From positions 1-64,000 of IMG/VR virus record IMGVR_UViG_3300045921_000730: a stretch of 64,000 nucleotides of DNA; one strand, written 5' to 3'. Every line of letters starts with the position of its first letter. The first letter of the stretch is position 1. This document shows, piece after piece, positions 1-64,000 of this stretch. The notes beneath the pieces were generated by a model. That model was not told where the DNA came from. It searched no databases and saw only the letters and a list, made by a program, of their open reading frames with translations. A program made the position numbers and the translations under genes.

Positions 1-2
1 TA

Positions 3-1121
3 AGACAGGAAATTCGAGATAGGTTCAAAAGTCAGCTTGATTCCTGGTTCCAGCAATCTGCTGTTAAATATGGAATAGGGATGTTCAAATCAGATCATGA
101 AACTGGTCGATTGGGTCGGGTTTTTGGTGGCAAAGGCAATCTGATTAGACGTGCAAAGGGACTTATTTCAAAAGAAGAATGGAAACAAAAACGACTTCTT
201 CCGTTGTATCTAATTGGTGAAGCACCAGCTAAGGGGAATCGCAAGTTTGAGTTCCGGGAAGACCATGTTGTCTTCAAGCCATATAACGGTTGTAAAATCA
301 AAATCGATCTTCCTAACATAAGGAAGAACTGGTCGAGAATGTGGAACCAGCTCTTAGTTATGGCTTCTGAGAAGCAATTGCCGATCACTGTTTCTTTAAC
401 TATTGAATCCATCTCTTTTTCTTTTGATGACGTTAAGGTGAAACAAGAGATCAGAAAAATACCAAAACCAATCAAGAATAGATATGCAGGCATTGATCTG
501 AACCCAAATTATATTGGCATTTCTGTTTTTGATGGAACAAAACTGATTGAAACCAGATTGTTTTCATTAAAGACATTAACTGGAAAGAATGCCAGTGCTT
601 CAAAACTTGAACATGAAACAAGAGAAATTGGGCATGCAATAGGTAAGTGGCTTCAACATCTACGAGTTGATAAGTTATTTATTGAAAAGCTAGAATTTAA
701 ACAAGGCGATAAAGGCATTGGCAAAAACTTCAATCGCTTAACACAGAACCAATGGAAGAAAATAACTTTAAGGTCAATTCTAGCCAAATACTTCAAGCTA
801 TACGAAATCAATGCTGCCTATTCATCAACTATTGGCAACATCTTACATCCGGAATTACCAGACCCGGTAGCAGCTAGTACTGAGATTGCACAACGAGGCT
901 ACCGGCTTGTGATACTCAAGAACAAACAGTTCTATCCAAAACTACCAGCAATAAAGTATCTAGAGGACCTATGGAAGGAAACCAAGATACCTTTGGTAGA
1001 GACTTGGAAAGAGCTACATTCTTGGGTCAAAAACTCGAAATTGAAATATCGGGTTCCGGTTCCAAATGAGTCGGTTTTTAGAATTTTCCAGTCACCAGCT
1101 AGTTTGGTTGGTGTTTTATAG
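3..1121 (+). CDS. tnpB: TnpB-family RNA-guided nuclease (IS607-type, no Zn ribbon), 5'-truncated by window edge
   Basis: Frame is open from nt 3 (RQEIRDRFKSQLDSWFQQSAVKYGIG-MFK). RuvC-I GIDLNPNYIG, RuvC-II FIEKL, RuvC-III NAAYSS..DPVAAS. IS607-like end GTTTTATAGATTTGTAT...TATGG to ~1150. Confidence 0.8.
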   Translation, partial: RQEIRDRFKSQLDSWFQQSAVKYGIGMFKSDHETGRLGRVFGGKGNLIRRAKGLISKEEWKQKRLLPLYLIGEAPAKGNRKFEFREDHVVFKPYNGCKIKIDLPNIRKNWSRMWNQLLVMASEKQLPITVSLTIESISFSFDDVKVKQEIRKIPKPIKNRYAGIDLNPNYIGISVFDGTKLIETRLFSLKTLTGKNASASKLEHETREIGHAIGKWLQHLRVDKLFIEKLEFKQGDKGIGKNFNRLTQNQWKKITLRSILAKYFKLYEINAAYSSTIGNILHPELPDPVAASTEIAQRGYRLVILKNKQFYPKLPAIKYLEDLWKETKIPLVETWKELHSWVKNSKLKYRVPVPNESVFRIFQSPASLVGVL

Positions 1122-1160
1122 ATTTGTATTGCTTATATGAATTTATATGGAAAATTTATT

Positions 1161-1976
1161 TTATGTGATCATACCCTTTAATTGTTCAACGTCAATAATT
1201 TTTACATTTAGTTGTTTTGCTTTATCAAGTTTTGTGGACGATCCATTAATATTTTCGGCAACAACAAAAGATGTTGTTTTTGAAACAGATCCAGACACCT
1301 TTCCGCCCAATAAAACAATCTGTTCTTCGAGTTCTTTGGAACGAAAGCCCGTAAAAACAAAAGTAAGATTGTTTAATTTACCTTGTGGTTTTGGTTGATA
1401 TGGAGCCAATATAATATATTTGCTTACTTTACCAAAGAATTCAACAAATTTTGAATAACCATTAGCAATTTTTGTTGCTGTTTTATGATCAAACCCATCA
1501 ACGAGTGTAATATCAAGAACCGATTGACATTTGGTCATATCTCCTTCAAACGCTTCGTAAAGTTTTTTCATTTTACGAATACCAATCCCGCGACCGAACG
1601 CAGGATGTGCCCCCATTAAAACATATAAAGGAATGTTTGTCAGTTTGTCTCGGAGCCCCTTGTAGATCTTTTTTCCGTTTGCTTTTCCAATTACACCACA
1701 AACTTCACTTTCAGTAATTGAAATAATATCTTCTGGTTTCGTAAAACCAACATTATATAAAGCACGAAGACTTCCTTCCTTAAGAGAAGGAATATCAAGC
1801 TCTGCAAAGAAATCAAGAAGTTGCTGGAACAGTACTTCTTCATGAGTATCTTTGTTCTTTAAAACAATATCTACGGCAGTATCATTCCAGCACCAGTTTC
1901 CAGCACCAACGAGTTGATCAATTTGTTGATTAAACCACTTGAGGTATTTTTCGTTATATGAATTCATTATTTTCAT
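1161..1976 (-). CDS. ligA: NAD-dependent DNA ligase, C-terminal half (HhH + BRCT)
   Basis: HhH-like GFGRGIGIRKMKKL and GFDHKTA; BRCT 'FVFTGFRSKELEEQIVLLGGKVSGSVSKTTSFVV...STKLDKAKQLNVKII'. Confidence 0.9.
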   Translation of the reverse strand: MKIMNSYNEKYLKWFNQQIDQLVGAGNWCWNDTAVDIVLKNKDTHEEVLFQQLLDFFAELDIPSLKEGSLRALYNVGFTKPEDIISITESEVCGVIGKANGKKIYKGLRDKLTNIPLYVLMGAHPAFGRGIGIRKMKKLYEAFEGDMTKCQSVLDITLVDGFDHKTATKIANGYSKFVEFFGKVSKYIILAPYQPKPQGKLNNLTFVFTGFRSKELEEQIVLLGGKVSGSVSKTTSFVVAENINGSSTKLDKAKQLNVKIIDVEQLKGMIT

Positions 1977-2023
1977 GACACAAAAAGTTATTTAAAAAGA
2001 AGTTCAACACTCAACAAGTACAA

Positions 2024-3271
2024 TTATGAAATAGGCATAGATTTAATAACTTTGGTTATTAACGGAATAACATCTCCGCTACGGACTATACCAACGATAG
2101 CGCCAGGTCCAATATTATTTTCAACAATGAACTTTGCATTGAATGCTGTGCAATAATTAATTTCTACACCAAGAAGTTTAATTGGGTTTACTTTGAGGCG
2201 CGGTTTGAGATAACCATCTTTACTTACAGACCACTGAACTTCAATCACTTCTGTTTCAGCGTAATTATTAGCATCAGCAATTTTAAATTTTCGTGCATAC
2301 TCAGGATTTAATGTATCTTTGGTTGGTACAATTTTATTTCGTAAGTCGATGTCATTCACTTCAATCACAACACCATCAATTTCGTAAGAAGTTGGAGCGC
2401 GAAATTCGTTGAGAATCTCTGTAAGGGATCCGTCATTTACATCCCTTCCATAAATTAGTTTGTTTTGAGGAATTTTGAAATCGTTTTTTTCGTGTAAACT
2501 ATAAAGAGTTTCGCGTTTGTTAAAATTATGACCGCCAACAACTACTTCATATGCAATAATGTCAATATATTGATAGACAATGTCTGGATTGGTTTCAGCA
2601 TTCATTACACCAGCCATCATATTACGAGGATTTTTGTATGGTTGTCCAGCGCGATTTTTTACTAGCGGTTGAATTTTAGCAAAATTTTCTTTACTGATAA
2701 TAGCTTCTGCTCTAATAACCATTGGTTCTTTTTCAACAACTCGCATGGGCACCTGTTTGATTTTCATTAAATGACGCGTAATATCAGCACCTTCAATTCC
2801 GTCGCCACGAGAATAAGCAATTTTGAATTGGCCACCTTCTCCATACACTAGAAGAACACTAACGCCATCAAGTTTTTCGGTGACAAATAAATTTTGACTA
2901 TATAGATTATACTTTTTAATCCATTTTTCAATGTCGCCCTCGTACGCTTGTGTAAGAGAACCCATAGAAAAAGGAAGTTTTACTTTACTGCCACGAACTT
3001 CACTTCCCACTTTTGCAAAATAAGGGTGCGAAGGCTGCAGCGTTTCTGCATACCTTTTTACAGAGTCGTACTGCTCATCGGACAAAAAGCTTTCTGCTTC
3101 ATTAAAGTACATTTCGTCAGCATTTTTGAGCATGTCTATGATCTCTTCAAAAGAAAGAGATTCAATGCCAAAAGCTTCAAAAGTATCAATAATTTTTCGG
3201 GAAAACATAAAAGTATCTTTTTGCACGCAGGAGATAAAAGCTACTATAGATGTGTTATTAACAAGTGTCAA
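2024..3271 (-). CDS. ligA: NAD-dependent DNA ligase, N-terminal half (adenylation + OB); start probably 3208
   Basis: KLDG adenylation motif, SRGDG..GADIT, KNPRN, YEIDGVV, OB motif RSGDVIP. Stops before the HhH/BRCT domains. Confidence 0.92.
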   Translation of the reverse strand: MTLVNNTSIVAFISCVQKDTFMFSRKIIDTFEAFGIESLSFEEIIDMLKNADEMYFNEAESFLSDEQYDSVKRYAETLQPSHPYFAKVGSEVRGSKVKLPFSMGSLTQAYEGDIEKWIKKYNLYSQNLFVTEKLDGVSVLLVYGEGGQFKIAYSRGDGIEGADITRHLMKIKQVPMRVVEKEPMVIRAEAIISKENFAKIQPLVKNRAGQPYKNPRNMMAGVMNAETNPDIVYQYIDIIAYEVVVGGHNFNKRETLYSLHEKNDFKIPQNKLIYGRDVNDGSLTEILNEFRAPTSYEIDGVVIEVNDIDLRNKIVPTKDTLNPEYARKFKIADANNYAETEVIEVQWSVSKDGYLKPRLKVNPIKLLGVEINYCTAFNAKFIVENNIGPGAIVGIVRSGDVIPLITKVIKSMPIS

Positions 3272-3519
3272 CTGTTGATATATTTCTGGGTTGTAAGTTT
3301 AACGTGTTCGTGTAAACTTTGATTGTCTTGTAAGTACGGAACCAAATAATATATAACCGGTTCATCGTGTGATGAATAACTTACATTAAAAATCCCAGGT
3401 ATTTTGTTAATTAAATCAAACAATTTAGTTTCAGAAACGTTGTCCTTTTCAATAATTTTGTTAAATTCATTTACAGAAAGAAGTAATTTGTAATGTGTTT
3501 TATCAATTTCAGTAATCAT
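3268..3519 (-). CDS. hypothetical protein
   Basis: ORF packed in operon; its stop overlaps the ligase ORF start. Confidence 0.6.
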   Translation of the reverse strand: MITEIDKTHYKLLLSVNEFNKIIEKDNVSETKLFDLINKIPGIFNVSYSSHDEPVIYYLVPYLQDNQSLHEHVKLTTQKYINS

Positions 3520-3521
3520 AG

Positions 3522-4388
3522 TTATACTGCCATTGGTGCTTTAATAGTTGAATGAGAAAAATATCCTTCGAGGTGAATGTCATTCATTGTAAAATCATCA
3601 ATATCTTTAATATCAGGATTTAAAATAACTTTTGGAGACTGAAAAATCACATTTCTCGAAAGTTGTTCATGTATTTGTTCAATGTGATTTAAATAAATGT
3701 GTGCATCACCTGATACGTGTGTAAATGTTCCAGGTTGCAAGTCGCAACATTGTGCTATTAAGTGGGTAAATAAAGAATAACTTGCAATGTTGAACGGGCA
3801 ACCAAGAAAAAAATCGTTTGAGCGTTGATACATTAAGCAATCAAGAAACTTGTCTTGACGGACATAAAATTGAGCAAAAGCATGACAGGGCGGTAAGGCC
3901 ATTTCATCAAGTTCTCCGGGATTCCAAGCCGTAATGATGTGTCTACGATCGTGTGGTTTTGTTTTGATATTTTCAATCAATTTTTTTAATTGATCAATTG
4001 TTTCTCCGTGACTATTTTGCCATGACCGCCACTGCACCCCATAAATTCTTCCAAGATCACCTTCAAATCTTGCGCGCGGTTTCCAATAGTCTGCTTCAGT
4101 ATTTAATGTCCAAATTGTTGTCTTTTCAGAATTTCTGTCGCCAAATAAAATTTCGCGCAATCTTTTTTCGTCATTAGAACCTTCAATGAACCAAAGAAGT
4201 TCGCTCACAATTGCCTTCCAGGCCATCTTTTTTGTTGTCAATAAAGGAAAACCTTTTGTTAAATTATACTTTTGTGTTATTCCAAATAATGACTTTGTTC
4301 CTACAGAAGTTCGGTCGTTGCGAACTTCACCGTGTTCGAGAATATTTTTTAATGCACTTAAGTAAGTGTAATCGTGATTAGTATTCAT
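3522..4388 (-). CDS. thyA: thymidylate synthase
   Basis: DRTSVGT, FPLLTTKK, LGRIYGVQWR, catalytic MALPPCH, YQRSNDFFLGCPFNIASY, GDAHIY, ends KAPMAV. Start trimmed to MNTNH. Confidence 0.97.
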   Translation of the reverse strand: MNTNHDYTYLSALKNILEHGEVRNDRTSVGTKSLFGITQKYNLTKGFPLLTTKKMAWKAIVSELLWFIEGSNDEKRLREILFGDRNSEKTTIWTLNTEADYWKPRARFEGDLGRIYGVQWRSWQNSHGETIDQLKKLIENIKTKPHDRRHIITAWNPGELDEMALPPCHAFAQFYVRQDKFLDCLMYQRSNDFFLGCPFNIASYSLFTHLIAQCCDLQPGTFTHVSGDAHIYLNHIEQIHEQLSRNVIFQSPKVILNPDIKDIDDFTMNDIHLEGYFSHSTIKAPMAV

Positions 4389-4402
4389 TTTATTATATGT
4401 TA

Positions 4403-4591
4403 TTATATGATTTTGTATAATTGATCTGTTCTTACCCACTTTTTCCAGGTACCATAAGACATATCGACAGGAGTAATTTCATATAAAATATCATCTTTAC
4501 CGCTTGGTAGTTTTTTAATAGCAGTGCGTGATGTTAATTTTACTTCCGTGTTTTCAAAAACATATGTCTGCTGTAAATCGTACAGATCCAT
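4403..4591 (-). CDS. hypothetical protein
   Basis: Preceded by AGGAG RBS and a TTGACA-N17-TATCCT promoter-like sequence. Confidence 0.6.
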   Translation of the reverse strand: MDLYDLQQTYVFENTEVKLTSRTAIKKLPSGKDDILYEITPVDMSYGTWKKWVRTDQLYKII

Positions 4592-4650
4592 GGTTTATAA
4601 TCTCCTTCTACTATGAAGGATACAACACTTTTACAAAGATGTCAATATTT

Positions 4651-5028
4651 TTATCTAAAACTTAAGAAATAATAATTTTTATGCGTTTCAACTACATGAG
4701 TGGGATCTACTTTAACCAAAGACGTATAAATTTTTATTGTTGCAAAAAACAAATATACTGTATACCAAAAAGCAATACTGAAGAAAATATCAATCAATAA
4801 TGATGATACAAATATTGAAAATAACACACCCATTGTTGTCGTAAACATTCCCGTTCCAAGTATGAAAAGTAAGTGTTTATCAGATTTTCGTATGTCACTA
4901 TGAAATTTATGTATTAAATTAAACAATCGATTAAGATCAACTAATAAAATTAATGACCACGAAATACAAAAACCCATCCAGTAAGCATATATTGTTGGTA
5001 TATGTTCTATTAAAGTAAAAGGCATCAT
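4651..5028 (-). CDS. hypothetical membrane protein
   Basis: Three hydrophobic segments. Confidence 0.55.
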   Translation of the reverse strand: MMPFTLIEHIPTIYAYWMGFCISWSLILLVDLNRLFNLIHKFHSDIRKSDKHLLFILGTGMFTTTMGVLFSIFVSSLLIDIFFSIAFWYTVYLFFATIKIYTSLVKVDPTHVVETHKNYYFLSFR

Positions 5029-5039
5029 TTTTTATCTCT

Positions 5040-5399
5040 TTATTCTGATTCGAGTTTTTCTAACCTCTTTTGATGATATTTCAAGAGTTGATTTTGGTCA
5101 TCAATTTTGCCGTCTAGGTTATCTAATCTAAAATCTTGCTCTTCGTTTTTTAAATTTATATCGTTTAAACTTTTTGCTATCATTGCTGATGGTGGTATTT
5201 TAATATTTTTGTTGATGACAAAACCAACAGCAATCCCAAGAATAATAATCAACATTATTCTTACAGACCAATATTTGAGGCAAGCATGAAATCCTTTTTT
5301 GTCTCGTGATAAAAGAAACCAAGTTTTTTTCATTTTTGCGTCCTTATTTTTTGATCTTGACATTATATATTTATTTATGTGAACTATATTAATCATCAT
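5040..5399 (-). CDS. hypothetical single-pass membrane/coiled-coil protein
   Basis: TM segment IMLIIILGIAVGFVI followed by a coiled-coil-like tail. Confidence 0.55.
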   Translation of the reverse strand: MMINIVHINKYIMSRSKNKDAKMKKTWFLLSRDKKGFHACLKYWSVRIMLIIILGIAVGFVINKNIKIPPSAMIAKSLNDINLKNEEQDFRLDNLDGKIDDQNQLLKYHQKRLEKLESE

Positions 5400-5422
5400 A
5401 TCTTAATTTTTGAAGTGTTTTG

Positions 5423-5430
5423 TATAAATA
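5423..5430 (+). promoter_or_regulatory. T4-type late promoter TATAAATA (also at 13288, 50110, 61773, 63132)
   Basis: Exact TATAAATA shortly upstream of plus-strand genes. Confidence 0.65.
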
Positions 5431-5440
5431 CATATAAGTT

Positions 5441-5842
5441 ATGAAAACAGAGACATCAAAGATGACAGAACGAAGAATAATGAACGAAGACGCAAACTCA
5501 AATTCATTGTTGGTATCTCAAAAAGCGTCTGTTGTCTTGGATATAAAAGATATAATTGTTGTTGTTAGTACCGCTATATCAATCACGCTTTCGTGGGCAA
5601 CGATGAGTTCAAGAATTACTCTCTTAGAACAAAGAATTCAGCAGTACGAAAAACAATTCGAAAAACTTGAAAATAAATATGAATCTTTGGGAAATAAAGT
5701 CGATGGTGGTGTCAAATATTTAACACCACCAAATAATCAATACGAAAAACAAATCGAAAAGCTTGAAAATAAATATGAATCCTTGGAAAATAAAGTCAAT
5801 AGTGGCGTCAAATATTTGACGCCACCAAACAATCAACACTAA
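5441..5842 (+). CDS. membrane protein with coiled coil and duplicated 32-aa C-terminal unit
   Basis: TM IIVVVSTAISITLSW, then QYEKQ(F/I)EKLENKYESLxNKVxxGVKYLTPPNN twice. Confidence 0.65.
   Translation: MKTETSKMTERRIMNEDANSNSLLVSQKASVVLDIKDIIVVVSTAISITLSWATMSSRITLLEQRIQQYEKQFEKLENKYESLGNKVDGGVKYLTPPNNQYEKQIEKLENKYESLENKVNSGVKYLTPPNNQH
5642..5833 (+). repeat. 96-bp in-frame tandem duplication (2 copies)
   Basis: 5642-5737 and 5738-5833 align with scattered substitutions. Confidence 0.9.
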
Positions 5843-6597
5843 ACCGAAATTCCTAAATCTTCACAGGCAACAATCCAGTTTTTGACTTTTTCGCTTCTAA
5901 CAATATCGTTAGATGTAAATTTAATAACACTAAATGAAGAAATTCGGTTTGCAACTTGAATAAATTTGTCAAATCCTGTTTCTTCGTGGCGGCTTCTTAG
6001 ATCAGTTTGTGGTAGATCGCCAACGATAATAATACGTGAATATTCGCCGAGTCTTGTCATAATTGAATTTAACTCATGGAAGTTCATGTTTTGAGCCTCA
6101 TCAACAATAACAATTGTTCTGTCCCATGTTAAGCCACGAATGAATGATGTTACTGAAAAATGAACTTTCCCAGCATCTTTCATATCTCTATATGTGCTAA
6201 GTCTACCAATCAGTTCATAAAACATGTTTTCGTATGGTAATTCATAATGCATAATTTTTTCGTCAAGCGTTCCGGGCATGTGTCCAATATTTCTTGTTGC
6301 AACAGCAGAACGAATAATAATAATTTTATCTATCGCACTATCTTTTCTTAAGAGTTCATTTAAAGCAAGATACACAGCAAGAAATGTTTTCCCCGTTCCT
6401 GCTGAACCATGGCCACATATATCTTTTCCAGATATAAAGTCATGCATCATTTCACGTTGCGTATCCGTAAGAGGTTGCACGTGCTGTAAATCGTGATAAG
6501 ACCATACTTTTCTTGCAGGACCTTCTCTCATTGCTTGTTCATTAAGGACAAGCGCTTGCGTAAGCTCAATAACATTGCTTCTGCGTTTTTTAGACAT
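5839..6597 (-). CDS. phoH: PhoH-family ATPase
   Basis: Walker A GSAGTGKT, RSAV, SFIRGLTW, IVDEAQNM, GDLPQTD, DIVRS. Confidence 0.95.
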   Translation of the reverse strand: MSKKRRSNVIELTQALVLNEQAMREGPARKVWSYHDLQHVQPLTDTQREMMHDFISGKDICGHGSAGTGKTFLAVYLALNELLRKDSAIDKIIIIRSAVATRNIGHMPGTLDEKIMHYELPYENMFYELIGRLSTYRDMKDAGKVHFSVTSFIRGLTWDRTIVIVDEAQNMNFHELNSIMTRLGEYSRIIIVGDLPQTDLRSRHEETGFDKFIQVANRISSFSVIKFTSNDIVRSEKVKNWIVACEDLGISV

Positions 6598-6758
6598 TGT
6601 TTTCCTCCTAAAAGTAAAAGAATAAGTGTACTACCAGGAATCAAGATAAAGAAAAGAAAAAGCAGAGTGGTGTGGAAAAGAGAAAATTTAAAAAACAATT
6701 TTTTTATTCTCTGTGGTTGAGGTACACTTTTATTTATTTTTGTGGGGCATAAAAATAA

Positions 6759-6794
6759 AAAAGGCTGATCAATCAATATGTTGATCAGCCTTTT
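6759..6794. terminator. intrinsic terminator-like hairpin
   Basis: AAAAGGCTGATCAA-N8-TTGATCAGCCTTTT perfect 14-bp stem. Confidence 0.7.
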
Positions 6795-6812
6795 AGGAGG
6801 AAAAATAATTAA

Positions 6813-7106
6813 TTATGACCAGTTATCTTTTGATCCTAAATTATAAACGTTACTATAACCAAATTGGATTAAATAATTGCCGGCTGCTTTAACGTTTTCG
6901 TCATCATCACTTTCTCCAAACAGAATAAAGTTAGTAGTCTTTGGATGTTTAAATAAAGATGAAACATTTCTCAAAGAGACGTTAATTGCATTTGGTAAAG
7001 ATCCGTCTCTAAATTGAACAGGACTTCTCACATCAATTAACAACCCGCCCTTATCAATTAATTTCTTTGCTTTCTGTGGTGTAATTCTTTGTACATTAAA
7101 CATCAT
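6813..7106 (-). CDS. rhodanese-like domain protein
   Basis: LLIDVRSPVQFRDGSLPNAINV...GYSNVYNLG. The usual catalytic Cys is not evident. Confidence 0.8.
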   Translation of the reverse strand: MMFNVQRITPQKAKKLIDKGGLLIDVRSPVQFRDGSLPNAINVSLRNVSSLFKHPKTTNFILFGESDDDENVKAAGNYLIQFGYSNVYNLGSKDNWS

Positions 7107-7666
7107 ACTTCTCCTTCAAGAGCCTTGCGTTCGCTTTCAAGGTTGCGGTTAATTGCTCGATTTGCATCAAACTTATCGGGAAATCTCACACGTAGCTTTT
7201 CAATACCTCGATCTAATAGCCGTTCCCAATCTAAATTGTTTGCATCGCAAAGTATAGCTTGATACCAGTTTAAGTCAAACATTTCTTCACCAAGATGAAC
7301 ACGATTTAATGGTTTTCCTTGAATTACTTGTTGAAGGATTTCAACTAATTCCGTGCTTTCCGTAGCAATTCCTAAAATTCCATGAAATAAACGTGGATCA
7401 ACATTAATTTCAGGTTGAAGAAGTAGTGGTGTGTTTCCTCTCTTGTTTAATTGTTGAGAAATAAGCTCAATTGTGCTTGAACATTCAGACCACGTTTCGG
7501 ATGAAATTGGTTTACCATAAAAGACATTCTTTTTAACCATATCAAGCATGGTTCCGACAGCTATATAAATTTGCAGCAATCGGACTAGACTGTTTTTATC
7601 AAAACTTACTTTTTCAATCGTGCTTTCTGTCCGTGTTGCCAAAGGAATGAATTCTTGCAAATTCAT
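7103..7666 (-). CDS. MazG-like nucleotide pyrophosphohydrolase
   Basis: HGILGIATESTELVE...EEMFDLNWY...KLRVRFPDKF. Confidence 0.8.
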   Translation of the reverse strand: MNLQEFIPLATRTESTIEKVSFDKNSLVRLLQIYIAVGTMLDMVKKNVFYGKPISSETWSECSSTIELISQQLNKRGNTPLLLQPEINVDPRLFHGILGIATESTELVEILQQVIQGKPLNRVHLGEEMFDLNWYQAILCDANNLDWERLLDRGIEKLRVRFPDKFDANRAINRNLESERKALEGEV

Positions 7667-7735
7667 GGTAAGCCTCCACTAAAATAGTAACAGGGGGGAT
7701 TATATATGATAAGATTTATTTTGACAACTAGCAGC

Positions 7736-7951
7736 TCACTTAAAAATTCTTTCAAAAGAATCAGCTGTTTGTTTTGCTAATTTAATTTTTGTGTTAATAA
7801 TATCAGTTGTCCATTGTATGGACAACTCAATCGATTTGTTGTACAAATTATATTGATGTTGAAAGTACTTTAGAGTGTTAACAGGAGCAGTAGCAAATGG
7901 TTCAAACCATTTGCTGTTTTGTTTAAAAAGGTCTTGTTGAAAAGTATCCAT
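7736..7951 (-). CDS. hypothetical protein
   Basis: 71-aa ORF, helical composition. Confidence 0.5.
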   Translation of the reverse strand: MDTFQQDLFKQNSKWFEPFATAPVNTLKYFQHQYNLYNKSIELSIQWTTDIINTKIKLAKQTADSFERIFK

Positions 7952-8015
7952 ATTTGTTTTTGATGAATTAACAACGATTAGTTTTGGTCCACCTGTTTTG
8001 TTTTAAGTTAATTTG

Positions 8016-8088
8016 AGCGGCTGGCCGGTCTCGAACCGGCGACATTCTGCTTGGCAAGCAGATATTCTTCCAACTGAATTACAGCCGC
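8016..8088 (-). tRNA. tRNA-Gly(GCC)
   Basis: GCGGCTG/CAGCCGC acceptor stem, CTGC-TTGCCAA-GCAG anticodon arm, GGTTCGAGACC T-arm. Followed by CAA, not CCA. Confidence 0.93.
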
Positions 8089-8199
8089 AAAATATTTTTT
8101 GTCAACTACTAGTTTTTGTTTTAAGACGACCAGCAGTTCACAATATACTTTATTTATATTAAAATTTCTAAATATTTATTGTTATTGAGAGTATATGTT

Positions 8200-8955
8200 A
8201 TGGTACAAAAATATAGGACAATTTGGGTTTCAGATATTCACCTTGGTACAAAAGGATGTCAGGCAAATTTGTTGTTAGATTTCTTAAAACACACCGAAAC
8301 AGATTATTTGATATTAGTTGGTGATATTATAGATTTTTGGGCATTGAAACGAAGTTCTTATTGGCCTGCCGAACACAACACAGTTATTCAAAAAATTCTT
8401 AAATTGTCAAGACATGGAACTAAAGTAATTTTTATACCAGGTAACCACGACGAAACGTTGAGAAGTTATGTTGGTCATAATTTTGGTGATATACAACTTC
8501 ATGAAGAATATATACATCAATTAGCTGACGGAAAAAAAATTTTATGTATTCACGGCGATTTGTTTGATGCTGTAACAGCATATCATAAATGGTTAGCAAT
8601 TGCTGGTGATATAAGTTATAATTTTTTGTTGTGGTTAAATAGACACTTTAATTGCTTAAGAAACAGAATTGGTCTTGGATATTGGTCTTTATCTGCTTTT
8701 ATTAAGTTAAAAGTAAAAAAAGCTGTTAATTTTATCAGTAATTATGAAGAAAATGTTGTAAAATATGCAAAGATTAAAAATGTTGATGGTGTTTTGTGTG
8801 GTCACATACATCACGCTGAAATGAAAATGATAGATAATATTTTATACTTAAATGATGGTGATTGGGTTGAATCCTGCACCGCAATAGTGGAGAACTATAA
8901 TGGAAAACTTGAACTCATACGCTGGACTACCAAAAAGAATATTAATAATAACTGA
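8200..8955 (+). CDS. LpxH-family metallophosphoesterase, PlcP-like phospholipase C
   Basis: SDIHLG, LVGDIID, IPGNHDE, IHGDLFD, CGHIHH, NDGDWVESCTA. Whole-length resemblance to PlcP/UDP-2,3-diacylglucosamine hydrolase family. Confidence 0.85.
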   Translation: MVQKYRTIWVSDIHLGTKGCQANLLLDFLKHTETDYLILVGDIIDFWALKRSSYWPAEHNTVIQKILKLSRHGTKVIFIPGNHDETLRSYVGHNFGDIQLHEEYIHQLADGKKILCIHGDLFDAVTAYHKWLAIAGDISYNFLLWLNRHFNCLRNRIGLGYWSLSAFIKLKVKKAVNFISNYEENVVKYAKIKNVDGVLCGHIHHAEMKMIDNILYLNDGDWVESCTAIVENYNGKLELIRWTTKKNINNN

Positions 8956-9964
8956 TGCGTGGCAGCCTCAGATAAATGGAGTCGTAAGAACATTACAAAC
9001 AACGGTTGATTTAATTACCAAAAAGGGAATTGACGTTTTTGTAATTCATCCAAAAATGTTCGATACGATTGAGTGTCCGTTTTATAAAGAAATTTCTCTT
9101 GTAATAAGTCAAAAACAAGCAACTGAAAAAATTAAGCAAACGGTTGAAACTTTTCGTCCGTTATATATCCACATTGTTACAGAAGGTCCGTTGGGCTACG
9201 CAGGAAGAAAGTTTTGCATTAAAAATAACTTGCGATTTACTACAGCATACCATACCAAATATCCTGAATATATGCAAAAAATGTTTCCTTGGATTCCATT
9301 TATTAAACAAATAACTTATGCATATGTTAAAAATTTCCACAATGCATCATCAAATGTGATGGTTGCTTCAACTGCCCTGCAAGATGAACTTGCAATGAAA
9401 GGATTTAAAAATTTGGTCCTTTGGGGAAGGGGAGCAAATTTGTTGTTGTTTAACCCAGCGGTTCAATCAACTTCTCCTTTTGACCACAAATATGCTTTAT
9501 ATGTCGGTCGGATTTCCAAAGAAAAACAAATTGAGAATTTTCTTAATACCAACACAAAAAAATATGACAACATGAAAAAAGTTGTTGTTGGTGATGGACC
9601 AGAACTAAATCGCTTAATGAAAAAATATCCAAACGTAATTTTTGTAGGAAAAAAGACCGGATTGGAGCTAGCAAATTATTATAGACATGCTTCAGTTTTT
9701 TGCTTTCCAAGCAAGACTGATACATATGGTTTGGTTGTGGCAGAAGCGTTAGCTTCAGGTGTTCCGGTTGCTGCTTACAAAACTCCAAATATTGAAGCTA
9801 TAGTAAATGATCAAGTTGCTGGACTGCACGAAACTGATTTCCAACAAGCAATTGATCTTGCATTGAAAAAAGACAGAACTGCATGCAGAAAGTATGCTGA
9901 AAAGCAGTTTCATTGGGACAAATGTACTAGACAATTCCTTATAAATTTAATATCGGTACAGTGA
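8900..9964 (+). CDS. GT4 glycosyltransferase, Agt-like
   Basis: ITDAWQPQINGVVRTL, HIVTEGPLG, TTAYHTKYPEY, YVGRISKEKQ, FPSKTDTYGLVVAEALASGVPVAA. Confidence 0.88.
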   Translation: MENLNSYAGLPKRILIITDAWQPQINGVVRTLQTTVDLITKKGIDVFVIHPKMFDTIECPFYKEISLVISQKQATEKIKQTVETFRPLYIHIVTEGPLGYAGRKFCIKNNLRFTTAYHTKYPEYMQKMFPWIPFIKQITYAYVKNFHNASSNVMVASTALQDELAMKGFKNLVLWGRGANLLLFNPAVQSTSPFDHKYALYVGRISKEKQIENFLNTNTKKYDNMKKVVVGDGPELNRLMKKYPNVIFVGKKTGLELANYYRHASVFCFPSKTDTYGLVVAEALASGVPVAAYKTPNIEAIVNDQVAGLHETDFQQAIDLALKKDRTACRKYAEKQFHWDKCTRQFLINLISVQ

Positions 9965-10034
9965 ACTGAACTACCACTTGTCTAACGAACAATAAATATT
10001 TCTATGTAAACGGAGAAGTTTTTAAGAGAAAAAA

Positions 10035-10454
10035 ATGAAAATCAATGAAATTTTGTCAGAAAGTTTTTGGAGCACTGCAAAGGCTGTCGGTTCTGCATTG
10101 GCAGGTGCAGCAACTGGTACTGGCCGAGAGATTGTGAGGGGAGCCAAAGCAGTTGTTTTGCCTGGGGTTCGAATTGTAAAAGCAGGAGCTGAAGGTTATT
10201 CGAGATCTAAAATTAAAACATCTAAACAATCAATTGTGCAGGCCATTGATGAGTTGCTGGCGCGTGGTCTTTCAGATAATGAAATTCAACAACTGATTTC
10301 TCAACGTATTCAATATCAAAAAATGAAAGCGGCAGGTATGTCAGATCAACAAATTCATGATAAACTTAAGTTCGATCAAGAAACAGAAAATTTTGTGAAA
10401 AAACAACTAGAAAAGCAAAAATCTGAAAAACAACAAACGGCTCGAATTAAATAA
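10035..10454 (+). CDS. hypothetical protein (putative virion internal protein)
   Basis: AGAAG RBS-like sequence; MKINEILSES N-terminus. Confidence 0.6.
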   Translation: MKINEILSESFWSTAKAVGSALAGAATGTGREIVRGAKAVVLPGVRIVKAGAEGYSRSKIKTSKQSIVQAIDELLARGLSDNEIQQLISQRIQYQKMKAAGMSDQQIHDKLKFDQETENFVKKQLEKQKSEKQQTARIK

Positions 10455-10573
10455 GCAACTCAAACAGATACAACCCAAGCTACTAAGGCAACACAAACAT
10501 CTCAAGCAACTAAAGCTGCTAAAGCAGCATAATAACTGAAAAGAAAAAGGTGCATGTGAAGTAGTATGAAAGT

Positions 10574-10969
10574 TTAATTGCTTTGGCTACAAGCAAGTTT
10601 CATTGTATTTGCGCCGTGTCCTGGTTGAACATTTTCCCAAAGTCTATTTTTTGCGTTTAAAACTTCAAAAACGACATTTGCATTTTCGTCGTATCCAACA
10701 ATTGAAACAACTCTGTTAATTTTTCTTTTACAATCAATTTCGATAATACCATCAATTAGAAATATTTGTGTTATTTTTTGGTGCGCTTCTGTCGTTTGAC
10801 CAATTTTGTGGATTGAAATTGTTTCAGGATCTATATATGTAACGGAAGTTATATCAACAAAATAATCAATGTATTGATCTCTTCCCACAAATATATAATT
10901 TGAATCTTCAGCCTGTACACTACCACAAAATAAGTTAATTAATAATATCAAAATTATTTTTTTCATCAA
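10574..10969 (-). CDS. secreted/periplasmic protein
   Basis: Signal peptide ending VQA-E; two Cys. Similar in plan to 22090..22569 and 31439..31900. Confidence 0.55.
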   Translation of the reverse strand: MMKKIILILLINLFCGSVQAEDSNYIFVGRDQYIDYFVDITSVTYIDPETISIHKIGQTTEAHQKITQIFLIDGIIEIDCKRKINRVVSIVGYDENANVVFEVLNAKNRLWENVQPGHGANTMKLACSQSN

Positions 10970-11468
10970 AGTTTCTCCTTTTTATAAGTTTTTGTTGTTG
11001 CTTTTTGGCTATCTGTAGTTTCAACGGTGAAAGATAATCCACAAATAAAATTCCATTTAAATGGTCAATTTCATGTTGAACACAAACGCTCAATAAGCCG
11101 TTAAGCGTCATGGTTTTATGTTCTTGTTCTGGTGTATAATATGAAACTACAATTTCGTTTGCTCGTTTAACACTAGCAAACAATCCCGGAAAAGAAAGAC
11201 ACCCTTCTTTTAAATTTTGGGTGTCTTTTTTTGACATAATTACAGGATTAATTAAAATAAGTGAGTTATTTAAACTATCTTTTCCTAAACTTTGGTCAAT
11301 AACTATAATTTTTTGTTCTAAACCAACCTGAGGTGCTGAAATTCCAATACCAGAATGTTTATACATTACAGATACCATTTGTTTACCAATATAACCAGCA
11401 TCTGTAAAGTTATCTACTTCTTTACATTTTTTACGTAAGATATCATCAGGGTAATATTTTAATTCCAT
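10935..11468 (-). CDS. def: peptide deformylase
   Basis: GIGISAPQVG, EGCLSFPG, QHEIDHLNG. Confidence 0.96.
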   Translation of the reverse strand: MELKYYPDDILRKKCKEVDNFTDAGYIGKQMVSVMYKHSGIGISAPQVGLEQKIIVIDQSLGKDSLNNSLILINPVIMSKKDTQNLKEGCLSFPGLFASVKRANEIVVSYYTPEQEHKTMTLNGLLSVCVQHEIDHLNGILFVDYLSPLKLQIAKKQQQKLIKRRNFDEKNNFDIIN

Positions 11469-11530
11469 TTTAAAAATTTAACTTTATATTATGCACCCGA
11501 ATCTCATTTGTTTTTAACACAAGCGATAGT

Positions 11531-12112
11531 TCAGGATAGTTTAAGTTTGTGTGCTCTGCTGTGTCGAGGAATTTTTGTTAATAAAAATTCCATTTGATCA
11601 GCCAAAATTCTCCTATTCATTAATAAAAGATATTCAGCTCTTACAGGAGCATAAGGTACGTATAGTAACTTCATGTCTGCTTCCTCAGGAGTTCTGTTAT
11701 CTTTTAATTTGTTGCATGAACTACAAGCAGCCACAACATTTTCCCACCTATTTTTACCTCCGCGAGATTTTGGAAGTATATGATCTCGTGTTAATTTGTC
11801 GGGAGTAAATTCACCACCGCAATATGCACAAATGTTGTGGTCGCGTCTAAAAAGAGCGCGATTGGTTAATATGGGCGTTTTATACAAATGTTTGTTGCCC
11901 ATTTCTCCTTTTGTTGCAATAATTGTATTGAAGTCAAGAAATGAGCGCTCGCCGGTGGCTTTAGAAACGCCACCATAAATTCTATATCCATCAACACCAA
12001 TTGACCACGCAATCAATTCTTTACAGTAATAATATGCTGCATTTTCATATGTAATCCAACGCTGTGGATTACCAGTAATGTCAAGCTGCAAAATTAATGG
12101 CCGTTCGATCAT
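11531..12112 (-). CDS. HNH endonuclease
   Basis: CAYCG..LTRDHILPKSRGGKNRWENVVAACSSCN. Confidence 0.92.
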   Translation of the reverse strand: MIERPLILQLDITGNPQRWITYENAAYYYCKELIAWSIGVDGYRIYGGVSKATGERSFLDFNTIIATKGEMGNKHLYKTPILTNRALFRRDHNICAYCGGEFTPDKLTRDHILPKSRGGKNRWENVVAACSSCNKLKDNRTPEEADMKLLYVPYAPVRAEYLLLMNRRILADQMEFLLTKIPRHSRAHKLKLS

Positions 12113-12293
12113 GTTATTACCTGTCGAAGAAGTTGTTAATGGTATTTACTGAACTACCGCTTGTATTAACAACTTTTCAAATAATAAAGCAAAGTTATAA
12201 CTTTACGATACACAAAAACATTTGAAGAGTCAAGTGTTTTGGCGTTAGCATCCGAACTTGTTATTTCCAGCAACAGCAATTCGCAGATTCTTT

Positions 12294-13256
12294 TCAGTCT
12301 AAGATTAAACTAATAGACTGTTTATGATCAATTCGTGTAATTGTCTCAGCGAGCAGCCCAGATATTGATATTTGTTCAATCTTTGGATTATTTTTCATAC
12401 TATCAGGTAATTTAACACTATCAGTTATAAACAACATTTTTAGTTTTGAGTTTAAAATGTTTTCGTTTGCTTTTCCCGATAATACACCATGTGTAGCATA
12501 TGCAACTACTTGCTTAGCACCCTTTTCTATCAAAGCATCAGCAGCTTTACCAAGCGTTCCAGCAGTATCGACCATATCGTCTATAATAATACAAGTTTTG
12601 TTTTCAACATCACCAATAATGTTCATTACTTCAGAAACGTTTGCGTTTGGTCTTCTTTTATCAACAATTGCCAAATCAATATTATCCAGATGTTTGGCAA
12701 CTGACCTGGCTCTTGCTACACCCCCAACGTCTGGGGAAATAATAATTGGATTTTCAGATATCCAGTTCTTATAAATTGATGCAACAAACAAATGTGTTGC
12801 TGAAATGTTATCGACAGGGATTTTATAAAACCCTTGAATTTGTGTAGCGTGTAAATCGACAGTAATCAAGTGATCAATACCAGAATACTGCAAAATATCA
12901 GCAACAACTCTCGCTGATATTGGCACTCGTGAATAACCTGGTCTTCTATCTTGTCTTGAATAACCCAAGTATGGGATTACAGCAATGACTCTTTTTGCAC
13001 TAGAACGTTTGAGAGCATCAGCAAGGAGCGCCGTTTCCATTAACGAATCGTTACAGGGCGGCGAAATGCTGGAAACAATAAAAGCTCTTTGGCCTCTTAC
13101 GTTTTGTTGAATTTCAATTCGTGTTTCGCCATCACTAAATTTTTCATTAATAAATTTACTTACATAAGTTTGGGTTCGCTCAATTTCTGTTTTAAGATGT
13201 TTACAAATTCCATCTTTTATAGATGAAGAAACGTTTCCAAAAAATAAAACGCTCAT
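12294..13256 (-). CDS. prs: ribose-phosphate pyrophosphokinase
   Basis: KFSDGET, PYLGYSRQDR, DLHATQIQGFY, SPDVGGVARA, IIDDMVDTAGT, ATHGVLSG. Confidence 0.96.
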   Translation of the reverse strand: MSVLFFGNVSSSIKDGICKHLKTEIERTQTYVSKFINEKFSDGETRIEIQQNVRGQRAFIVSSISPPCNDSLMETALLADALKRSSAKRVIAVIPYLGYSRQDRRPGYSRVPISARVVADILQYSGIDHLITVDLHATQIQGFYKIPVDNISATHLFVASIYKNWISENPIIISPDVGGVARARSVAKHLDNIDLAIVDKRRPNANVSEVMNIIGDVENKTCIIIDDMVDTAGTLGKAADALIEKGAKQVVAYATHGVLSGKANENILNSKLKMLFITDSVKLPDSMKNNPKIEQISISGLLAETITRIDHKQSISLILD

Positions 13257-13326
13257 GGTTATAATTCCTTTATTTTCTTAATTAGATTATAAATACAGTA
13301 ACAATAAATGTCAAGGAGATTTTATT

Positions 13327-13581
13327 ATGAATTTACAACAACTACGCGAGCTTGCAGGTATTAAAAGAAATGAAGATGAAATTCTTTTGGATGAAGCAAT
13401 TGAAATTCCAGAAAATATTACTTTAGAAGAAGTTAATAAAATGTTTGATGCTGCAAAAAAAGCTCTTGGTCTAGCCAACAAGTTACGTGACCCAGACGAA
13501 AAGAAAAAGCATATGAGCCAAGTAATGAGTGGACTCAATAAAATTAGAGCTGCGGTTCAAAAATTATCTAAACAACAATAA
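13327..13581 (+). CDS. hypothetical protein
   Basis: TATAAATA promoter plus GGAGA RBS; MNLQQLRELAGI N-terminus. Confidence 0.7.
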   Translation: MNLQQLRELAGIKRNEDEILLDEAIEIPENITLEEVNKMFDAAKKALGLANKLRDPDEKKKHMSQVMSGLNKIRAAVQKLSKQQ

Positions 13582-13650
13582 CTTTTTTATTAATTGTTCA
13601 ACATTACGCACTTGAACTACCGCTAAGCGGTAGTTCAGTTATGCGGTAGT

Positions 13651-14907
13651 TCATTCAAATTTCACTGTAGTGCCATGTGGTGCAACAACATTAGTCTTAT
13701 AAGCAAGCCAAAGAGTGGGAGCATAGTCAGGATCCCCCCATGTACTACATTCCATGTCAGTGAAACAAACTAATTGCTTGGGCACAATTTCTTCCCCTTT
13801 CAGAAATTCCCAGATGCAATTGAAGTCTGTTCCTCCATCACCTTTAATTTCATAATCGTAAATTTCTTGGACATTTTCCTCGGTGAACGTCTGGCGGTTG
13901 TAGACTTGAGTATCAAAAGATGCAACGTTAATTTTAAATGAAGCGTGCTGTTGCATAATGCCAACTACTTCTGACATGAATACCTTGATTTCGTCAGGTC
14001 CAATGGACCCAGACGCGTCCAAGAATATATCAGCTTCTACTGTAGGTTCGCGTTGCATTGAAGGAAGAACTGCATCACACAACCAACCACGACGATTCGG
14101 GCGCATATAGGTGAAATCATTCTTAATTTGAGATTCAATTTGTTGAACCAAGAGTTCTTTCCAATTCATCTTGGGTTCTGTCAAATCCTTGATCAAGCGA
14201 CGGACACCAAGGGGAACATTGCCTACGCCATGAGCCTGGACCGAAGACATTATCGCATCACGAAGTTCGTCCCTGATCTCCGACAGTTCTTTCTCAGACA
14301 GACGTGGTTTTCCATTTGGATCTTCATCATCTCCCTCAGTGTCATTACCAGCATCAGATTCCAGGTGCTCATCAAGCACTTGAGATAACAGACTGTCGAT
14401 AGAAATTTTCTCTGCATCTTCCATGAGCCTCTCGTAGATCTCTTCCGCAGACATGTCTTTGAATTGCGGATCAAAGAGGCAAGGAAACGTGGTGATTTTC
14501 TCGCCGATCTTGAATTCAATTAGATCTCGGTTGACTGCATAGTCAGCAGCAATGTTCCAAAGTTGGGCATTGCGATCAAGGCAACGTCCGCTTTTGCCCA
14601 CATGTTCATAGACAGCATGAAGAATTTCATGTCCTATTAAGAAAATCACTTCTCGAGGTTTGAGCATATTGACAAATTTAGAATTGTACCAAAGTGTCCG
14701 CCCATCGGTTGCGGCAGTGGGACACCAGTCAACATCACTCACTAGTCTCAAGCGAGATGCAATATTGCCCCAGAACGGGGTGTGCATAAGCATCGCAATT
14801 CGCGCTACTATGATTGCTTGTTCTGCTTGGCTTTTCTCGGCAGCAGTAGGTTCGCCTTTGATTTTTTCCAACAACGTTGGATCATTGATTTTGGATTTAG
14901 ACGTCAT
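13651..14907 (-). CDS. metallopeptidase-like (HExxH) + VWA-like domain protein
   Basis: TAATDG, GHEILH, WNIAADYAVN; MIDAS-like DASGS, FDT, GDGGTDF. Confidence 0.85.
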   Translation of the reverse strand: MTSKSKINDPTLLEKIKGEPTAAEKSQAEQAIIVARIAMLMHTPFWGNIASRLRLVSDVDWCPTAATDGRTLWYNSKFVNMLKPREVIFLIGHEILHAVYEHVGKSGRCLDRNAQLWNIAADYAVNRDLIEFKIGEKITTFPCLFDPQFKDMSAEEIYERLMEDAEKISIDSLLSQVLDEHLESDAGNDTEGDDEDPNGKPRLSEKELSEIRDELRDAIMSSVQAHGVGNVPLGVRRLIKDLTEPKMNWKELLVQQIESQIKNDFTYMRPNRRGWLCDAVLPSMQREPTVEADIFLDASGSIGPDEIKVFMSEVVGIMQQHASFKINVASFDTQVYNRQTFTEENVQEIYDYEIKGDGGTDFNCIWEFLKGEEIVPKQLVCFTDMECSTWGDPDYAPTLWLAYKTNVVAPHGTTVKFE

Positions 14908-15076
14908 CTGTGGTTTTCCTTGAACGATCGTACTTTAATAGGTAGTAGACTTTAACTTGTTCCAGCATTTCTTTCAACACCAAATCATTCTCTGCTTGCA
15001 TTCTGATCGAGTGCCAAAGCTGACTCTCTTTCATGGAATTGCGTAGCTTAGATATAGTATTTGGGTCTACCATTTC

Positions 15077-16168
15077 TTAAACTTGTGTGGCCTTAAGGAT
15101 CAATGAACCAAAGCGTTCATGGAACTCCTTAAAGTTGGTCAGTTTAGAAGGCGTGAACGGAAGGTGATACTGTTGCAACATGACGCGAATTGCCATCACC
15201 ATCACTTCAGTCGTCAAACAATCCATAAAGAACCGTAGTACATTGTCTGCCTTGTTGTACCAGTTTTTATCCTTTTCGTCGTGTGCTGCCTTGAGTTCAT
15301 AAGCACAGGAAATTGCCAAAGAATACATCGCAGAGATTTCTTTGGTTTTCAACTTTTTGACTTTTCCTTCCAGCACATCCTTCGGATTTGGAAGATTCGA
15401 TGAATTCTTACGGTGAGCCAGGAACTTCAATGCCATCCCCTCACCGACGGTGCCTGCAATTAAATCCGCAATCACAGATTCGTCGAGTTGTGGGTCTTTT
15501 AGGAATTCTGAAACGAATTCCCATGAACGAGGAGTAGCAAAGGATCTGCTAGAGCTTTTTGGATCGAAATCAAATAGACTGTTCTTGCTAAACTCGATAA
15601 AGCTCACTACGTCTGGGTGGATTTGATTATCCATTGCCCAGCGTGACCAAGAATCTGCGTCAACCCGCAACTCAACGTGAACAAACCGATTGGCTAGTGG
15701 AGCAGGTTGACGATAAGTCACGCCCCTATCTGAGTCTCGGTTACCTGCAGCGAAAATTACACAATTCTCAGGGAGCTTGTATGTCCCAACTCCTCGATCA
15801 AGGACTAGTTGATATGCCGCAGCTTGTACAGAAGGCGCAGCTGAGTTCATTTCGTCGAGGAAAAGGAACACCACAGGGTACTTGGACGCTTCCTCTTCCG
15901 TAGGAAGATCGACCGGAGGAGCCCATTCCATCTTATTGGATTCTTTGTTATAGTATGGAATACCTCGGAGGTCGGTCTGTTCACATTGCGAAAGACGCAC
16001 ATCATAAAACCTACCGCCCATCTCAGCGCAAAGTTGCGCTACCATAGAACTCTTACCTACACCCATCGGACCCCAGATGAATACTGGTCGCTTAATACGA
16101 GCACACGAACGCAACACTTTCATAAGTTGTTGACCAGTCACAGTACGGGTCGTTGAAATTTCAGCCAT
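15077..16168 (-). CDS. MoxR-like AAA+ ATPase
   Basis: Walker A GPMGVGKS, Walker B FLFLDEMN, AAGNR, PLANRF, TPRSWE; paired with the VWA gene. Confidence 0.9.
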   Translation of the reverse strand: MAEISTTRTVTGQQLMKVLRSCARIKRPVFIWGPMGVGKSSMVAQLCAEMGGRFYDVRLSQCEQTDLRGIPYYNKESNKMEWAPPVDLPTEEEASKYPVVFLFLDEMNSAAPSVQAAAYQLVLDRGVGTYKLPENCVIFAAGNRDSDRGVTYRQPAPLANRFVHVELRVDADSWSRWAMDNQIHPDVVSFIEFSKNSLFDFDPKSSSRSFATPRSWEFVSEFLKDPQLDESVIADLIAGTVGEGMALKFLAHRKNSSNLPNPKDVLEGKVKKLKTKEISAMYSLAISCAYELKAAHDEKDKNWYNKADNVLRFFMDCLTTEVMVMAIRVMLQQYHLPFTPSKLTNFKEFHERFGSLILKATQV

Positions 16169-16373
16169 TCTGGTTTCTCCTTGATTAAATGAGAGGGTTT
16201 AGTGTTGGTTATCACCGTTATGGAGCATTGTATAGAAATTTAGGTAAAAGTCAACTAATTTTTTAATTCACTGATTTGAAAAGATTTTTTTAAAAAACAC
16301 CGACATGGTACAGACTAACAGCAAGAGCTTGTTTGTTCCAGTTATCAAAGCAGCCCTCTTAGACCGACGAAAT

Positions 16374-16748
16374 TCAATCGTCGAAAAAATGTGCCAACAT
16401 CAAATGTGGATTTTTAATCCAGTCTTGTAAGCCTTCGTTTGCTTTTGAATCGTACACTTTTTTAAATAGAAAGCTGAATAATTGATCGGGACTATACTTG
16501 GTGAGATCAAACGGAAGGTGCATTCCTAAATCAATGCCTTTCTTTTGAGCTTCAATCTGAAGGTTCTTCAAGCCGACCTTTTGTGACTGTGTAATTCTAT
16601 TATGCATGCAGAAAACTGAAGCGATGGACAATGCCATGTGTCTATGCATGAATAGACCTCTCCAATAGCACATTTCGTCACCAAAAAGAACTGGTTTAAG
16701 ACTTAGTAAGCTAAAAGTCATTTCCATTTCAAATGGTTGCATAGTCAT
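16374..16748 (-). CDS. hypothetical protein
   Basis: ORF overlapping its neighbour in the operon. Confidence 0.55.
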   Translation of the reverse strand: MTMQPFEMEMTFSLLSLKPVLFGDEMCYWRGLFMHRHMALSIASVFCMHNRITQSQKVGLKNLQIEAQKKGIDLGMHLPFDLTKYSPDQLFSFLFKKVYDSKANEGLQDWIKNPHLMLAHFFDD

Positions 16749-17337
16749 TTATTCCTCTAAAGTCTACATTGACAGAACCAGATACAAGCAGCGCCTTTAA
16801 TTCAGGGCAAGGTACATACCCCATTGTCATGTACTTGATTGTTCTCGAAACCAAAGAAGGTGTAACTTTTAAAACCCTAAGAGTTTTGGTCTTTATATCT
16901 TCTAAGGTGTGCTCTCCAAAAAGAAATTGCTTCCCATCAGTCAAGACCTTACATACTTCAAAATCAAATGTATCAAGCACTTTCTGAGGGCTGTCGAAGA
17001 ATTCTTTTTGTATCAGCTGAACGATATGTTTAGAATTGTTGTTGAAAATGGTAATAGCGTTTGGTGAAACGTGAAGAATATCCCATGTTTCAAGAGTTTT
17101 AACTTCAAATTCAATTAAAGGCCAGCTACCGATGCTTGTTTCACGGTTTTTCTGGTGAGTCATTTTTTGTTTTAATCTATCAAACGATTCTTGATCTTTG
17201 AACCAAACATCAATGTCTGAACCCCCGGCAGGAAGCCCTTGATACCATTTCAGTGCTGCTCCACCCGCAATCCAAGGACCTCGCTCCATGTCTGGAGCAA
17301 TTAACTCAACAATCTCTCGATCGTCTGCATGAATCAT
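16729..17337 (-). CDS. Pol-beta-superfamily nucleotidyltransferase-like protein
   Basis: PWIAGGA..GSDIDVWF, LDTFDFEVC. Confidence 0.7.
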   Translation of the reverse strand: MIHADDREIVELIAPDMERGPWIAGGAALKWYQGLPAGGSDIDVWFKDQESFDRLKQKMTHQKNRETSIGSWPLIEFEVKTLETWDILHVSPNAITIFNNNSKHIVQLIQKEFFDSPQKVLDTFDFEVCKVLTDGKQFLFGEHTLEDIKTKTLRVLKVTPSLVSRTIKYMTMGYVPCPELKALLVSGSVNVDFRGINDYATI

Positions 17338-17459
17338 TTTAACCTCATGAAAGTTCTAAACTACCATTAGAGGACTATCAATTGCATTTCCAATTGCCTG
17401 ATGTTTCTTGATGAAATGAGAATTGATTTTTCTTTCCGCTGATCGCTAAAACTAACGCT

Positions 17460-17693
17460 TTAAATGTCTCTTTGGGAGGTAATGTTTGAAGTGTTGACAC
17501 CACGTTCAAACATTGAGAACAGTTTTTCAAATTCTAGATTATAGATCTCTTTCAATCCAATTAGCGCATTGGCGACTTTATCGTTTGTCCAATCGCGATC
17601 CAACACTCCTTCAGAAATTGAACCCAGGTGATCCACAAGACCCCAACAGGTCATGAGTTGTTGTTCAAATTCAAACCGATCAAATTTTTGCAT
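17460..17693 (-). CDS. hypothetical protein
   Basis: GGAAA RBS-like sequence; 77 aa. Confidence 0.6.
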   Translation of the reverse strand: MQKFDRFEFEQQLMTCWGLVDHLGSISEGVLDRDWTNDKVANALIGLKEIYNLEFEKLFSMFERGVNTSNITSQRDI

Positions 17694-17965
17694 CGTCTGT
17701 TTCCTTTCCCAAAGTTAAATTTTTTGCGCTCTGTGGACAAACAAATTCTCCCCAGTTGAAAAATTATACTCCAACTGGGGAGACAATTGCAACGATTTGA
17801 TCAAAGATTAAAATACTTTCTGCTTTGGGCAAGAAAATACTTTTTTTCTCTTTCTTCCAAATCAAAATTATTTTGTGATTGAGAAAGATACATTTCCAAA
17901 TCGCTGCGATACTTTAGACGATCTTGAAACCAAGAAATAATTTTGGAAAACATATTTAATCTCCT

Positions 17966-18421
17966 TTATTCGATTGTTAGTTTTCTAATTGTTTCCTGCG
18001 GTTCGTTGCGTTTGATGTTGATGTGAAGTAAACCATCCTCGAGTTTAGCGGACGTAATTTCATCACCATCACTTAACTGCCACTTACGGACGAATTGACG
18101 TGAAGCAATACCCTTTACAAGATATTTTTCATCCGTTTTTGTTTCCTTTTTTGCAGCGATTGTAAGAACGTTTGTTGAATTTACTTCAATAGTAATTTCT
18201 TCTTTCTTAAAACCAGCAACAGCAAGAGAAATTACATAACCATCTTCAGTTTTAATAATATCGTATGGTGGATAGTTTACTGAACGGATTCCAACGGGGA
18301 ACGTTTTATCGAGCGTTTCAAACGCTCTTTCAGCATCTAACCACATTGAATTAATATCAGAAATCCACTTGTTAATGTCTGTTGTTGTATTTTTGAAAAG
18401 GGTTGGAAAGTATTTTGTCAT
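17966..18421 (-). CDS. Hsp20/IbpA-like small heat-shock protein
   Basis: NYPPYDII, LAVAGFKKEEI, KGIASRQF, AKLEDGLLHI. Confidence 0.93.
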   Translation of the reverse strand: MTKYFPTLFKNTTTDINKWISDINSMWLDAERAFETLDKTFPVGIRSVNYPPYDIIKTEDGYVISLAVAGFKKEEITIEVNSTNVLTIAAKKETKTDEKYLVKGIASRQFVRKWQLSDGDEITSAKLEDGLLHINIKRNEPQETIRKLTIE

Positions 18422-18509
18422 AATAATATTCTCCTTTGAGCAATATTGTTTTTATAACTTCTATAACATCTCCACCACGGCTGATGTTATAGTTTCTCGA
18501 TAATTTGTT

Positions 18510-19364
18510 TTAGTGCTCTTTGAGCCACTCTAACAAATTATCTTGAATACTTTTACCTGCACTAAACTCTTCTGTATTTATAATTGCAACACGTTTCCAT
18601 TTATTTACATTATTACAATTATCAAATCTCGTGTCCATCATATTCGGATATGATGGAAGTGTGTTTGGTATTTTATCATGCCACACTGGGAAACTATATC
18701 CCTTAGGTACTGTTTGTATTACACCTGAACGTTTGTATTTATATAAATTAATTAATGCTGTAAACCAATCATCTCCATAAAATTCACACCACTGCGAAGC
18801 AAAACGAAAATGTATTTCAATTATTCCATTTCCCAAAAATTCAAAATTCATTGCTCCATTATAATATGGGAATAGTTGTATATTCCATGTAAGTACTTTG
18901 TTAATTATATCGAGATGTTCTTTTTTAGTTTCAGTAAGTTCCCAACACCAAAACCTATTTTCTGGTAAAGTGTGACCTATTGCCGTCGCTGACCAAAAAA
19001 CAACATTATCATGTACCAATACGTCTACCGAACGATGCTCTCCTTCAAACAGAGGCATAAAATAATACCCGGGTTTATATTTTGCTACATATTCTTGTTC
19101 GTTTTCGATTTTGAAGCCGCCACCCATTCCATAAAGATTATATATGGGTTTACAAAAAACAGGATATTTCTTTGGAAGAATACCCATTGGACCAGATTCA
19201 TAATTCAGTAGTTGTGAAACGACTAGTTTGTTTGAGTACTGACGTAAATTAATACATTTTTCCCAGACAGCCTCATCATAAATTGGTATGTCGACGCTTT
19301 CGGCTTGTCGACTCCACTTTTCATATTTGAAAGTTTCCCACGGTTCTGGAGTTAAAAAGGGCAT
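18510..19364 (-). CDS. ATP-grasp-like hypothetical protein
   Basis: PVFCKPIYNLYGMG, MPLFEGEHRSVD, NFEF..IEIHFR. Confidence 0.5.
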   Translation of the reverse strand: MPFLTPEPWETFKYEKWSRQAESVDIPIYDEAVWEKCINLRQYSNKLVVSQLLNYESGPMGILPKKYPVFCKPIYNLYGMGGGFKIENEQEYVAKYKPGYYFMPLFEGEHRSVDVLVHDNVVFWSATAIGHTLPENRFWCWELTETKKEHLDIINKVLTWNIQLFPYYNGAMNFEFLGNGIIEIHFRFASQWCEFYGDDWFTALINLYKYKRSGVIQTVPKGYSFPVWHDKIPNTLPSYPNMMDTRFDNCNNVNKWKRVAIINTEEFSAGKSIQDNLLEWLKEH

Positions 19365-19365
19365 T

Positions 19366-19959
19366 TTATTTTTTATTTAAATTCATTTTAACTATATCAA
19401 ACATATGCTTAACGTCTTCTTCTTTGACGTTGCCGATGTTTAACGGAGAGGCTTTTTTAAATGTGTCGAAATTATCACGCAAGACTGCATAACGCAAATC
19501 TGTTCCTGATATTCCTGGTGTTCGTTCACCAGAACTTATTGCTATTAAGTCTAATCCTTTTTCGTTAGCATATTTTTTCAGCCTATCGAAGAGACTTCTT
19601 TCTTTTTCGTCTTCAAAATAATCACCACCCGCAAAGTAAATTAATTTTTTAATATTTGGTTTTTTGGATACTTCATCAACAACAGAAAACATATTTGATG
19701 TTGCATCGATGTTGATATCCGGAATTGCTTTTTTGATATACATAACTTTATCTTCTAAGCGAACAGGGTTTTTTTGATTATCAAAAGTTTTAGATACGTA
19801 AATTTTATACGGAATATTTTCTTTTTCGGCATATTGTTTAATTTTTAAAAAGTGTTCAATATGTCCCTTTGTTGGTGGCGAATAACGACCAAACGCAAAA
19901 ACAAAAGCATCACTTTGTTGTTCAATTAAAAATTTAATGAATGACATTATTTTTTCCAT
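19366..19959 (-). CDS. cytidylyltransferase-like (HIGH-motif) protein
   Basis: FAFGRYSPPTKGH, FAGGD, GISGTDLR; resembles the family seen in T4-like cyanophages. Confidence 0.8.
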   Translation of the reverse strand: MEKIMSFIKFLIEQQSDAFVFAFGRYSPPTKGHIEHFLKIKQYAEKENIPYKIYVSKTFDNQKNPVRLEDKVMYIKKAIPDINIDATSNMFSVVDEVSKKPNIKKLIYFAGGDYFEDEKERSLFDRLKKYANEKGLDLIAISSGERTPGISGTDLRYAVLRDNFDTFKKASPLNIGNVKEEDVKHMFDIVKMNLNKK

Positions 19960-21194
19960 TCTTTTGGTTGCGTAAAATTAATTCGTGAAAAATCTAACCT
20001 ATCAACTAATTTTACAACATCGTTGGTTTTTGAGTCTGCAAGAACTAAACCTTCTCCAGACGTTCCTCTATATTTACCTTCTTCTTTGAAGAAAGTTTCA
20101 ATGTCTTCAAGAGATTTTAACTTGCTTAAAATCATTAGTTTAATTTTTGTTAGTAAGTTAAAAATATCAAATAATAAAGTTAATTGTTTTTTTGTTTGTT
20201 TGATCATTTTAAGATAACGTTCTTTGGTTTTACTAACCTCTTCCTTTTTTGCTTGTGTTTTATATTTTTCAATATCAGCATTGAATCTTGTTTGAATGTA
20301 CGATTCAAAATCGGTGATGTGTTGTTCAACATTATCAACTAAACGACCTTGACGAATTTTTGAATTAATGTGCATTTTAATTAACTCTTTTAACTTTGAA
20401 TCGTCGTGTATTGCTTGAAGAAAACTTTTATCTATTTGTTGATATGTTTGCATTACAAGTTGTAAAAGTTTATTAATGTCTGAAACATCCTTTGGCGAAT
20501 GTGAAATTGTTTTTGTTGCATCGACAATTTTATTGCTTCGCCAAAAAACATTTGGTGAATGTTTTAAAGAAGATAAGTTTGGATTATATGTTGCGTGCAT
20601 TTCTTCAAACGTATTTCCAACATATTCTGTATGAAAAACAACACCCATTTTTGCATTTTTAATTTGGTTTCCGATGTTGGAATTTTCTAACACAGCATAT
20701 GTTAATACGTTTGGTGTAAAAACAATGTGTTCGTTTCCATTGATTTTTGCTTGTTGCAAATCAGCTTTAGTAAAGAGAAAATCGCCTTGAAGTATTGTAT
20801 TAATACCAATCTCCGGCAAATATTGAAGTGCTGTTGAAAGTTTTTCAGCTAATCCCTCCGTATTTTCTTCATAAATTTTATTTGCTGTTTCTTTTGTATA
20901 TCGTTTTCCGTTTTTAGAAAGTGCTGACTTTGTTCCAACAAAAAATTGGCCAGCATTTAATTCATTTTTTGGTATTTTCCCAGCAACAATACTTGGAGCA
21001 CCATCAATTTTAATCGTTGCAATAAGGTTAGTTTCTTTTTTTCCGGAAGTGAACGAAAGAAGTTGTGTTAAAAAATGTACAGCACGATCAATTCCTTGGT
21101 TATCAAAAACTAGGTCTTCGATGTGTTCGAGATGTTTTAGTTTTTGTTTTACAACAGTTTCCGTTTCAAATAAAAATTGTTTAAAAGATAACAT
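19947..21194 (-). CDS. conserved large-phage protein with ligase/NTase-like motifs, partner of the cytidylyltransferase
   Basis: HLEHIED, KIDGAPS, FVGTKS, LQGDFLF, FTPNVLTY, GEGLV, VKLVDRLDFS. Start trimmed to MLSFKQFLFE. Confidence 0.7.
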   Translation of the reverse strand: MLSFKQFLFETETVVKQKLKHLEHIEDLVFDNQGIDRAVHFLTQLLSFTSGKKETNLIATIKIDGAPSIVAGKIPKNELNAGQFFVGTKSALSKNGKRYTKETANKIYEENTEGLAEKLSTALQYLPEIGINTILQGDFLFTKADLQQAKINGNEHIVFTPNVLTYAVLENSNIGNQIKNAKMGVVFHTEYVGNTFEEMHATYNPNLSSLKHSPNVFWRSNKIVDATKTISHSPKDVSDINKLLQLVMQTYQQIDKSFLQAIHDDSKLKELIKMHINSKIRQGRLVDNVEQHITDFESYIQTRFNADIEKYKTQAKKEEVSKTKERYLKMIKQTKKQLTLLFDIFNLLTKIKLMILSKLKSLEDIETFFKEEGKYRGTSGEGLVLADSKTNDVVKLVDRLDFSRINFTQPKEWKK

Positions 21195-21582
21195 TAAATA
21201 AATCCTCACCAGACGGAGGTATTTATCACTTTTGGTTGATGGCACCCGAATCCCGCTTGTTCTTAAGAACAAGTGGTAGTTCAGCTTATTGTAGAATACG
21301 GACTTAACCTCTTGCTCACCCGTAAGAGTTATCATAAAAAACCTACATTTGTAGGATAACTAATTGTTTTTAACGACCTCGTCCTGTTTTACGAAACGTT
21401 TGTTGCTTTCTTTGGGGGAAGTTTGGATTGAACTTTTGAGGCAGTGTAGGTGGTGCCTTTTTTTGAGGTGGTGTCGGTTTGTTTGGTTTATTGTTACTCA
21501 TATGTTTCCCTCATAAAAAAATTATACACGCCCTGTTACTTCTTATTACGCATACAATGATCAAAATTTCAAAGAATGTGTT

Positions 21583-21659
21583 TGGTGCTGTCTCTCAGAT
21601 TCGAACTGAGGACCTGTCGCTTACAAGGCGACTGCTCTGGCCAGCTGAGCTAAGACAGC
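21583..21659 (-). tRNA. tRNA-Thr(TGT)
   Basis: GCTGTCT/AGACAGC acceptor stem + ACCA; GTCGC-CTTGTAA-GCGAC anticodon arm; TTCGAAT T-loop. Confidence 0.93.
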
Positions 21660-21869
21660 ATGAACTACTAATTATTTATTCCCTAATCCAACTAAGATTT
21701 TTAAATTCACCGCTGGGTAAACTTTTAGTTAATGTAAGAAAAGTTTCCCATTCAGAATTATTATCCATTCTTGGAAACAAATTTTCAACACCATAAAAAG
21801 TTTTATCTTCAATAAAAACACGATGCTCGAACGTGTTGTTTTTATAAGTTTCTTTGACAAGAATGACCA

Positions 21870-22079
21870 TTAGGATTCCTTTTCAAACATCTGTTCCCAA
21901 CATCTGTTAGTTATTTGCTCACGTTCTTCGGGAGTATAGTTTATCCAATTTTGGATTTCAACAAGGGTTCTAAAACAACCAATACAAGTATTTGTTTTTT
22001 CGTCAAGTTGACACACTCTTATGCAAGGACTCAACATAATTAAAATATCTCTTATTTTTGTCAGTGTTGTTTTTCGCAC
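21870..22079 (-). CDS. small Cys protein (DUF1289-like)
   Basis: SPCIRVC...CIGCFRTLVEIQNW. Confidence 0.7.
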   Translation of the reverse strand: MRKTTLTKIRDILIMLSPCIRVCQLDEKTNTCIGCFRTLVEIQNWINYTPEEREQITNRCWEQMFEKES

Positions 22080-22089
22080 AAGCGGTAGT

Positions 22090-22569
22090 TCATTTGAAAA
22101 AAGACCAAAATTTCTTTTTTCGATTGCATGCTATTTTGCTTGCTTGAAATAGTGGTGATGTTTCATCAAAATAACGAACTTCAATTTCGTCTATATTATA
22201 TATAGAATAATTTTCAAATTCACCGAACAATTTATATGATGTTGATGAAAGAATAATTGTTTTTCTAGTATAACAATCAACCATAATTTCAAGATAAGTT
22301 CTTCTACCCGATGGTAGTGTGATTTTTGTTTCTTTATCGAAAATATCTTTAAATTGAACGCCTGCGACAACCATGCGGACTACTGTTGTTTCAAGAGTTT
22401 TTAATGTTTCAATTGATGCAGTATCAAGATATAAATGAGAAAAATCTGACGTTCCTACATAAACAACAGACTTTTGTTTTTTATCAAATAAAAAATCAGG
22501 GTGTTGAGCACTAACGTTATGCCAACAAAAAATTAACATTACGGTGATCAACACCCTTATCACGATCAT
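22090..22569 (-). CDS. secreted/periplasmic protein
   Basis: Signal peptide ending VSA-Q; two Cys. Confidence 0.55.
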   Translation of the reverse strand: MIVIRVLITVMLIFCWHNVSAQHPDFLFDKKQKSVVYVGTSDFSHLYLDTASIETLKTLETTVVRMVVAGVQFKDIFDKETKITLPSGRRTYLEIMVDCYTRKTIILSSTSYKLFGEFENYSIYNIDEIEVRYFDETSPLFQASKIACNRKKKFWSFFK

Positions 22570-22585
22570 CTCTACAAGATTTAAA

Positions 22586-23098
22586 TTAAACTTCTTTCCA
22601 TATCATCAGTTTCTTAGATTCTTTATCGAGACGAACATTAATCTTGCCAATTTGTTGCTGGATAGTAGGTTCCATGCTTTGAATAAACCGCTTGGATTGA
22701 CGAAGAACAGCAACTGATACATTATGGTCCTTGATAAAGGATTCCACCGACATGGGAGTGGTTGGAATTGCTAAAAATGCTGCTTGAATTTTGTTTCCCT
22801 TTCGACCGCGCTTCTGTGGCACCTTGATTACAGACTTCTTTGTTGCTGTTTCAGGCTTTGTATGAATTGTTGCTGTGGACTTTGTTTGAGAAGCACTCGG
22901 AGTAAATAGGTTTTGATACTTTTGAACATCAAAATTTTGTGATGCAATAAACGTGCCTTGATCACGAAGTTGACGAGCAACAGATAATTCATCAGCAGAA
23001 AGATGAAATGCAGTACAAATTTGTTCGTCGGTTGGCTTGAAATGATCAATTAAAGCAAAACGATCATTCCATGATAGATGTGGCGCTTGTTTAGACAC
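22586..23098 (-). CDS. conserved hypothetical protein (possibly DNA-binding)
   Basis: GGAGG RBS; basic KRGRKG patch. Confidence 0.65.
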   Translation of the reverse strand: MSKQAPHLSWNDRFALIDHFKPTDEQICTAFHLSADELSVARQLRDQGTFIASQNFDVQKYQNLFTPSASQTKSTATIHTKPETATKKSVIKVPQKRGRKGNKIQAAFLAIPTTPMSVESFIKDHNVSVAVLRQSKRFIQSMEPTIQQQIGKINVRLDKESKKLMIWKEV

Positions 23099-23377
23099 GG
23101 TAAACCTCCTAATTTAAAATATTAGTGAATAGCTACAGAAATTGAATTTAGTGGACAAATAAAAATCCCTCTTGGACTTTCATATGTCTCGATCCAATCA
23201 CAAAATGGACTAAACATTTCAAAGAATGCGGAAAGTTGAGAATTAAATTCTTCATCTTCAGCAGAAAGAAGTTCTGTTTCTTCCGTCATGTTTTCCATCA
23301 TAAATTTCCTTTTAGGTTAAAAACACAAAGAGATTATCTAGTAAAATGATTACTGAGACAACAGATACAACTATTTT

Positions 23378-23599
23378 TTATTTGGAAATATAAGGGCCCC
23401 ATTTTTCCATGGGACACTCGGATTTAGCAAGTTTAGTTTTTGCAGGCAAAAAACATCCGCATGCTGTACAAATATTCAGATCATTTTTTGCTTCACATGC
23501 GTTACAAATGTCCATTCTGGATTGAGCAATTTCGTCATCAACCAGTTCTAACTTACCAGCAAAAGCGTCTTTGGCAGCGTCAAAAATATTATAACTCAT
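23378..23599 (-). CDS. small Cys-rich protein
   Basis: RMDICNAC..CTACGCF..KTKL..ECPMEKW. Start trimmed to MSYNIF. Confidence 0.7.
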   Translation of the reverse strand: MSYNIFDAAKDAFAGKLELVDDEIAQSRMDICNACEAKNDLNICTACGCFLPAKTKLAKSECPMEKWGPYISK

Positions 23600-24047
23600 T
23601 TTTCGTCTCGTAAGGAAAAACAACCCATGGAGAATCTTCTGGAATTGTAATCCATCTAAAATCAGGAACAAACAATGGAATGTTAAATTTCTTATAATAA
23701 AGACAGCAAGTATAAACACTTTTCTTTTGCTGTTCTTCTAAAACTGTCTTAACTTCTTTTAGCGTATTTCCAGTATCACAAATTTCGTCAACCAACAAAA
23801 CAATATTACCACCAATTTCAGGAATAAAGTTTTTGTGTTGCTTTTCGCCAGCTCCAGATTTAGATGAATAACTGATTGGCTCAAAAGGTATTCCAAGCAT
23901 GTGAGATAACATGACGCCAGGAATTAACCCTCCGCGCGAAATCCCAACAACGACTTCAAAGTTAAAATCAAGCCTTTCAAAAACATCTGCAAATGCTAAG
24001 CAAGCATTATGCATATCATTATATGTCGGCGCATATATGTTTTTCAT
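23589..24047 (-). CDS. type I phosphoribosyltransferase
   Basis: VVGISRGGLIPG, PRPP-binding loop VLLVDEICDTGNT, WVVFPYE. Confidence 0.9.
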   Translation of the reverse strand: MKNIYAPTYNDMHNACLAFADVFERLDFNFEVVVGISRGGLIPGVMLSHMLGIPFEPISYSSKSGAGEKQHKNFIPEIGGNIVLLVDEICDTGNTLKEVKTVLEEQQKKSVYTCCLYYKKFNIPLFVPDFRWITIPEDSPWVVFPYETKNEL

Positions 24048-24189
24048 TTAAACATCTCCAGAGATTAATTCTTAACAAGAATATACTCCATATATTTTAA
24101 AAAAGCAACAAAAAATTTAACCAAATATCACCAAAGAAAGCCGCCTGTTCTTTAGACAAGCGGTAGTTCAGACGTCTGGTGGTTAACAG

Positions 24190-24804
24190 TTAAATAACTG
24201 AATTAAATATTTTTCTAATCCGTCTTGCTGTTTCTAGAGCATATTTAGCGTCATCTAAAGCGTTGTGTTTATCGCGTACCGGTAAACCAAGTTGTTTAAA
24301 AAGATCGTCTGAGTTAAAAACATTTAAAGCAATGTATCCTAGCGTGCTTGTATCAACATGTCTGTTACCGAAATGTAAATTAATTCCTTCACTTCTCATC
24401 AACCGTCTAAGAAACCAAATATCAAATGTTGCAACGTTGTGTCCAAGAAGACGAATGCTGTTTGCTGGTCCCCAATACTTAATAATTAAATTGCCTATTT
24501 CTTCAACGGCATTTTTAGTGGAAATTCCGTGCTCGTCAAGATACTCTTTTGAAAGTCCGTGCACTGATTCAGCTTTTTCGCTCCATAAACTTTTTCTGTC
24601 CCATTGAATTTCAACATACAACTCTTCAACCGGCGTTAGTTTTTCGGCGTTAGCCACAACAAGTCCAAAAGAAACAGCCTGATAATATTCTTTTGTGGAA
24701 GAGTTAAAACTCGGATCATCTTCATTAAAAAAAAGACCAGAAGTTTCACAATCAATTGCCAACAAATATTGAAAATATCCGCGCGGTTTATCTTTTGGAC
24801 TCAT
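24190..24804 (-). CDS. DEDDh 3'-5' exonuclease
   Basis: AIDCETSG, LLGHNVATFD, HNALDDA. Confidence 0.9.
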   Translation of the reverse strand: MSPKDKPRGYFQYLLAIDCETSGLFFNEDDPSFNSSTKEYYQAVSFGLVVANAEKLTPVEELYVEIQWDRKSLWSEKAESVHGLSKEYLDEHGISTKNAVEEIGNLIIKYWGPANSIRLLGHNVATFDIWFLRRLMRSEGINLHFGNRHVDTSTLGYIALNVFNSDDLFKQLGLPVRDKHNALDDAKYALETARRIRKIFNSVI

Positions 24805-24814
24805 TTATTTTCCT

Positions 24815-25390
24815 TCAAATGAAAGTTTGCTTCCCTGCTGGTTTACTTGTTGCCATACCATCGAGTGTAGTTGCTTGTTCTAGAGTTTTGGCTAATTCTG
24901 TATAATGCGTGCCCTGTTGGTGATTCCATCCGCCTTGATATACGTGTGCATTCTGAGCCTCAAAAAATGCAATTTGTCCGATTCGTGTTCCTCGTTCAAT
25001 TGCTGTTTGACCACCAAACGTGTAAATTGTACATCCGACGTGTCCTTTGAAACCAGTATCATATAGGCCTGATGTAATGAATATCCCATTTCTGGTGAAT
25101 GTTGAGCGTGTAAATAAGATTGCACACATACCTTCAGGTACTTCAACATACATGTCTGACATTACATCATAAACACTCATGGCGTCCAAACGCCATATGT
25201 TGTTAATACATGGAATATCATAAATCTCACGCATTTGTTTGGTTGTTTCGCCAACATATGCCGGCTCAAGCTTAACGCGTTTCATGACATCTGCCGTAAA
25301 ATCAATTGCGTTTGGTTGTATTTGTTTTTCGGGATTATGAATTCCAGTAATCCATTTATTTTCGATCACAACCTTTGGATTAATAAACAT
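24815..25390 (-). CDS. dUTPase/dCTP deaminase-family protein
   Basis: QIQPNAIDF, TRSTFTRNG, GLYDTGFKG, GTRIGQI. Confidence 0.85.
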   Translation of the reverse strand: MFINPKVVIENKWITGIHNPEKQIQPNAIDFTADVMKRVKLEPAYVGETTKQMREIYDIPCINNIWRLDAMSVYDVMSDMYVEVPEGMCAILFTRSTFTRNGIFITSGLYDTGFKGHVGCTIYTFGGQTAIERGTRIGQIAFFEAQNAHVYQGGWNHQQGTHYTELAKTLEQATTLDGMATSKPAGKQTFI

Positions 25391-25392
25391 TA

Positions 25393-26217
25393 TTATTCTC
25401 CTTCAAATATTTTTAGTGTCATCATAACGTTATGATGAATTCTTTTTTGTGTTGCTTCATCGCTCACGTACGGATAATCAAATTGAACGTGCGCTTTTGG
25501 TTTTGAAACATATAAAAAGCTATCAGCGTTGTATGTATATTCGTGACCAAGAATAGCCATCCAAACTGGATTTGAACTATCGCAACTGTTTAGCGTTTTC
25601 ATTTTTAACAATGGTGGAATTTCTAGTCCGGGCCCGGCATTCAATCCAAGATAATGATGATATTTGTTGAAGTTGAAAATGCCTCTGTCAATTAAGATTT
25701 GCGTCATCACAACACGAGCATATGCAGCCGGAATATGTGGAAGCGCATTGGGAATGCCTAATATGGACATACCAATCATGTCTACGAGATGTGTTCCAGC
25801 AGCCCACCGATATGCTTTGATCCAATCTTCCATGTCACCTTTTTTGCTTTGAGGAACAAACATTGTACGGAATCCATTGTTGTGAATTAGATCAGCCCAC
25901 TCATGTGCTGCATCAATTGTTTTTTGTGAATGTTCAAACGGATAGTCAGGAAGCACAATACAGGAAGCTTCAATTTTATTTGCCAAATCAATTAGTTTTT
26001 CAGGCGCATACGAACGGCCAAGTTCAAAAGCACCATTATCACAAATAATAAAATCTCCTCTTTTACTCATTTTCAAATAGAAGTTTGCATAAACTGGATC
26101 TTTATCAATTAAATGTGCTAAAGCTAAATGAGTACGAGATTGAGAAGCATAATTTTCAAGATATGCTGTTGGTGCAATAATGCAAAAAGATGGTTTAGAT
26201 GGTAGTGTTTTAAACAT
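25393..26217 (-). CDS. TIM-barrel protein, possibly TGT/DpdA-like transglycosylase
   Basis: ICDNGAFELG resembles the TGT DSGGFQ motif; VLPD, MFVPQ, HYLG, SCDSS. Confidence 0.4.
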   Translation of the reverse strand: MFKTLPSKPSFCIIAPTAYLENYASQSRTHLALAHLIDKDPVYANFYLKMSKRGDFIICDNGAFELGRSYAPEKLIDLANKIEASCIVLPDYPFEHSQKTIDAAHEWADLIHNNGFRTMFVPQSKKGDMEDWIKAYRWAAGTHLVDMIGMSILGIPNALPHIPAAYARVVMTQILIDRGIFNFNKYHHYLGLNAGPGLEIPPLLKMKTLNSCDSSNPVWMAILGHEYTYNADSFLYVSKPKAHVQFDYPYVSDEATQKRIHHNVMMTLKIFEGE

Positions 26218-26249
26218 CTTGTGCTATCTCCCATATTGTAAATAAGTAA

Positions 26250-26516
26250 TCATACAAATGATGCAAAAATCCTTGTACAAAGAATATATGCATTTAGCAA
26301 TGTGTAGGCAACGCCAACAACGAGCCACTCTTTTCTGTTGGAGAGATAACTATCAATTGTCCATACGCCGTTTCCAATAAGAAAGAAAATCCACGGAATG
26401 ACTGATGTGCTTGCCGTTGATGGAAATTGGAGCAAAAATGTTCCTGTAAGGAGGAAAGAAGCACCAATCCACAGAGAAGCGCTAGCAATAATTTTTAGTA
26501 TTGTTTGTTTTAACAT
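26250..26516 (-). CDS. small multi-pass membrane protein
   Basis: Three TM segments; sigma70-like promoter upstream. Confidence 0.6.
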   Translation of the reverse strand: MLKQTILKIIASASLWIGASFLLTGTFLLQFPSTASTSVIPWIFFLIGNGVWTIDSYLSNRKEWLVVGVAYTLLNAYILCTRIFASFV

Positions 26517-26577
26517 AAAATTCTTTCAAAAACAAACAATATTATGTTAGGTTTTTTTAAAAAAGTCAACAATTACT

Positions 26578-27285
26578 TTATGAAAAGTCTTTAATTTTTA
26601 TCGTTTCGATAAGATTACCATCTTTCCAAACGGTTAGTATGGCATGTTCGGATGACTTTTCTTTGATGTGAACGACACCGCCGTGCCGTCTTGCTTTATT
26701 AACAATTTTTTCAACCAAATCGTCGATTGTTGTATCAACAACTTCTGTTGTTCCAGCACCAGGGATTTCAACGAAAATCCTTTTGTGTGTTGAAGCCTCA
26801 GTAATTGTATATGTTATTCTCCAGGGCCCGTCCAGTCCGCGAGCATCAGCAAGTTCTTTTACTGAATATTGAATCAATTCTTCATATTGTTTCCATGCTT
26901 TTTTGTTTTCAGGAGTTGGAACTTTAACGCCTGCCACTTCATATGCTTTATTTAATAAGTGTAAAGCATTTTTCCAGTTTTGTTCTAGGTCTTTAGCACC
27001 TTTACGAATATTTTTTCTAATTTCATGAACAACCAAACCGGGTAATTCATCTAGTTCTTCCGTTATTATATTTTCGATTGTTTTTTGTATTAAAGTTCTG
27101 TATCCGTAAACTTTTTCGCTATTTGTATCTTTAATAATTACTTTTTCAGGACGAAGTTTGGTTTTGGATCCAACGTCACGTTGTTTTGGATCTAATGTGT
27201 TGTGAAACTTCATTGGACGAGCAGTCTTGTCAAATTCGTTTTGTCTGGCTGGTCCTTTTAGTTTTATTTTCTTTCCAGTGTCCAT
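26578..27285 (-). CDS. hypothetical protein
   Basis: 235-aa ORF. Confidence 0.7.
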   Translation of the reverse strand: MDTGKKIKLKGPARQNEFDKTARPMKFHNTLDPKQRDVGSKTKLRPEKVIIKDTNSEKVYGYRTLIQKTIENIITEELDELPGLVVHEIRKNIRKGAKDLEQNWKNALHLLNKAYEVAGVKVPTPENKKAWKQYEELIQYSVKELADARGLDGPWRITYTITEASTHKRIFVEIPGAGTTEVVDTTIDDLVEKIVNKARRHGGVVHIKEKSSEHAILTVWKDGNLIETIKIKDFS

Positions 27286-27620
27286 TCGTATCCTTGACCC
27301 ACATATTTCGATTTAACTACTTTCCATCCTGCTTTTTCCATTTGTTTTACAACTTCACGCATTTTTGAGCGTTCGTTAATGTCTTTTGCGTATATTTTTG
27401 TTCTTGATACAACTGAAGATATGTTTCGTTTAATAGCATCGTAAGCACTATATGCAAGAACTCCCGTTAAAAACGAATGAGCACTAGCAAATCTTATTAA
27501 TCCTTTGCCTATATTTGAAATAATACCTTCGTTGAGTTGTTCGAACTTTATTGTATCGTCTTCTATAACAAGCGATGTTAATTTTCCGTCAAACGACCCT
27601 TCCCAAATTTTTTGTTTCAT
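27264..27620 (-). CDS. hypothetical protein
   Basis: ORF overlapping its neighbour. Confidence 0.6.
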   Translation of the reverse strand: MKQKIWEGSFDGKLTSLVIEDDTIKFEQLNEGIISNIGKGLIRFASAHSFLTGVLAYSAYDAIKRNISSVVSRTKIYAKDINERSKMREVVKQMEKAGWKVVKSKYVGQGYEWTLERK

Positions 27621-27654
27621 TTGCTATATAATAATTAAAAAGTGTATTATATAT

Positions 27655-28023
27655 TTATTTTGAATCGTTCGTAATAGTTTCTACGCGTTGTTTATTCGCA
27701 AAATAAATTTCGTCAACTTCTTTTTGTAAATTTTGCGTATTAACGTTTGCTTTCTTGTATTGGTCTAATATTGATTCATAAATTGAAATTAGACTTAATA
27801 ATTGTTCAATATCGGCATGCCAATACAACACAACTTTACCAGGATCATTAACATCGCCGTCGGTCAGTTTTGATATATATAAATCTGGTTTTTTTACTTC
27901 CGGTGGCGGAGGGCTAACATAAACCGGTCTATCAACATAAACAATTTCTGGTTTAACAATGTATTTTGTAGTCGGTTGACATGCAACCAAAAAAAGACAT
28001 AACGAAAGTAATATTTTTTTCAT
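27655..28023 (-). CDS. o-spanin-like lipoprotein (Rz1-like)
   Basis: Lipobox FLVA-C, Pro-rich segment; overlaps the upstream TM/coiled-coil gene by 4 nt. Confidence 0.65.
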   Translation of the reverse strand: MKKILLSLCLFLVACQPTTKYIVKPEIVYVDRPVYVSPPPPEVKKPDLYISKLTDGDVNDPGKVVLYWHADIEQLLSLISIYESILDQYKKANVNTQNLQKEVDEIYFANKQRVETITNDSK

Positions 28024-28454
28024 TTTGGACTTTCTTTGTTAATTTGTTTACCAATACTAACCAAATATTGAATTGCTTGCTCACACGTTTGAGGTTTATT
28101 TGGATTTTCGAGAATTTGTTTAATTCGAAGAGCAGAAGTTGCCTGTGATGCAGCAATTCTTGTTTTTAAAGATTCAAATTGTCTTAGTTGTTGTTGCGAA
28201 GCCTCAGACCATTTAGAAATTGCTTGATTAAATTTTTGAATTTCTTGTTGGAAGATTTCATTTGCTTCTTGGCATCCTTCCAGCTGCCCTTGTAAGGTTG
28301 ATATTTCAACTTTTAGATTTATATTGATTTCTTCAAGTTTTTTAATTTCGTTTTTTAAACCAATATAATGAAAAATAAAGAAAACAATCCCCAACAAAGC
28401 AATAATATGGATCCAATATTTTCTTAAAATTGTTAAAAGAAATTTAGTAAACAT
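28020..28454 (-). CDS. i-spanin-like protein (Rz-like)
   Basis: N-terminal TM, long coiled coil, two Cys. Confidence 0.65.
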   Translation of the reverse strand: MFTKFLLTILRKYWIHIIALLGIVFFIFHYIGLKNEIKKLEEININLKVEISTLQGQLEGCQEANEIFQQEIQKFNQAISKWSEASQQQLRQFESLKTRIAASQATSALRIKQILENPNKPQTCEQAIQYLVSIGKQINKESPK

Positions 28455-28726
28455 AATAATTATTCTGTATTTTTATTTTTAACAGCATTTGATAAAATTT
28501 TAATATTATAATCGTGAATATTCACAGAAGACTTTAATCTTTTGTTTTCGTGTTCAACAATATTTATTCTTTTTTTTAAAATCAAAATTGTATCCGACAA
28601 TTTCTTTAATTCTTCTTTAATTGTTTTTAAGTTTTTATCATCCATGAAATAAATTTCCTTTACAAACTATGACAGAACTTTTTTGTCTGAAAAAGAATAA
28701 ATAGTTTATTGAGTATTTATAGTTAT

Positions 28727-29017
28727 TTATTTTCTTTTTCTTTTTCTTTCTTTTGTATCCTTGTGATGGTCAAAATAGTTTATTGGTTTTTTTGAGACCC
28801 ATCTTATAAACTTTTGCATTTCTTCGTGTTCAATTAATCGTTCAATTGTATTGTAATAGTTGTATAATTCTTTTTCGCTGAACGTTGAGTGAATTTTTTC
28901 GTGGCAGATCCTATGAACTTTAATTGTTTCTTTACCTTTAAAGGTTTTTGGAATCAAATGGTGTTCATCGATCCACTCGGTACCGAGTTCACGATTACAA
29001 ATTGGACACGTTAACAA
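28727..29017 (-). CDS. small HNH endonuclease
   Basis: CPICNR..EHHLIPK..HRICHEKIH. Confidence 0.8.
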   Translation of the reverse strand: MLTCPICNRELGTEWIDEHHLIPKTFKGKETIKVHRICHEKIHSTFSEKELYNYYNTIERLIEHEEMQKFIRWVSKKPINYFDHHKDTKERKRKRK

Positions 29018-29092
29018 TTTACAACTCCTTCAAGAACGCGTCTAATTACTCCACTTTGGTTTAAAAGTGAATTGCCGGCTCAAGGCAGTAAT

Positions 29093-29569
29093 TCACTCAG
29101 AATCTTTGCATATTACTTCAATCGGAGGAATTTTGATTCCAGCAAACGTATAATCCTTTTTTTGAACAAAACGTGCTTGTAGTGTGTAAGCAACTCGTTC
29201 CAATTCATATTTTTCTTTGCAAGTTTCTTTTGGAGCGTGGTCGTATTCATCTTGAATATAATGAATTAATTCATGAAAAATAATACTTTGAAGTTTTGCA
29301 TCCGTTTCGATTTTTTCAAACGGAAGATTTTTACTTAAATAAATTGTTTTGTCATTACTGACAAAGCCGCTGTACCAACCTATGATTTTACAATCTTCAA
29401 TTGTACATTGTGCTTTTAATTGAAGTTGTGAGTGTTCAATAACAACAATCTGAGGAGGCAAAATTTCGGGATAATTTTCATGCGAAATCTCTGGATGTTG
29501 GTATTGCATATAACTTTGTAAGCCGACTGTAATTAAAAATTTTACTAAACTTGCTGAAAGCGTTTCCAT
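29093..29569 (-). CDS. hypothetical protein with HExxH (zincin-like)
   Basis: IIFHELIHYIQ..ERVAY. Confidence 0.55.
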   Translation of the reverse strand: METLSASLVKFLITVGLQSYMQYQHPEISHENYPEILPPQIVVIEHSQLQLKAQCTIEDCKIIGWYSGFVSNDKTIYLSKNLPFEKIETDAKLQSIIFHELIHYIQDEYDHAPKETCKEKYELERVAYTLQARFVQKKDYTFAGIKIPPIEVICKDSE

Positions 29570-29586
29570 AATTTTTCTCCGCTGAA

Positions 29587-29889
29587 TTAAAACTTGAAAT
29601 GATATTTAATTTCTTCAATACATTGATTAACACCATTAATCCATCTGTCTTGTGCTTCGGACACTTGGTTTGAACCGACCGATTCACAACAACCGATACA
29701 CTCTTTAACAATTAAATGTTTCAATTCTTCCATCTTTTGCATTTGACGAATTTGTTCGTCTTGTCGAACAAGATCAGCAAAGCGGAGTATTTTTCGCATT
29801 TCGTCTGCAAATTTATATTCGAGCATCTGAAAGTTTTCGTGAATAATTCCAGATTCTTTTGCTAGGTCAATTAGTTTTGAAAAATCCAT
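29587..29889 (-). CDS. hypothetical protein
   Basis: 100-aa ORF. Confidence 0.55.
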   Translation of the reverse strand: MDFSKLIDLAKESGIIHENFQMLEYKFADEMRKILRFADLVRQDEQIRQMQKMEELKHLIVKECIGCCESVGSNQVSEAQDRWINGVNQCIEEIKYHFKF

Positions 29890-29953
29890 TTAATATACCT
29901 TTTATCGACTGCTGAACCTCTAAACAACAAGCAGTTTCCTTAATGTGAATATT

Positions 29954-30158
29954 ATGAACTACCGCGTAGCTAAAGACAACGCGGTTTCTGAACTCATCGA
30001 CCCAGCTAACATCACCGGCGCCTCCTTCGGTTTTTGTTTAGAGTCCGACTGCGTTCCACAACCAGACATTTTATTTATGACTACAAATTAATTAGATATC
30101 AATAGGCCAATTCATCCACGCGACTGAAGATCACGTGGTTTTCTCAGCCTTAAGTTTG
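29954..30158 (-). mobile_element. mini-element family A copy 1 (protein-free IS200/IS605-TnpB derivative, ~205 bp)
   Basis: TTTAT | CAAACTTAAGG..CCACGTGA-N7-TCGCGTGG (LE hairpin) ... CCGCGT-N11-ACGCGG-TAGTTCAT (RE); near-identical to six other copies. Confidence 0.9.
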
Positions 30159-30186
30159 ATAAATGTACGCATGTGATTAACATTTT

Positions 30187-31350
30187 TTAATTATACTCTG
30201 TACCACCCTTACGAAGAAGATAATCTTCATTTACACTTTTGAGAATTACACGACCAAGCTCGATGTGTGTTCTTTCTTTGACAGGTTTTACAACAACCCC
30301 TTCTCGGACGTGAAGATTTTTTCCAGAAATTGTTTCTTTGCCAGATGTATATTGAAGCATAACTTCTCTCGAGAAAGGTCCGCGATAAATTAACGGAACA
30401 CTATTGATTCCCATTGCCATACATGCTTGAACCATATCATCATAATCATAATATAATTGTTTACCGCGATATCCAACAACCATATCAAAAGCACGAAAAT
30501 CCCTCTTATCAACATTGTAAGATAGATCTTGAACTCCTTTGCCAATCACTTCACCAAGAATAAACGTTGGAGAATCAATAACACCGCCGTCGTTTTTGAT
30601 CATGTTTACAAAACTTTCAAGCTTTTCAAATATTTGAAGTTCGGTAAGTGTCTTGATATAAACGTTGTCTTGATTTTTTATGTTGTCCTTAAAGCAAAGA
30701 CCTTTACTACCGAGTCCTTTACTAAACACAACAAACTTAGTACGAATATGGTTCTCGTTCCAATCTTTGTTTGGAAGGATTCCAATTGCACAAAAAGTTC
30801 CGTGTAGTTTTTCCGTCATTACGACTTCTTCGCCAAGCCGAAGAACGTCAGGAAAGTTTTTAAAATTTTCAATATCATAAGCAATCGTAAGATCTCTACC
30901 AGCATTGTATACTTCACCTGCAAACGTTGCTGGAATCGGAGGTTCCCATTTTACAATACCAAGAACTTCTGCAATGTCGTCTCCTTCCTTTACAGGAATT
31001 TCGCTCCCATCCTCAAGCATTAGATAAAAGTTCATAGATGAGGTGTGTTTTAATGAAAAAATTAACCCTTCACTTAATACCCCGCGAAGACGGATTTCTT
31101 TAACTCTGTTTCCAGTTTTACTAGCAAGTTTGCCTTTGTGGTTCTCGTAATCCCACAGGTTCAACTGTTTTAAAATCCATTCCGGAACAATTGAATTTGG
31201 AGGAATAAAGACAGCAAGATCACCTGCTTTATATTCACCCTTCTTTACGATGGAACGATAATCACCAATCACAGCTAGCTCAATAGCATCAGCATTAGCA
31301 ATTGGTTCAATGTCGCGAATCTTGCATACTTTTACAGAAAAAGTACTCAT
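30187..31350 (-). CDS. RNA ligase (Rnl2-like, DRB0094-type)
   Basis: PIANADAIELA, RLRGVLSEG, TEKLHGT (KxHG), GEVIGKGVQ, FRAFD, REGVVVK. Confidence 0.9.
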   Translation of the reverse strand: MSTFSVKVCKIRDIEPIANADAIELAVIGDYRSIVKKGEYKAGDLAVFIPPNSIVPEWILKQLNLWDYENHKGKLASKTGNRVKEIRLRGVLSEGLIFSLKHTSSMNFYLMLEDGSEIPVKEGDDIAEVLGIVKWEPPIPATFAGEVYNAGRDLTIAYDIENFKNFPDVLRLGEEVVMTEKLHGTFCAIGILPNKDWNENHIRTKFVVFSKGLGSKGLCFKDNIKNQDNVYIKTLTELQIFEKLESFVNMIKNDGGVIDSPTFILGEVIGKGVQDLSYNVDKRDFRAFDMVVGYRGKQLYYDYDDMVQACMAMGINSVPLIYRGPFSREVMLQYTSGKETISGKNLHVREGVVVKPVKERTHIELGRVILKSVNEDYLLRKGGTEYN

Positions 31351-31438
31351 TTATTCACCCCGCTGTGTTGTGTGTATTTGCGATATCTATTAATTAGATC
31401 AATGTCATTATACTTTAAGTATACAAAAAGATCAATAA

Positions 31439-31900
31439 TTAAATTTTATCGCCATAAATCAAACACATGTCCCACATTGGCGTTCGAGGATTCAACGTTT
31501 GTTTTTCGTTGTTTACTCTATGAGGTTCCCATGCATAGTTTGAACTATCAATTGTCCATCTTTGGATTGACATTGCAAATTTGTTCTTGCAATCAATGCG
31601 CCAAAGTTGAGCAAATATTTTACCTGTTCCTTTAATTGGAACAGCAACATAAGGATCTTCGCGAATCCAAACTGAAATTTTCCCGTTTTCAATTTTTAAA
31701 GTTGATTTTTCATATGAAAATTTGTTACTGAATTGGTCTGCTTTAATGAAAACCCATTCGTTATTTCCAAATGAAGGGGGTTCCATTAACAAATCGTCGT
31801 CTGTTTCAGCACCAAATGCAGCATAGCAACCAAAGATTAAAGCAACTATAATGCACACTAAAATAAATTCTTTCCATTGACGTTTGGCATAGTAATCCAT
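31439..31900 (-). CDS. secreted/periplasmic protein
   Basis: Signal/TM segment plus two Cys. Confidence 0.55.
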   Translation of the reverse strand: MDYYAKRQWKEFILVCIIVALIFGCYAAFGAETDDDLLMEPPSFGNNEWVFIKADQFSNKFSYEKSTLKIENGKISVWIREDPYVAVPIKGTGKIFAQLWRIDCKNKFAMSIQRWTIDSSNYAWEPHRVNNEKQTLNPRTPMWDMCLIYGDKI

Positions 31901-32231
31901 TTTTTAGTTCCTTTTCATTATCTGTTATTTAATTCATCCGTTGTTCTTTAATGCAACGCGGATATTTTGCATTAATATGTTTTTTTACGGCTTGCATTGC
32001 TTCCTTACATTGTGCTTCTGTGTCGTATTCAATCATCAAAGTAATGTTTGTTGGTGGCGAAGCAGAAAGTGATTGATTTGGCGAAACGTGAATAAGACCA
32101 TAATAATTTGTATTTAAAATAAAACTAAGAATCCAAATTTCTTTCACAAAAGATGTCTCCTATTAATTGGAAAAATAAATTATTGCCGAAGTAAAATTCG
32201 GCAATTTTCTGTTAAAATCAAAACAGATATG

Positions 32232-32630
32232 TTAATCATTCTCACGAAAATAATCTTCTAGTCGGAGTAAATGTTTAGATCCTGGAGTTGCATACCACCA
32301 TTCTTTTCCATCAAAAAGATATAAAAACATCCAACTTTTTTTATGAGCAAGCAAGTGATCAAGTTCTTTAAAATTTGTTGGTTTTACAATTTCCCAATCT
32401 TCCTTTTCGTCTCGAAAATAAAAAGTACTTTCTTCAATCAGATCTTCTATTGAAGAAGCATCGCCATATGAAATCAAATTACTAATTTTTTCATATGTGT
32501 TGTAGTGTGCATGCAGAGACTTTCCAACTCCTTCAGGATATCCATCATAATGGCAATAGATGGAGGTATATGTTTGATCTGGATTAATTGTTGCTACAAT
32601 AGCATTAGAAGACATTATTTTTCCTTTCAA
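32232..32630 (-). CDS. hypothetical phage protein
   Basis: SIYCHYDGYPEGVG motif, common in phage ORFs. Confidence 0.65.
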   Translation of the reverse strand: MKGKIMSSNAIVATINPDQTYTSIYCHYDGYPEGVGKSLHAHYNTYEKISNLISYGDASSIEDLIEESTFYFRDEKEDWEIVKPTNFKELDHLLAHKKSWMFLYLFDGKEWWYATPGSKHLLRLEDYFREND

Positions 32631-32727
32631 AGAGTGAACTACGATTCATCTGAATCGCCACTCGTCTAAAGAACATGTGGCTTTTTTTGATGGTATTTGT
32701 AAATAATACACTAACTAACAATCAATG

Positions 32728-33249
32728 TCAACAACTAAATCCTTTGCTTAAATCTGTTCCCAGAAGGATTTTGTTTGCAAGAGAACTTCCCACTTTACCC
32801 AAAACAATTAATTGTTCTATGGAGTACATTTTGTGTGTGAAAGCATTTTCAACTACATCTCTTACGTATGAAAACTGTTGATATATCTTAGTATAAACAT
32901 TGGTAGAAGGTTCAATGTCCTTGCCAAGTTCATAAAAAGCATCTTTGCCTATTGAAATAAAGTATGAAGGCGATAAACCAAAGCGTTGTGCTACAAATGG
33001 CGTGAGTGATGAGATAAGTAAACAAGTATCACCCGTGTCTTTAAGGTGTTTATATTTTTCCAGCGTTGTCTCAGATGGAGCATATTTCATTTCAATTACC
33101 GATTTGTTGTATCCAAGAGATGGATCATCAAACTTATCTGCCGTAAGACGAACTACATAACTCTCAACATCTTCATCAAGAGGATGATTAATTTCTTGCT
33201 CGCTTTCTGTAATTAATTTATAACATGCTTGAAAGTAGTATCTGTTCAT
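32728..33249 (-). CDS. hypothetical protein
   Basis: 173-aa ORF. Confidence 0.6.
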   Translation of the reverse strand: MNRYYFQACYKLITESEQEINHPLDEDVESYVVRLTADKFDDPSLGYNKSVIEMKYAPSETTLEKYKHLKDTGDTCLLISSLTPFVAQRFGLSPSYFISIGKDAFYELGKDIEPSTNVYTKIYQQFSYVRDVVENAFTHKMYSIEQLIVLGKVGSSLANKILLGTDLSKGFSC

Positions 33250-33316
33250 TGCATTTACACCTAATAATTCAAGAAAACTTAGTATTATTTATTGTGTTAA
33301 CCCAAGAAGCCAGCAT

Positions 33317-34114
33317 TCACTGCAGCTGCAAAGTTAAGCATTTTGCTCCACCGCCTGATTTTAAAAATTCAGTTAAAGGTACACGAATAACTTCATAATT
33401 TTTATAGTAAAGATGTGTTTCAAGTTGTTCCGACATGTTGTTAACAAAAATCGTATTTTCTACACACACCGCATTGCATGCAAACATCATTGCATCTTGC
33501 TGTGAAACAGCAATTGCTTTGTGTTGTAGAACTGAAGAAATTAAAAGGTTACTTTTTTCATCAAATGCTTCGGGATAATAAAGAACATCACCTCCTGAAA
33601 GAGGGCAAAAGCATGTGTCCAAGTGATAGAATTTAGGATTAATTAATTTTAGTTGGTGTAAATTTGGAAGATGCTGTTGCAAAATATCTGTGGCTTGTTT
33701 TGTGCCTCTAAAACCATAACCATACCAATATTGGTTTTGAGCATCTTTTAAACATTCGCCAGCACCTTCAAATAAGTCTGGAATGTCAATTACATTCCAT
33801 CCATTTTGTTTAAACCATTTCATAAAATATGGTTTTTCTTGTTTTCTTTCTTTATTAGCAAATTCTCCAAATAAAGCCACGTTGTTTTTAATATCACACA
33901 AAGCACCATTTGCTGTAAAAACCATATCAGGCAAATTTTTTATTGGGTCGATCAATTCAACAATTGCATATTTTTTGATAGTATTATAAAAATTTTCCCA
34001 TTGCTCAACAGCCAACTCATGACTTACATTGTGGATGTTCCCTTTCATCCAAGGGTTAATAACATAGTTAACATCGAAGTATTTGGGACGACACATTAAG
34101 AGTTTTGTTTTCAT
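33317..34114 (-). CDS. amidinotransferase / dimethylarginine dimethylaminohydrolase-family protein
   Basis: INPWM, PDMVFTAN, FEGAGE, FYHLDTCF, terminal GGGAKCLT (catalytic Cys). Confidence 0.9.
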   Translation of the reverse strand: MKTKLLMCRPKYFDVNYVINPWMKGNIHNVSHELAVEQWENFYNTIKKYAIVELIDPIKNLPDMVFTANGALCDIKNNVALFGEFANKERKQEKPYFMKWFKQNGWNVIDIPDLFEGAGECLKDAQNQYWYGYGFRGTKQATDILQQHLPNLHQLKLINPKFYHLDTCFCPLSGGDVLYYPEAFDEKSNLLISSVLQHKAIAVSQQDAMMFACNAVCVENTIFVNNMSEQLETHLYYKNYEVIRVPLTEFLKSGGGAKCLTLQLQ

Positions 34115-34169
34115 ACGATTACCTCATGAGTTTGACATCTAATAGTTAATGTGTTTAATTTTTTTGGTA

Positions 34170-34198
34170 AAAAAAGAGGAGACATATGTCTCCTCTTA
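34170..34198. terminator. palindromic terminator-like hairpin
   Basis: AAGAGGAGACAT/ATGTCTCCTCTT with A/T tails. A second palindrome GGCAGGAGAAAT/ATTTCTCCTGCC lies at ~34908-34931. Confidence 0.7.
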
Positions 34199-34268
34199 TT
34201 TAAGACTCTTTAGAAAACTGATGTTGTCTAAAGACTGTTAGTTTTTTGAGTTATTTATACAAAACCTA

Positions 34269-34877
34269 TTAATTGCTTGTCTTTACAGTCTTACCAAAAC
34301 CATCAACAACAGGCTTATTGACTACAACCTTTTGCATTTCGTCGTCACGTAGAGCGCATGGCTGTCCAACACGCTTGTAAGCAGCACGAACAACTTCGTT
34401 TTCACACATAACTTCCTTGGCTGCTGCTGTATCGCCAAACGTACGAAGTTCACGAGCGTTCAGACGGTTAACGCAATCGGTGTCCTTCCAAGTTGTGCCA
34501 GCTGAGAAACCAAAACCAACACCAGCACCGCCAATTGACGTTGAACCCATACACGTTTCAGTTAGAGTTGTTGTTAGGTTTGGAGCAACAACACCCGGTA
34601 CATTCTTGAGCTCATATCCGCCTTGATAACGAACAGTAGTTTCGGCTGGGTTGTTAATTGTTAGAGCTTGGTTGTTGCCTTGCAGCTGACCTTGAACGGT
34701 TGTGTTATTGGTGCTTGAAGAAACACCACTAACAGAAGAATTGCTATTAGCTTGTGTGCCAGAAGCAAAACCAGAATTGTTTTGCGTTTGAGCATAAGCT
34801 GGATTAACACCAGCAACCGTTACAACACCAACTAAAGTTGCTACTGCGCCTGCATAAAAAAGATCTAGAATTTTCAT
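34269..34877 (-). CDS. secreted protein: Ser/Asn/Gln-rich N-terminal part and Cys-containing C-terminal domain
   Basis: Signal peptide ending AYA-Q; 4 Cys. Confidence 0.7.
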   Translation of the reverse strand: MKILDLFYAGAVATLVGVVTVAGVNPAYAQTQNNSGFASGTQANSNSSVSGVSSSTNNTTVQGQLQGNNQALTINNPAETTVRYQGGYELKNVPGVVAPNLTTTLTETCMGSTSIGGAGVGFGFSAGTTWKDTDCVNRLNARELRTFGDTAAAKEVMCENEVVRAAYKRVGQPCALRDDEMQKVVVNKPVVDGFGKTVKTSN

Positions 34878-34949
34878 TTTATTTCTCCTATAAAGTATTT
34901 AACAATGGGCAGGAGAAATATTTCTCCTGCCTTTTACTACAACACAAAA

Positions 34950-35612
34950 TTAGTGACCAATCTTACCCTTAGCAAAGGCACTACCTTGTTGGGTGCCAAC
35001 GCCAAAACCAGATACAATATCACCAGGAGCAGTAGTTACACCCCAGTTGTTAACATGTGAAAACCCGTTGCTCGTTGCGGATGAAGTAGTGGACTTAGAT
35101 GGGGAAAGTGTATTCTTATAGTTGGAGTATGAATTATTCTCAGCTATACCGTAGCTGCCAGACACGGCATTGCCTGTGCCTATTACACCAGCACCACTCC
35201 CGGTGTTAACACCAACAAGAGACGTGTTATCAATTTTGCCACCATAATGTTCACCGTTTGTGTCAGTTACTGTGATTGAACCATTACCGGTTTGTTGACC
35301 AAAAGCACCAGCCCCGCCTTGTCCAATACCATTGGCCCAAGTAGTGGTGCTACCATTTGTATAGGCATATGTTGAACCACTGCCCTCATAATTACCAGCG
35401 TTGGCACTACCACCCACACCGGTTGTGTTCAATGCGGAACCACCGACGGAATGTGTACTGAAATCAACACCAGAACCAGAAATGTTTGATACGGAAAAAG
35501 AGCCTACAGAAACAGTTGCTGATGAAGTTACAGCAGCATTATAAGATGGACCTGTTGCCATTGCGGCACCAGCAAAACCAGAAATTACAACAGCAAGAAT
35601 CGTTTTATTCAT
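34950..35612 (-). CDS. secreted Gly/Ser/Thr/Asn-rich protein
   Basis: Signal peptide ending AMA-T; low-complexity beta-rich composition. Confidence 0.7.
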   Translation of the reverse strand: MNKTILAVVISGFAGAAMATGPSYNAAVTSSATVSVGSFSVSNISGSGVDFSTHSVGGSALNTTGVGGSANAGNYEGSGSTYAYTNGSTTTWANGIGQGGAGAFGQQTGNGSITVTDTNGEHYGGKIDNTSLVGVNTGSGAGVIGTGNAVSGSYGIAENNSYSNYKNTLSPSKSTTSSATSNGFSHVNNWGVTTAPGDIVSGFGVGTQQGSAFAKGKIGH

Positions 35613-35689
35613 ATTTTTTTCCTTTCAAAAAAGTTAAATTACTTATTCGTTCATTACTGAACTTGACAACAACTTACCACAGATCAAAA

Positions 35690-35891
35690 CTGGACTACTG
35701 CTTGTTCTTAAGAAGAAGCAGAGGTCACCTAATGACAACCGTGATTCCTGCTTCATCGTGGCATCTACTTCAGCCACTCCACAGGCGTAGATTCGGCCAG
35801 TCCCCAACCTATATATTTTATTTTTTTGTACTCATTTGTTGCAAAATGGGTTCTTAATTAAAATTATAACAGACTTTCATCCACTTGTCAA
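35690..35891 (-). ncRNA. family B omegaRNA-like cassette with perfect sigma70 promoter (copy 1)
   Basis: TTGACA-N17-TATAAT, then a tnpB-3'-end-like scaffold (GGACTGGCCGAATCTACGCCTGTGGAG...CAGGAATC) and RE hairpin ending TAGTCCAG; homologous to 40355-40551. Confidence 0.7.
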
Positions 35892-35979
35892 CAACAACTT
35901 GTCAATTTTTAATTATTCTTAACAAAAACTTACTTTCTGAGCCGAATTCCTTACAACAGAACTCGTATTTTCACAGACA

Positions 35980-36207
35980 TTAAATCCTTTGAACTACCGC
36001 TTGTCTAAAGAACAAGTAGCTTTCTTTGGTAGTATTTGTAAATTCATTAAGGTCAAAATCTGTTTTTTCAGACACACGAACTCGAACATTGTTCGTTTTA
36101 TTGACAAGATACCCCTGTCGAATTTCTTCAACAGACAAAGAATGTTTTGTAATAAAACGATAATATTTTGATTTTACAAGGAATTTTCGTTCAATTTCTA
36201 CGCCCAT
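35980..36207 (-). pseudogene. truncated CYTH-domain (adenylate cyclase/triphosphatase-like) gene
   Basis: MGVEIERKFLV..IRQGYL..VRVRV, then runs into an RE hairpin (35989-36020) and stops. Confidence 0.7.
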
Positions 36208-36247
36208 ATTGTATTTGTTTTTCTGTGAAAGACGATAAATAGTATAA

Positions 36248-37477
36248 TTATGTCGTTTTATAAAAATCAATAAAACTAACTAAACGCTTCAACGAGGATG
36301 CCTTAGGCATTTCTACCTTTGGTCTTAATTCCTCTCGACGTCTGTAATCGGCTAATTCGTCCGATGTAAATCCATAAAGATCGTCAAGACCTTTAAGTAA
36401 AATGTTCATTGCAGCATTCAAGTCTCGATCATGTAATGAACCACAAGACGGGCAGGTCCATTCTCTTACCGAGAGTTCCATGCTAGCCATCTTGTGACCA
36501 CAACATGAGCAAAGTTTTGAACTCGGATAGAAGGTGTCAATCTGTTGAAATGACCGACCATACCAGTTGCTCTTGTATGCAACCATAGACACAAAGGATG
36601 ACCAAGAAACATCTTGTATGGACTTAGCCAATCTGCGGTTCTTTACCATGCCCTTAACGTTCAGCTTTTCCATGCAAATGGTATCGTAGTTGTTCACTAA
36701 CCAAGTAGATAGATTATGGTAGAACCAGTTTCGTTGATTGGTTATTTTTTGATGGTTTTTAGCAACCTTGATTCTTTGCTTATTCCAACGATTTGACCCT
36801 TTAACCTTACGACTTAAATGCTGCTGTGCTCTTTTAAGTTTAGATTGGCTTTCTCTAAACCACCTTGGGTTTGAAATCTTCAGGCCATTACTCATGACTA
36901 TCAAGTCTTTCAACCCGAGATCAATACCGATAGAGCGACCGGTATTTGGTTTCAATTCTAGCTCTTCTTCAACTAGAACTGAAACAAAATACTGACCAGA
37001 AGGATTTCTTGAAATTGTCACTGATTTAGGGGCGCCATTGAATTTCCGATCAACCACCATCTTCATTGGAGACATTTTCGTGAGTTTGATTGTTCCAGCA
37101 TCTAAATCAAATGCCTTCATTCCACCCAATGATGCAGCAGGGATCCTAAACGAATCACGTGATTTCCCTTTGCATTTGAACTTCATCCGCCCAAGTTTAA
37201 CGGCTCGTTTCTTGTTGAAGAATTGCTTTTTGGTCTCATCAAAGTCCATTCGCCTTTGTTGCAAAGCATAACTGATGACTTCTTTTAGCCAAGGATATCT
37301 AGGATCGTCTTTCAAGGTCTTTTCAGTGACTGTTTGAGTTGGACCATCCTTAGACCAAGAATTAAAGTTGGCTACCAGTTGATTCCAGACGAATCGGACG
37401 CAACCAAAGTTCTGCAACAAGAATTGCTCTTGCTCTTTTGTTGGATACAGTCGGTATTTGTAAGCTCTTAGAATCAT
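36248..37477 (-). CDS. tnpB: TnpB nuclease (IS607-derived element lacking tnpA)
   Basis: LRAYKYRLYPT; RuvC GIDLG / MEKL / HDRDLNAA; Zn ribbon CSCCG..CPSCG. Start trimmed to MILRAYKY. Confidence 0.95.
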   Translation of the reverse strand: MILRAYKYRLYPTKEQEQFLLQNFGCVRFVWNQLVANFNSWSKDGPTQTVTEKTLKDDPRYPWLKEVISYALQQRRMDFDETKKQFFNKKRAVKLGRMKFKCKGKSRDSFRIPAASLGGMKAFDLDAGTIKLTKMSPMKMVVDRKFNGAPKSVTISRNPSGQYFVSVLVEEELELKPNTGRSIGIDLGLKDLIVMSNGLKISNPRWFRESQSKLKRAQQHLSRKVKGSNRWNKQRIKVAKNHQKITNQRNWFYHNLSTWLVNNYDTICMEKLNVKGMVKNRRLAKSIQDVSWSSFVSMVAYKSNWYGRSFQQIDTFYPSSKLCSCCGHKMASMELSVREWTCPSCGSLHDRDLNAAMNILLKGLDDLYGFTSDELADYRRREELRPKVEMPKASSLKRLVSFIDFYKTT

Positions 37478-37681
37478 TGAACCTGTATAAATAAAATCGT
37501 ATGGGACAGCCCAGTCACCTGTAGCTGAGGTTGGAGTTCCTGCTAAGAACTTCCTAACCATACATCTATTTATGCAAAAAGATATTTGGTCATCGCTTCT
37601 ATATAATTTTTACAGGAATTTTATAGTTGTTGATTGAAATGGAAATTTACATACAATATTGATACTTTAAGGAAGACAACG

Positions 37682-37873
37682 ATGAACATCAAACCTGAAA
37701 ACGAAACAGCCACACCAACACTTTCCCTAATCCAAAAATTACTTTCTTGGGTTGATAAGCCTTGGAAAGTTCTTGGGTTAATTATGATTGTTGTAGTTGT
37801 CGTTGGAACATATATTGTGTGGGAAAGCAGAGAAAAATTTGTTGACGCTATAATCGAAGTTATTAAAAATTAA
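37682..37873 (+). CDS. small membrane protein
   Basis: GGAAG RBS, one strong TM segment. Confidence 0.55.
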   Translation: MNIKPENETATPTLSLIQKLLSWVDKPWKVLGLIMIVVVVVGTYIVWESREKFVDAIIEVIKN

Positions 37874-37952
37874 GTTAAAATTTTCAAAAAAAGATGAATT
37901 AAACAAGCACATACAGACAAATTAATACTTCTGTGATTTGTCGTAAGCAGAA

Positions 37953-37985
37953 AAAAAGAGCAGAATTAATTCTGCTCTTTTTTCA
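37953..37985. terminator. bidirectional terminator
   Basis: AAAAAAAGAGCAGAATTAATTCTGCTCTTTTTT between convergent genes. Confidence 0.8.
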
Positions 37986-38264
37986 TTGGGTAAAATAACT
38001 TCAGCTTAGATTAGGGTAGAAGCCTTATAGCCATGGCTCTTCCAAAAAACACGGATCTTACCATTGCGTGCTACTTCTTGATCACGAATTGTAACAATCG
38101 ATTCAGTCTTACGAATCTTTGTTTGACCAAGAACACGAACACGAGCACCTGCCGGAATTGTAATTTGCTTGCCAATATAGTTCTTCATAATTTATTTCTC
38201 CTTATGTCTAATGTGTCATATATATGACACGACAAATTATATTACAGTTACATTTAAAAATCAA

Positions 38265-38471
38265 CTACTCTGGTTTGTACACAAATACAGTTGTACAATA
38301 CACATACCCATTTTCCACCCTTGTGCAGTGGCTAGACATTGGTGTTGAAGTTCCAACAAGATTTTGTGCTGCTTGAATGTTTTGTTGCTTCAAATCTCTA
38401 TCGCTAACTCCAACATCAAATTTACAACCGCTTAGTACCAACGCAATTGAACCCAAAATTAATCTTTTCAT
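38265..38471 (-). CDS. small lipoprotein
   Basis: Lipobox LSG-C. Confidence 0.6.
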   Translation of the reverse strand: MKRLILGSIALVLSGCKFDVGVSDRDLKQQNIQAAQNLVGTSTPMSSHCTRVENGYVYCTTVFVYKPE

Positions 38472-38568
38472 ATAATTACCACATTAAAACCTGATGTTGT
38501 TTAGACATGAGGATGAATTGTGGATTCCTCCTTTCTTCAATATATTCACACAAAAAATACCAACTTCT

Positions 38569-38774
38569 ATGAACTACCACGCAGTTAAAGACGACACGGT
38601 TTCCGAACTTATCGACCCAGCTAACATCACTGGTGCCTCCTTCGGTTTTTGTTTAATGTCCGACTGCGTCCCACAACCAGACATTATCATTTATAATCAT
38701 AAACCAATTAGATACCATTGTGTTGATTCGTCCATATGACTGAAGATCATGTGGTTTTCTCAACCTTAAAGACA
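38569..38774 (-). mobile_element. mini-element family A copy 2 (diverged), nested next to a left-end remnant of another TnpB family (38472-38525)
   Basis: Same architecture, TTTAT on the left and TAGTTCAT on the right. Confidence 0.88.
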
Positions 38775-38803
38775 ATAAAACTTCTATTTTTTTATTAGGG
38801 TTT

Positions 38804-39226
38804 TTATTCCTCTTTAAATTGTTCACAGATAGGATCTAACCACCCGCTTAACGTATCTTTATTCAATGCTAACATGAGCCGTTGTCCTTCATTGAGTGGT
38901 ATCTCGTCTTTAAACAAGTTAAAATAATCTCTGCATAAAATTTCTTGTTTTTCAACATCAAGATCATTTATGTCTACATAGCCATCGTTATCGTTTTCTT
39001 CTTCTCCGCTTTCGTTTATGAGATAACTAACGTAACGTTCTACCCAGAGTGTCGTTAAAGCATGGTCAAGATTAATAATTGCGTCTTTGTATTCTTTGCT
39101 AGTGTTCTTTAATTCTTCTACTTCTTCTAGCTGTTGAACTTGTTGATATGCAAAATAGCTGATAGAAACGGGCACAACAATGAATAGTACGCCAAGAGTC
39201 GTTAAAGCTATTTTACGAATGTTCAT
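38804..39226 (-). CDS. single-pass membrane protein
   Basis: N-terminal TM segment, acidic tail. Confidence 0.6.
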   Translation of the reverse strand: MNIRKIALTTLGVLFIVVPVSISYFAYQQVQQLEEVEELKNTSKEYKDAIINLDHALTTLWVERYVSYLINESGEEENDNDGYVDINDLDVEKQEILCRDYFNLFKDEIPLNEGQRLMLALNKDTLSGWLDPICEQFKEE

Positions 39227-39355
39227 TTTATTACTCCTTTTTCCAGTTACATAATCTATGTATTAAAAAATAGGTATGGGGAATCAATAATCAACGAATA
39301 GGTAATTTAACTTTTTTGTTGTGCCTATAATTTGAATTTATAATGTTTGAACTTG

Positions 39356-40279
39356 TTAAAATTTTCTTCCAAAGCCAATCATGAACAAATCTTGATCTCT
39401 GTTATAAAACGACGTAATTCTTGTAAATGTTCCACCAACAAAATAATCACCAAAATCTCTAACTATTCTGATAGAACCAGCCATCATTAGTTTTATTTGT
39501 TCAGTTGATCTTTTGTTATCAACAGCAAGATAAGGACCAATACCACCACTCAGTGTCCACTGTTCTGATGGCTTATAATCATACCAACCCTGAAAATACA
39601 TTCCAGTTCTATCAACAAGACCGGTATTACCTTCATAAAGTAAACCACCACCAAATGAAATGCGAGAAATGTTATACTGTTGTTTGATGTCTAACATCAC
39701 TGGTGTGGCATTTTTTTGTGTACCAATTTGTGTTGTACGAGAAGAACCTGACCAAACGCTCAAATATACTTTATCGAATACTTTTTCAGAATTGTTTACA
39801 GAATTATTCCAATCTTTACCAATACCAAACAATACACTATTTGAATTTGTGGTTGTCATTAAAATATTATTGTATTGAGCACGAAGATACCATCCATCTT
39901 GTAAATAATACTTAAGCGTTGCTGATGAAATTAAACCAACGTGGAAATCATTTAAACGATTTTCGTTTTGAAGTGTATTGTTGTTACTAATATATGGACC
40001 AGTACCAACTTGGTAATAAAGTGAATTCGTAATTTTGTCAGTATACCAGCCTTGTACAGCAAAGCCGTCCCTGTGATTATTTTCGCTGTGACCTTCGTTT
40101 AAGTAAGAAAACCCCACACCAAATTTATTGTTGATTTGTGAAATAAATCCGCTTTGTAATGTCCAAGTCGTATTAGGAGCATCAGCATTTTGTAAAGCAC
40201 CGCCTTGAAAATATACTTCACCACCATTAGCAAACGCTGTTGAACAAAACAATAATGGAAAAAGAGTTATGTATTTCAT
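39356..40279 (-). CDS. outer-membrane beta-barrel protein
   Basis: Signal peptide AFA-N; alternating amphipathic Gly/aromatic strands; C-terminal MIGFGRKF beta-signal. Confidence 0.75.
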   Translation of the reverse strand: MKYITLFPLLFCSTAFANGGEVYFQGGALQNADAPNTTWTLQSGFISQINNKFGVGFSYLNEGHSENNHRDGFAVQGWYTDKITNSLYYQVGTGPYISNNNTLQNENRLNDFHVGLISSATLKYYLQDGWYLRAQYNNILMTTTNSNSVLFGIGKDWNNSVNNSEKVFDKVYLSVWSGSSRTTQIGTQKNATPVMLDIKQQYNISRISFGGGLLYEGNTGLVDRTGMYFQGWYDYKPSEQWTLSGGIGPYLAVDNKRSTEQIKLMMAGSIRIVRDFGDYFVGGTFTRITSFYNRDQDLFMIGFGRKF

Positions 40280-40295
40280 GCACTTTCCTTTGATG

Positions 40296-40354
40296 TGGTG
40301 CTCTGTAGAGGAATCAAACCTCTGTAAGCTGTTTACGAAATAGCTATAATACTA
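40296..40354 (-). pseudogene. decayed tRNA-Thr(CGT) 3' remnant
   Basis: GCTAT-TTCGTAA-ACAGC arm, AGAGG-TTTGATT-CCTCT T-arm, ACAGAGC-ACCA. The 5' acceptor strand is replaced by the family B cassette. Confidence 0.55.
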
Positions 40355-40551
40355 CTGAACTACCACTTGTTCTTAAGAACAACTGGGGTCACCCAACGGT
40401 AACCTTGATTCCTGTTTCATTGTGGCATTTATTTCAGCCACTCTACAGGAGTAAATTCGGCCAGTTCCCAACCTATATGTTTTATTTGTTTCCATTTGTT
40501 GCAAAACGTGTTCCTAATTAAAATAATAACACACTTTCATCCACATGTCAA
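40355..40551 (-). ncRNA. family B omegaRNA-like cassette (copy 2)
   Basis: TTGACA-N17-TATTAT promoter, scaffold homologous to 35690-35891, RE TTGTTCTTAAGAACAAGTGGTAGTTCAG. Confidence 0.7.
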
Positions 40552-40580
40552 CAAGTAGGATTTGTGTGGATAGTACTAAG

Positions 40581-40796
40581 TTACTGTTGAGGAAACTCTT
40601 CTAACGTACCAATCGATCGTAGTTTTGCAGGAATATCAGTACCATCAATCATGACAAGTTTTCCGTCAACCTCACCCGCCATGTATTTACCGCCACCAAC
40701 AGCACGACCATTAAAAAGAACCGGTTTTACAACTTTGCCGTTTAGTTTACGAAGACGACCGTGTACTTTATCACTTGAAGATTTTGGTGCTGCCAT
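40581..40796 (-). CDS. hypothetical protein
   Basis: AAGGAG RBS; 71 aa. Confidence 0.7.
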   Translation of the reverse strand: MAAPKSSSDKVHGRLRKLNGKVVKPVLFNGRAVGGGKYMAGEVDGKLVMIDGTDIPAKLRSIGTLEEFPQQ

Positions 40797-40812
40797 GTGT
40801 TTCTCCTTTGAT

Positions 40813-42240
40813 ATAAACTACCGCGTAGCTAAAGACAACGCGGTTTTCCTGCTCCCCATGTCAACTCCAAAAATGCTTGAAGATCTCTCGATTTTAGCGA
40901 CATGTTTTTGCAAGGACGTTGGGATCACTCCCACTTCGGGCATCTCACCCGAAGGAATAAGTTGATCATAGCAATCTAGCTGACCAAAGTTTTTAATGTT
41001 GATAGCAGCATTTAAGTCTCGATCATGTTCAGTACCACAACCAGGGCAATGCCATTCCCGAGTACCAAGATCAAGTTTCTCAAGTTTGTGCCCACAGCAC
41101 GAACACGTCTTGCTAGATGGAACAAACGGATCAATTTGATGGAATGTCCTACCAGCAGAGGCTGACTTGCAGGAAATCATGGAAACAAGCGTTGACCAAG
41201 CAGTTTCATGGATTTTTCTTGAGAGTTTTCTGTTCTTCAACATTCCAGAAGCATTCAAGTTCTCCATGTAAATGGTATCAAAGTTTTGAATCAAGTAGGA
41301 GCTAATGTTGTGGTAGTACCAATTTCTAATGTTGGCAATCTTCTCGTAGCACTTAGCTACTTTGATTCGTTGAGCTTCTCTGTTCTTACTGCCTTTAGTC
41401 TTTCTTGCTAAAATGCGCTGCTGCTTCTTAAGTGCTAACTTGGCTTTCGCTAGCATTGCTTCAGGATGTTGGAATTTGAGTCCGGTTGAAAGGACGCAGA
41501 GGTCCTTCAAACCAAGATCAATCCCCACTTCTTGCTCGGTAGAAGGTAGAACTGAAACATCTTCTTCTACCAAGATGGAAACAAAAAACTTACCTGACGG
41601 AGTCTTTGACACTGTAGCTGATTTGATGGTTCCTTCGAACTTTCTGTCTAGAGCAATCTTGACATTCTTGATCTTTGGTAACTTGACTGTGCTGTTCTCA
41701 AAATCAACTTTGACATCACGAGTCCTGTAGGACTGATAATTTGATTTAGACTTGAATCTGGGTGCTTGTAGCTTTGGACCTTTTCGTTTTCCGGTGATAG
41801 AATTTAAGAAGTTTTGGTATGCTGTGTGCAGGTCTTCGGCTGCATGTTTCAAACACCAGTCGTCAATTTCTCTGAGCCAAGCAGTTTCTGGTTGTTTCTT
41901 GAGTTGAGTAATCTGTACGTTGATGTCGTAGTTGTTCAGATGTTTTTCTTTGTTGGCAAATCGTTGTTTGTTTTCGTGGAGGTAATGGTTGAAAATCCAA
42001 CGCTTGGCACCAAAGAACTGTGTTAGCAGCGCCTCTTCTGCTTTGTTTGGATACAACCTATACTTGTATGCTCTTAATTCCACTTGACAAACCTTTGTTG
42101 TTCTGTTATAATCTATTTATGCTTTTTCATGTTTCGATATGACAATTTCAGGAGATTTTTCGATGTTGTTTGATCTAGATCAAAAACTTGACCAATTCAT
42201 CCACGCGACTAAAAATCACGTGGTTTCCTTGGTCTAATTG
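40813..42240 (-). mobile_element. tnpB: IS1341-like (tnpB-only) element with family A ends; tnpB CDS 40818..42083
   Basis: LE CCACGTGA-TTTTTAG-TCGCGTGGATGAA and RE CCGCGTTGTCTTTAGCTACGCGGTAG match family A; RuvC D/E/D intact; Zn ribbon present. Confidence 0.93.
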
Positions 42241-42288
42241 ATATGAATTATCAGAACTTCCGATACAAATACCGGAACCGTAGTTTTG

Positions 42289-42361
42289 CTCCCCGACCAG
42301 GGCTCGAACCCGGGACCTGCGGATTAACAGTCCGTTGCTCTACCGACTGAGCTATCGGGGA
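42289..42361 (-). tRNA. tRNA-Asn(GTT)
   Basis: TCCCCGA/TCGGGGA acceptor stem, CGGA-CTGTTAA-TCCG arm, GGTTCGAGCC T-arm. Followed by CAA. Confidence 0.95.
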
Positions 42362-42448
42362 ATAAATAGCTAATTGTTCTTAAGAAGAATTAGCTAATAC
42401 ATTACTATACTACTAAACAAAAGACAACAATCAACGTTCTGTATTAAA

Positions 42449-42654
42449 ATGAACTACCACGAAGCTAAAAACTTTATGGTTTCCGAGCTCATCGACTCGA
42501 CCTAACCGCATCGACGCCTCCTTCGGTTTTTGTTTAATGTCCGACTGCGTCCCACAACCAGACATTTTATTTATGACTACAAATTAATTAGATACCAATG
42601 TGCTGATTCATCCATGTGACTGAAGATCACGTGGTTTTCTCAACCTTAAGTTTG
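42449..42654 (-). mobile_element. mini-element family A copy 3 (most diverged)
   Basis: TTTAT...TAGTTCAT boundaries; compensatory stem changes. Confidence 0.88.
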
Positions 42655-42864
42655 ATAAATAAAAAACGACAACAACATTACTTATGTATACGTTTCAAAT
42701 ATGACAACACCCGAAAAACAGTATCTTAAATTTCCTCGTTTGTGTTTTGTATGTAAAAAAATTGTTCCTTATATACGGCGTGAAAAATATATTTGTAGTG
42801 AACAATGCGAGAAAAAATTTAACAAAAAAATAAAACTAAAAACAACTTTACGTTGTTGTGGTGG

Positions 42865-43122
42865 TTAAAATAGTTGCTTTCTACTATGCGAAGCGCCGCA
42901 ACGACCACAATACCACCACTCCCAACCTAAGCCATTGTTGTAATACTTTGTCTTTTCGTGTTCACCGTATATTTTAATACAATCTTCTTGTAGTTGTTTT
43001 AATGCTGGAAAATATACTTCTTCGTCATATTGTTTCATTAATTCTTCAGTTTTTTTACGGCGTTCATTATCAATTTCAAGTCGTCGTTTCCATATGTCGT
43101 GCATCACATTAATCGATGTCAT
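42865..43122 (-). CDS. hypothetical protein (Zn-ribbon-like tail)
   Basis: C..H...CGRC. Confidence 0.6.
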   Translation of the reverse strand: MTSINVMHDIWKRRLEIDNERRKKTEELMKQYDEEVYFPALKQLQEDCIKIYGEHEKTKYYNNGLGWEWWYCGRCGASHSRKQLF

Positions 43123-43124
43123 TT

Positions 43125-43388
43125 TTATTCGTCCCTTGGATCATATTCATATTGTTTAAAATGTTTTTTTAAAACGGCAAGCTTGTCTTCATACTCGGCA
43201 ATTGCTTGTAATTCTTTTTCAATGGCACCGATATAATCGGTATGATCATGAATTGCCAATGGATTGTTTAACATTACATTTATGTTCATTTTGTGACGAG
43301 CAATATTTCCTTCAAAATAAGAAGTCAATGTTGTAAGTATGGCTAATTTTATAGATGAATTGGTGATCATATTATTTTCCTCAGACAT
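43125..43388 (-). CDS. hypothetical phage protein
   Basis: Short helical ORF in operon. Confidence 0.6.
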   Translation of the reverse strand: MSEENNMITNSSIKLAILTTLTSYFEGNIARHKMNINVMLNNPLAIHDHTDYIGAIEKELQAIAEYEDKLAVLKKHFKQYEYDPRDE

Positions 43389-43930
43389 TAAAAAACTTGA
43401 CTTAATTTTGCAACAAACGTATTATCCTTTGTAGCTTTTAATATAATATCTTCTTTTTTTACTTTCCTATAAAATTTTTCTGTTGTCAACAAGACGTTGT
43501 TCATTTCACACTCACCTTGAAAAACAAGATATGTATTGATGATACCATCATATTTTATTTGTTTTGTTTCGTTTTGATTTAATTTAAATATTTCAATGTT
43601 ATAATTTTTCTTGAAGTCAAGAGCCCACACATTTGTGAATTTTGTTTTTTCATAATATCGAACATAATAATATCTAAGATGTTTTAATTCAGTTGTAATA
43701 TTATACGGTTTTTCGGTTGTAAAATAATTATATTCAAGAACTTTTTGTTTGTCGGGGTGTGAAAGAATTATCGTATTTCCTGCATGTCGATTAGGAACCC
43801 CAAACGTGAATAACGTTTTTATTTTTTCCTGGTCAACAAACTCTTCTAAATATTCTTGATTGTCATCAATATCAACATACTGACGACAAAGACCAAATTC
43901 TGTTCCTCTCATTGTATTATAATATATCAT
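43388..43930 (-). CDS. hypothetical protein (cupin-like C-terminus possible)
   Basis: Divergent from the PP-loop/desaturase operon. Confidence 0.5.
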   Translation of the reverse strand: MIYYNTMRGTEFGLCRQYVDIDDNQEYLEEFVDQEKIKTLFTFGVPNRHAGNTIILSHPDKQKVLEYNYFTTEKPYNITTELKHLRYYYVRYYEKTKFTNVWALDFKKNYNIEIFKLNQNETKQIKYDGIINTYLVFQGECEMNNVLLTTEKFYRKVKKEDIILKATKDNTFVAKLSQVF

Positions 43931-43956
43931 AATTTATTATTCTCCACTGATACCAT

Positions 43957-44815
43957 GAATATTACTTATAATAATTATTTTTCGTGTTTTGGGTCAGGAT
44001 CGACATTTACTGTAAAAAGAAACAAAATCACAAGACCTCCCAACACCTTTCTGGAAGAAGCATGCATTGCCGCTGAAGAAATATACAAAAACAGAAACGA
44101 AATTCTTTATTTGATGTATAGTGGTGGAATAGATAGCGAATTTATGTTAAGTGTATTTTTGTCTTTAAATATTCCATTTGTCCCTGTAATAATAGATCTT
44201 CAACCAAACTATAATTTACATGATACAAAATATGCTTTTTCTTTCTGTAAACAAAATAGTTTAACTCCTTTAATTATTTCTATTGATTTCGACGAATTTG
44301 TAATGACGGGCAAAATAAATGAAATAGCAGAAACAGCTGAATGTGCATGGTATCAATTGCCAACAACTTTATTTGCAGAACAACAGCTAAAAGGAAGCGT
44401 GATAACAGCCAGTGGTGAACCCGATTTCGTAAAAAAAGATAACAAATGGTTTTATTATGAACTAGAAGAAATAAAAGCAAGAATAAACTGGAGAGAGAAA
44501 AATAATATTGATGGAACTCCTTTTTTTATGTCATATACTCCAGAAATGTGTTATAGTTTTATTGAAGATGATATCTTTGCAAGTTTGTTAAATAACCACA
44601 GGCCTGGATATCAACATTCGTTCAATTATAAAAAGAATTTATATCGAAAATTTTTTCCGTTAAAAAATAGGCCTAAATATACAGGATTTGAAATAATTGA
44701 AAAAAGCGAAATCTTTCAACATCCAAATTTAAAAAAATTTAATGTTTATCAACAAAAATGGGGCGGAATTTACGAAACGACATATGAAGAATTCAAGCAA
44801 CAACTTTCTTTTTAG
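43957..44815 (+). CDS. PP-loop (adenine nucleotide alpha-hydrolase-like) protein
   Basis: LMYSGGIDSE; start probably MNITYNNY. Confidence 0.6.
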
Positions 44816-45566
44816 TTTAAAATTAAATCAATATTTAATTATTTTACATATTTTAGGAATATATAGTTTAATTAATTTAAATAACGTTTCTTTATCGCAA
44901 GTTATCATTCCATTTGTTATCGGTTATTTTATAACGATGATACTTGGTGTAAGTATTGGATACCACAGATTAATTTCGCACGGAAGTTTTAAAACGAATG
45001 TTTTTTGGAAAATTGTCTTGTTATTTTCGGGAATGTTGAGTTTTCAAGGAAGTCCTTTATTTTGGGGCGCCTTGCACAGAAATTATCATCACAAGCATGC
45101 CGATACCGATAAAGACCCACACAGTCCAAAGCACGGATTATTTCATAGTTATATGGGATGGCTTTGGAAAATAAAAAGAACAGACATTTCTTTCCGTCGC
45201 GTTCCAGATCTATTAAGGGATAAGATTGTATTATTTTTTCATAAACATCAAACTTATTTGTTGTTTGCTGTTTGTTTATTAGTGGGAATAATTAATATTA
45301 ATTGGTTATTATATGGAATAATTTTACCAGCATTAATAACATTTCATGGTTGGTGCATGGTGACAAGTTTAAGTCATTCGTCTAAATTTTCATACAGAAA
45401 TTATCAAACAAAAGATAATAGTTTAAATATTGTTTGGTTGTGGCCTTTGGTGTTTGGCGAAGCATGGCACAATAATCATCATGGAAAGGAAAGAAACTAT
45501 TCTACACAACAAAAATGGTTTGAATTTGACCCAGCCAAATTTGTAATTGAACGAATAAAACAATGA
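44784..45566 (+). CDS. membrane fatty-acid (delta-9-type) desaturase
   Basis: His boxes GYHRLISH, HRNYHH..DTDKDPHSP, GEAWHNNHH; WFEFDP. Confidence 0.92.
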   Translation: MKNSSNNFLFSLKLNQYLIILHILGIYSLINLNNVSLSQVIIPFVIGYFITMILGVSIGYHRLISHGSFKTNVFWKIVLLFSGMLSFQGSPLFWGALHRNYHHKHADTDKDPHSPKHGLFHSYMGWLWKIKRTDISFRRVPDLLRDKIVLFFHKHQTYLLFAVCLLVGIININWLLYGIILPALITFHGWCMVTSLSHSSKFSYRNYQTKDNSLNIVWLWPLVFGEAWHNNHHGKERNYSTQQKWFEFDPAKFVIERIKQ

Positions 45567-46012
45567 AAACAATCGACGAATATACAGATAGAAATAATAA
45601 TCATCACAAAATTATTTATATAAAAAATATACATTCTACGCCATATAGAGAATGGTTCCTTCAAACATGTAAAGAAGTTATTGAACAGGGCCATGCATAT
45701 GATGTCTGGGATTACTCGAATATAAAATATAGTTCAATCATTTGGCTCAAAAATGACAAACCCTTTTTACATTTTTCGTTTGTTATTCAACGGCGATATA
45801 AAATGTTGGCAGACATATTCATATATGCCTCACCAGAGGCCAGATATAAAAAATACCCCTTAAAATTAATGGAATATGCCAAACAATGGGGAAAAGAAAA
45901 TGGTTTTGTTTGTTCGTCGGGTTTAATTCACGTTAACAATAAACAAAGCATTAATTTTTGGGAAAAAATTGGCGGCAAAAAACCTTTTTACTTTGCAATA
46001 ATAGATTTTTAA
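45563..46012 (+). CDS. GNAT-like acetyltransferase
   Basis: IYASPEARYK..LMEYAKQW..HVNNKQSINFWEKIG. Confidence 0.6.
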   Translation: MKTIDEYTDRNNNHHKIIYIKNIHSTPYREWFLQTCKEVIEQGHAYDVWDYSNIKYSSIIWLKNDKPFLHFSFVIQRRYKMLADIFIYASPEARYKKYPLKLMEYAKQWGKENGFVCSSGLIHVNNKQSINFWEKIGGKKPFYFAIIDF

Positions 46013-46257
46013 TTTAATAATAAAATCTTGTATGCATTAAGAGCGCTATCAATGTCAGCATAAAAATTTGCTTCATCGTCTGTAACAGATCCGTTGGCAG
46101 CATTTATAAATTGTGATGTATATCTAATAGTCGGTGCAATGGCTGGAAATACTTGTTTGATTTCAAGAGTTTTAACGACACCTTCTCTTACACCATCATT
46201 TAAACTAACATGCCAAACAGTTTGACCAACATCAAATTGATATGTAATGGTTGTCAT
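46009..46257 (-). CDS. hypothetical protein
   Basis: YQFDVGQTVW beta-rich ORF. Confidence 0.6.
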   Translation of the reverse strand: MTTITYQFDVGQTVWHVSLNDGVREGVVKTLEIKQVFPAIAPTIRYTSQFINAANGSVTDDEANFYADIDSALNAYKILLLN

Positions 46258-46258
46258 T

Positions 46259-46603
46259 TTAATCTCCCGTATATGGATCTAATCCGATTTTTTGTCGGCG
46301 TTCCAGATGATGCTTACGTGATTTAATTATATCTTCAGCCGTCTCTGGTGATAATTTTTTATGCATTTCGTATTTTTCGGGATGAAACTTTTGTTTCATT
46401 TCAAAGACAAATTTGTCAAAAACACCAATATTCAAAGGAACGTTCAAGCCCTTGTCGCGAATTCTTTTTGAGACTATATTCTCAAACGCACGAATTCCAC
46501 CCTTATCTTCCTTAATAGCATTTAACAATTGTTTTTGTTCTTCTTTTGTAAGAAGATCGTCGATTGTTAACGAAGATCCTTCATAAATTTGTTTTAATAA
46601 CAT
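46259..46603 (-). CDS. hypothetical protein
   Basis: MLLKQIYEG N-terminus. Confidence 0.6.
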   Translation of the reverse strand: MLLKQIYEGSSLTIDDLLTKEEQKQLLNAIKEDKGGIRAFENIVSKRIRDKGLNVPLNIGVFDKFVFEMKQKFHPEKYEMHKKLSPETAEDIIKSRKHHLERRQKIGLDPYTGD

Positions 46604-46657
46604 ATTAATATAAACTCCTTTTCATATTATTTATCAATTTTGTATAGAAAATGTAGT

Positions 46658-46981
46658 TTAAATACTGAAACTTTCACCGCAGCCACAACGTCCAGTTTCT
46701 GCTTTATTATTAATAATAATTTTCTTTTTAAATTTATCTGAAGTCATGTCTACAACAACATCTTTTAAGAGCTCTGTGTCTTCATTTGGTACGAAAACAA
46801 AAATGTTTCCAAATTGAAAGCGTTGAACATTAACAGAATCAAGTTGATTAATTACTTTGAGTTCATATTTAAAGCCAGAACAACCAAATTTTTTAACTGA
46901 TAATAAAATACCAATTAATTCAGGGGTTATCGTAAGTAATCTTTCAAAATGCTTTTGTGCTTCTGATGTAATTGTTATCAT
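46658..46981 (-). CDS. IscA/HesB-family Fe-S assembly protein
   Basis: ITITSEA, KFGCSGFKY, terminal CGCGESF. Confidence 0.92.
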   Translation of the reverse strand: MITITSEAQKHFERLLTITPELIGILLSVKKFGCSGFKYELKVINQLDSVNVQRFQFGNIFVFVPNEDTELLKDVVVDMTSDKFKKKIIINNKAETGRCGCGESFSI

Positions 46982-48255
46982 ACTGTTGTCCGCATAAGTG
47001 CTTGTTTTAATTTTGTTTTTAACCTGTGATCATGTACCATATTTATTATTGATCTTTTTACCGCTTTACTTTCAACACTATTCACTGCTTCTTCTATGAC
47101 TTTTATGGTTTGTTTTTGTTTTGGAATAAGTTTTAGTATTTGAGGATGTCGTTTAACAATTTTTATTAAAATCTGTTCTTCTAATAAATCTTCTCTTACA
47201 TATGCAACCAAAGAAGGTTGTTTGAAGATTATTGATTCAATTAATTCTTTAGTTTGAAATTCTGGATCCATTACCTGAATTAACTCGGGGCGGTATTTCA
47301 CTGCTTCTTGTTGGAAATATCTGGTTTGTTGTAAATCAGAACGGATCAATGTTTTAGCAGCTTTAAAAGAAATTGAAAAAGCAATGTCGATTATTTCTTC
47401 GTTTTGAAATTCTGGAGGCATCAATCTAATCAATTCGATTTTTGTTTCGGAACTTTCACGTGGTTTGCGCAAAGCATTTATGTATGCTTGCTGCGACGGA
47501 TTTTCCATTAAATATATAATGCCATATTTTTCTCCAATTGAATTAAATGCTTTTTTGATTTCAGGAAACGAATGTACGAGTTTCATTAAACTCACCATTC
47601 GATCGGATTCGTCTCTGAATTGACTTGTTTCAAAATGAAATTGATATCTCCCGGCTGGCGTATAGACGATATACAAATCACCTTGTTGGCTATAGGTCAA
47701 GAAAAAATTTTTAGATGATGTTGAGGCGGTGCACCATGCAGTACCTTTTCCAAACCAACAGGATGCCTCTGCTGTTCTAGGAATTAAAACTTTAATTTGT
47801 TCCCCTTGATAGAACAGTTCTGCTTGTTTAGTTTCAAAAAAATTTTGCTCTTTTGTTTTTTCTTCTTGTCTTTTTGACAGAGGAACATCCGCATCTCTTA
47901 CTTTTTTTAATTCTAAAAACAAATCGCTTGTTGTTTTATATCGATTGATGTCTCGAAAGGACAGTTTGTTTTTATACCTTTCAAAATCACAGAGGTCTTG
48001 ATAAATTCGTGTCAAATCTTCAAGATAAAAATTGTTTTGTGTATATTTGTTTGCAATCCACTGCAGATATTTGTATTTTTTTGATGGATCGTATTTTTTT
48101 AATATGTCAAGAACATAATGAGCATTATTAATAATGCTATTATCAGAAGAATGATCTAAACAGTCTTGACTTCGAGTAGGATCGGAATTAAAAGCAAGTA
48201 TTAATTTTTTGTTGAGTGTTTTAACGATAAAATCATCACGTAAGATTGATTTCAT
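46978..48255 (-). CDS. conserved phage protein (PcfJ-like domain) with C-terminal short helical repeats
   Basis: KYLQWI, GKGTAWCTA, GDLYIV..RYQFHF, then repeated P(E/S)LI..M units. Confidence 0.55.
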   Translation of the reverse strand: MKSILRDDFIVKTLNKKLILAFNSDPTRSQDCLDHSSDNSIINNAHYVLDILKKYDPSKKYKYLQWIANKYTQNNFYLEDLTRIYQDLCDFERYKNKLSFRDINRYKTTSDLFLELKKVRDADVPLSKRQEEKTKEQNFFETKQAELFYQGEQIKVLIPRTAEASCWFGKGTAWCTASTSSKNFFLTYSQQGDLYIVYTPAGRYQFHFETSQFRDESDRMVSLMKLVHSFPEIKKAFNSIGEKYGIIYLMENPSQQAYINALRKPRESSETKIELIRLMPPEFQNEEIIDIAFSISFKAAKTLIRSDLQQTRYFQQEAVKYRPELIQVMDPEFQTKELIESIIFKQPSLVAYVREDLLEEQILIKIVKRHPQILKLIPKQKQTIKVIEEAVNSVESKAVKRSIINMVHDHRLKTKLKQALMRTTV

Positions 48256-48469
48256 AATTTATTTTATTTTTTAAATTTATTTAAAATATTTACTGACTAG
48301 CACAAAATATTTTGTGGTTTTCTGAATCTAGAAGAGCGGTGAAACGAACGTTTCATCTATTTTTTATTTTGACATCCAGAGATTTTTAGCAAATTGTTCA
48401 GCAGCGATCAACAAACTTTCTTCAGAAAATTTATATAATTCAGGTATAATCATGCGATTCCATAAAATC

Positions 48470-49711
48470 TTATAAAATCGCTGGACACTTCAACGAAGTA
48501 GCCAATGTCGTACCGACCACTGGTCTTAGCACTTCTCGATGTCTGTTCTCGACTGATTCGGCCGAGTTCAATTCTCTGTTGCCTCTTTTGATCCAGTTGA
48601 CCAGATCTCTAGAAGCTTCTTGTTCGATGTTCTTAGCAGCATTCAAGTCACGATCATGCACTGAACCACAAGATGGGCAGGTCCATTGACAGACATCTAG
48701 TGATTTCTTTCCATCATGATGACCACAAGTAGAACAAACTTGACTAGAAGCAAAGTAACGATCAACCTTGGCAAATTCCTTACCATACCAATCACATTTG
48801 TAGCTGATCTTAGTGACCAGTGAAGACCAACTCGCATCTGCAATGTTCTTGTTTCGAGTCTTATTTTTAGACTGCATCATCTCTTGAACAGCTAGATCTT
48901 CAAGATAGATGTAGTCGTAGTTCTCGACAAGCCACTTAGAAAACTCATGTTGCAGGTGTTCTCGTCGGTTGGTGATTTTCAAATAGATACGATTGACCTT
49001 CAGCTGCTGTCTCTTACGACGATTGCTTCCCTTTTGTTTGCGACTCAAATGCTGTTGTGCTTTCTTCAGTTTCACTTGGCTTTCGTGAAACCATCTTGGA
49101 TTAGTTAGTCTATGGCCGTCACTAAGAACGGCTAGATCAGCTAGACCAAGATCAATACCTACAGCATGATAGGTATTTGGTAAAGGTTCTGGTTTTGCTT
49201 CTTCAACCAGAACTGAAACAAAATACTGACCAGAAGGGTTTCTTGAAACTGTCACTGATTTAGGTATTCCATTGAATTTCCTGTCAACAACCATCTTCAT
49301 TGGAGTCATCTTTGGGATGACAATTTGACCAGTCTCGCACATCTCAAGATTTGCTTTTGGAAGCACAGAACCAGGAATCCTAAACGAATCTCGTGATTTC
49401 CCTTTGCATTTGAACTTCATTCGGCCAAGTTTAACTGCTCGTTTCTTGTTGAAGAATTGCTTCTTGGCCTCTTCAAAGTCCATTCGTTTTTGTTGCAAAG
49501 CGTAGCTAATGACTTCTTTCAACCAAGGATATCTAGGATCGTCTTTCAAGGTCTTTTCTGTGACCGTCTGAACTGGTTTGTCCTTAGACCAAGAATTGAA
49601 GTTAGCTACAAGTTGGTTCCAAACAAAGTGGACTGCACCAAAGTTTTGTAGCAAGAATTGCTCTTGCTCTTTGGTTGGATATAACCGATACTTGTATGCT
49701 CTTAGGACCAT
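48470..49711 (-). CDS. tnpB: TnpB nuclease of an IS607-family element
   Basis: RuvC GIDLG / LEDL / HDRDLNAA, Zn ribbon; lies downstream of a tnpA fragment. Confidence 0.95.
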   Translation of the reverse strand: MVLRAYKYRLYPTKEQEQFLLQNFGAVHFVWNQLVANFNSWSKDKPVQTVTEKTLKDDPRYPWLKEVISYALQQKRMDFEEAKKQFFNKKRAVKLGRMKFKCKGKSRDSFRIPGSVLPKANLEMCETGQIVIPKMTPMKMVVDRKFNGIPKSVTVSRNPSGQYFVSVLVEEAKPEPLPNTYHAVGIDLGLADLAVLSDGHRLTNPRWFHESQVKLKKAQQHLSRKQKGSNRRKRQQLKVNRIYLKITNRREHLQHEFSKWLVENYDYIYLEDLAVQEMMQSKNKTRNKNIADASWSSLVTKISYKCDWYGKEFAKVDRYFASSQVCSTCGHHDGKKSLDVCQWTCPSCGSVHDRDLNAAKNIEQEASRDLVNWIKRGNRELNSAESVENRHREVLRPVVGTTLATSLKCPAIL

Positions 49712-49722
49712 TTGACTAATCT

Positions 49723-50022
49723 TTATTGGTTTTTACTATTTATACTTTCTTTGATTTCCAACTCCTTGATTAGTTGCTCCGTCTTTCTCTTACTTCTTCG
49801 TTGGCCATAAATCCTAGCACTAAAGGAAGTGATGATAGAGACAAAGTCCTGAATCAAATCTTCCTTTTCGTCTTGAACACAATTCACTACTTCAATTTCA
49901 ATTCCGTTTTTCTTCAGCAAGATTTCTAAGTAGTTGGAGAATGTTTGAACATCAGCGGACGGCTGTCCACCATATGGATGACCAACAAACGTTGTTTCTC
50001 TTAAAAATTTAATAAAATTCAT
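49723..50022 (-). pseudogene. IS607 serine-recombinase TnpA C-terminal fragment fused to an unrelated phage N-terminus
   Basis: NYLEILLKKNGIEIEVVN..EDLIQDFVSIITSFSARIYGQRRSK; HTH and catalytic Ser region absent; N-terminus MNFIKFLRE. Confidence 0.8.
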
Positions 50023-51425
50023 ATAATTCCCGCAAGGAAACCTAATGTTCTTTAGACGTCAGGATGAATTGCGGACCTTTCATTAGTTAAATTGAAAAAT
50101 TCTAACTTATATAAATAATAGTATATAGTAATTCAAATTTATTGTCAAGTGAATCAGCTTAGAGCCTACAAATATCGCCTTTATCCAACCAAAGATCAAG
50201 AGCAAATTCTAGCTCAATTCTTTGGTGCTAAACGTTGGGTCTTCAACCATTTTCTTCACGAAAACAAACAACGATTTGCTAACAAAGAAAAACATCTGAA
50301 CAATTACGACATCAACGTACAGATTACCCAACTCAAGAAACAACCAGAAACTGCATGGCTTCGTGAAATCGATGATTGGTGTTTGAAACATGCAGCCGTA
50401 GATCTGCACACAGCATACCAAAACTTCTTCAAGTCCATAACAGGAAAACGAAAAGGACCAAAGCTACAAGTGCCTAAATACATGTCTAAAGACTCACGTC
50501 AGTCCTATAGGACTAGAGGCGTTAAAGTTGACATTGAGAACAGCACAGTCAAGTTACCTAAGATCAAGAATGTTAAGGTTGTTATTCACCGCAAATTCAT
50601 CGGAACTATCAAATCCGCTACAATCTCTAAGAACCCTGATGGTCAGTATTACATTTCAGTTCTAGTTGAAGAAGATATCAAGTCTTTACCATCAACCAAA
50701 ACCGAAATTGGTATTGATCTTGGAATTAAGGACTTGCTCATATTGAGCAATGGTGTCAAGTTTCAACATCCCAAGAAAATGCTAGAGAAAGCCAATCTAG
50801 CATTGAAGAAGCAGCAAAAGAAACTAGCAAGAAAGACGAAAAGCAGTAATAACCGAGCTAAACAAAGAACTAAGGTAGCTAGAGCGTATGCTAGGATATC
50901 TAGAATCCGCAACAACTACTATCATGAGATTTCGACGTATCTGGTTAGAAACTTCGATGCCATCTACATGGAAAATCTAAACGTGAAGAGCATACTTCAA
51001 AATAGGAAACTTTCACGAGCAATTCATGAAGCATCTTGGTCTACATTAGTCTCTATGATCTCCTACAAGTGCAATTTCTACGCCAGACCTTTCCACCAAA
51101 TAGATCGCTTTGCCGCTTCTTCAAAAACATGCTCATGTTGTGGTCACGAATTAGAGAAACTTGATCTAGGAACCAGAGATTGGACTTGCCCATCATGTGG
51201 TGCCCAGCACGATCGAGATATCAATGCTGCCATCAACATCAAAAACCTTGGTCAAATAGATCTTTATGACCAACTAATTCCTTCGGGTGCAACAACCGAA
51301 GTGGGATCTTCGATCCCAAAGGCTCTAGTGAAATGGACTACTAAAACCGAGAGGTCTCCAAGTGTTTTTGGAGTTAGTCCAGGGACGGAGCAAGCAAGAC
51401 GTTCTTTAGACGTCTAGTAGTTGAC
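50023..51425 (+). mobile_element. tnpB: IS1341-like (tnpB-only) element; tnpB CDS 50149..51417
   Basis: TTCAT | ATAATTCCCGC..CCTAATGTTCTTTAGACGTCAGGATGAA left end; RuvC D/E/D; RE AGACGTTCTTTAGACGTCTAGTAGTTGAC. Confidence 0.93.
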
Positions 51426-51477
51426 ATAATTACCACGAAAAAATTTGTTGTCGTTTAAACGTCTAACAGTTGACTAA

Positions 51478-51900
51478 TTAGTCTTGTTTTTTTGATGTAT
51501 GTTTTTGAGGATTATATTTACGATATTTTTTATTTCTTGTTTTAAGATAATCGCGACGATATACTTTTGCTGCTATTTCTTTGCTTACACTTTCAGTTAA
51601 TGTGTTATGAAAAATATCATGAATTGCTTGTTTGTATTTACCATTATTATATTCACTTACAGCCTTCTCATCCTGTATATCAAAATTAAATTCATGAAAT
51701 ACATTAGATTTACCTTTGACAATAACAGGCCAGGCATCAATCATTATGGCTAGACCGTCTTTAATTTTGAGGACGTCACCGTCTTTGATATCATCGTTTG
51801 TTTGTGTTTCATAATATGCGTCTCTGTGAGACATGCTTGATAAATCATGTACTTTATATTTTCGTTCTGTTGATTCAAGCAATTCACGTAGCAATTTCAT
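51478..51900 (-). CDS. hypothetical protein
   Basis: MKLLRELLES N-terminus. Confidence 0.65.
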   Translation of the reverse strand: MKLLRELLESTERKYKVHDLSSMSHRDAYYETQTNDDIKDGDVLKIKDGLAIMIDAWPVIVKGKSNVFHEFNFDIQDEKAVSEYNNGKYKQAIHDIFHNTLTESVSKEIAAKVYRRDYLKTRNKKYRKYNPQKHTSKKQD

Positions 51901-51904
51901 ATAA

Positions 51905-52420
51905 TTATCCCATTTTCTTCCACATTACTGCAGCAGCAACACGCTTGCCGGCTTCTTCAGAACCATACTGTTTTGCAGCTTTCTTTTCGATTTCTTTAAA
52001 TTTTTTACCTGGAGCACCAATATCTTCTCCGCGCTTTGCACGTTTTACAATGTGAGACTTTTCTGCAGTCGTCAAATGTGCTGATGGACGAGAACTTTCT
52101 TCGTCTTCGTAACGCTTACCAGTTTTTGGACACATGCGTTCAATAATTTGTTGAACGTTTGATAGATCTTCATCTGTCAAAACGCTTTCAAAAATAAGAT
52201 AATCTGTAAACGAAAATTGAAAGCTTTCTTTTACTTTTTCTGGAAGTCCATGATGTTTTGTGCCAGCAAATTTTTTTGCTTCTGATTTAGTAATAGATTT
52301 TGAGATTGATTTAATTTTATCAGCAACAGAATCAGGTAAGTCTTTTAATTTTAAAGCACCAGTTTTAAGTGCATAAACCATTCCCATTAATCTTTGCTGC
52401 TTAATAGATTTTGCTGGCAT
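51905..52420 (-). CDS. hypothetical basic protein
   Basis: MPAKSIKQQRLMGM..KKFAGTKHHGLPEKV, a motif type common in large phages. Confidence 0.7.
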   Translation of the reverse strand: MPAKSIKQQRLMGMVYALKTGALKLKDLPDSVADKIKSISKSITKSEAKKFAGTKHHGLPEKVKESFQFSFTDYLIFESVLTDEDLSNVQQIIERMCPKTGKRYEDEESSRPSAHLTTAEKSHIVKRAKRGEDIGAPGKKFKEIEKKAAKQYGSEEAGKRVAAAVMWKKMG

Positions 52421-52437
52421 AATAATTACTCCTCGTA

Positions 52438-52971
52438 TTAAACGCGCTTCAATGTACTATACAAATTACGTAGTGCTGCACTTTGTGTATTATTTATTTT
52501 ATTATTAATATTTTTGTACTTTTTTGGTTGTTTTGGTGTTTTTTCTTCAACAATTAATTTTGCATCACCTGTCTTAACCAGAAACTTTGCTGGAGGACCC
52601 GAATGTATTGTAATAAATCTTATTCCATTTTTATACTGTTTCGATTTATCGGAAAAATTAAAATTAACAACAATTGATAATTGTTTGGAAGAACTTTTCA
52701 TAACTGCATATATATCCTTTTTGCTATTTTTCTTTTCTTCAAGATATTGTCGATATTTTTTTGCCACTCTTTCTATAACATCCAAAGCATCGTCTTCTAT
52801 TGATTCACGTACTTCTCTTCCTTGAAGACGTTCAGTAAAAAAGTGTGTAGATATAAAAACATCTACATCCAAATAAGAAAAAATTTGTTTAACTTTTTGT
52901 TTAAAAGAATTTACTGTATAATAATCTTCGTTGGCTCTTTCTAACAAAGAAAATATTTCATTCACCTTCAC
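52438..52971 (-). CDS. hypothetical protein
   Basis: MKVNEIFSLLE N-terminus; HFFTERL motif. Confidence 0.65.
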   Translation of the reverse strand: MKVNEIFSLLERANEDYYTVNSFKQKVKQIFSYLDVDVFISTHFFTERLQGREVRESIEDDALDVIERVAKKYRQYLEEKKNSKKDIYAVMKSSSKQLSIVVNFNFSDKSKQYKNGIRFITIHSGPPAKFLVKTGDAKLIVEEKTPKQPKKYKNINNKINNTQSAALRNLYSTLKRV

Positions 52972-53121
52972 AATATTGTTCTCCGTTTTCTATTTCACCT
53001 ATTAAATTACGAAGATTATATGCAGCATCCAGTTGTTCTTCACAATCGTTTTCTTCAAGAATATCAATAATTGTTTCAATCATTTCTATTAGTTAATTTA
53101 ATTGATGTTCTGTCATTGATT

Positions 53122-53304
53122 TTATCCCAACAAAAGCTGCTTACCGCTTTCATTAATTGGTACAATTGTTGCTCGTTCTTGTTCCGCTAATGGCAAAGAC
53201 AAAAGATAAAGCTCTGCAAGCCTTTGAGATGGTTGTGGAATACCGACACGAACACCATTCACGAGAACAACGTATTTTACTTGATCAATTTCTGTTAAAT
53301 TCAT
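53122..53304 (-). CDS. hypothetical protein
   Basis: Overlaps its upstream gene. Confidence 0.55.
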   Translation of the reverse strand: MNLTEIDQVKYVVLVNGVRVGIPQPSQRLAELYLLSLPLAEQERATIVPINESGKQLLLG

Positions 53305-53564
53305 TTGTATGTCTTGAGATGCTCATGCATAACATCACAACAATGCTTTGCACATTCGTGCAGATCTTGATATTGTTTCTTTTGTTCCGGAGTAATATTT
53401 TGTGTATCTTTTAAACGGTCCTTACACATCTTAATTACATCTTGAAGACAAGAACAACAATTTTCAAATAGCTTTTTTTCATCAGCCATGTGTTGTTCAA
53501 GTTCTTCTGCTTCTGTTAAAGTTGTTAGACCTGCAATACGACGAATTTCATTGATTGAAAACAT
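53301..53564 (-). CDS. hypothetical Cys-containing protein
   Basis: MFSINEIRRIAGL N-terminus. Confidence 0.6.
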   Translation of the reverse strand: MFSINEIRRIAGLTTLTEAEELEQHMADEKKLFENCCSCLQDVIKMCKDRLKDTQNITPEQKKQYQDLHECAKHCCDVMHEHLKTYK

Positions 53565-53621
53565 TTTTGATTCTCCTACGTCTCTAATTTGAATGGATAA
53601 TACTATATTATTTATTAATGT

Positions 53622-54620
53622 TCATGCAAAAGTTGTTGTAATTACACGACCCTTACGCTCGAAAGATGATGGAACTAAACTATCAACAACAAACGCTCTC
53701 TGAAGCCATCTATCAAACCCATTGAATTTTGCTTTAAAAGGAGTTCTTCCATGAACGGCAACGTTATTATCAACAATTAGCAAATCGCCTGGCTCTAAAC
53801 ATATAGAGACATATTGTTGATTAACAATGCTCTGTAACTCCTTTAGTGCGTTTGTTGCTTCTTCATTTATGCCAACCATCAAATCTTCATCATAGACAAA
53901 TTTTGTTTTATCATGATTGAATACCGACATTAACGGACCAAATTTTCCTTCATTGGTACCAGGCGGTAAAAAAGATTTGTCAGGTCTTGTTTTGAACAGC
54001 GGTTGCGTCAATAAATCAATTGTTTTTTGTGAAGCATGTTCTAAAATTATATCTTTATGACATAATAAAGTGTAAGCATTATTATCACCGCGTAAACACA
54101 TAAGAAACAAATATGATGGCATGTAAGGGTGAAATGCTTGTTCTGTATGAAATGCTAAATGTACAGAAGATGATGTCGATTGTTGTGTTGTTGAATTTTG
54201 TTTAACAGGAAGTATGTTCTGAACAATTGTTCCGCCGTGTTCTGGAAGATAACCTATTGGTTCTCCGAAGAATTTTGCAATACTTAACAACAACATTTCC
54301 GAAACGAAAGTTTTTGTTGTGGGCGTTGTTGGTGTTATAGGCGTTTGTGGAAGATCATCTATAAGCAGATTTTTTAATAGAATGCCACCGGAAGAACTTG
54401 AATACAACTTAAATAAGTTTAAAAAATCTTGAAGATTAAAATACTGACCAACATTAACATGATATTTCGTATAACTTTCCAGAGCCGTTGTTTTCCATTT
54501 TAATATTTTTTTCTGTTCTTTTTCAACTAACGACATAAACCCCACCACGTCTTCAAACGGAGACAGTGGTGGTGGATTAATATTTTCTGATAACACATAA
54601 TAAGTTGGTAATTTAAACAT
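53622..54620 (-). CDS. TauD/clavaminate-synthase-like Fe(II)/2-oxoglutarate oxygenase
   Basis: HxE motif LAFHTEQAFH, YLFLMCLR, GDLLIVDNNVAVHGR, RWLQR. Confidence 0.85.
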   Translation of the reverse strand: MFKLPTYYVLSENINPPPLSPFEDVVGFMSLVEKEQKKILKWKTTALESYTKYHVNVGQYFNLQDFLNLFKLYSSSSGGILLKNLLIDDLPQTPITPTTPTTKTFVSEMLLLSIAKFFGEPIGYLPEHGGTIVQNILPVKQNSTTQQSTSSSVHLAFHTEQAFHPYMPSYLFLMCLRGDNNAYTLLCHKDIILEHASQKTIDLLTQPLFKTRPDKSFLPPGTNEGKFGPLMSVFNHDKTKFVYDEDLMVGINEEATNALKELQSIVNQQYVSICLEPGDLLIVDNNVAVHGRTPFKAKFNGFDRWLQRAFVVDSLVPSSFERKGRVITTTFA

Positions 54621-54639
54621 TACAAATCAAAAACGAAAT

Positions 54640-54844
54640 ATGAACTACCGCGTAGCTAAAGACAACGCGGTTTCCGAACTCATCGACCCAGCTAACATCA
54701 CCGGCGCCTCCTTCGGTTTTTGTTTAGAGTCCGACTGCGTTCCACAACCAGACATTTTATTTATGACTACAAATTAATTAGATACCAATAGGCCGATTCA
54801 TCCATGTGATTGAAGATCACGTGGTTTTCTCAGCCTTAAGTTTG
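54640..54844 (-). mobile_element. mini-element family A copy 4
   Basis: TTTAT...TAGTTCAT boundaries; differs from copy 5 at 2 nt. Confidence 0.92.
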
Positions 54845-54851
54845 ATAAAAA

Positions 54852-55421
54852 TTAACTAACTGAGTTAGGACGTGTTAAAGCATAAGCTCGATTTCTCCAC
54901 CCGTTTCTGAAAACACTAAGCCTTGGATTTCTTTCAATTAAACGCTCATAAAATCTCCACGCTTCATCTGCATAGGCAGTCAACAAACGACGTTCTTCAT
55001 CACCATCACCAACAGCATTTATTGCAACAAAAGAAGCATTTCCGAGAACGCCATCAACCGTTAATCTTAAACCAAAAGTATTATTAAGTGCTGTTTGGAG
55101 AAGTCTGTGAGCACGGTCAGCACCCATGTTAACAGATAAATCAAATACTTTTGTAGCTATTGTCTGGTCATTAATGCGACCATACTGGTATCTATCCCAC
55201 CAATGACGACGATAAATTTGTGAAGCTTGCTCGCGCGTCATGTTAACAATATCTTCAATATCAACTCTTCCGTCACGATTTAAATCACCCTCTTGCGGGA
55301 AACCTCTTAAAAATCTAAGACTAATTCCGAAGTTTGTTGCGCCACCTGGATCATCTGGATGATTTACAAATCCACCCTCGTGCAACAAAATATGAGGAAT
55401 TGCTCGTTCAAATGTAGCCAT
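54852..55421 (-). CDS. glycoside hydrolase family 108 lysozyme (endolysin)
   Basis: HEGGFVNHPDDPGGATNFGI, C-terminal peptidoglycan-binding-like part, FRNGWRNR. Confidence 0.92.
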   Translation of the reverse strand: MATFERAIPHILLHEGGFVNHPDDPGGATNFGISLRFLRGFPQEGDLNRDGRVDIEDIVNMTREQASQIYRRHWWDRYQYGRINDQTIATKVFDLSVNMGADRAHRLLQTALNNTFGLRLTVDGVLGNASFVAINAVGDGDEERRLLTAYADEAWRFYERLIERNPRLSVFRNGWRNRAYALTRPNSVS

Positions 55422-55446
55422 TATATATCTCCTTTATTTTTTAAAA

Positions 55447-55651
55447 ATAAACTACCGCGTAGCTAAAGACAACGCGGTTTCTGAACTCATCGACCCAGCT
55501 AACATCACCGGCGCCTCCTTCGGTTTTTGTTTAGAGTCCGACTGCGTTCCACAACCAGACATTTTATTTATGACTACAAATTAATTAGATACCAATAGGC
55601 CGATTCATCCATGTGATTGAAGATCACGTGGTTTTCTCAGCCTTAAGTTTG
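55447..55651 (-). mobile_element. mini-element family A copy 5
   Basis: TTTAT left boundary; RE variant TAGTTTAT. Confidence 0.92.
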
Positions 55652-55808
55652 ATAAAACAAAATGTCACCGCAAGCACCGCTTGTCTATCCACGTGGGTTT
55701 AAAATGGACATAAAAGTTAACGCCAGTTGTATTTTTGATGAAAATTGTGTAAACTACGGTCATGTAATAAATGTTGTGTTTGATAAATTGAAGAAAGAAG
55801 TGGACAAC

Positions 55809-56576
55809 ATGAATACTGAGATTCAACGAATTGTAGATTTTCGTGGGAACCAGCATTGGTACTTGAATGGAAAACTTCATCGTGAAGATGGACCTGCTGT
55901 TATCAATGCTGATGGTTCTGAAGAATGGTACTTGAATGGAAAACGACATCGGGTAGATGGACCTGCAATTACTTGCAACAGAGGGTCTAAAGATTGGTAC
56001 TTGAATGGAAAACGGCACCGTGAGGATGGGCCTGCAATTATTTTAGCTGATGGGACTCAAATCTGGTATCTAAAAGGAAAACTCCACCGCAAAGATGGAC
56101 CGGCGGTTATCTATCCCGACGGGTCTAAACGTTGGTACAACCACGGAAAATATCATCGCGAAGATGGGCCTGCCTATATTAACAGCGATGGTTCTGAGCA
56201 ATGGTACTTGCACGGGAAACTCCATCGCGAAGATGGGCCTGCAGCTATTCGTAGTGATGGATCTGAAGAATGGTACTCACACGGGGTACTTCATCACGAA
56301 GATGGACCTGCGGTTATTCGCAACGATGGTTCTGAGTATTGGTATATGTATGGAAAACTTCATCGTGAAGATGGACCTGCTGTTATTAATGCTGATGGTT
56401 CTAAATATTGGCATAAACACGGGAAACTTCATTGTGAAAATGGACCTGCTGTTATCAATGCTGATGGGTCTAAGGTTTGGTACCTATATGATGTCAAACT
56501 TTCCTTTAATGAGTGGTTAGAAAGATTGAAATTCAATGAAGAAGAGAAACTATTATTAATTCTGAAGTTTGTATGA
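55809..56576 (+). CDS. 23-aa beta-hairpin (MORN-variant-like 'HREDGPA') repeat protein 1
   Basis: 9 repeats WYLNGKLHREDGPAVI..DGS; start trimmed to MNTEIQRIVD by alignment with the paralogues. Confidence 0.85.
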   Translation: MNTEIQRIVDFRGNQHWYLNGKLHREDGPAVINADGSEEWYLNGKRHRVDGPAITCNRGSKDWYLNGKRHREDGPAIILADGTQIWYLKGKLHRKDGPAVIYPDGSKRWYNHGKYHREDGPAYINSDGSEQWYLHGKLHREDGPAAIRSDGSEEWYSHGVLHHEDGPAVIRNDGSEYWYMYGKLHREDGPAVINADGSKYWHKHGKLHCENGPAVINADGSKVWYLYDVKLSFNEWLERLKFNEEEKLLLILKFV

Positions 56577-56616
56577 ACAACGGTTAACATAACACAACAA
56601 AACAGAAACAAGTGAC

Positions 56617-57384
56617 ATGAATATTGAGATTGAGCCAGTCGTAGATTCTGAAGGAAATCGGTATTGGTACTTGAACGGGGAACTTCGCCGCGAAGATGGA
56701 TCTGTGGTTATGTATAACAACGATTCTGAGTATTGGTATGTGAACGGAAAACTTCACCGCAAAGATGGACCTGTCGTTGTTTATAGTGATGGTTCTGAGA
56801 TCTGGTATTTGGATGGAAAACGACATCGGGTAGATGGACCTGCAATTGTTTATAACGATGGTTCCGAAGAATGGTACTTCAACGGAAAACTTCACCGTGA
56901 AGATGGACCTGCCATTGTTTATAGCAATAGTTCAAAACATTGGTATAAACATGGAAAACGACATCGCACAGATGGGCCTGCAATTGTCTATGTTGATGGC
57001 ACCAAAGAATGGTATCTTAATGGAAAGCGACACCGGCTAGACGGACCTGCTATTATCAGTGCTACTGGTACTGAAGAATGGTACTTGAATGGAGAACGAC
57101 ACCGTGAAGATGGACCTGCGGTTGTGTATAGCGATGGGTCTAAGCGTTGGTATAAACATGGGAGATACCATCGTGAAGATGGACCCGCCATTGTTTATAG
57201 CAATGGTTCTCAATATTGGTACTTGAATGGAAAGCGACACCGGGAAGACGGACCTGCAATTGTCCATGGAGATGGTACTATGTTGTGGTTTTTAAATGAT
57301 ATTAGATTCTCTTTTGAGAAATGGTTAGAAAAAAGCAATTTTAGTGAAGAAGAAAAGCTACTTTTGATTCTGAAGTTTGGATAA
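56617..57384 (+). CDS. HREDGPA repeat protein 2
   Basis: 9 repeats; shared C-cap FEKWLEK..EEEKLLLILKF. Confidence 0.85.
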   Translation: MNIEIEPVVDSEGNRYWYLNGELRREDGSVVMYNNDSEYWYVNGKLHRKDGPVVVYSDGSEIWYLDGKRHRVDGPAIVYNDGSEEWYFNGKLHREDGPAIVYSNSSKHWYKHGKRHRTDGPAIVYVDGTKEWYLNGKRHRLDGPAIISATGTEEWYLNGERHREDGPAVVYSDGSKRWYKHGRYHREDGPAIVYSNGSQYWYLNGKRHREDGPAIVHGDGTMLWFLNDIRFSFEKWLEKSNFSEEEKLLLILKFG

Positions 57385-57423
57385 ACAATGCTTAACACAG
57401 CGCGCCAAAATAAAAACAAGCGA

Positions 57424-57916
57424 CATGAACACTGAACTTAAACGAATTGTAGATTCCCATGGGAACCAACTCTGGTACTTGCACAGTGTGCTTCACCGTG
57501 AAGATGGACCTGCGATTATATATCGTGATGGTTCCGAGTGTTGGTATAAACATGGGAAATACCATCGCGAAGATGGACCTGCTATTGTGTATAGTAATGG
57601 TAATAAGTACTGGTACTTGAACGGAAAACTTCATCGTAAAGATGGACCTGCAATTGTCTATAACAATGGTTCTAACTTGTGGTACTTGAATGGAAAACTC
57701 CATCGTGAAGATGGACCTGCGATTGTGTATAATGATGGTACCAAGTATTGGTACTTGCACGGGAAGCTTCATCGGGAAAATGGACCTGCTATTATTAGTG
57801 CCGACGGTTCTGAAAAATGGTACTTAGGTGGTGTTGAGTTTACTTTTAATGAATGGTTAGAAAAAGTCAAAACCAGCGAAGAAGAGAAACTATTATTAAT
57901 TCTGAAATTTAGATAA
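57424..57916 (+). CDS. HREDGPA repeat protein 3
   Basis: 5 repeats; same N- and C-caps; start trimmed to MNTELKRIVD. Confidence 0.85.
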
Positions 57917-58051
57917 AAATGATAGAGTGAACAGCGTTCAGGGATACAAGTAGCTTTGTTGAAGTGTTGAGCAACTTTGATAAATTTTTGTGAACTTACA
58001 TAATTGTTGTAGAAACAAACCGCATAAATACTATAAAAAGGGTATTGAATT

Positions 58052-59161
58052 ATGTTAAAACTTTTATCGGATTTTGATTTTATTATACGAGAAGGTAGAA
58101 CCAAAACAAATTATTATAATAATGTTAAATTCAAAAGCTTTGCTGCTTTTATGGAAGCATTGGAACGAGAGGGTTTAGTTCAACCCAAAGAATGTATTGA
58201 CGGGCTTCCCGCTGGTACACTTATGCTCGGCGAAAAAGAATATTATGGTTGGGTCGACATGGTCGGTTCTAACAAAATTAAACTTCTCACACAAGGATCA
58301 CCATATTTACAACAAAATTCAACAAAACATATGATTGTAAAAGGAGAACCAGCTTACTTAGAAATATTTGAGTCCGTTTTAAAACGTCATTCTTTGTTTG
58401 AAGGTTATGTCGAAGAGACTATAAAACCGAAAGACGTAAAGGTTGTTATTAATTATCATAAAAAACTAAATCCGTCTTTGTGGCAAGAAAAAGATGGTAA
58501 ATATCAACTGATTCCAAAAGTTGAGACAAATTTAAAGAAGATTGCTAATGAATTTATTGAATATTTAAAGCTTCCAAAATTAGAAATTGTTGACCTTACA
58601 ATTACAGGAAGCAACGCTAATTATAATTGGACATCATATTCAGATGTAGATTTACATATAATTATTAACTTTGAAAAAGCTAAAAAACATTACGGTGAGT
58701 TATTAGAAGACTATTTGTCAGCAAAAAGAAAATTGTGGGATCATACGCACGATATTAAAATTTACAACAATCCAGTTGAAGTTTATATCGAAAAAAGCAG
58801 CGAAAAACACATTTCAACAGGCGTTTATTCAATTAAAAATCGTAAATGGATTGAAGAACCGCAGCACAAAGAGCCAACATACAATGAAAATAACATAAAA
58901 GAAAAAACAGCAAAATATATGAATGAAATTGACGAGTTGTATTCTGCTTCTGGGTGTGATAGTTCTTATGCAGGAAAATTAATGGACAAGTTAAAAACTT
59001 ATAGACAAGCCGGTCTTGACCGAGCTGGCGAATTTTCAACTGAAAATCTTGTTTTTAAAACGCTTCGCAACAGTGGTTATATTGAAAAACTAGCACAATG
59101 TAAAGTAAAAGGAATTGATGCGAAGTTATCTATCGAAGATGAAGAGTGGTGGAAATATTGA
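58052..59161 (+). CDS. two-domain protein with C-terminal Pol-beta-type nucleotidyltransferase
   Basis: TITGSNANYNWTSYSDVDLHI (GS..DxD), PVEVY, GEFSTENLVFKTLR. Confidence 0.8.
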   Translation: MLKLLSDFDFIIREGRTKTNYYNNVKFKSFAAFMEALEREGLVQPKECIDGLPAGTLMLGEKEYYGWVDMVGSNKIKLLTQGSPYLQQNSTKHMIVKGEPAYLEIFESVLKRHSLFEGYVEETIKPKDVKVVINYHKKLNPSLWQEKDGKYQLIPKVETNLKKIANEFIEYLKLPKLEIVDLTITGSNANYNWTSYSDVDLHIIINFEKAKKHYGELLEDYLSAKRKLWDHTHDIKIYNNPVEVYIEKSSEKHISTGVYSIKNRKWIEEPQHKEPTYNENNIKEKTAKYMNEIDELYSASGCDSSYAGKLMDKLKTYRQAGLDRAGEFSTENLVFKTLRNSGYIEKLAQCKVKGIDAKLSIEDEEWWKY

Positions 59162-59369
59162 AAGGAGAAAAACTATGTTAGGATTTATTACTGGTGTTGT
59201 TGTTGGTGTTGTTGTTGGTGCAGCATTTGCACCATTTTGGATTAAAGTTTTTAATACTGGAAAACAAAAGGTAGAAAAAATTTTTGAAAAGAAAAACTAG
59301 TTGTCTTTTAAAAACAATTTATATATGATTCTGCTGTGTACTAATATACGGCAGAATCAATTTTTTTAT

Positions 59370-59574
59370 CAAACTTAAGGCTGAGAAAACCACGTGATCT
59401 TCAGTCACGTGGATGAATCAGCACATTGGTATCTAATTAATTTGTAGTCATAAATAAAATGTCTGGTTGTGGAACGCAGTCGGACTCTAAACAAAAACCG
59501 AAGGAGGCGCCGGTGATGTTAGCTGGGTCGATGAGTTCGGAAACCGCGTTGTCTTTAGCTACGCGGTAGTTCAT
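59370..59574 (+). mobile_element. mini-element family A copy 6
   Basis: TTTAT | CAAAC... perfect LE hairpin CCACGTGA/TCACGTGG ... TAGTTCAT; follows a terminator hairpin at ~59328-59359. Confidence 0.92.
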
Positions 59575-59613
59575 AAATTTGTGTGATTTAAAAGATAAAG
59601 GTTTAAAATCAAA

Positions 59614-60372
59614 ATGATTAAACATCCCCTGTTTCCCAACGGAAACATCTATCTTTCTGGCGGCATGCAACATGCTCGTGACCTTGGGACTGGTTGGAGG
59701 AAAATTTGTAGTGAACGTTTAAAACAGCTTGGTTTTTTTCCAATTGATATTGCTGATTTAGACATCAAATATTCACAGACTCATGGAGAACTTTACCGTT
59801 TTATATCTGACGATGAACTTCTCCAACGAAAATCAAACATCAGAAAACATTTTATTGAAACAGATATTAATTTAATTAGAAATGATACTGACGCTTTGAT
59901 TGTTCTATATGATGAAAGTGTAAGGCTCGGCGCAGGAACCACAAGCGAAGTTCACGAAGCATTTATGTTAGATATTCCAACATTTTTAATTAATAAATAC
60001 AAATCTCTTTCTGAGATTCCTGGTTGGATGCAAGCGGAAACAACAAAAATATTTAACGAGTGGGAAGATTTATATTCGTATCTTGAAAATCTTCCTTCGG
60101 GCATTTTAAAACGAGACATTTATGGAAATCGTCGTTCTGGAAATTTTTATCTCTGTTCTCTCTGTGGAGCAGTTGAAGAAAAACACAAAACGCACTATGT
60201 ATCAAAAATCTCGCCTCTATATTGTAAAACATGTGTTGAACTAGTGAAAACAACACACGAAACACATTATGACAGATACAAATTTTTCTTAGACTGCCTT
60301 GAGGCTGAAGCAGCTACTGAATACAAACGATCTTTTGCAAACGATCAACAACGAATCCATAATGACGATTAA
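59614..60372 (+). CDS. nucleoside 2-deoxyribosyltransferase-like protein with C-terminal Zn ribbon
   Basis: IYLSGGM..W, ETDINLIRNDTDALIVL..GAGTTSEV; CSLC..CKTC. Confidence 0.65.
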   Translation: MIKHPLFPNGNIYLSGGMQHARDLGTGWRKICSERLKQLGFFPIDIADLDIKYSQTHGELYRFISDDELLQRKSNIRKHFIETDINLIRNDTDALIVLYDESVRLGAGTTSEVHEAFMLDIPTFLINKYKSLSEIPGWMQAETTKIFNEWEDLYSYLENLPSGILKRDIYGNRRSGNFYLCSLCGAVEEKHKTHYVSKISPLYCKTCVELVKTTHETHYDRYKFFLDCLEAEAATEYKRSFANDQQRIHNDD

Positions 60373-60462
60373 CTATATTTGTGACGTATCAAACAAAAAT
60401 TTGTCAAATTTTTAATATGCTTTTGTCATTGCAACAAACACAAACAAATAAGGAAAATTATT

Positions 60463-60789
60463 ATGCCATACATTAAACAACAAAGTCGTGATGTACTCGA
60501 TCCTTGTATTTTAAATTTATTAAATGCACTTCGTGAACTCGAAAGTGATGATGAAAAAAATAGCATGAGTGGAAATTTAAATTATGTTTTCACCAAACTT
60601 CTTGCTACAATTTATGGTTCCGGCAATTACGATGATCGAAGCGATGCGATCAAAACGTTGGAGTGTGCAAAGATTGAATTTTATCGCAAATACATGCAAC
60701 AATATGAAGATCAAAAAGAATTTGAAAATGGATCAGTTGACGTGTGCCTGGAACCAATCATAACAACAACGGGAGTTGTTAAAAAGTGA
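60463..60789 (+). CDS. conserved hypothetical phage protein
   Basis: MPYIKQQSR..GNLNY..LECAKIEFYRK..YEDQK..ENGSV. Confidence 0.7.
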   Translation: MPYIKQQSRDVLDPCILNLLNALRELESDDEKNSMSGNLNYVFTKLLATIYGSGNYDDRSDAIKTLECAKIEFYRKYMQQYEDQKEFENGSVDVCLEPIITTTGVVKK

Positions 60790-61313
60790 AAATCTTTGAA
60801 ATTTTAACACAAAGTAAGGGCACATATGCTGGTGTAAGATATGATGCTGATTCTGTCAATAGACTTAAAAATTTTATTGTACAACACAAAATCCCAAATC
60901 CGATTAAACCACAAAATTTCCATACAACATTACTTTATAGTAGAAAATATTTACCAAACTATAAGCCATGCGGGAAATTACAAACACCATTTTCTGTTAT
61001 CCCAAGCGAATTTGTTATCTGGAAAACCAACGCGTCTGGCGGTGCTGAAAATAACTCACCTCAAACTAATTGTCTTGTACTTAAATGTCAATCGTCCGAT
61101 CTGGTTAACAGACACAATGAATTAATGAATATTCATCAAGCAATATATGATTATCCCGAATATGTGCCACATATAACGCTATCGTACGATGTTGGTGATT
61201 TTGATATATCTACTCTCTCAGCTCCTCACACCATCGGTACTCTTTATGCGGACGAAGAGTATGGTGAGGAATTAAATTTAAACTGGGCAAAAACAAAAGG
61301 AACAAAACAATGA
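60786..61313 (+). CDS. acb1: Acb1 / T4 gp57B-like 2H phosphodiesterase (anti-CBASS)
   Basis: Two 2H motifs FHTTLLYSR and YVPHITLSY; IPNP, VIWKT, LVL, EELNLNW collinear with T4 57B as recalled. GTG start. Confidence 0.85.
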   Translation: MKIFEILTQSKGTYAGVRYDADSVNRLKNFIVQHKIPNPIKPQNFHTTLLYSRKYLPNYKPCGKLQTPFSVIPSEFVIWKTNASGGAENNSPQTNCLVLKCQSSDLVNRHNELMNIHQAIYDYPEYVPHITLSYDVGDFDISTLSAPHTIGTLYADEEYGEELNLNWAKTKGTKQ

Positions 61314-61675
61314 ATGAATTTCCTTATTTATCAATGGTTGCAGCATCTGAAATATCTGAAGAAGATAAACAATCATTTAAACTTTTGTCAGATAAAGCAA
61401 TCAAGTTCGGTTTTGTTGAACGTTTGTCTAACGAAGGAATACTTCAAGCAATTGAAAACATTGCATATGAAATCGCAAAAATGTCTCTTTACACTTTTTT
61501 TAAAAATCCTGATGTTGCAGAATTTACTACGCCGGAAGAATTTTATGAAGATGAAGTGATAGGCGAGGATCTTGAAAAACTTGACGAAATTATTTGGAAC
61601 GTTGCTTTAGCGTCTGGAATCCATCCCGATCTGTTAAATGTTATGATTGATGTAAAGTGCGATGAATTTATATAA
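61310..61675 (+). CDS. hypothetical acidic protein
   Basis: Stop codon lies inside the adjacent element's left end. Confidence 0.6.
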   Translation: MNEFPYLSMVAASEISEEDKQSFKLLSDKAIKFGFVERLSNEGILQAIENIAYEIAKMSLYTFFKNPDVAEFTTPEEFYEDEVIGEDLEKLDEIIWNVALASGIHPDLLNVMIDVKCDEFI

Positions 61676-63005
61676 TCAATTCAAGAAAACCTGATGTTCT
61701 TTAGACGTCAGGATGAATTGAATTTTTTAGTCCTCTTGAGTTTCAATATACCGTTTAATTGTCTCACTATTATATAAATAATATATGACAAAGGTATTTA
61801 TATAAAATGTTCATCAGACAAAATTACAGAATATATCCTAACAAAGAGCAGACCTCAATTCTGAACCAATGGCTTGGTCAGGGTAGATATATTTGGAATT
61901 TCATGTTAACCAAGAACATAGAAACATACCAAGAAACTAAAAAGTTTATTTTTGAAATAGACATGAATAATCTTCTACCTGGTTTGAAACGGCAAGAAGA
62001 AACATCTTGGTTAAAAGAAATACCAGCACAATGTTTACAACAGAAGTGTCAAGATTTGTCACAAGCATTAAAACAGTCTTTTAAGACAAATAAAAGCAAA
62101 AAGGGATTTCCAAAATTTAAGTCAAAAAAGACTGATGAATCTGGCATCAGATTCCCATCATTCAAATTTGAGGGTGACAGGATCAAGTTACCTAAAATGT
62201 CACAAGGAATCAAAATTAAGTTACATCGTGATTTGCTTGGGAAGAAATCATCAGTTACTATATTTCGAGATAAAACCGGAGTCTTCTGGGCATCTATACT
62301 TGTTTCTATTGATGATGTTGTCCCAACGAACACTATTTCTAATGTGGTAGGTATTGATGTCGGATTAAAAGAATTCGCGGTCACATCAGACGCTGAAATA
62401 ATCAAAAACCCGAAATTTCTAAAAAGAACGGCAAAGAAACTAGCAAAAGCTCAAGCAAAACATAGTAGAAAAGAAAAAGGTTCGTCAAACAAAGAAAAAC
62501 AAAGAATTAAAGTTGCAAAAATTTACAGAAAAATAAGCAATCAACGTAAAGATTTTATCAATCAAGTTGCTAGTTCGATAGGCAAGACAAACGACTTGAT
62601 TGTAGTTGAAAATCTCAATGTAAAAGGTATGATGAAAAATCCTAACCTAGCTAAATCTATTTCAGATGTTAGTTGGGGAATGTTTTTATCCGCTTTAAAG
62701 TGGCATTGTAAGAAACGGGGCAAACACTTCGTTGAGATTTCACAATGGTATCCTTCAAGCAAAATGTGTTCATGTTGTGGAAATAAAAAATCAGATTTGT
62801 CCTTGAGCGACAGAACATACGAATGTAAAGAATGTGGTTTCACGATGGATAGAGATTTAAATGCTGCCATTAACATTCTGAAAGAAGGTATCAACCTTTT
62901 CAATACCGTAGGAACTACGGAAATTAACGCCTGTGGAGATATGAGTTCTGAAGTAGGGAACTCAGCCCAGGAAGCTAGTTGTTCTTTAGACAACTAGCAG
63001 TTCAC
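61672..63005 (+). mobile_element. tnpB: IS1341-like (tnpB-only) element; tnpB CDS 61807..62997
   Basis: TTTAT | ATAATC..CCTGATGTTCTTTAGACGTCAGGATGAA left end; GIDVG / VENL / DRDLNAA; RE CTAGTTGTTCTTTAGACAACTAGCAGTTCAC. Confidence 0.93.
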
Positions 63006-63108
63006 AGATAAACTGTTAAAAAAATGATCTGTCGCTTGTCTGAAAAACAAGTGGGATTCGGGTGCATCTTACTAAAGAAATAATCGACGCATTGGTGAGC
63101 AATAACGG

Positions 63109-63139
63109 TTGACTGAATACTTAAAATCGACTATAAATA
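63109..63139 (+). promoter_or_regulatory. sigma70-like promoter for ssrA; its -10 doubles as a T4-type TATAAATA box
   Basis: TTGACT-N17-TATAAA(TA). Confidence 0.75.
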
Positions 63140-63144
63140 TATAT

Positions 63145-63412
63145 GTTAGTGAGTAATCACTGACAATGAGTGTATGAAGCAATCTGTAGACGGGCAAGAC
63201 ACGAGTTCGAATCTCGTCGCCTCCACAAATATTAACTCATGGGGGCGTTATGGAATCGATTGACGGGCGAAGGAAAGTGGACACTTCGAGAGACGACTGA
63301 CGTAATCAGCGTAAAACCTTAAATGCAAACGATGCATTTTATAATGAGGAATTCCGCCTAGCAGCGTAAACCTCAGGGGGAGCGTAGATTCCTTCTTACC
63401 CAACATCTACCG
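63145..63412 (+). ncRNA. ssrA: circularly permuted (two-piece) tmRNA
   Basis: The T-arm and 3' acceptor strand (CACGAGTTCGAATCTCGTCGCCTCCA, to 63225) precede the 5' strand GGGGGCG (63241). G3-U70 pair present. Tag ORF 63325-63369 ANDAFYNEEFRLAA*. Outer ends approximate. Confidence 0.9.
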
Positions 63413-63440
63413 AAAGGACAGTCTTAAGACTGTCCTTTTT
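63413..63440 (+). terminator. intrinsic terminator of ssrA
   Basis: AAAGGACAGTC-TTAA-GACTGTCCTTT followed by a T run. Confidence 0.85.
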
Positions 63441-63448
63441 GTTTTTAT

Positions 63449-63654
63449 CATCTTCAGGGCTGAGAAAACCACGTGATCTTCAGTCGCGTGGATGAATCAG
63501 CCCATTGGTATCTAATTAATTTGTAGTCATAAATAGTAATGTCTGGTTGTGGGACGCAGTCGGACTCTAAACAAAAACCGAAGGAGGCGCCGGTGATGTT
63601 AGCTGGGTCGATGAGTTCGGAAACCGCGTTGTCTTTAGCTACGCGGTAGTTCAT
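63449..63654 (+). mobile_element. mini-element family A copy 7
   Basis: TTTAT...TAGTTCAT boundaries. Confidence 0.92.
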
Positions 63655-63746
63655 TTTAAATTTTTCTCTCTTAATGAAACCCATTTCCGCATATTAAAAG
63701 CAGATATTATTTTCAGCTGTAAATACTCAAAAAAAGGAGTGTTAAA

Positions 63747-64000
63747 ATGAATAAAAATAATGTTTACGTTGAAAACGATGATGATGATGTAAAGAATCCT
63801 TTACCCTTAGTAGTAAAACAAAAATACGCTTACAAATCTTTTGAGCAAACGTTTACAGCACACCAAATTCATTTTTACATTACAGATGATATCGGTGAAC
63901 CGAGCGACTATGTTGAAATGATCCACCGCATTCTAACAGCGTCTCAAAACGATGTTATTTTTATTCATTTAAATACGGCTGGTGGAAGATTAGATACAGG
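63747..64000 (+). CDS. ClpP-like protease, 3'-truncated by window edge (not in the ORF track)
   Basis: AAGGAG RBS; MNKNN...HFYITDDIGEPSDY..IFIHLNTAGGRLDTG matches the ClpP 'I.LYINSPGG' region. Confidence 0.75.
   Translation, partial: MNKNNVYVENDDDDVKNPLPLVVKQKYAYKSFEQTFTAHQIHFYITDDIGEPSDYVEMIHRILTASQNDVIFIHLNTAGGRLDT

What the first reader, a model, noticed from the sequence alone, without database searches (positions are those of the whole stretch)
35690..40551. Second family (B) of stand-alone omegaRNA-like cassettes under a consensus sigma70 promoter
SEEN: 35690-35891 and 40355-40551 (minus) are homologous. Each has TTGACA-N17-TATAAT/TATTAT, a short AT-rich leader, a scaffold resembling the 3' end of tnpB 61807-62997 (GGAACT..GAA(T/A)T.AC.CCTGT.GAG..GTGGC/GCCAC hairpin..CAGGAA) and an RE hairpin ending TAGT(T/C)CAG. 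No protein is encoded. The left-end hairpin is degenerate, although the LE-type GTGGATGAA motif sits inside the promoter spacer. Predicted spacers: TTTTGATCTGTGGTAAGTTG and TAGTATTATAGCTATTTCGT. INFERRED: immobilised, strongly (probably early) expressed guides, possibly domesticated by the phage.
Basis: partly seen in the sequence, partly recalled or inferred. Interest (0 to 1): 0.7.

Follow-up and report, generated by a model that had tools for sequence, protein, structure and literature searches.

The report
TnpB-less mini-transposons carrying guide RNAs
The two cassettes are real copies of a miniature, protein-less derivative of a TnpB insertion sequence that keeps the parent's promoter and guide-RNA scaffold, a known kind of element, and nothing shows that this hot-spring jumbo phage has put them to its own use.

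Summary
B1 (35690-35895, minus) and B2 (40355-40575, minus) are about 84% identical over about 205 nt, and the homology stops exactly at TAGTYCAG. Each has TTGACA-N17-TATAAT/TATTAT with an extended -10 TG. Each also has an intact omegaRNA-type scaffold.

The parent lies outside the window. It is an intact ISDra2-like tnpB (T7, 233859-235040) whose 3' end is 88-90% identical to the B scaffolds. Its left end and 5'UTR align with the B promoter and leader, and T7 carries TAGACA-N17-TAGAAT at the same place. B1 and B2 are therefore left end + omegaRNA + right end deletion derivatives, comparable to PATE elements.

The genome holds seven intact tnpB genes and many such mini-elements of other subfamilies. 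PATEs that encode omegaRNAs used in trans are already described.

Domestication is not supported:
- B1 is absent from a strain-level variant.
- B2 diverges about five times faster than its flanks in a 99.4%-identical relative.
- More distant relatives of the downstream gene lack the cassette.
- Neither guide matches anything except its own flank.

Expression and TnpB binding could not be tested. I file this as a new member of a known kind, of modest interest.

The parts
35690..35895 (-). B1 mini-element: left-end remnant with promoter, leader, omegaRNA scaffold and right end. It has no ORF of its own.
   Evidence: 84% identical to B2. The scaffold is 88% identical to the T7 tnpB 3' end. The 5' part aligns with the T7 left end and 5'UTR. 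Positions 35692-35886 are missing from a contig of run X7.
35863..35891 (-). B1 sigma70-type promoter: TTGACA (35891-35886), 17-nt spacer holding GTGGATGAA, TG, TATAAT (35868-35863).
   Evidence: 12/12 match. One of 5 perfect sites in 244 kb. The -35 overlaps the loop and 3' stem of the left-end hairpin.
35690..35814 (-). B1 omegaRNA scaffold: five stems, ending AGTAGTCCAG at the right-end boundary.
   Evidence: 32 of the 33 base pairs of the T7 scaffold are kept, with 2 double compensatory changes. Sub-threshold RAGATH-18 match, 34.8 bits. Fold z = -0.87, with the fourth stem weak.
35670..35689 (-). B1 predicted guide, TTTTGATCTGTGGTAAGTTG. It is the flanking DNA, which is the 5'UTR of gene 34950-35612.
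   Evidence: Assigned from its position directly 3' of the right end. The only exact match in the genome is itself. No match in viral contigs.
40355..40575 (-). B2 mini-element, including about 20 nt of left end upstream of the -35.
   Evidence: Present in runs X1, X5 and X7 and in L072/L073.
40523..40551 (-). B2 promoter: TTGACA-N17-TATTAT with TG.
   Evidence: 11/12 match. Unchanged in L072/L073.
40355..40478 (-). B2 omegaRNA scaffold.
   Evidence: 90.5% identical to the T7 scaffold. All five stems appear in the minimum-energy fold, z = -3.86. 32 of 33 pairs kept.
40335..40354 (-). B2 predicted guide, TAGTATTATAGCTATTTCGT. It is the flank, which is the 5'UTR of gene 39356-40279.
   Evidence: Assigned from position. 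No other match was found.
34950..35612 (-). Gene downstream of B1: 220 aa, signal-peptide-like N-terminus, rich in Gly/Ser/Thr. It would be read from the B1 promoter.
   Evidence: ORF list. No family match. No intrinsic-terminator-like site between the B1 right end and this gene.
39356..40279 (-). Gene downstream of B2: 307 aa, outer-membrane beta-barrel family. It would be read from the B2 promoter.
   Evidence: Homologues include a Bdellovibrio outer-membrane beta-barrel protein and a weak PF13505 hit. Relatives lack the cassette.
36244..37655 (-). T1: an unrelated tnpB element (tnpB 36248-37561) just upstream of B1. It is a recent insertion.
   Evidence: Pfam. Exactly 36244-37655 is skipped in X7, and a larger stretch is skipped in X5. 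33% identical to T7.
40813..42223 (-). T2: an unrelated tnpB element (tnpB 40818-42083) upstream of B2, with its own left and right ends.
61807..63005 (+). T5: the tnpB in the window with the same omegaRNA superfamily (scaffold 62899-63005).
   Evidence: 41% identical to T7.

Best explanation
B1 and B2 are non-autonomous mini-elements, comparable to PATE or MITE elements. They derive from an ISDra2-like, tnpB-only insertion sequence whose full-length copy (T7) lies at 233.8-235.06 kb of the same phage genome.

Origin. One internal deletion removed the tnpB ORF and fused two parts. The first is the left end with its promoter and 5'UTR. The second is the last ~136 nt of the element, which is the complete omegaRNA scaffold plus the right end. 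The resulting ~205-nt unit then came to occupy two loci with unrelated flanks.

Proposed mechanism, step by step:
1. The left-end promoter fires. The sequence is consensus; activity is inferred.
2. The transcript carries a leader, the scaffold and about 16-20 nt of flank as guide, then runs on into the next gene. Inferred; no terminator-like site was seen.
3. T7 TnpB binds and trims the RNA in trans. T7 is the only cognate protein, and its RuvC D-E-D residues and zinc finger are intact. Binding is inferred from known TnpB biology.
4. The complex cuts genomes that carry the same flank next to a TAM but lack the element, such as co-infecting relatives or excision products. Recombinational repair then copies the element back. 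Inferred.

The benefit goes to the element, not the phage. A side effect is a strong promoter placed in front of two secreted or outer-membrane protein genes.

The confidence of 0.7 is for the whole statement. The identity as a deletion-derived mini-element is near certain. Continued trans use of the RNA by T7 TnpB is about even odds.
For: - Parentage: the scaffold is 88% (B1) and 90.5% (B2) identical to the T7 3' end. The promoter and leader align with the T7 left end and 5'UTR, which has TAGACA-N17-TAGAAT at the same place. B1 and B2 share the same fusion junction.
- The same architecture recurs in other subfamilies of this genome. One copy at 99524-99757 is 99-100% identical to T5. There are also 12 or more T6-type copies.
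- Scaffold integrity: 32 of 33 pairs are kept in each cassette, with compensatory changes. B2 folds at z = -3.86. The core matches RAGATH-18, the reRNA of IS607-type TnpB (PMC11061315).
- Partner protein: T7 is a close homologue of ISDra2 TnpB (8EXA/8H1J, E = 2.5e-59) with catalytic residues intact.
- Polymorphism: B1 is absent from an X7 contig, while a filled form is also present there. The neighbouring T1 element is absent from X5 and X7.
- Precedent: PATEs 'often encode omegaRNAs' that TnpB acts on in trans (PMC10055086). Homing into co-infecting phages has been discussed (PMC13565253).
Against: - No Y1 TnpA and no serine recombinase domain is found in the 244-kb record, which is 72% complete. 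How the elements move is therefore open.
- The left-end hairpins look crippled. The B2 loop is shortened and the B1 5' stem is mismatched.
- The B1-less allele is not a clean empty site. Its left break falls inside the left-end hairpin, and 3 extra bases sit at the joint.
- B1 does not fold better than shuffled sequence (z = -0.87).
- B2 diverges faster than its flanks, which fits decay as well as selfish turnover.
- Transcription, TnpB binding and the TAM are all untested.
Confidence: 0.7

Rival explanations
1. Inert relics plus a mobile promoter. The cassettes are decaying remnants whose omegaRNA no longer serves any TnpB. Their only effect is that the retained left-end promoter now drives the downstream secreted or outer-membrane protein genes.
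For: - B2 carries 5 of the 17 mismatches in 2.9 kb (p about 0.01).
- The fourth copy, B4, is clearly decayed (z = +0.34, 4 broken pairs).
- The left-end hairpins are degenerate, and no transposase was found.
- In a relative at 80% identity, the outer-membrane protein gene has its own TTGACA-N17-TATAAT just upstream. A strong promoter at this position is therefore what the gene normally has.
Against: - After about 16% divergence, both copies still keep 32 of 33 scaffold pairs, including two double compensatory changes.
- The deletion kept just the full scaffold length.
- The cognate TnpB is intact in the same genome.
Confidence: 0.22
2. Domesticated guide-RNA genes. The phage keeps promoter-driven orphan guides to aim a TnpB at host or rival DNA for its own benefit.
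For: - The promoters are consensus and are the best-conserved segment between B1 and B2 (29/32).
- The hexamers and guides are unchanged in L072/L073.
- The B1 guide matches the antisense strand of tnpB T2 at 17/20 and of T4 at 16/20.
Against: - The guides are simply the flanking DNA. No other target was found in the genome or in viral contigs.
- The T2/T4 match has mismatches at guide positions 2 and 11. About 0.015 such hits are expected per guide assuming equal base frequencies (my estimate, not a tool output), and AT-rich sequence would raise that; seven guides were tried.
- B1 is polymorphic.
- The position is not conserved in relatives.
- The promoter is inherited from the parent left end.
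Confidence: 0.06
3. A cis-regulatory 5'UTR structure (riboswitch or leader) of the downstream genes, unrelated to TnpB.
For: Both cassettes lie in the 5' region of genes on the same strand. Both are structured.
Against: - 86-90% identity to the 3' end of an intact tnpB.
- No Rfam cis-regulatory family matches them.
- The two downstream genes are unrelated to each other.
- Homologues of the downstream gene lack the structure.
Confidence: 0.02

Closest known systems
PATE-like non-autonomous IS200/IS605 elements that encode omegaRNAs (Geobacillus stearothermophilus; Meers et al. 2023, PMC10055086)
   Same: Left end and right end of a parent insertion sequence, no ORF, a retained omegaRNA that must use a TnpB encoded elsewhere, and several subfamilies in one genome.
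   Different: These sit in a jumbo phage rather than a bacterial chromosome. They carry a consensus sigma70 promoter with an extended -10. No TnpA was seen in the record. The left-end hairpins are partly degenerate.
ISDra2 TnpB-omegaRNA (PDB 8EXA, 8H1J)
   Same: The cognate protein T7 is a close homologue (E = 2.5e-59). The RNA overlaps the tnpB 3' end and takes its guide from the flank beyond the right end.
   Different: In B1 and B2 the protein gene is deleted and the RNA has its own transcription start. The TAM is unknown.
RAGATH-18-derived reRNA of IS607-type TnpB (RF03064; PMC11061315)
   Same: The core CCUGUGGAG ... hairpin ... GAUGAAGCAGGAA is shared.
   Different: Scores fall below the gathering threshold (34.8 and 31.1 bits against 44.9). 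The inner hairpin is much shorter. The element ends carry IS200/IS605-style hairpins.
TldR-guide RNA repressors (TnpB-derived, nuclease-dead; PMC13622181)
   Same: A guide RNA of TnpB origin.
   Different: All seven TnpBs here keep D-E-D. No promoter-proximal target other than the flank itself was found.

Membership tests
TnpB omegaRNA / reRNA | Homologous to the 3' end of a tnpB gene plus the non-coding stretch up to the right end | tested here: met
   86-88% by BLAST, or 88-90.5% in the alignment, to the T7 tnpB 3' end. The same superfamily appears in T5, L006, L007, L022 and L024.
TnpB omegaRNA / reRNA | Conserved multi-stem scaffold ending in a hairpin next to the guide | tested here: met
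   32 of 33 pairs kept in both B1 and B2. B2 z = -3.86 and B3 z = -3.15. B1 is weaker at z = -0.87. The first two stems covary across distant relatives.
TnpB omegaRNA / reRNA | Reaches the curated Rfam threshold (RAGATH-18, RF03064) | tested here: not met
   B1 scores 34.8 bits and T7's own scaffold 31.1 bits against a gathering score of 44.9. B2 was not listed. Since the tnpB-linked copy also fails, the model does not cover this subfamily.
TnpB omegaRNA / reRNA | Transcribed and bound by a TnpB; guides TAM-dependent cleavage | not testable with these tools
   No RNA run was listed. The complex prediction was not folded.
PATE / MITE-like derivative of IS200/IS605-type elements | Both ends of a parent element, fused, with no transposase or TnpB ORF | tested here: met
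   The 5' part aligns with the T7 left end and 5'UTR, and the 3' part with the T7 right end. The only ORF is a 54-aa frame with a TTG start.
PATE / MITE-like derivative of IS200/IS605-type elements | Copies at different loci with unrelated flanks | tested here: met
   B1 and B2 flanks are at random identity. The downstream genes are unrelated. B4 and solo right-end hairpins lie elsewhere.
PATE / MITE-like derivative of IS200/IS605-type elements | Clean empty site in a related genome | tested here: inconclusive
   An X7 contig lacks 35692-35886. However, the left break lies inside the left-end hairpin and 3 bases are inserted at the joint.
PATE / MITE-like derivative of IS200/IS605-type elements | Cognate transposase available | tested here: not met
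   No PF01797 and no PF00239 match in the 244-kb record, which is 72% complete. Only a truncated IS607-type tnpA tail remains at 49723-50022.
Domesticated guide RNA (TldR-like or CRISPR-like use) | Guide matches a target other than its own flank | tested here: not met
   Own genome: only 17/20 and 16/20 matches, inside T2 and T4. Viral contigs: none. Host genomes were not searched.
Domesticated guide RNA (TldR-like or CRISPR-like use) | Position conserved in related genomes and under purifying selection | tested here: not met
   B1 is polymorphic. Relatives at 80-49% identity lack B2. B2 shows 2.3% divergence against 0.45% in its flanks.
Sigma70-type promoter | Consensus hexamers with 17-nt spacing | tested here: met
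   12/12 and 11/12, both with TG. Genome-wide, 31 sites reach 11/12 or better, against 16 +/- 3.4 in shuffles. Activity was not tested.

The most novel reading that the evidence does not exclude
The promoter-armed orphan omegaRNAs may be guide-only homing cassettes. One TnpB (T7) would be loaded in trans with guides from several protein-less mini-elements. It would cut co-infecting relatives that lack a given cassette, so that each roughly 200-nt element, together with the adjacent outer-membrane or secreted-protein gene, is copied across by repair. That would be an RNA-guided counterpart of free-standing homing endonucleases in T-even phages, working without any transposase in the phage.
Probability: 0.15. 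Interest if true: 0.65.

Novelty: new member of a known kind. Interest (0 to 1): 0.33.

Why it matters
Two practical points follow. First, 'stand-alone guide RNA genes' in a phage can arise simply by internal deletion of a TnpB insertion sequence. The strong promoter is an inherited left-end feature, not a sign of recruitment. Second, the genome is a dense natural example: seven intact tnpB genes and dozens of mini-elements in 244 kb, no transposase found, and insertion polymorphism among strains in hot-spring mats. That makes it a useful system for asking whether TnpB with trans-acting omegaRNAs can drive homing between co-infecting phages.

Tried and rejected
- RNA evidence: no RNA run was listed for the locus.
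- TnpB-RNA complex prediction: the job was not folded and is not evidence either way.
- Exact-pattern scans for the scaffold, the promoter, the fusion junction, the B1 flank and both guides found nothing in viral and/or metagenome contigs.
- Searching viral contigs for relatives of the 307-aa protein confirmed no relative.
- I guessed that ORF 35980-36270 was a CYTH protein from its EIERKFLV start. Pfam and PHROGs gave nothing, so I dropped it.
- Functional coupling of B1 to T1 and of B2 to T2: rejected. T1 is absent from X5 and X7, T1 and T2 are only 33-34% identical to T7, and each has its own right end.
- Segmental duplication of 'promoter + gene': rejected. The flanks and the downstream proteins are unrelated.
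- TTGAC as the TAM, with the left end starting after it: considered because the X7 break falls there. Judged unlikely, because the hairpin that resembles the right-end hairpin spans that point. In the T5 subfamily the equivalent hairpin lies inside the element.
- The B1 guide match to T2/T4: probably chance.
- Searching the 288-kb assembly of the same phage for TnpA: the record is not held.


Full report
CONTEXT

The window is the first 64 kb of a 244,293-bp IMG/VR viral record. CheckV estimates it at 72% complete. The same phage appears as a 288-kb contig in another JGI sample, 100% identical over 16.6 kb. Runs that hold it come from hot-spring and microbial-mat metagenomes. The window also carries three tRNAs and a permuted tmRNA.

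THE OBSERVATION

Read on the minus strand, 35895-35690 (B1) and about 40575-40355 (B2) align at 84% identity. The homology starts at TTGTTGACA and ends at TAGT(C/T)CAG. By segment, identity is 29/32 in the promoter, 38/44 in the leader and 105/124 in the scaffold. The 60 nt on either side are at random level.

The promoter scan scores B1 at 12/12 and B2 at 11/12, both with TG before the -10. Genome-wide, 31 sites reach 11/12 or better, against 16 +/- 3.4 in shuffles. This suggests the phage uses this promoter type, and B1 is one of five perfect sites.

WHAT THE CASSETTES ARE

A search of the whole genome finds two more copies.
- B3 (234923-235058) is the 3' end of an intact 393-aa tnpB, which I call T7.
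- B4 (201897-202021) is a decayed copy.

T7 is a close homologue of ISDra2 TnpB (8EXA/8H1J, E = 2.5e-59). It keeps the RuvC D-E-D residues and the zinc finger, as do all seven tnpB genes in the genome.

The B1 and B2 scaffolds are 88% and 90.5% identical to T7's, which is closer than they are to each other at 83%. Upstream of the scaffold, the B promoter and leader align with T7's left end and 5'UTR. T7 has TAGACA-N17-TAGAAT exactly where B1 and B2 have TTGACA-N17-TATAAT/TATTAT. The -35 lies in the loop and 3' stem of the left-end hairpin, and the GGATGAA-type motif follows that hairpin, as it does in the other left ends of this genome.

B1 and B2 share one fusion junction. They therefore descend from a single deletion that removed the tnpB ORF and kept the last ~136 nt, which is about one complete scaffold.

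The same architecture recurs in other subfamilies. A copy at 99524-99757 is 99-100% identical to T5's left end and last 161 nt. Shorter ones sit at about 136.5 kb and 160.0 kb. A T6-type unit of about 120-210 nt occurs at least 12 times at 80-97% identity, with seven copies in the window.

Elements of this kind are known. [quoted passage not shown]

RNA FEATURES

On the five-stem structure of the T7 scaffold (33 pairs):
- B1 keeps 32 pairs, with two double compensatory changes in the terminal hairpin and one break.
- B2 keeps 32 pairs.
- B4 keeps 29 pairs.

B2 and B3 fold clearly better than shuffles (z = -3.86 and -3.15). B1 does not (z = -0.87), and B4 is decayed (z = +0.34).

The first two stems covary in relatives from other viral contigs and from cellular genomes. 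For example, CCGUAG/CUACGG replaces GGCUGG/CUGGCC, and CUUG/CAAG replaces CCUG/CAGG.

The core matches Rfam RAGATH-18 below threshold. B1 scores 34.8 bits and T7 31.1 bits, against a gathering score of 44.9. RAGATH-18 RNAs are the guide RNAs of IS607-type TnpB (PMC11061315).

TESTS OF DOMESTICATION

1. Population data. In run X7, from another sample, one contig joins 35691 to 35887 with three extra bases, so it lacks B1. Short contigs of the filled form are also present there. The left break falls just after TTGAC, inside the left-end hairpin. This is a loss or an imprecise excision, not a clean empty site.
2. The neighbouring T1 element (36244-37655) is skipped in X7, and a larger stretch is skipped in X5. 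The adjacency of B1 to T1 is therefore recent and incidental.
3. B2 is present in X1, X5 and X7 and in the 99.4%-identical contigs L072/L073. Yet 5 of the 17 mismatches in 2.9 kb fall in its 221 nt. That is 2.3% against 0.45% elsewhere, with Poisson p about 0.01 (my calculation on the counts). The hexamers and the guide are unchanged.
4. The 307-aa protein downstream of B2 belongs to an outer-membrane beta-barrel family. Its homologues at 80, 64, 56 and 49% identity have no cassette upstream. The 80% relative has its own TTGACA-N17-TATAAT.
5. The two guides are simply the flanking DNA. The only near match in the genome is 17/20 (T2) and 16/20 (T4), on the antisense strand of those tnpB genes, with mismatches at guide positions 2, 11 and 18. 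I estimate about 0.015 such hits per guide by chance assuming equal base frequencies (AT-rich sequence would raise that), and seven guides were tried. Neither guide occurs in viral contigs.

WHAT REMAINS OPEN

- No Y1 TnpA and no serine recombinase domain is found in the record. Only a truncated IS607-type tnpA tail remains next to T3, interrupted by T4. The source of mobility is unknown. It could be a host TnpA, the missing part of the genome, or recombination-based homing as discussed in PMC13565253.
- Transcription and TnpB binding could not be tested.
- The TAM is undefined.

VERDICT

The cassettes are TnpB-less mini-elements that retain the promoter, the omegaRNA and the right end of a T7-type insertion sequence. 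I think it plausible, at roughly even odds, that they still load T7 TnpB in trans for their own maintenance. They also place a strong promoter in front of two envelope or secreted protein genes. Nothing found here indicates recruitment by the phage.

Noticed in passing
window 29953-30082, 38565-38770, 42449-42660, 54639-54849, 55447-55656, 59365-59579, 63443-63660: At least seven copies in the window, and 12 or more in the genome, of a 120-210-nt mini-element. It is built from the left end and the last ~118 nt (omegaRNA plus right end) of the T6-type tnpB. Copies are 80-97% identical.
   Followed up: partly
window 63118-63441: A phage-encoded permuted (two-piece) tmRNA of betaproteobacterial type. 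It sits about 110 nt beyond the right end of tnpB T5 and overlaps or is flanked by a T6-type mini-element.
   Followed up: no
window 48470-51417: Nested insertion. tnpB T3 is preceded by only the C-terminal tail of an IS607-type TnpA (49723-50022). The divergently oriented T4 element appears to have cut that TnpA.
   Followed up: partly
window 42084-42112 (+) and 50148-50120 (-): Perfect or near-perfect sigma70-type promoters lie on the strand opposite to tnpB T2 and T4. They overlap or abut the start codons and point outward through the left end.
   Followed up: no
window 41666-41685 (+) and 50569-50550 (-): The B1 guide matches the antisense strand of tnpB T2 (17/20) and T4 (16/20), in the codons for the LPKIKNVK motif. 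The 5 nt upstream are GACAT and AACAT. Probably chance.
   Followed up: partly
L003 1637-1675 (genome 235059-235097); tRNA-Ala at L003 47-119: The predicted guide of the intact T7 element looks by eye like the 3' half of a tRNA (T-arm plus acceptor strand). ARAGORN calls no tRNA there, and a motif search (GTCGGTG) found no candidate 5' half within 3 kb. The element may have cut a tRNA gene in a tRNA cluster.
   Followed up: partly
window 9966-9990 (-), 21254-21286 (+), 35990-36016 (-): Solo ~30-nt hairpins of B/T7 type that end in GGTAGTTCA(G). They may be footprints or minimal remnants of further elements. Contigs in X7 break at 35988-35990.
   Followed up: partly
window 36110-37646 and 36244-37655: Two different T1-less forms exist in related strains. 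X7 skips exactly the T1 element. X5 skips a larger stretch that also removes the start of ORF 35980-36270.
   Followed up: no
window 39356-40279 (-) and 34950-35612 (-): The phage encodes an outer-membrane beta-barrel family protein and a Gly/Ser/Thr-rich protein with a signal-peptide-like N-terminus. Only an identical copy of the second was found among 5.8 billion proteins.
   Followed up: partly
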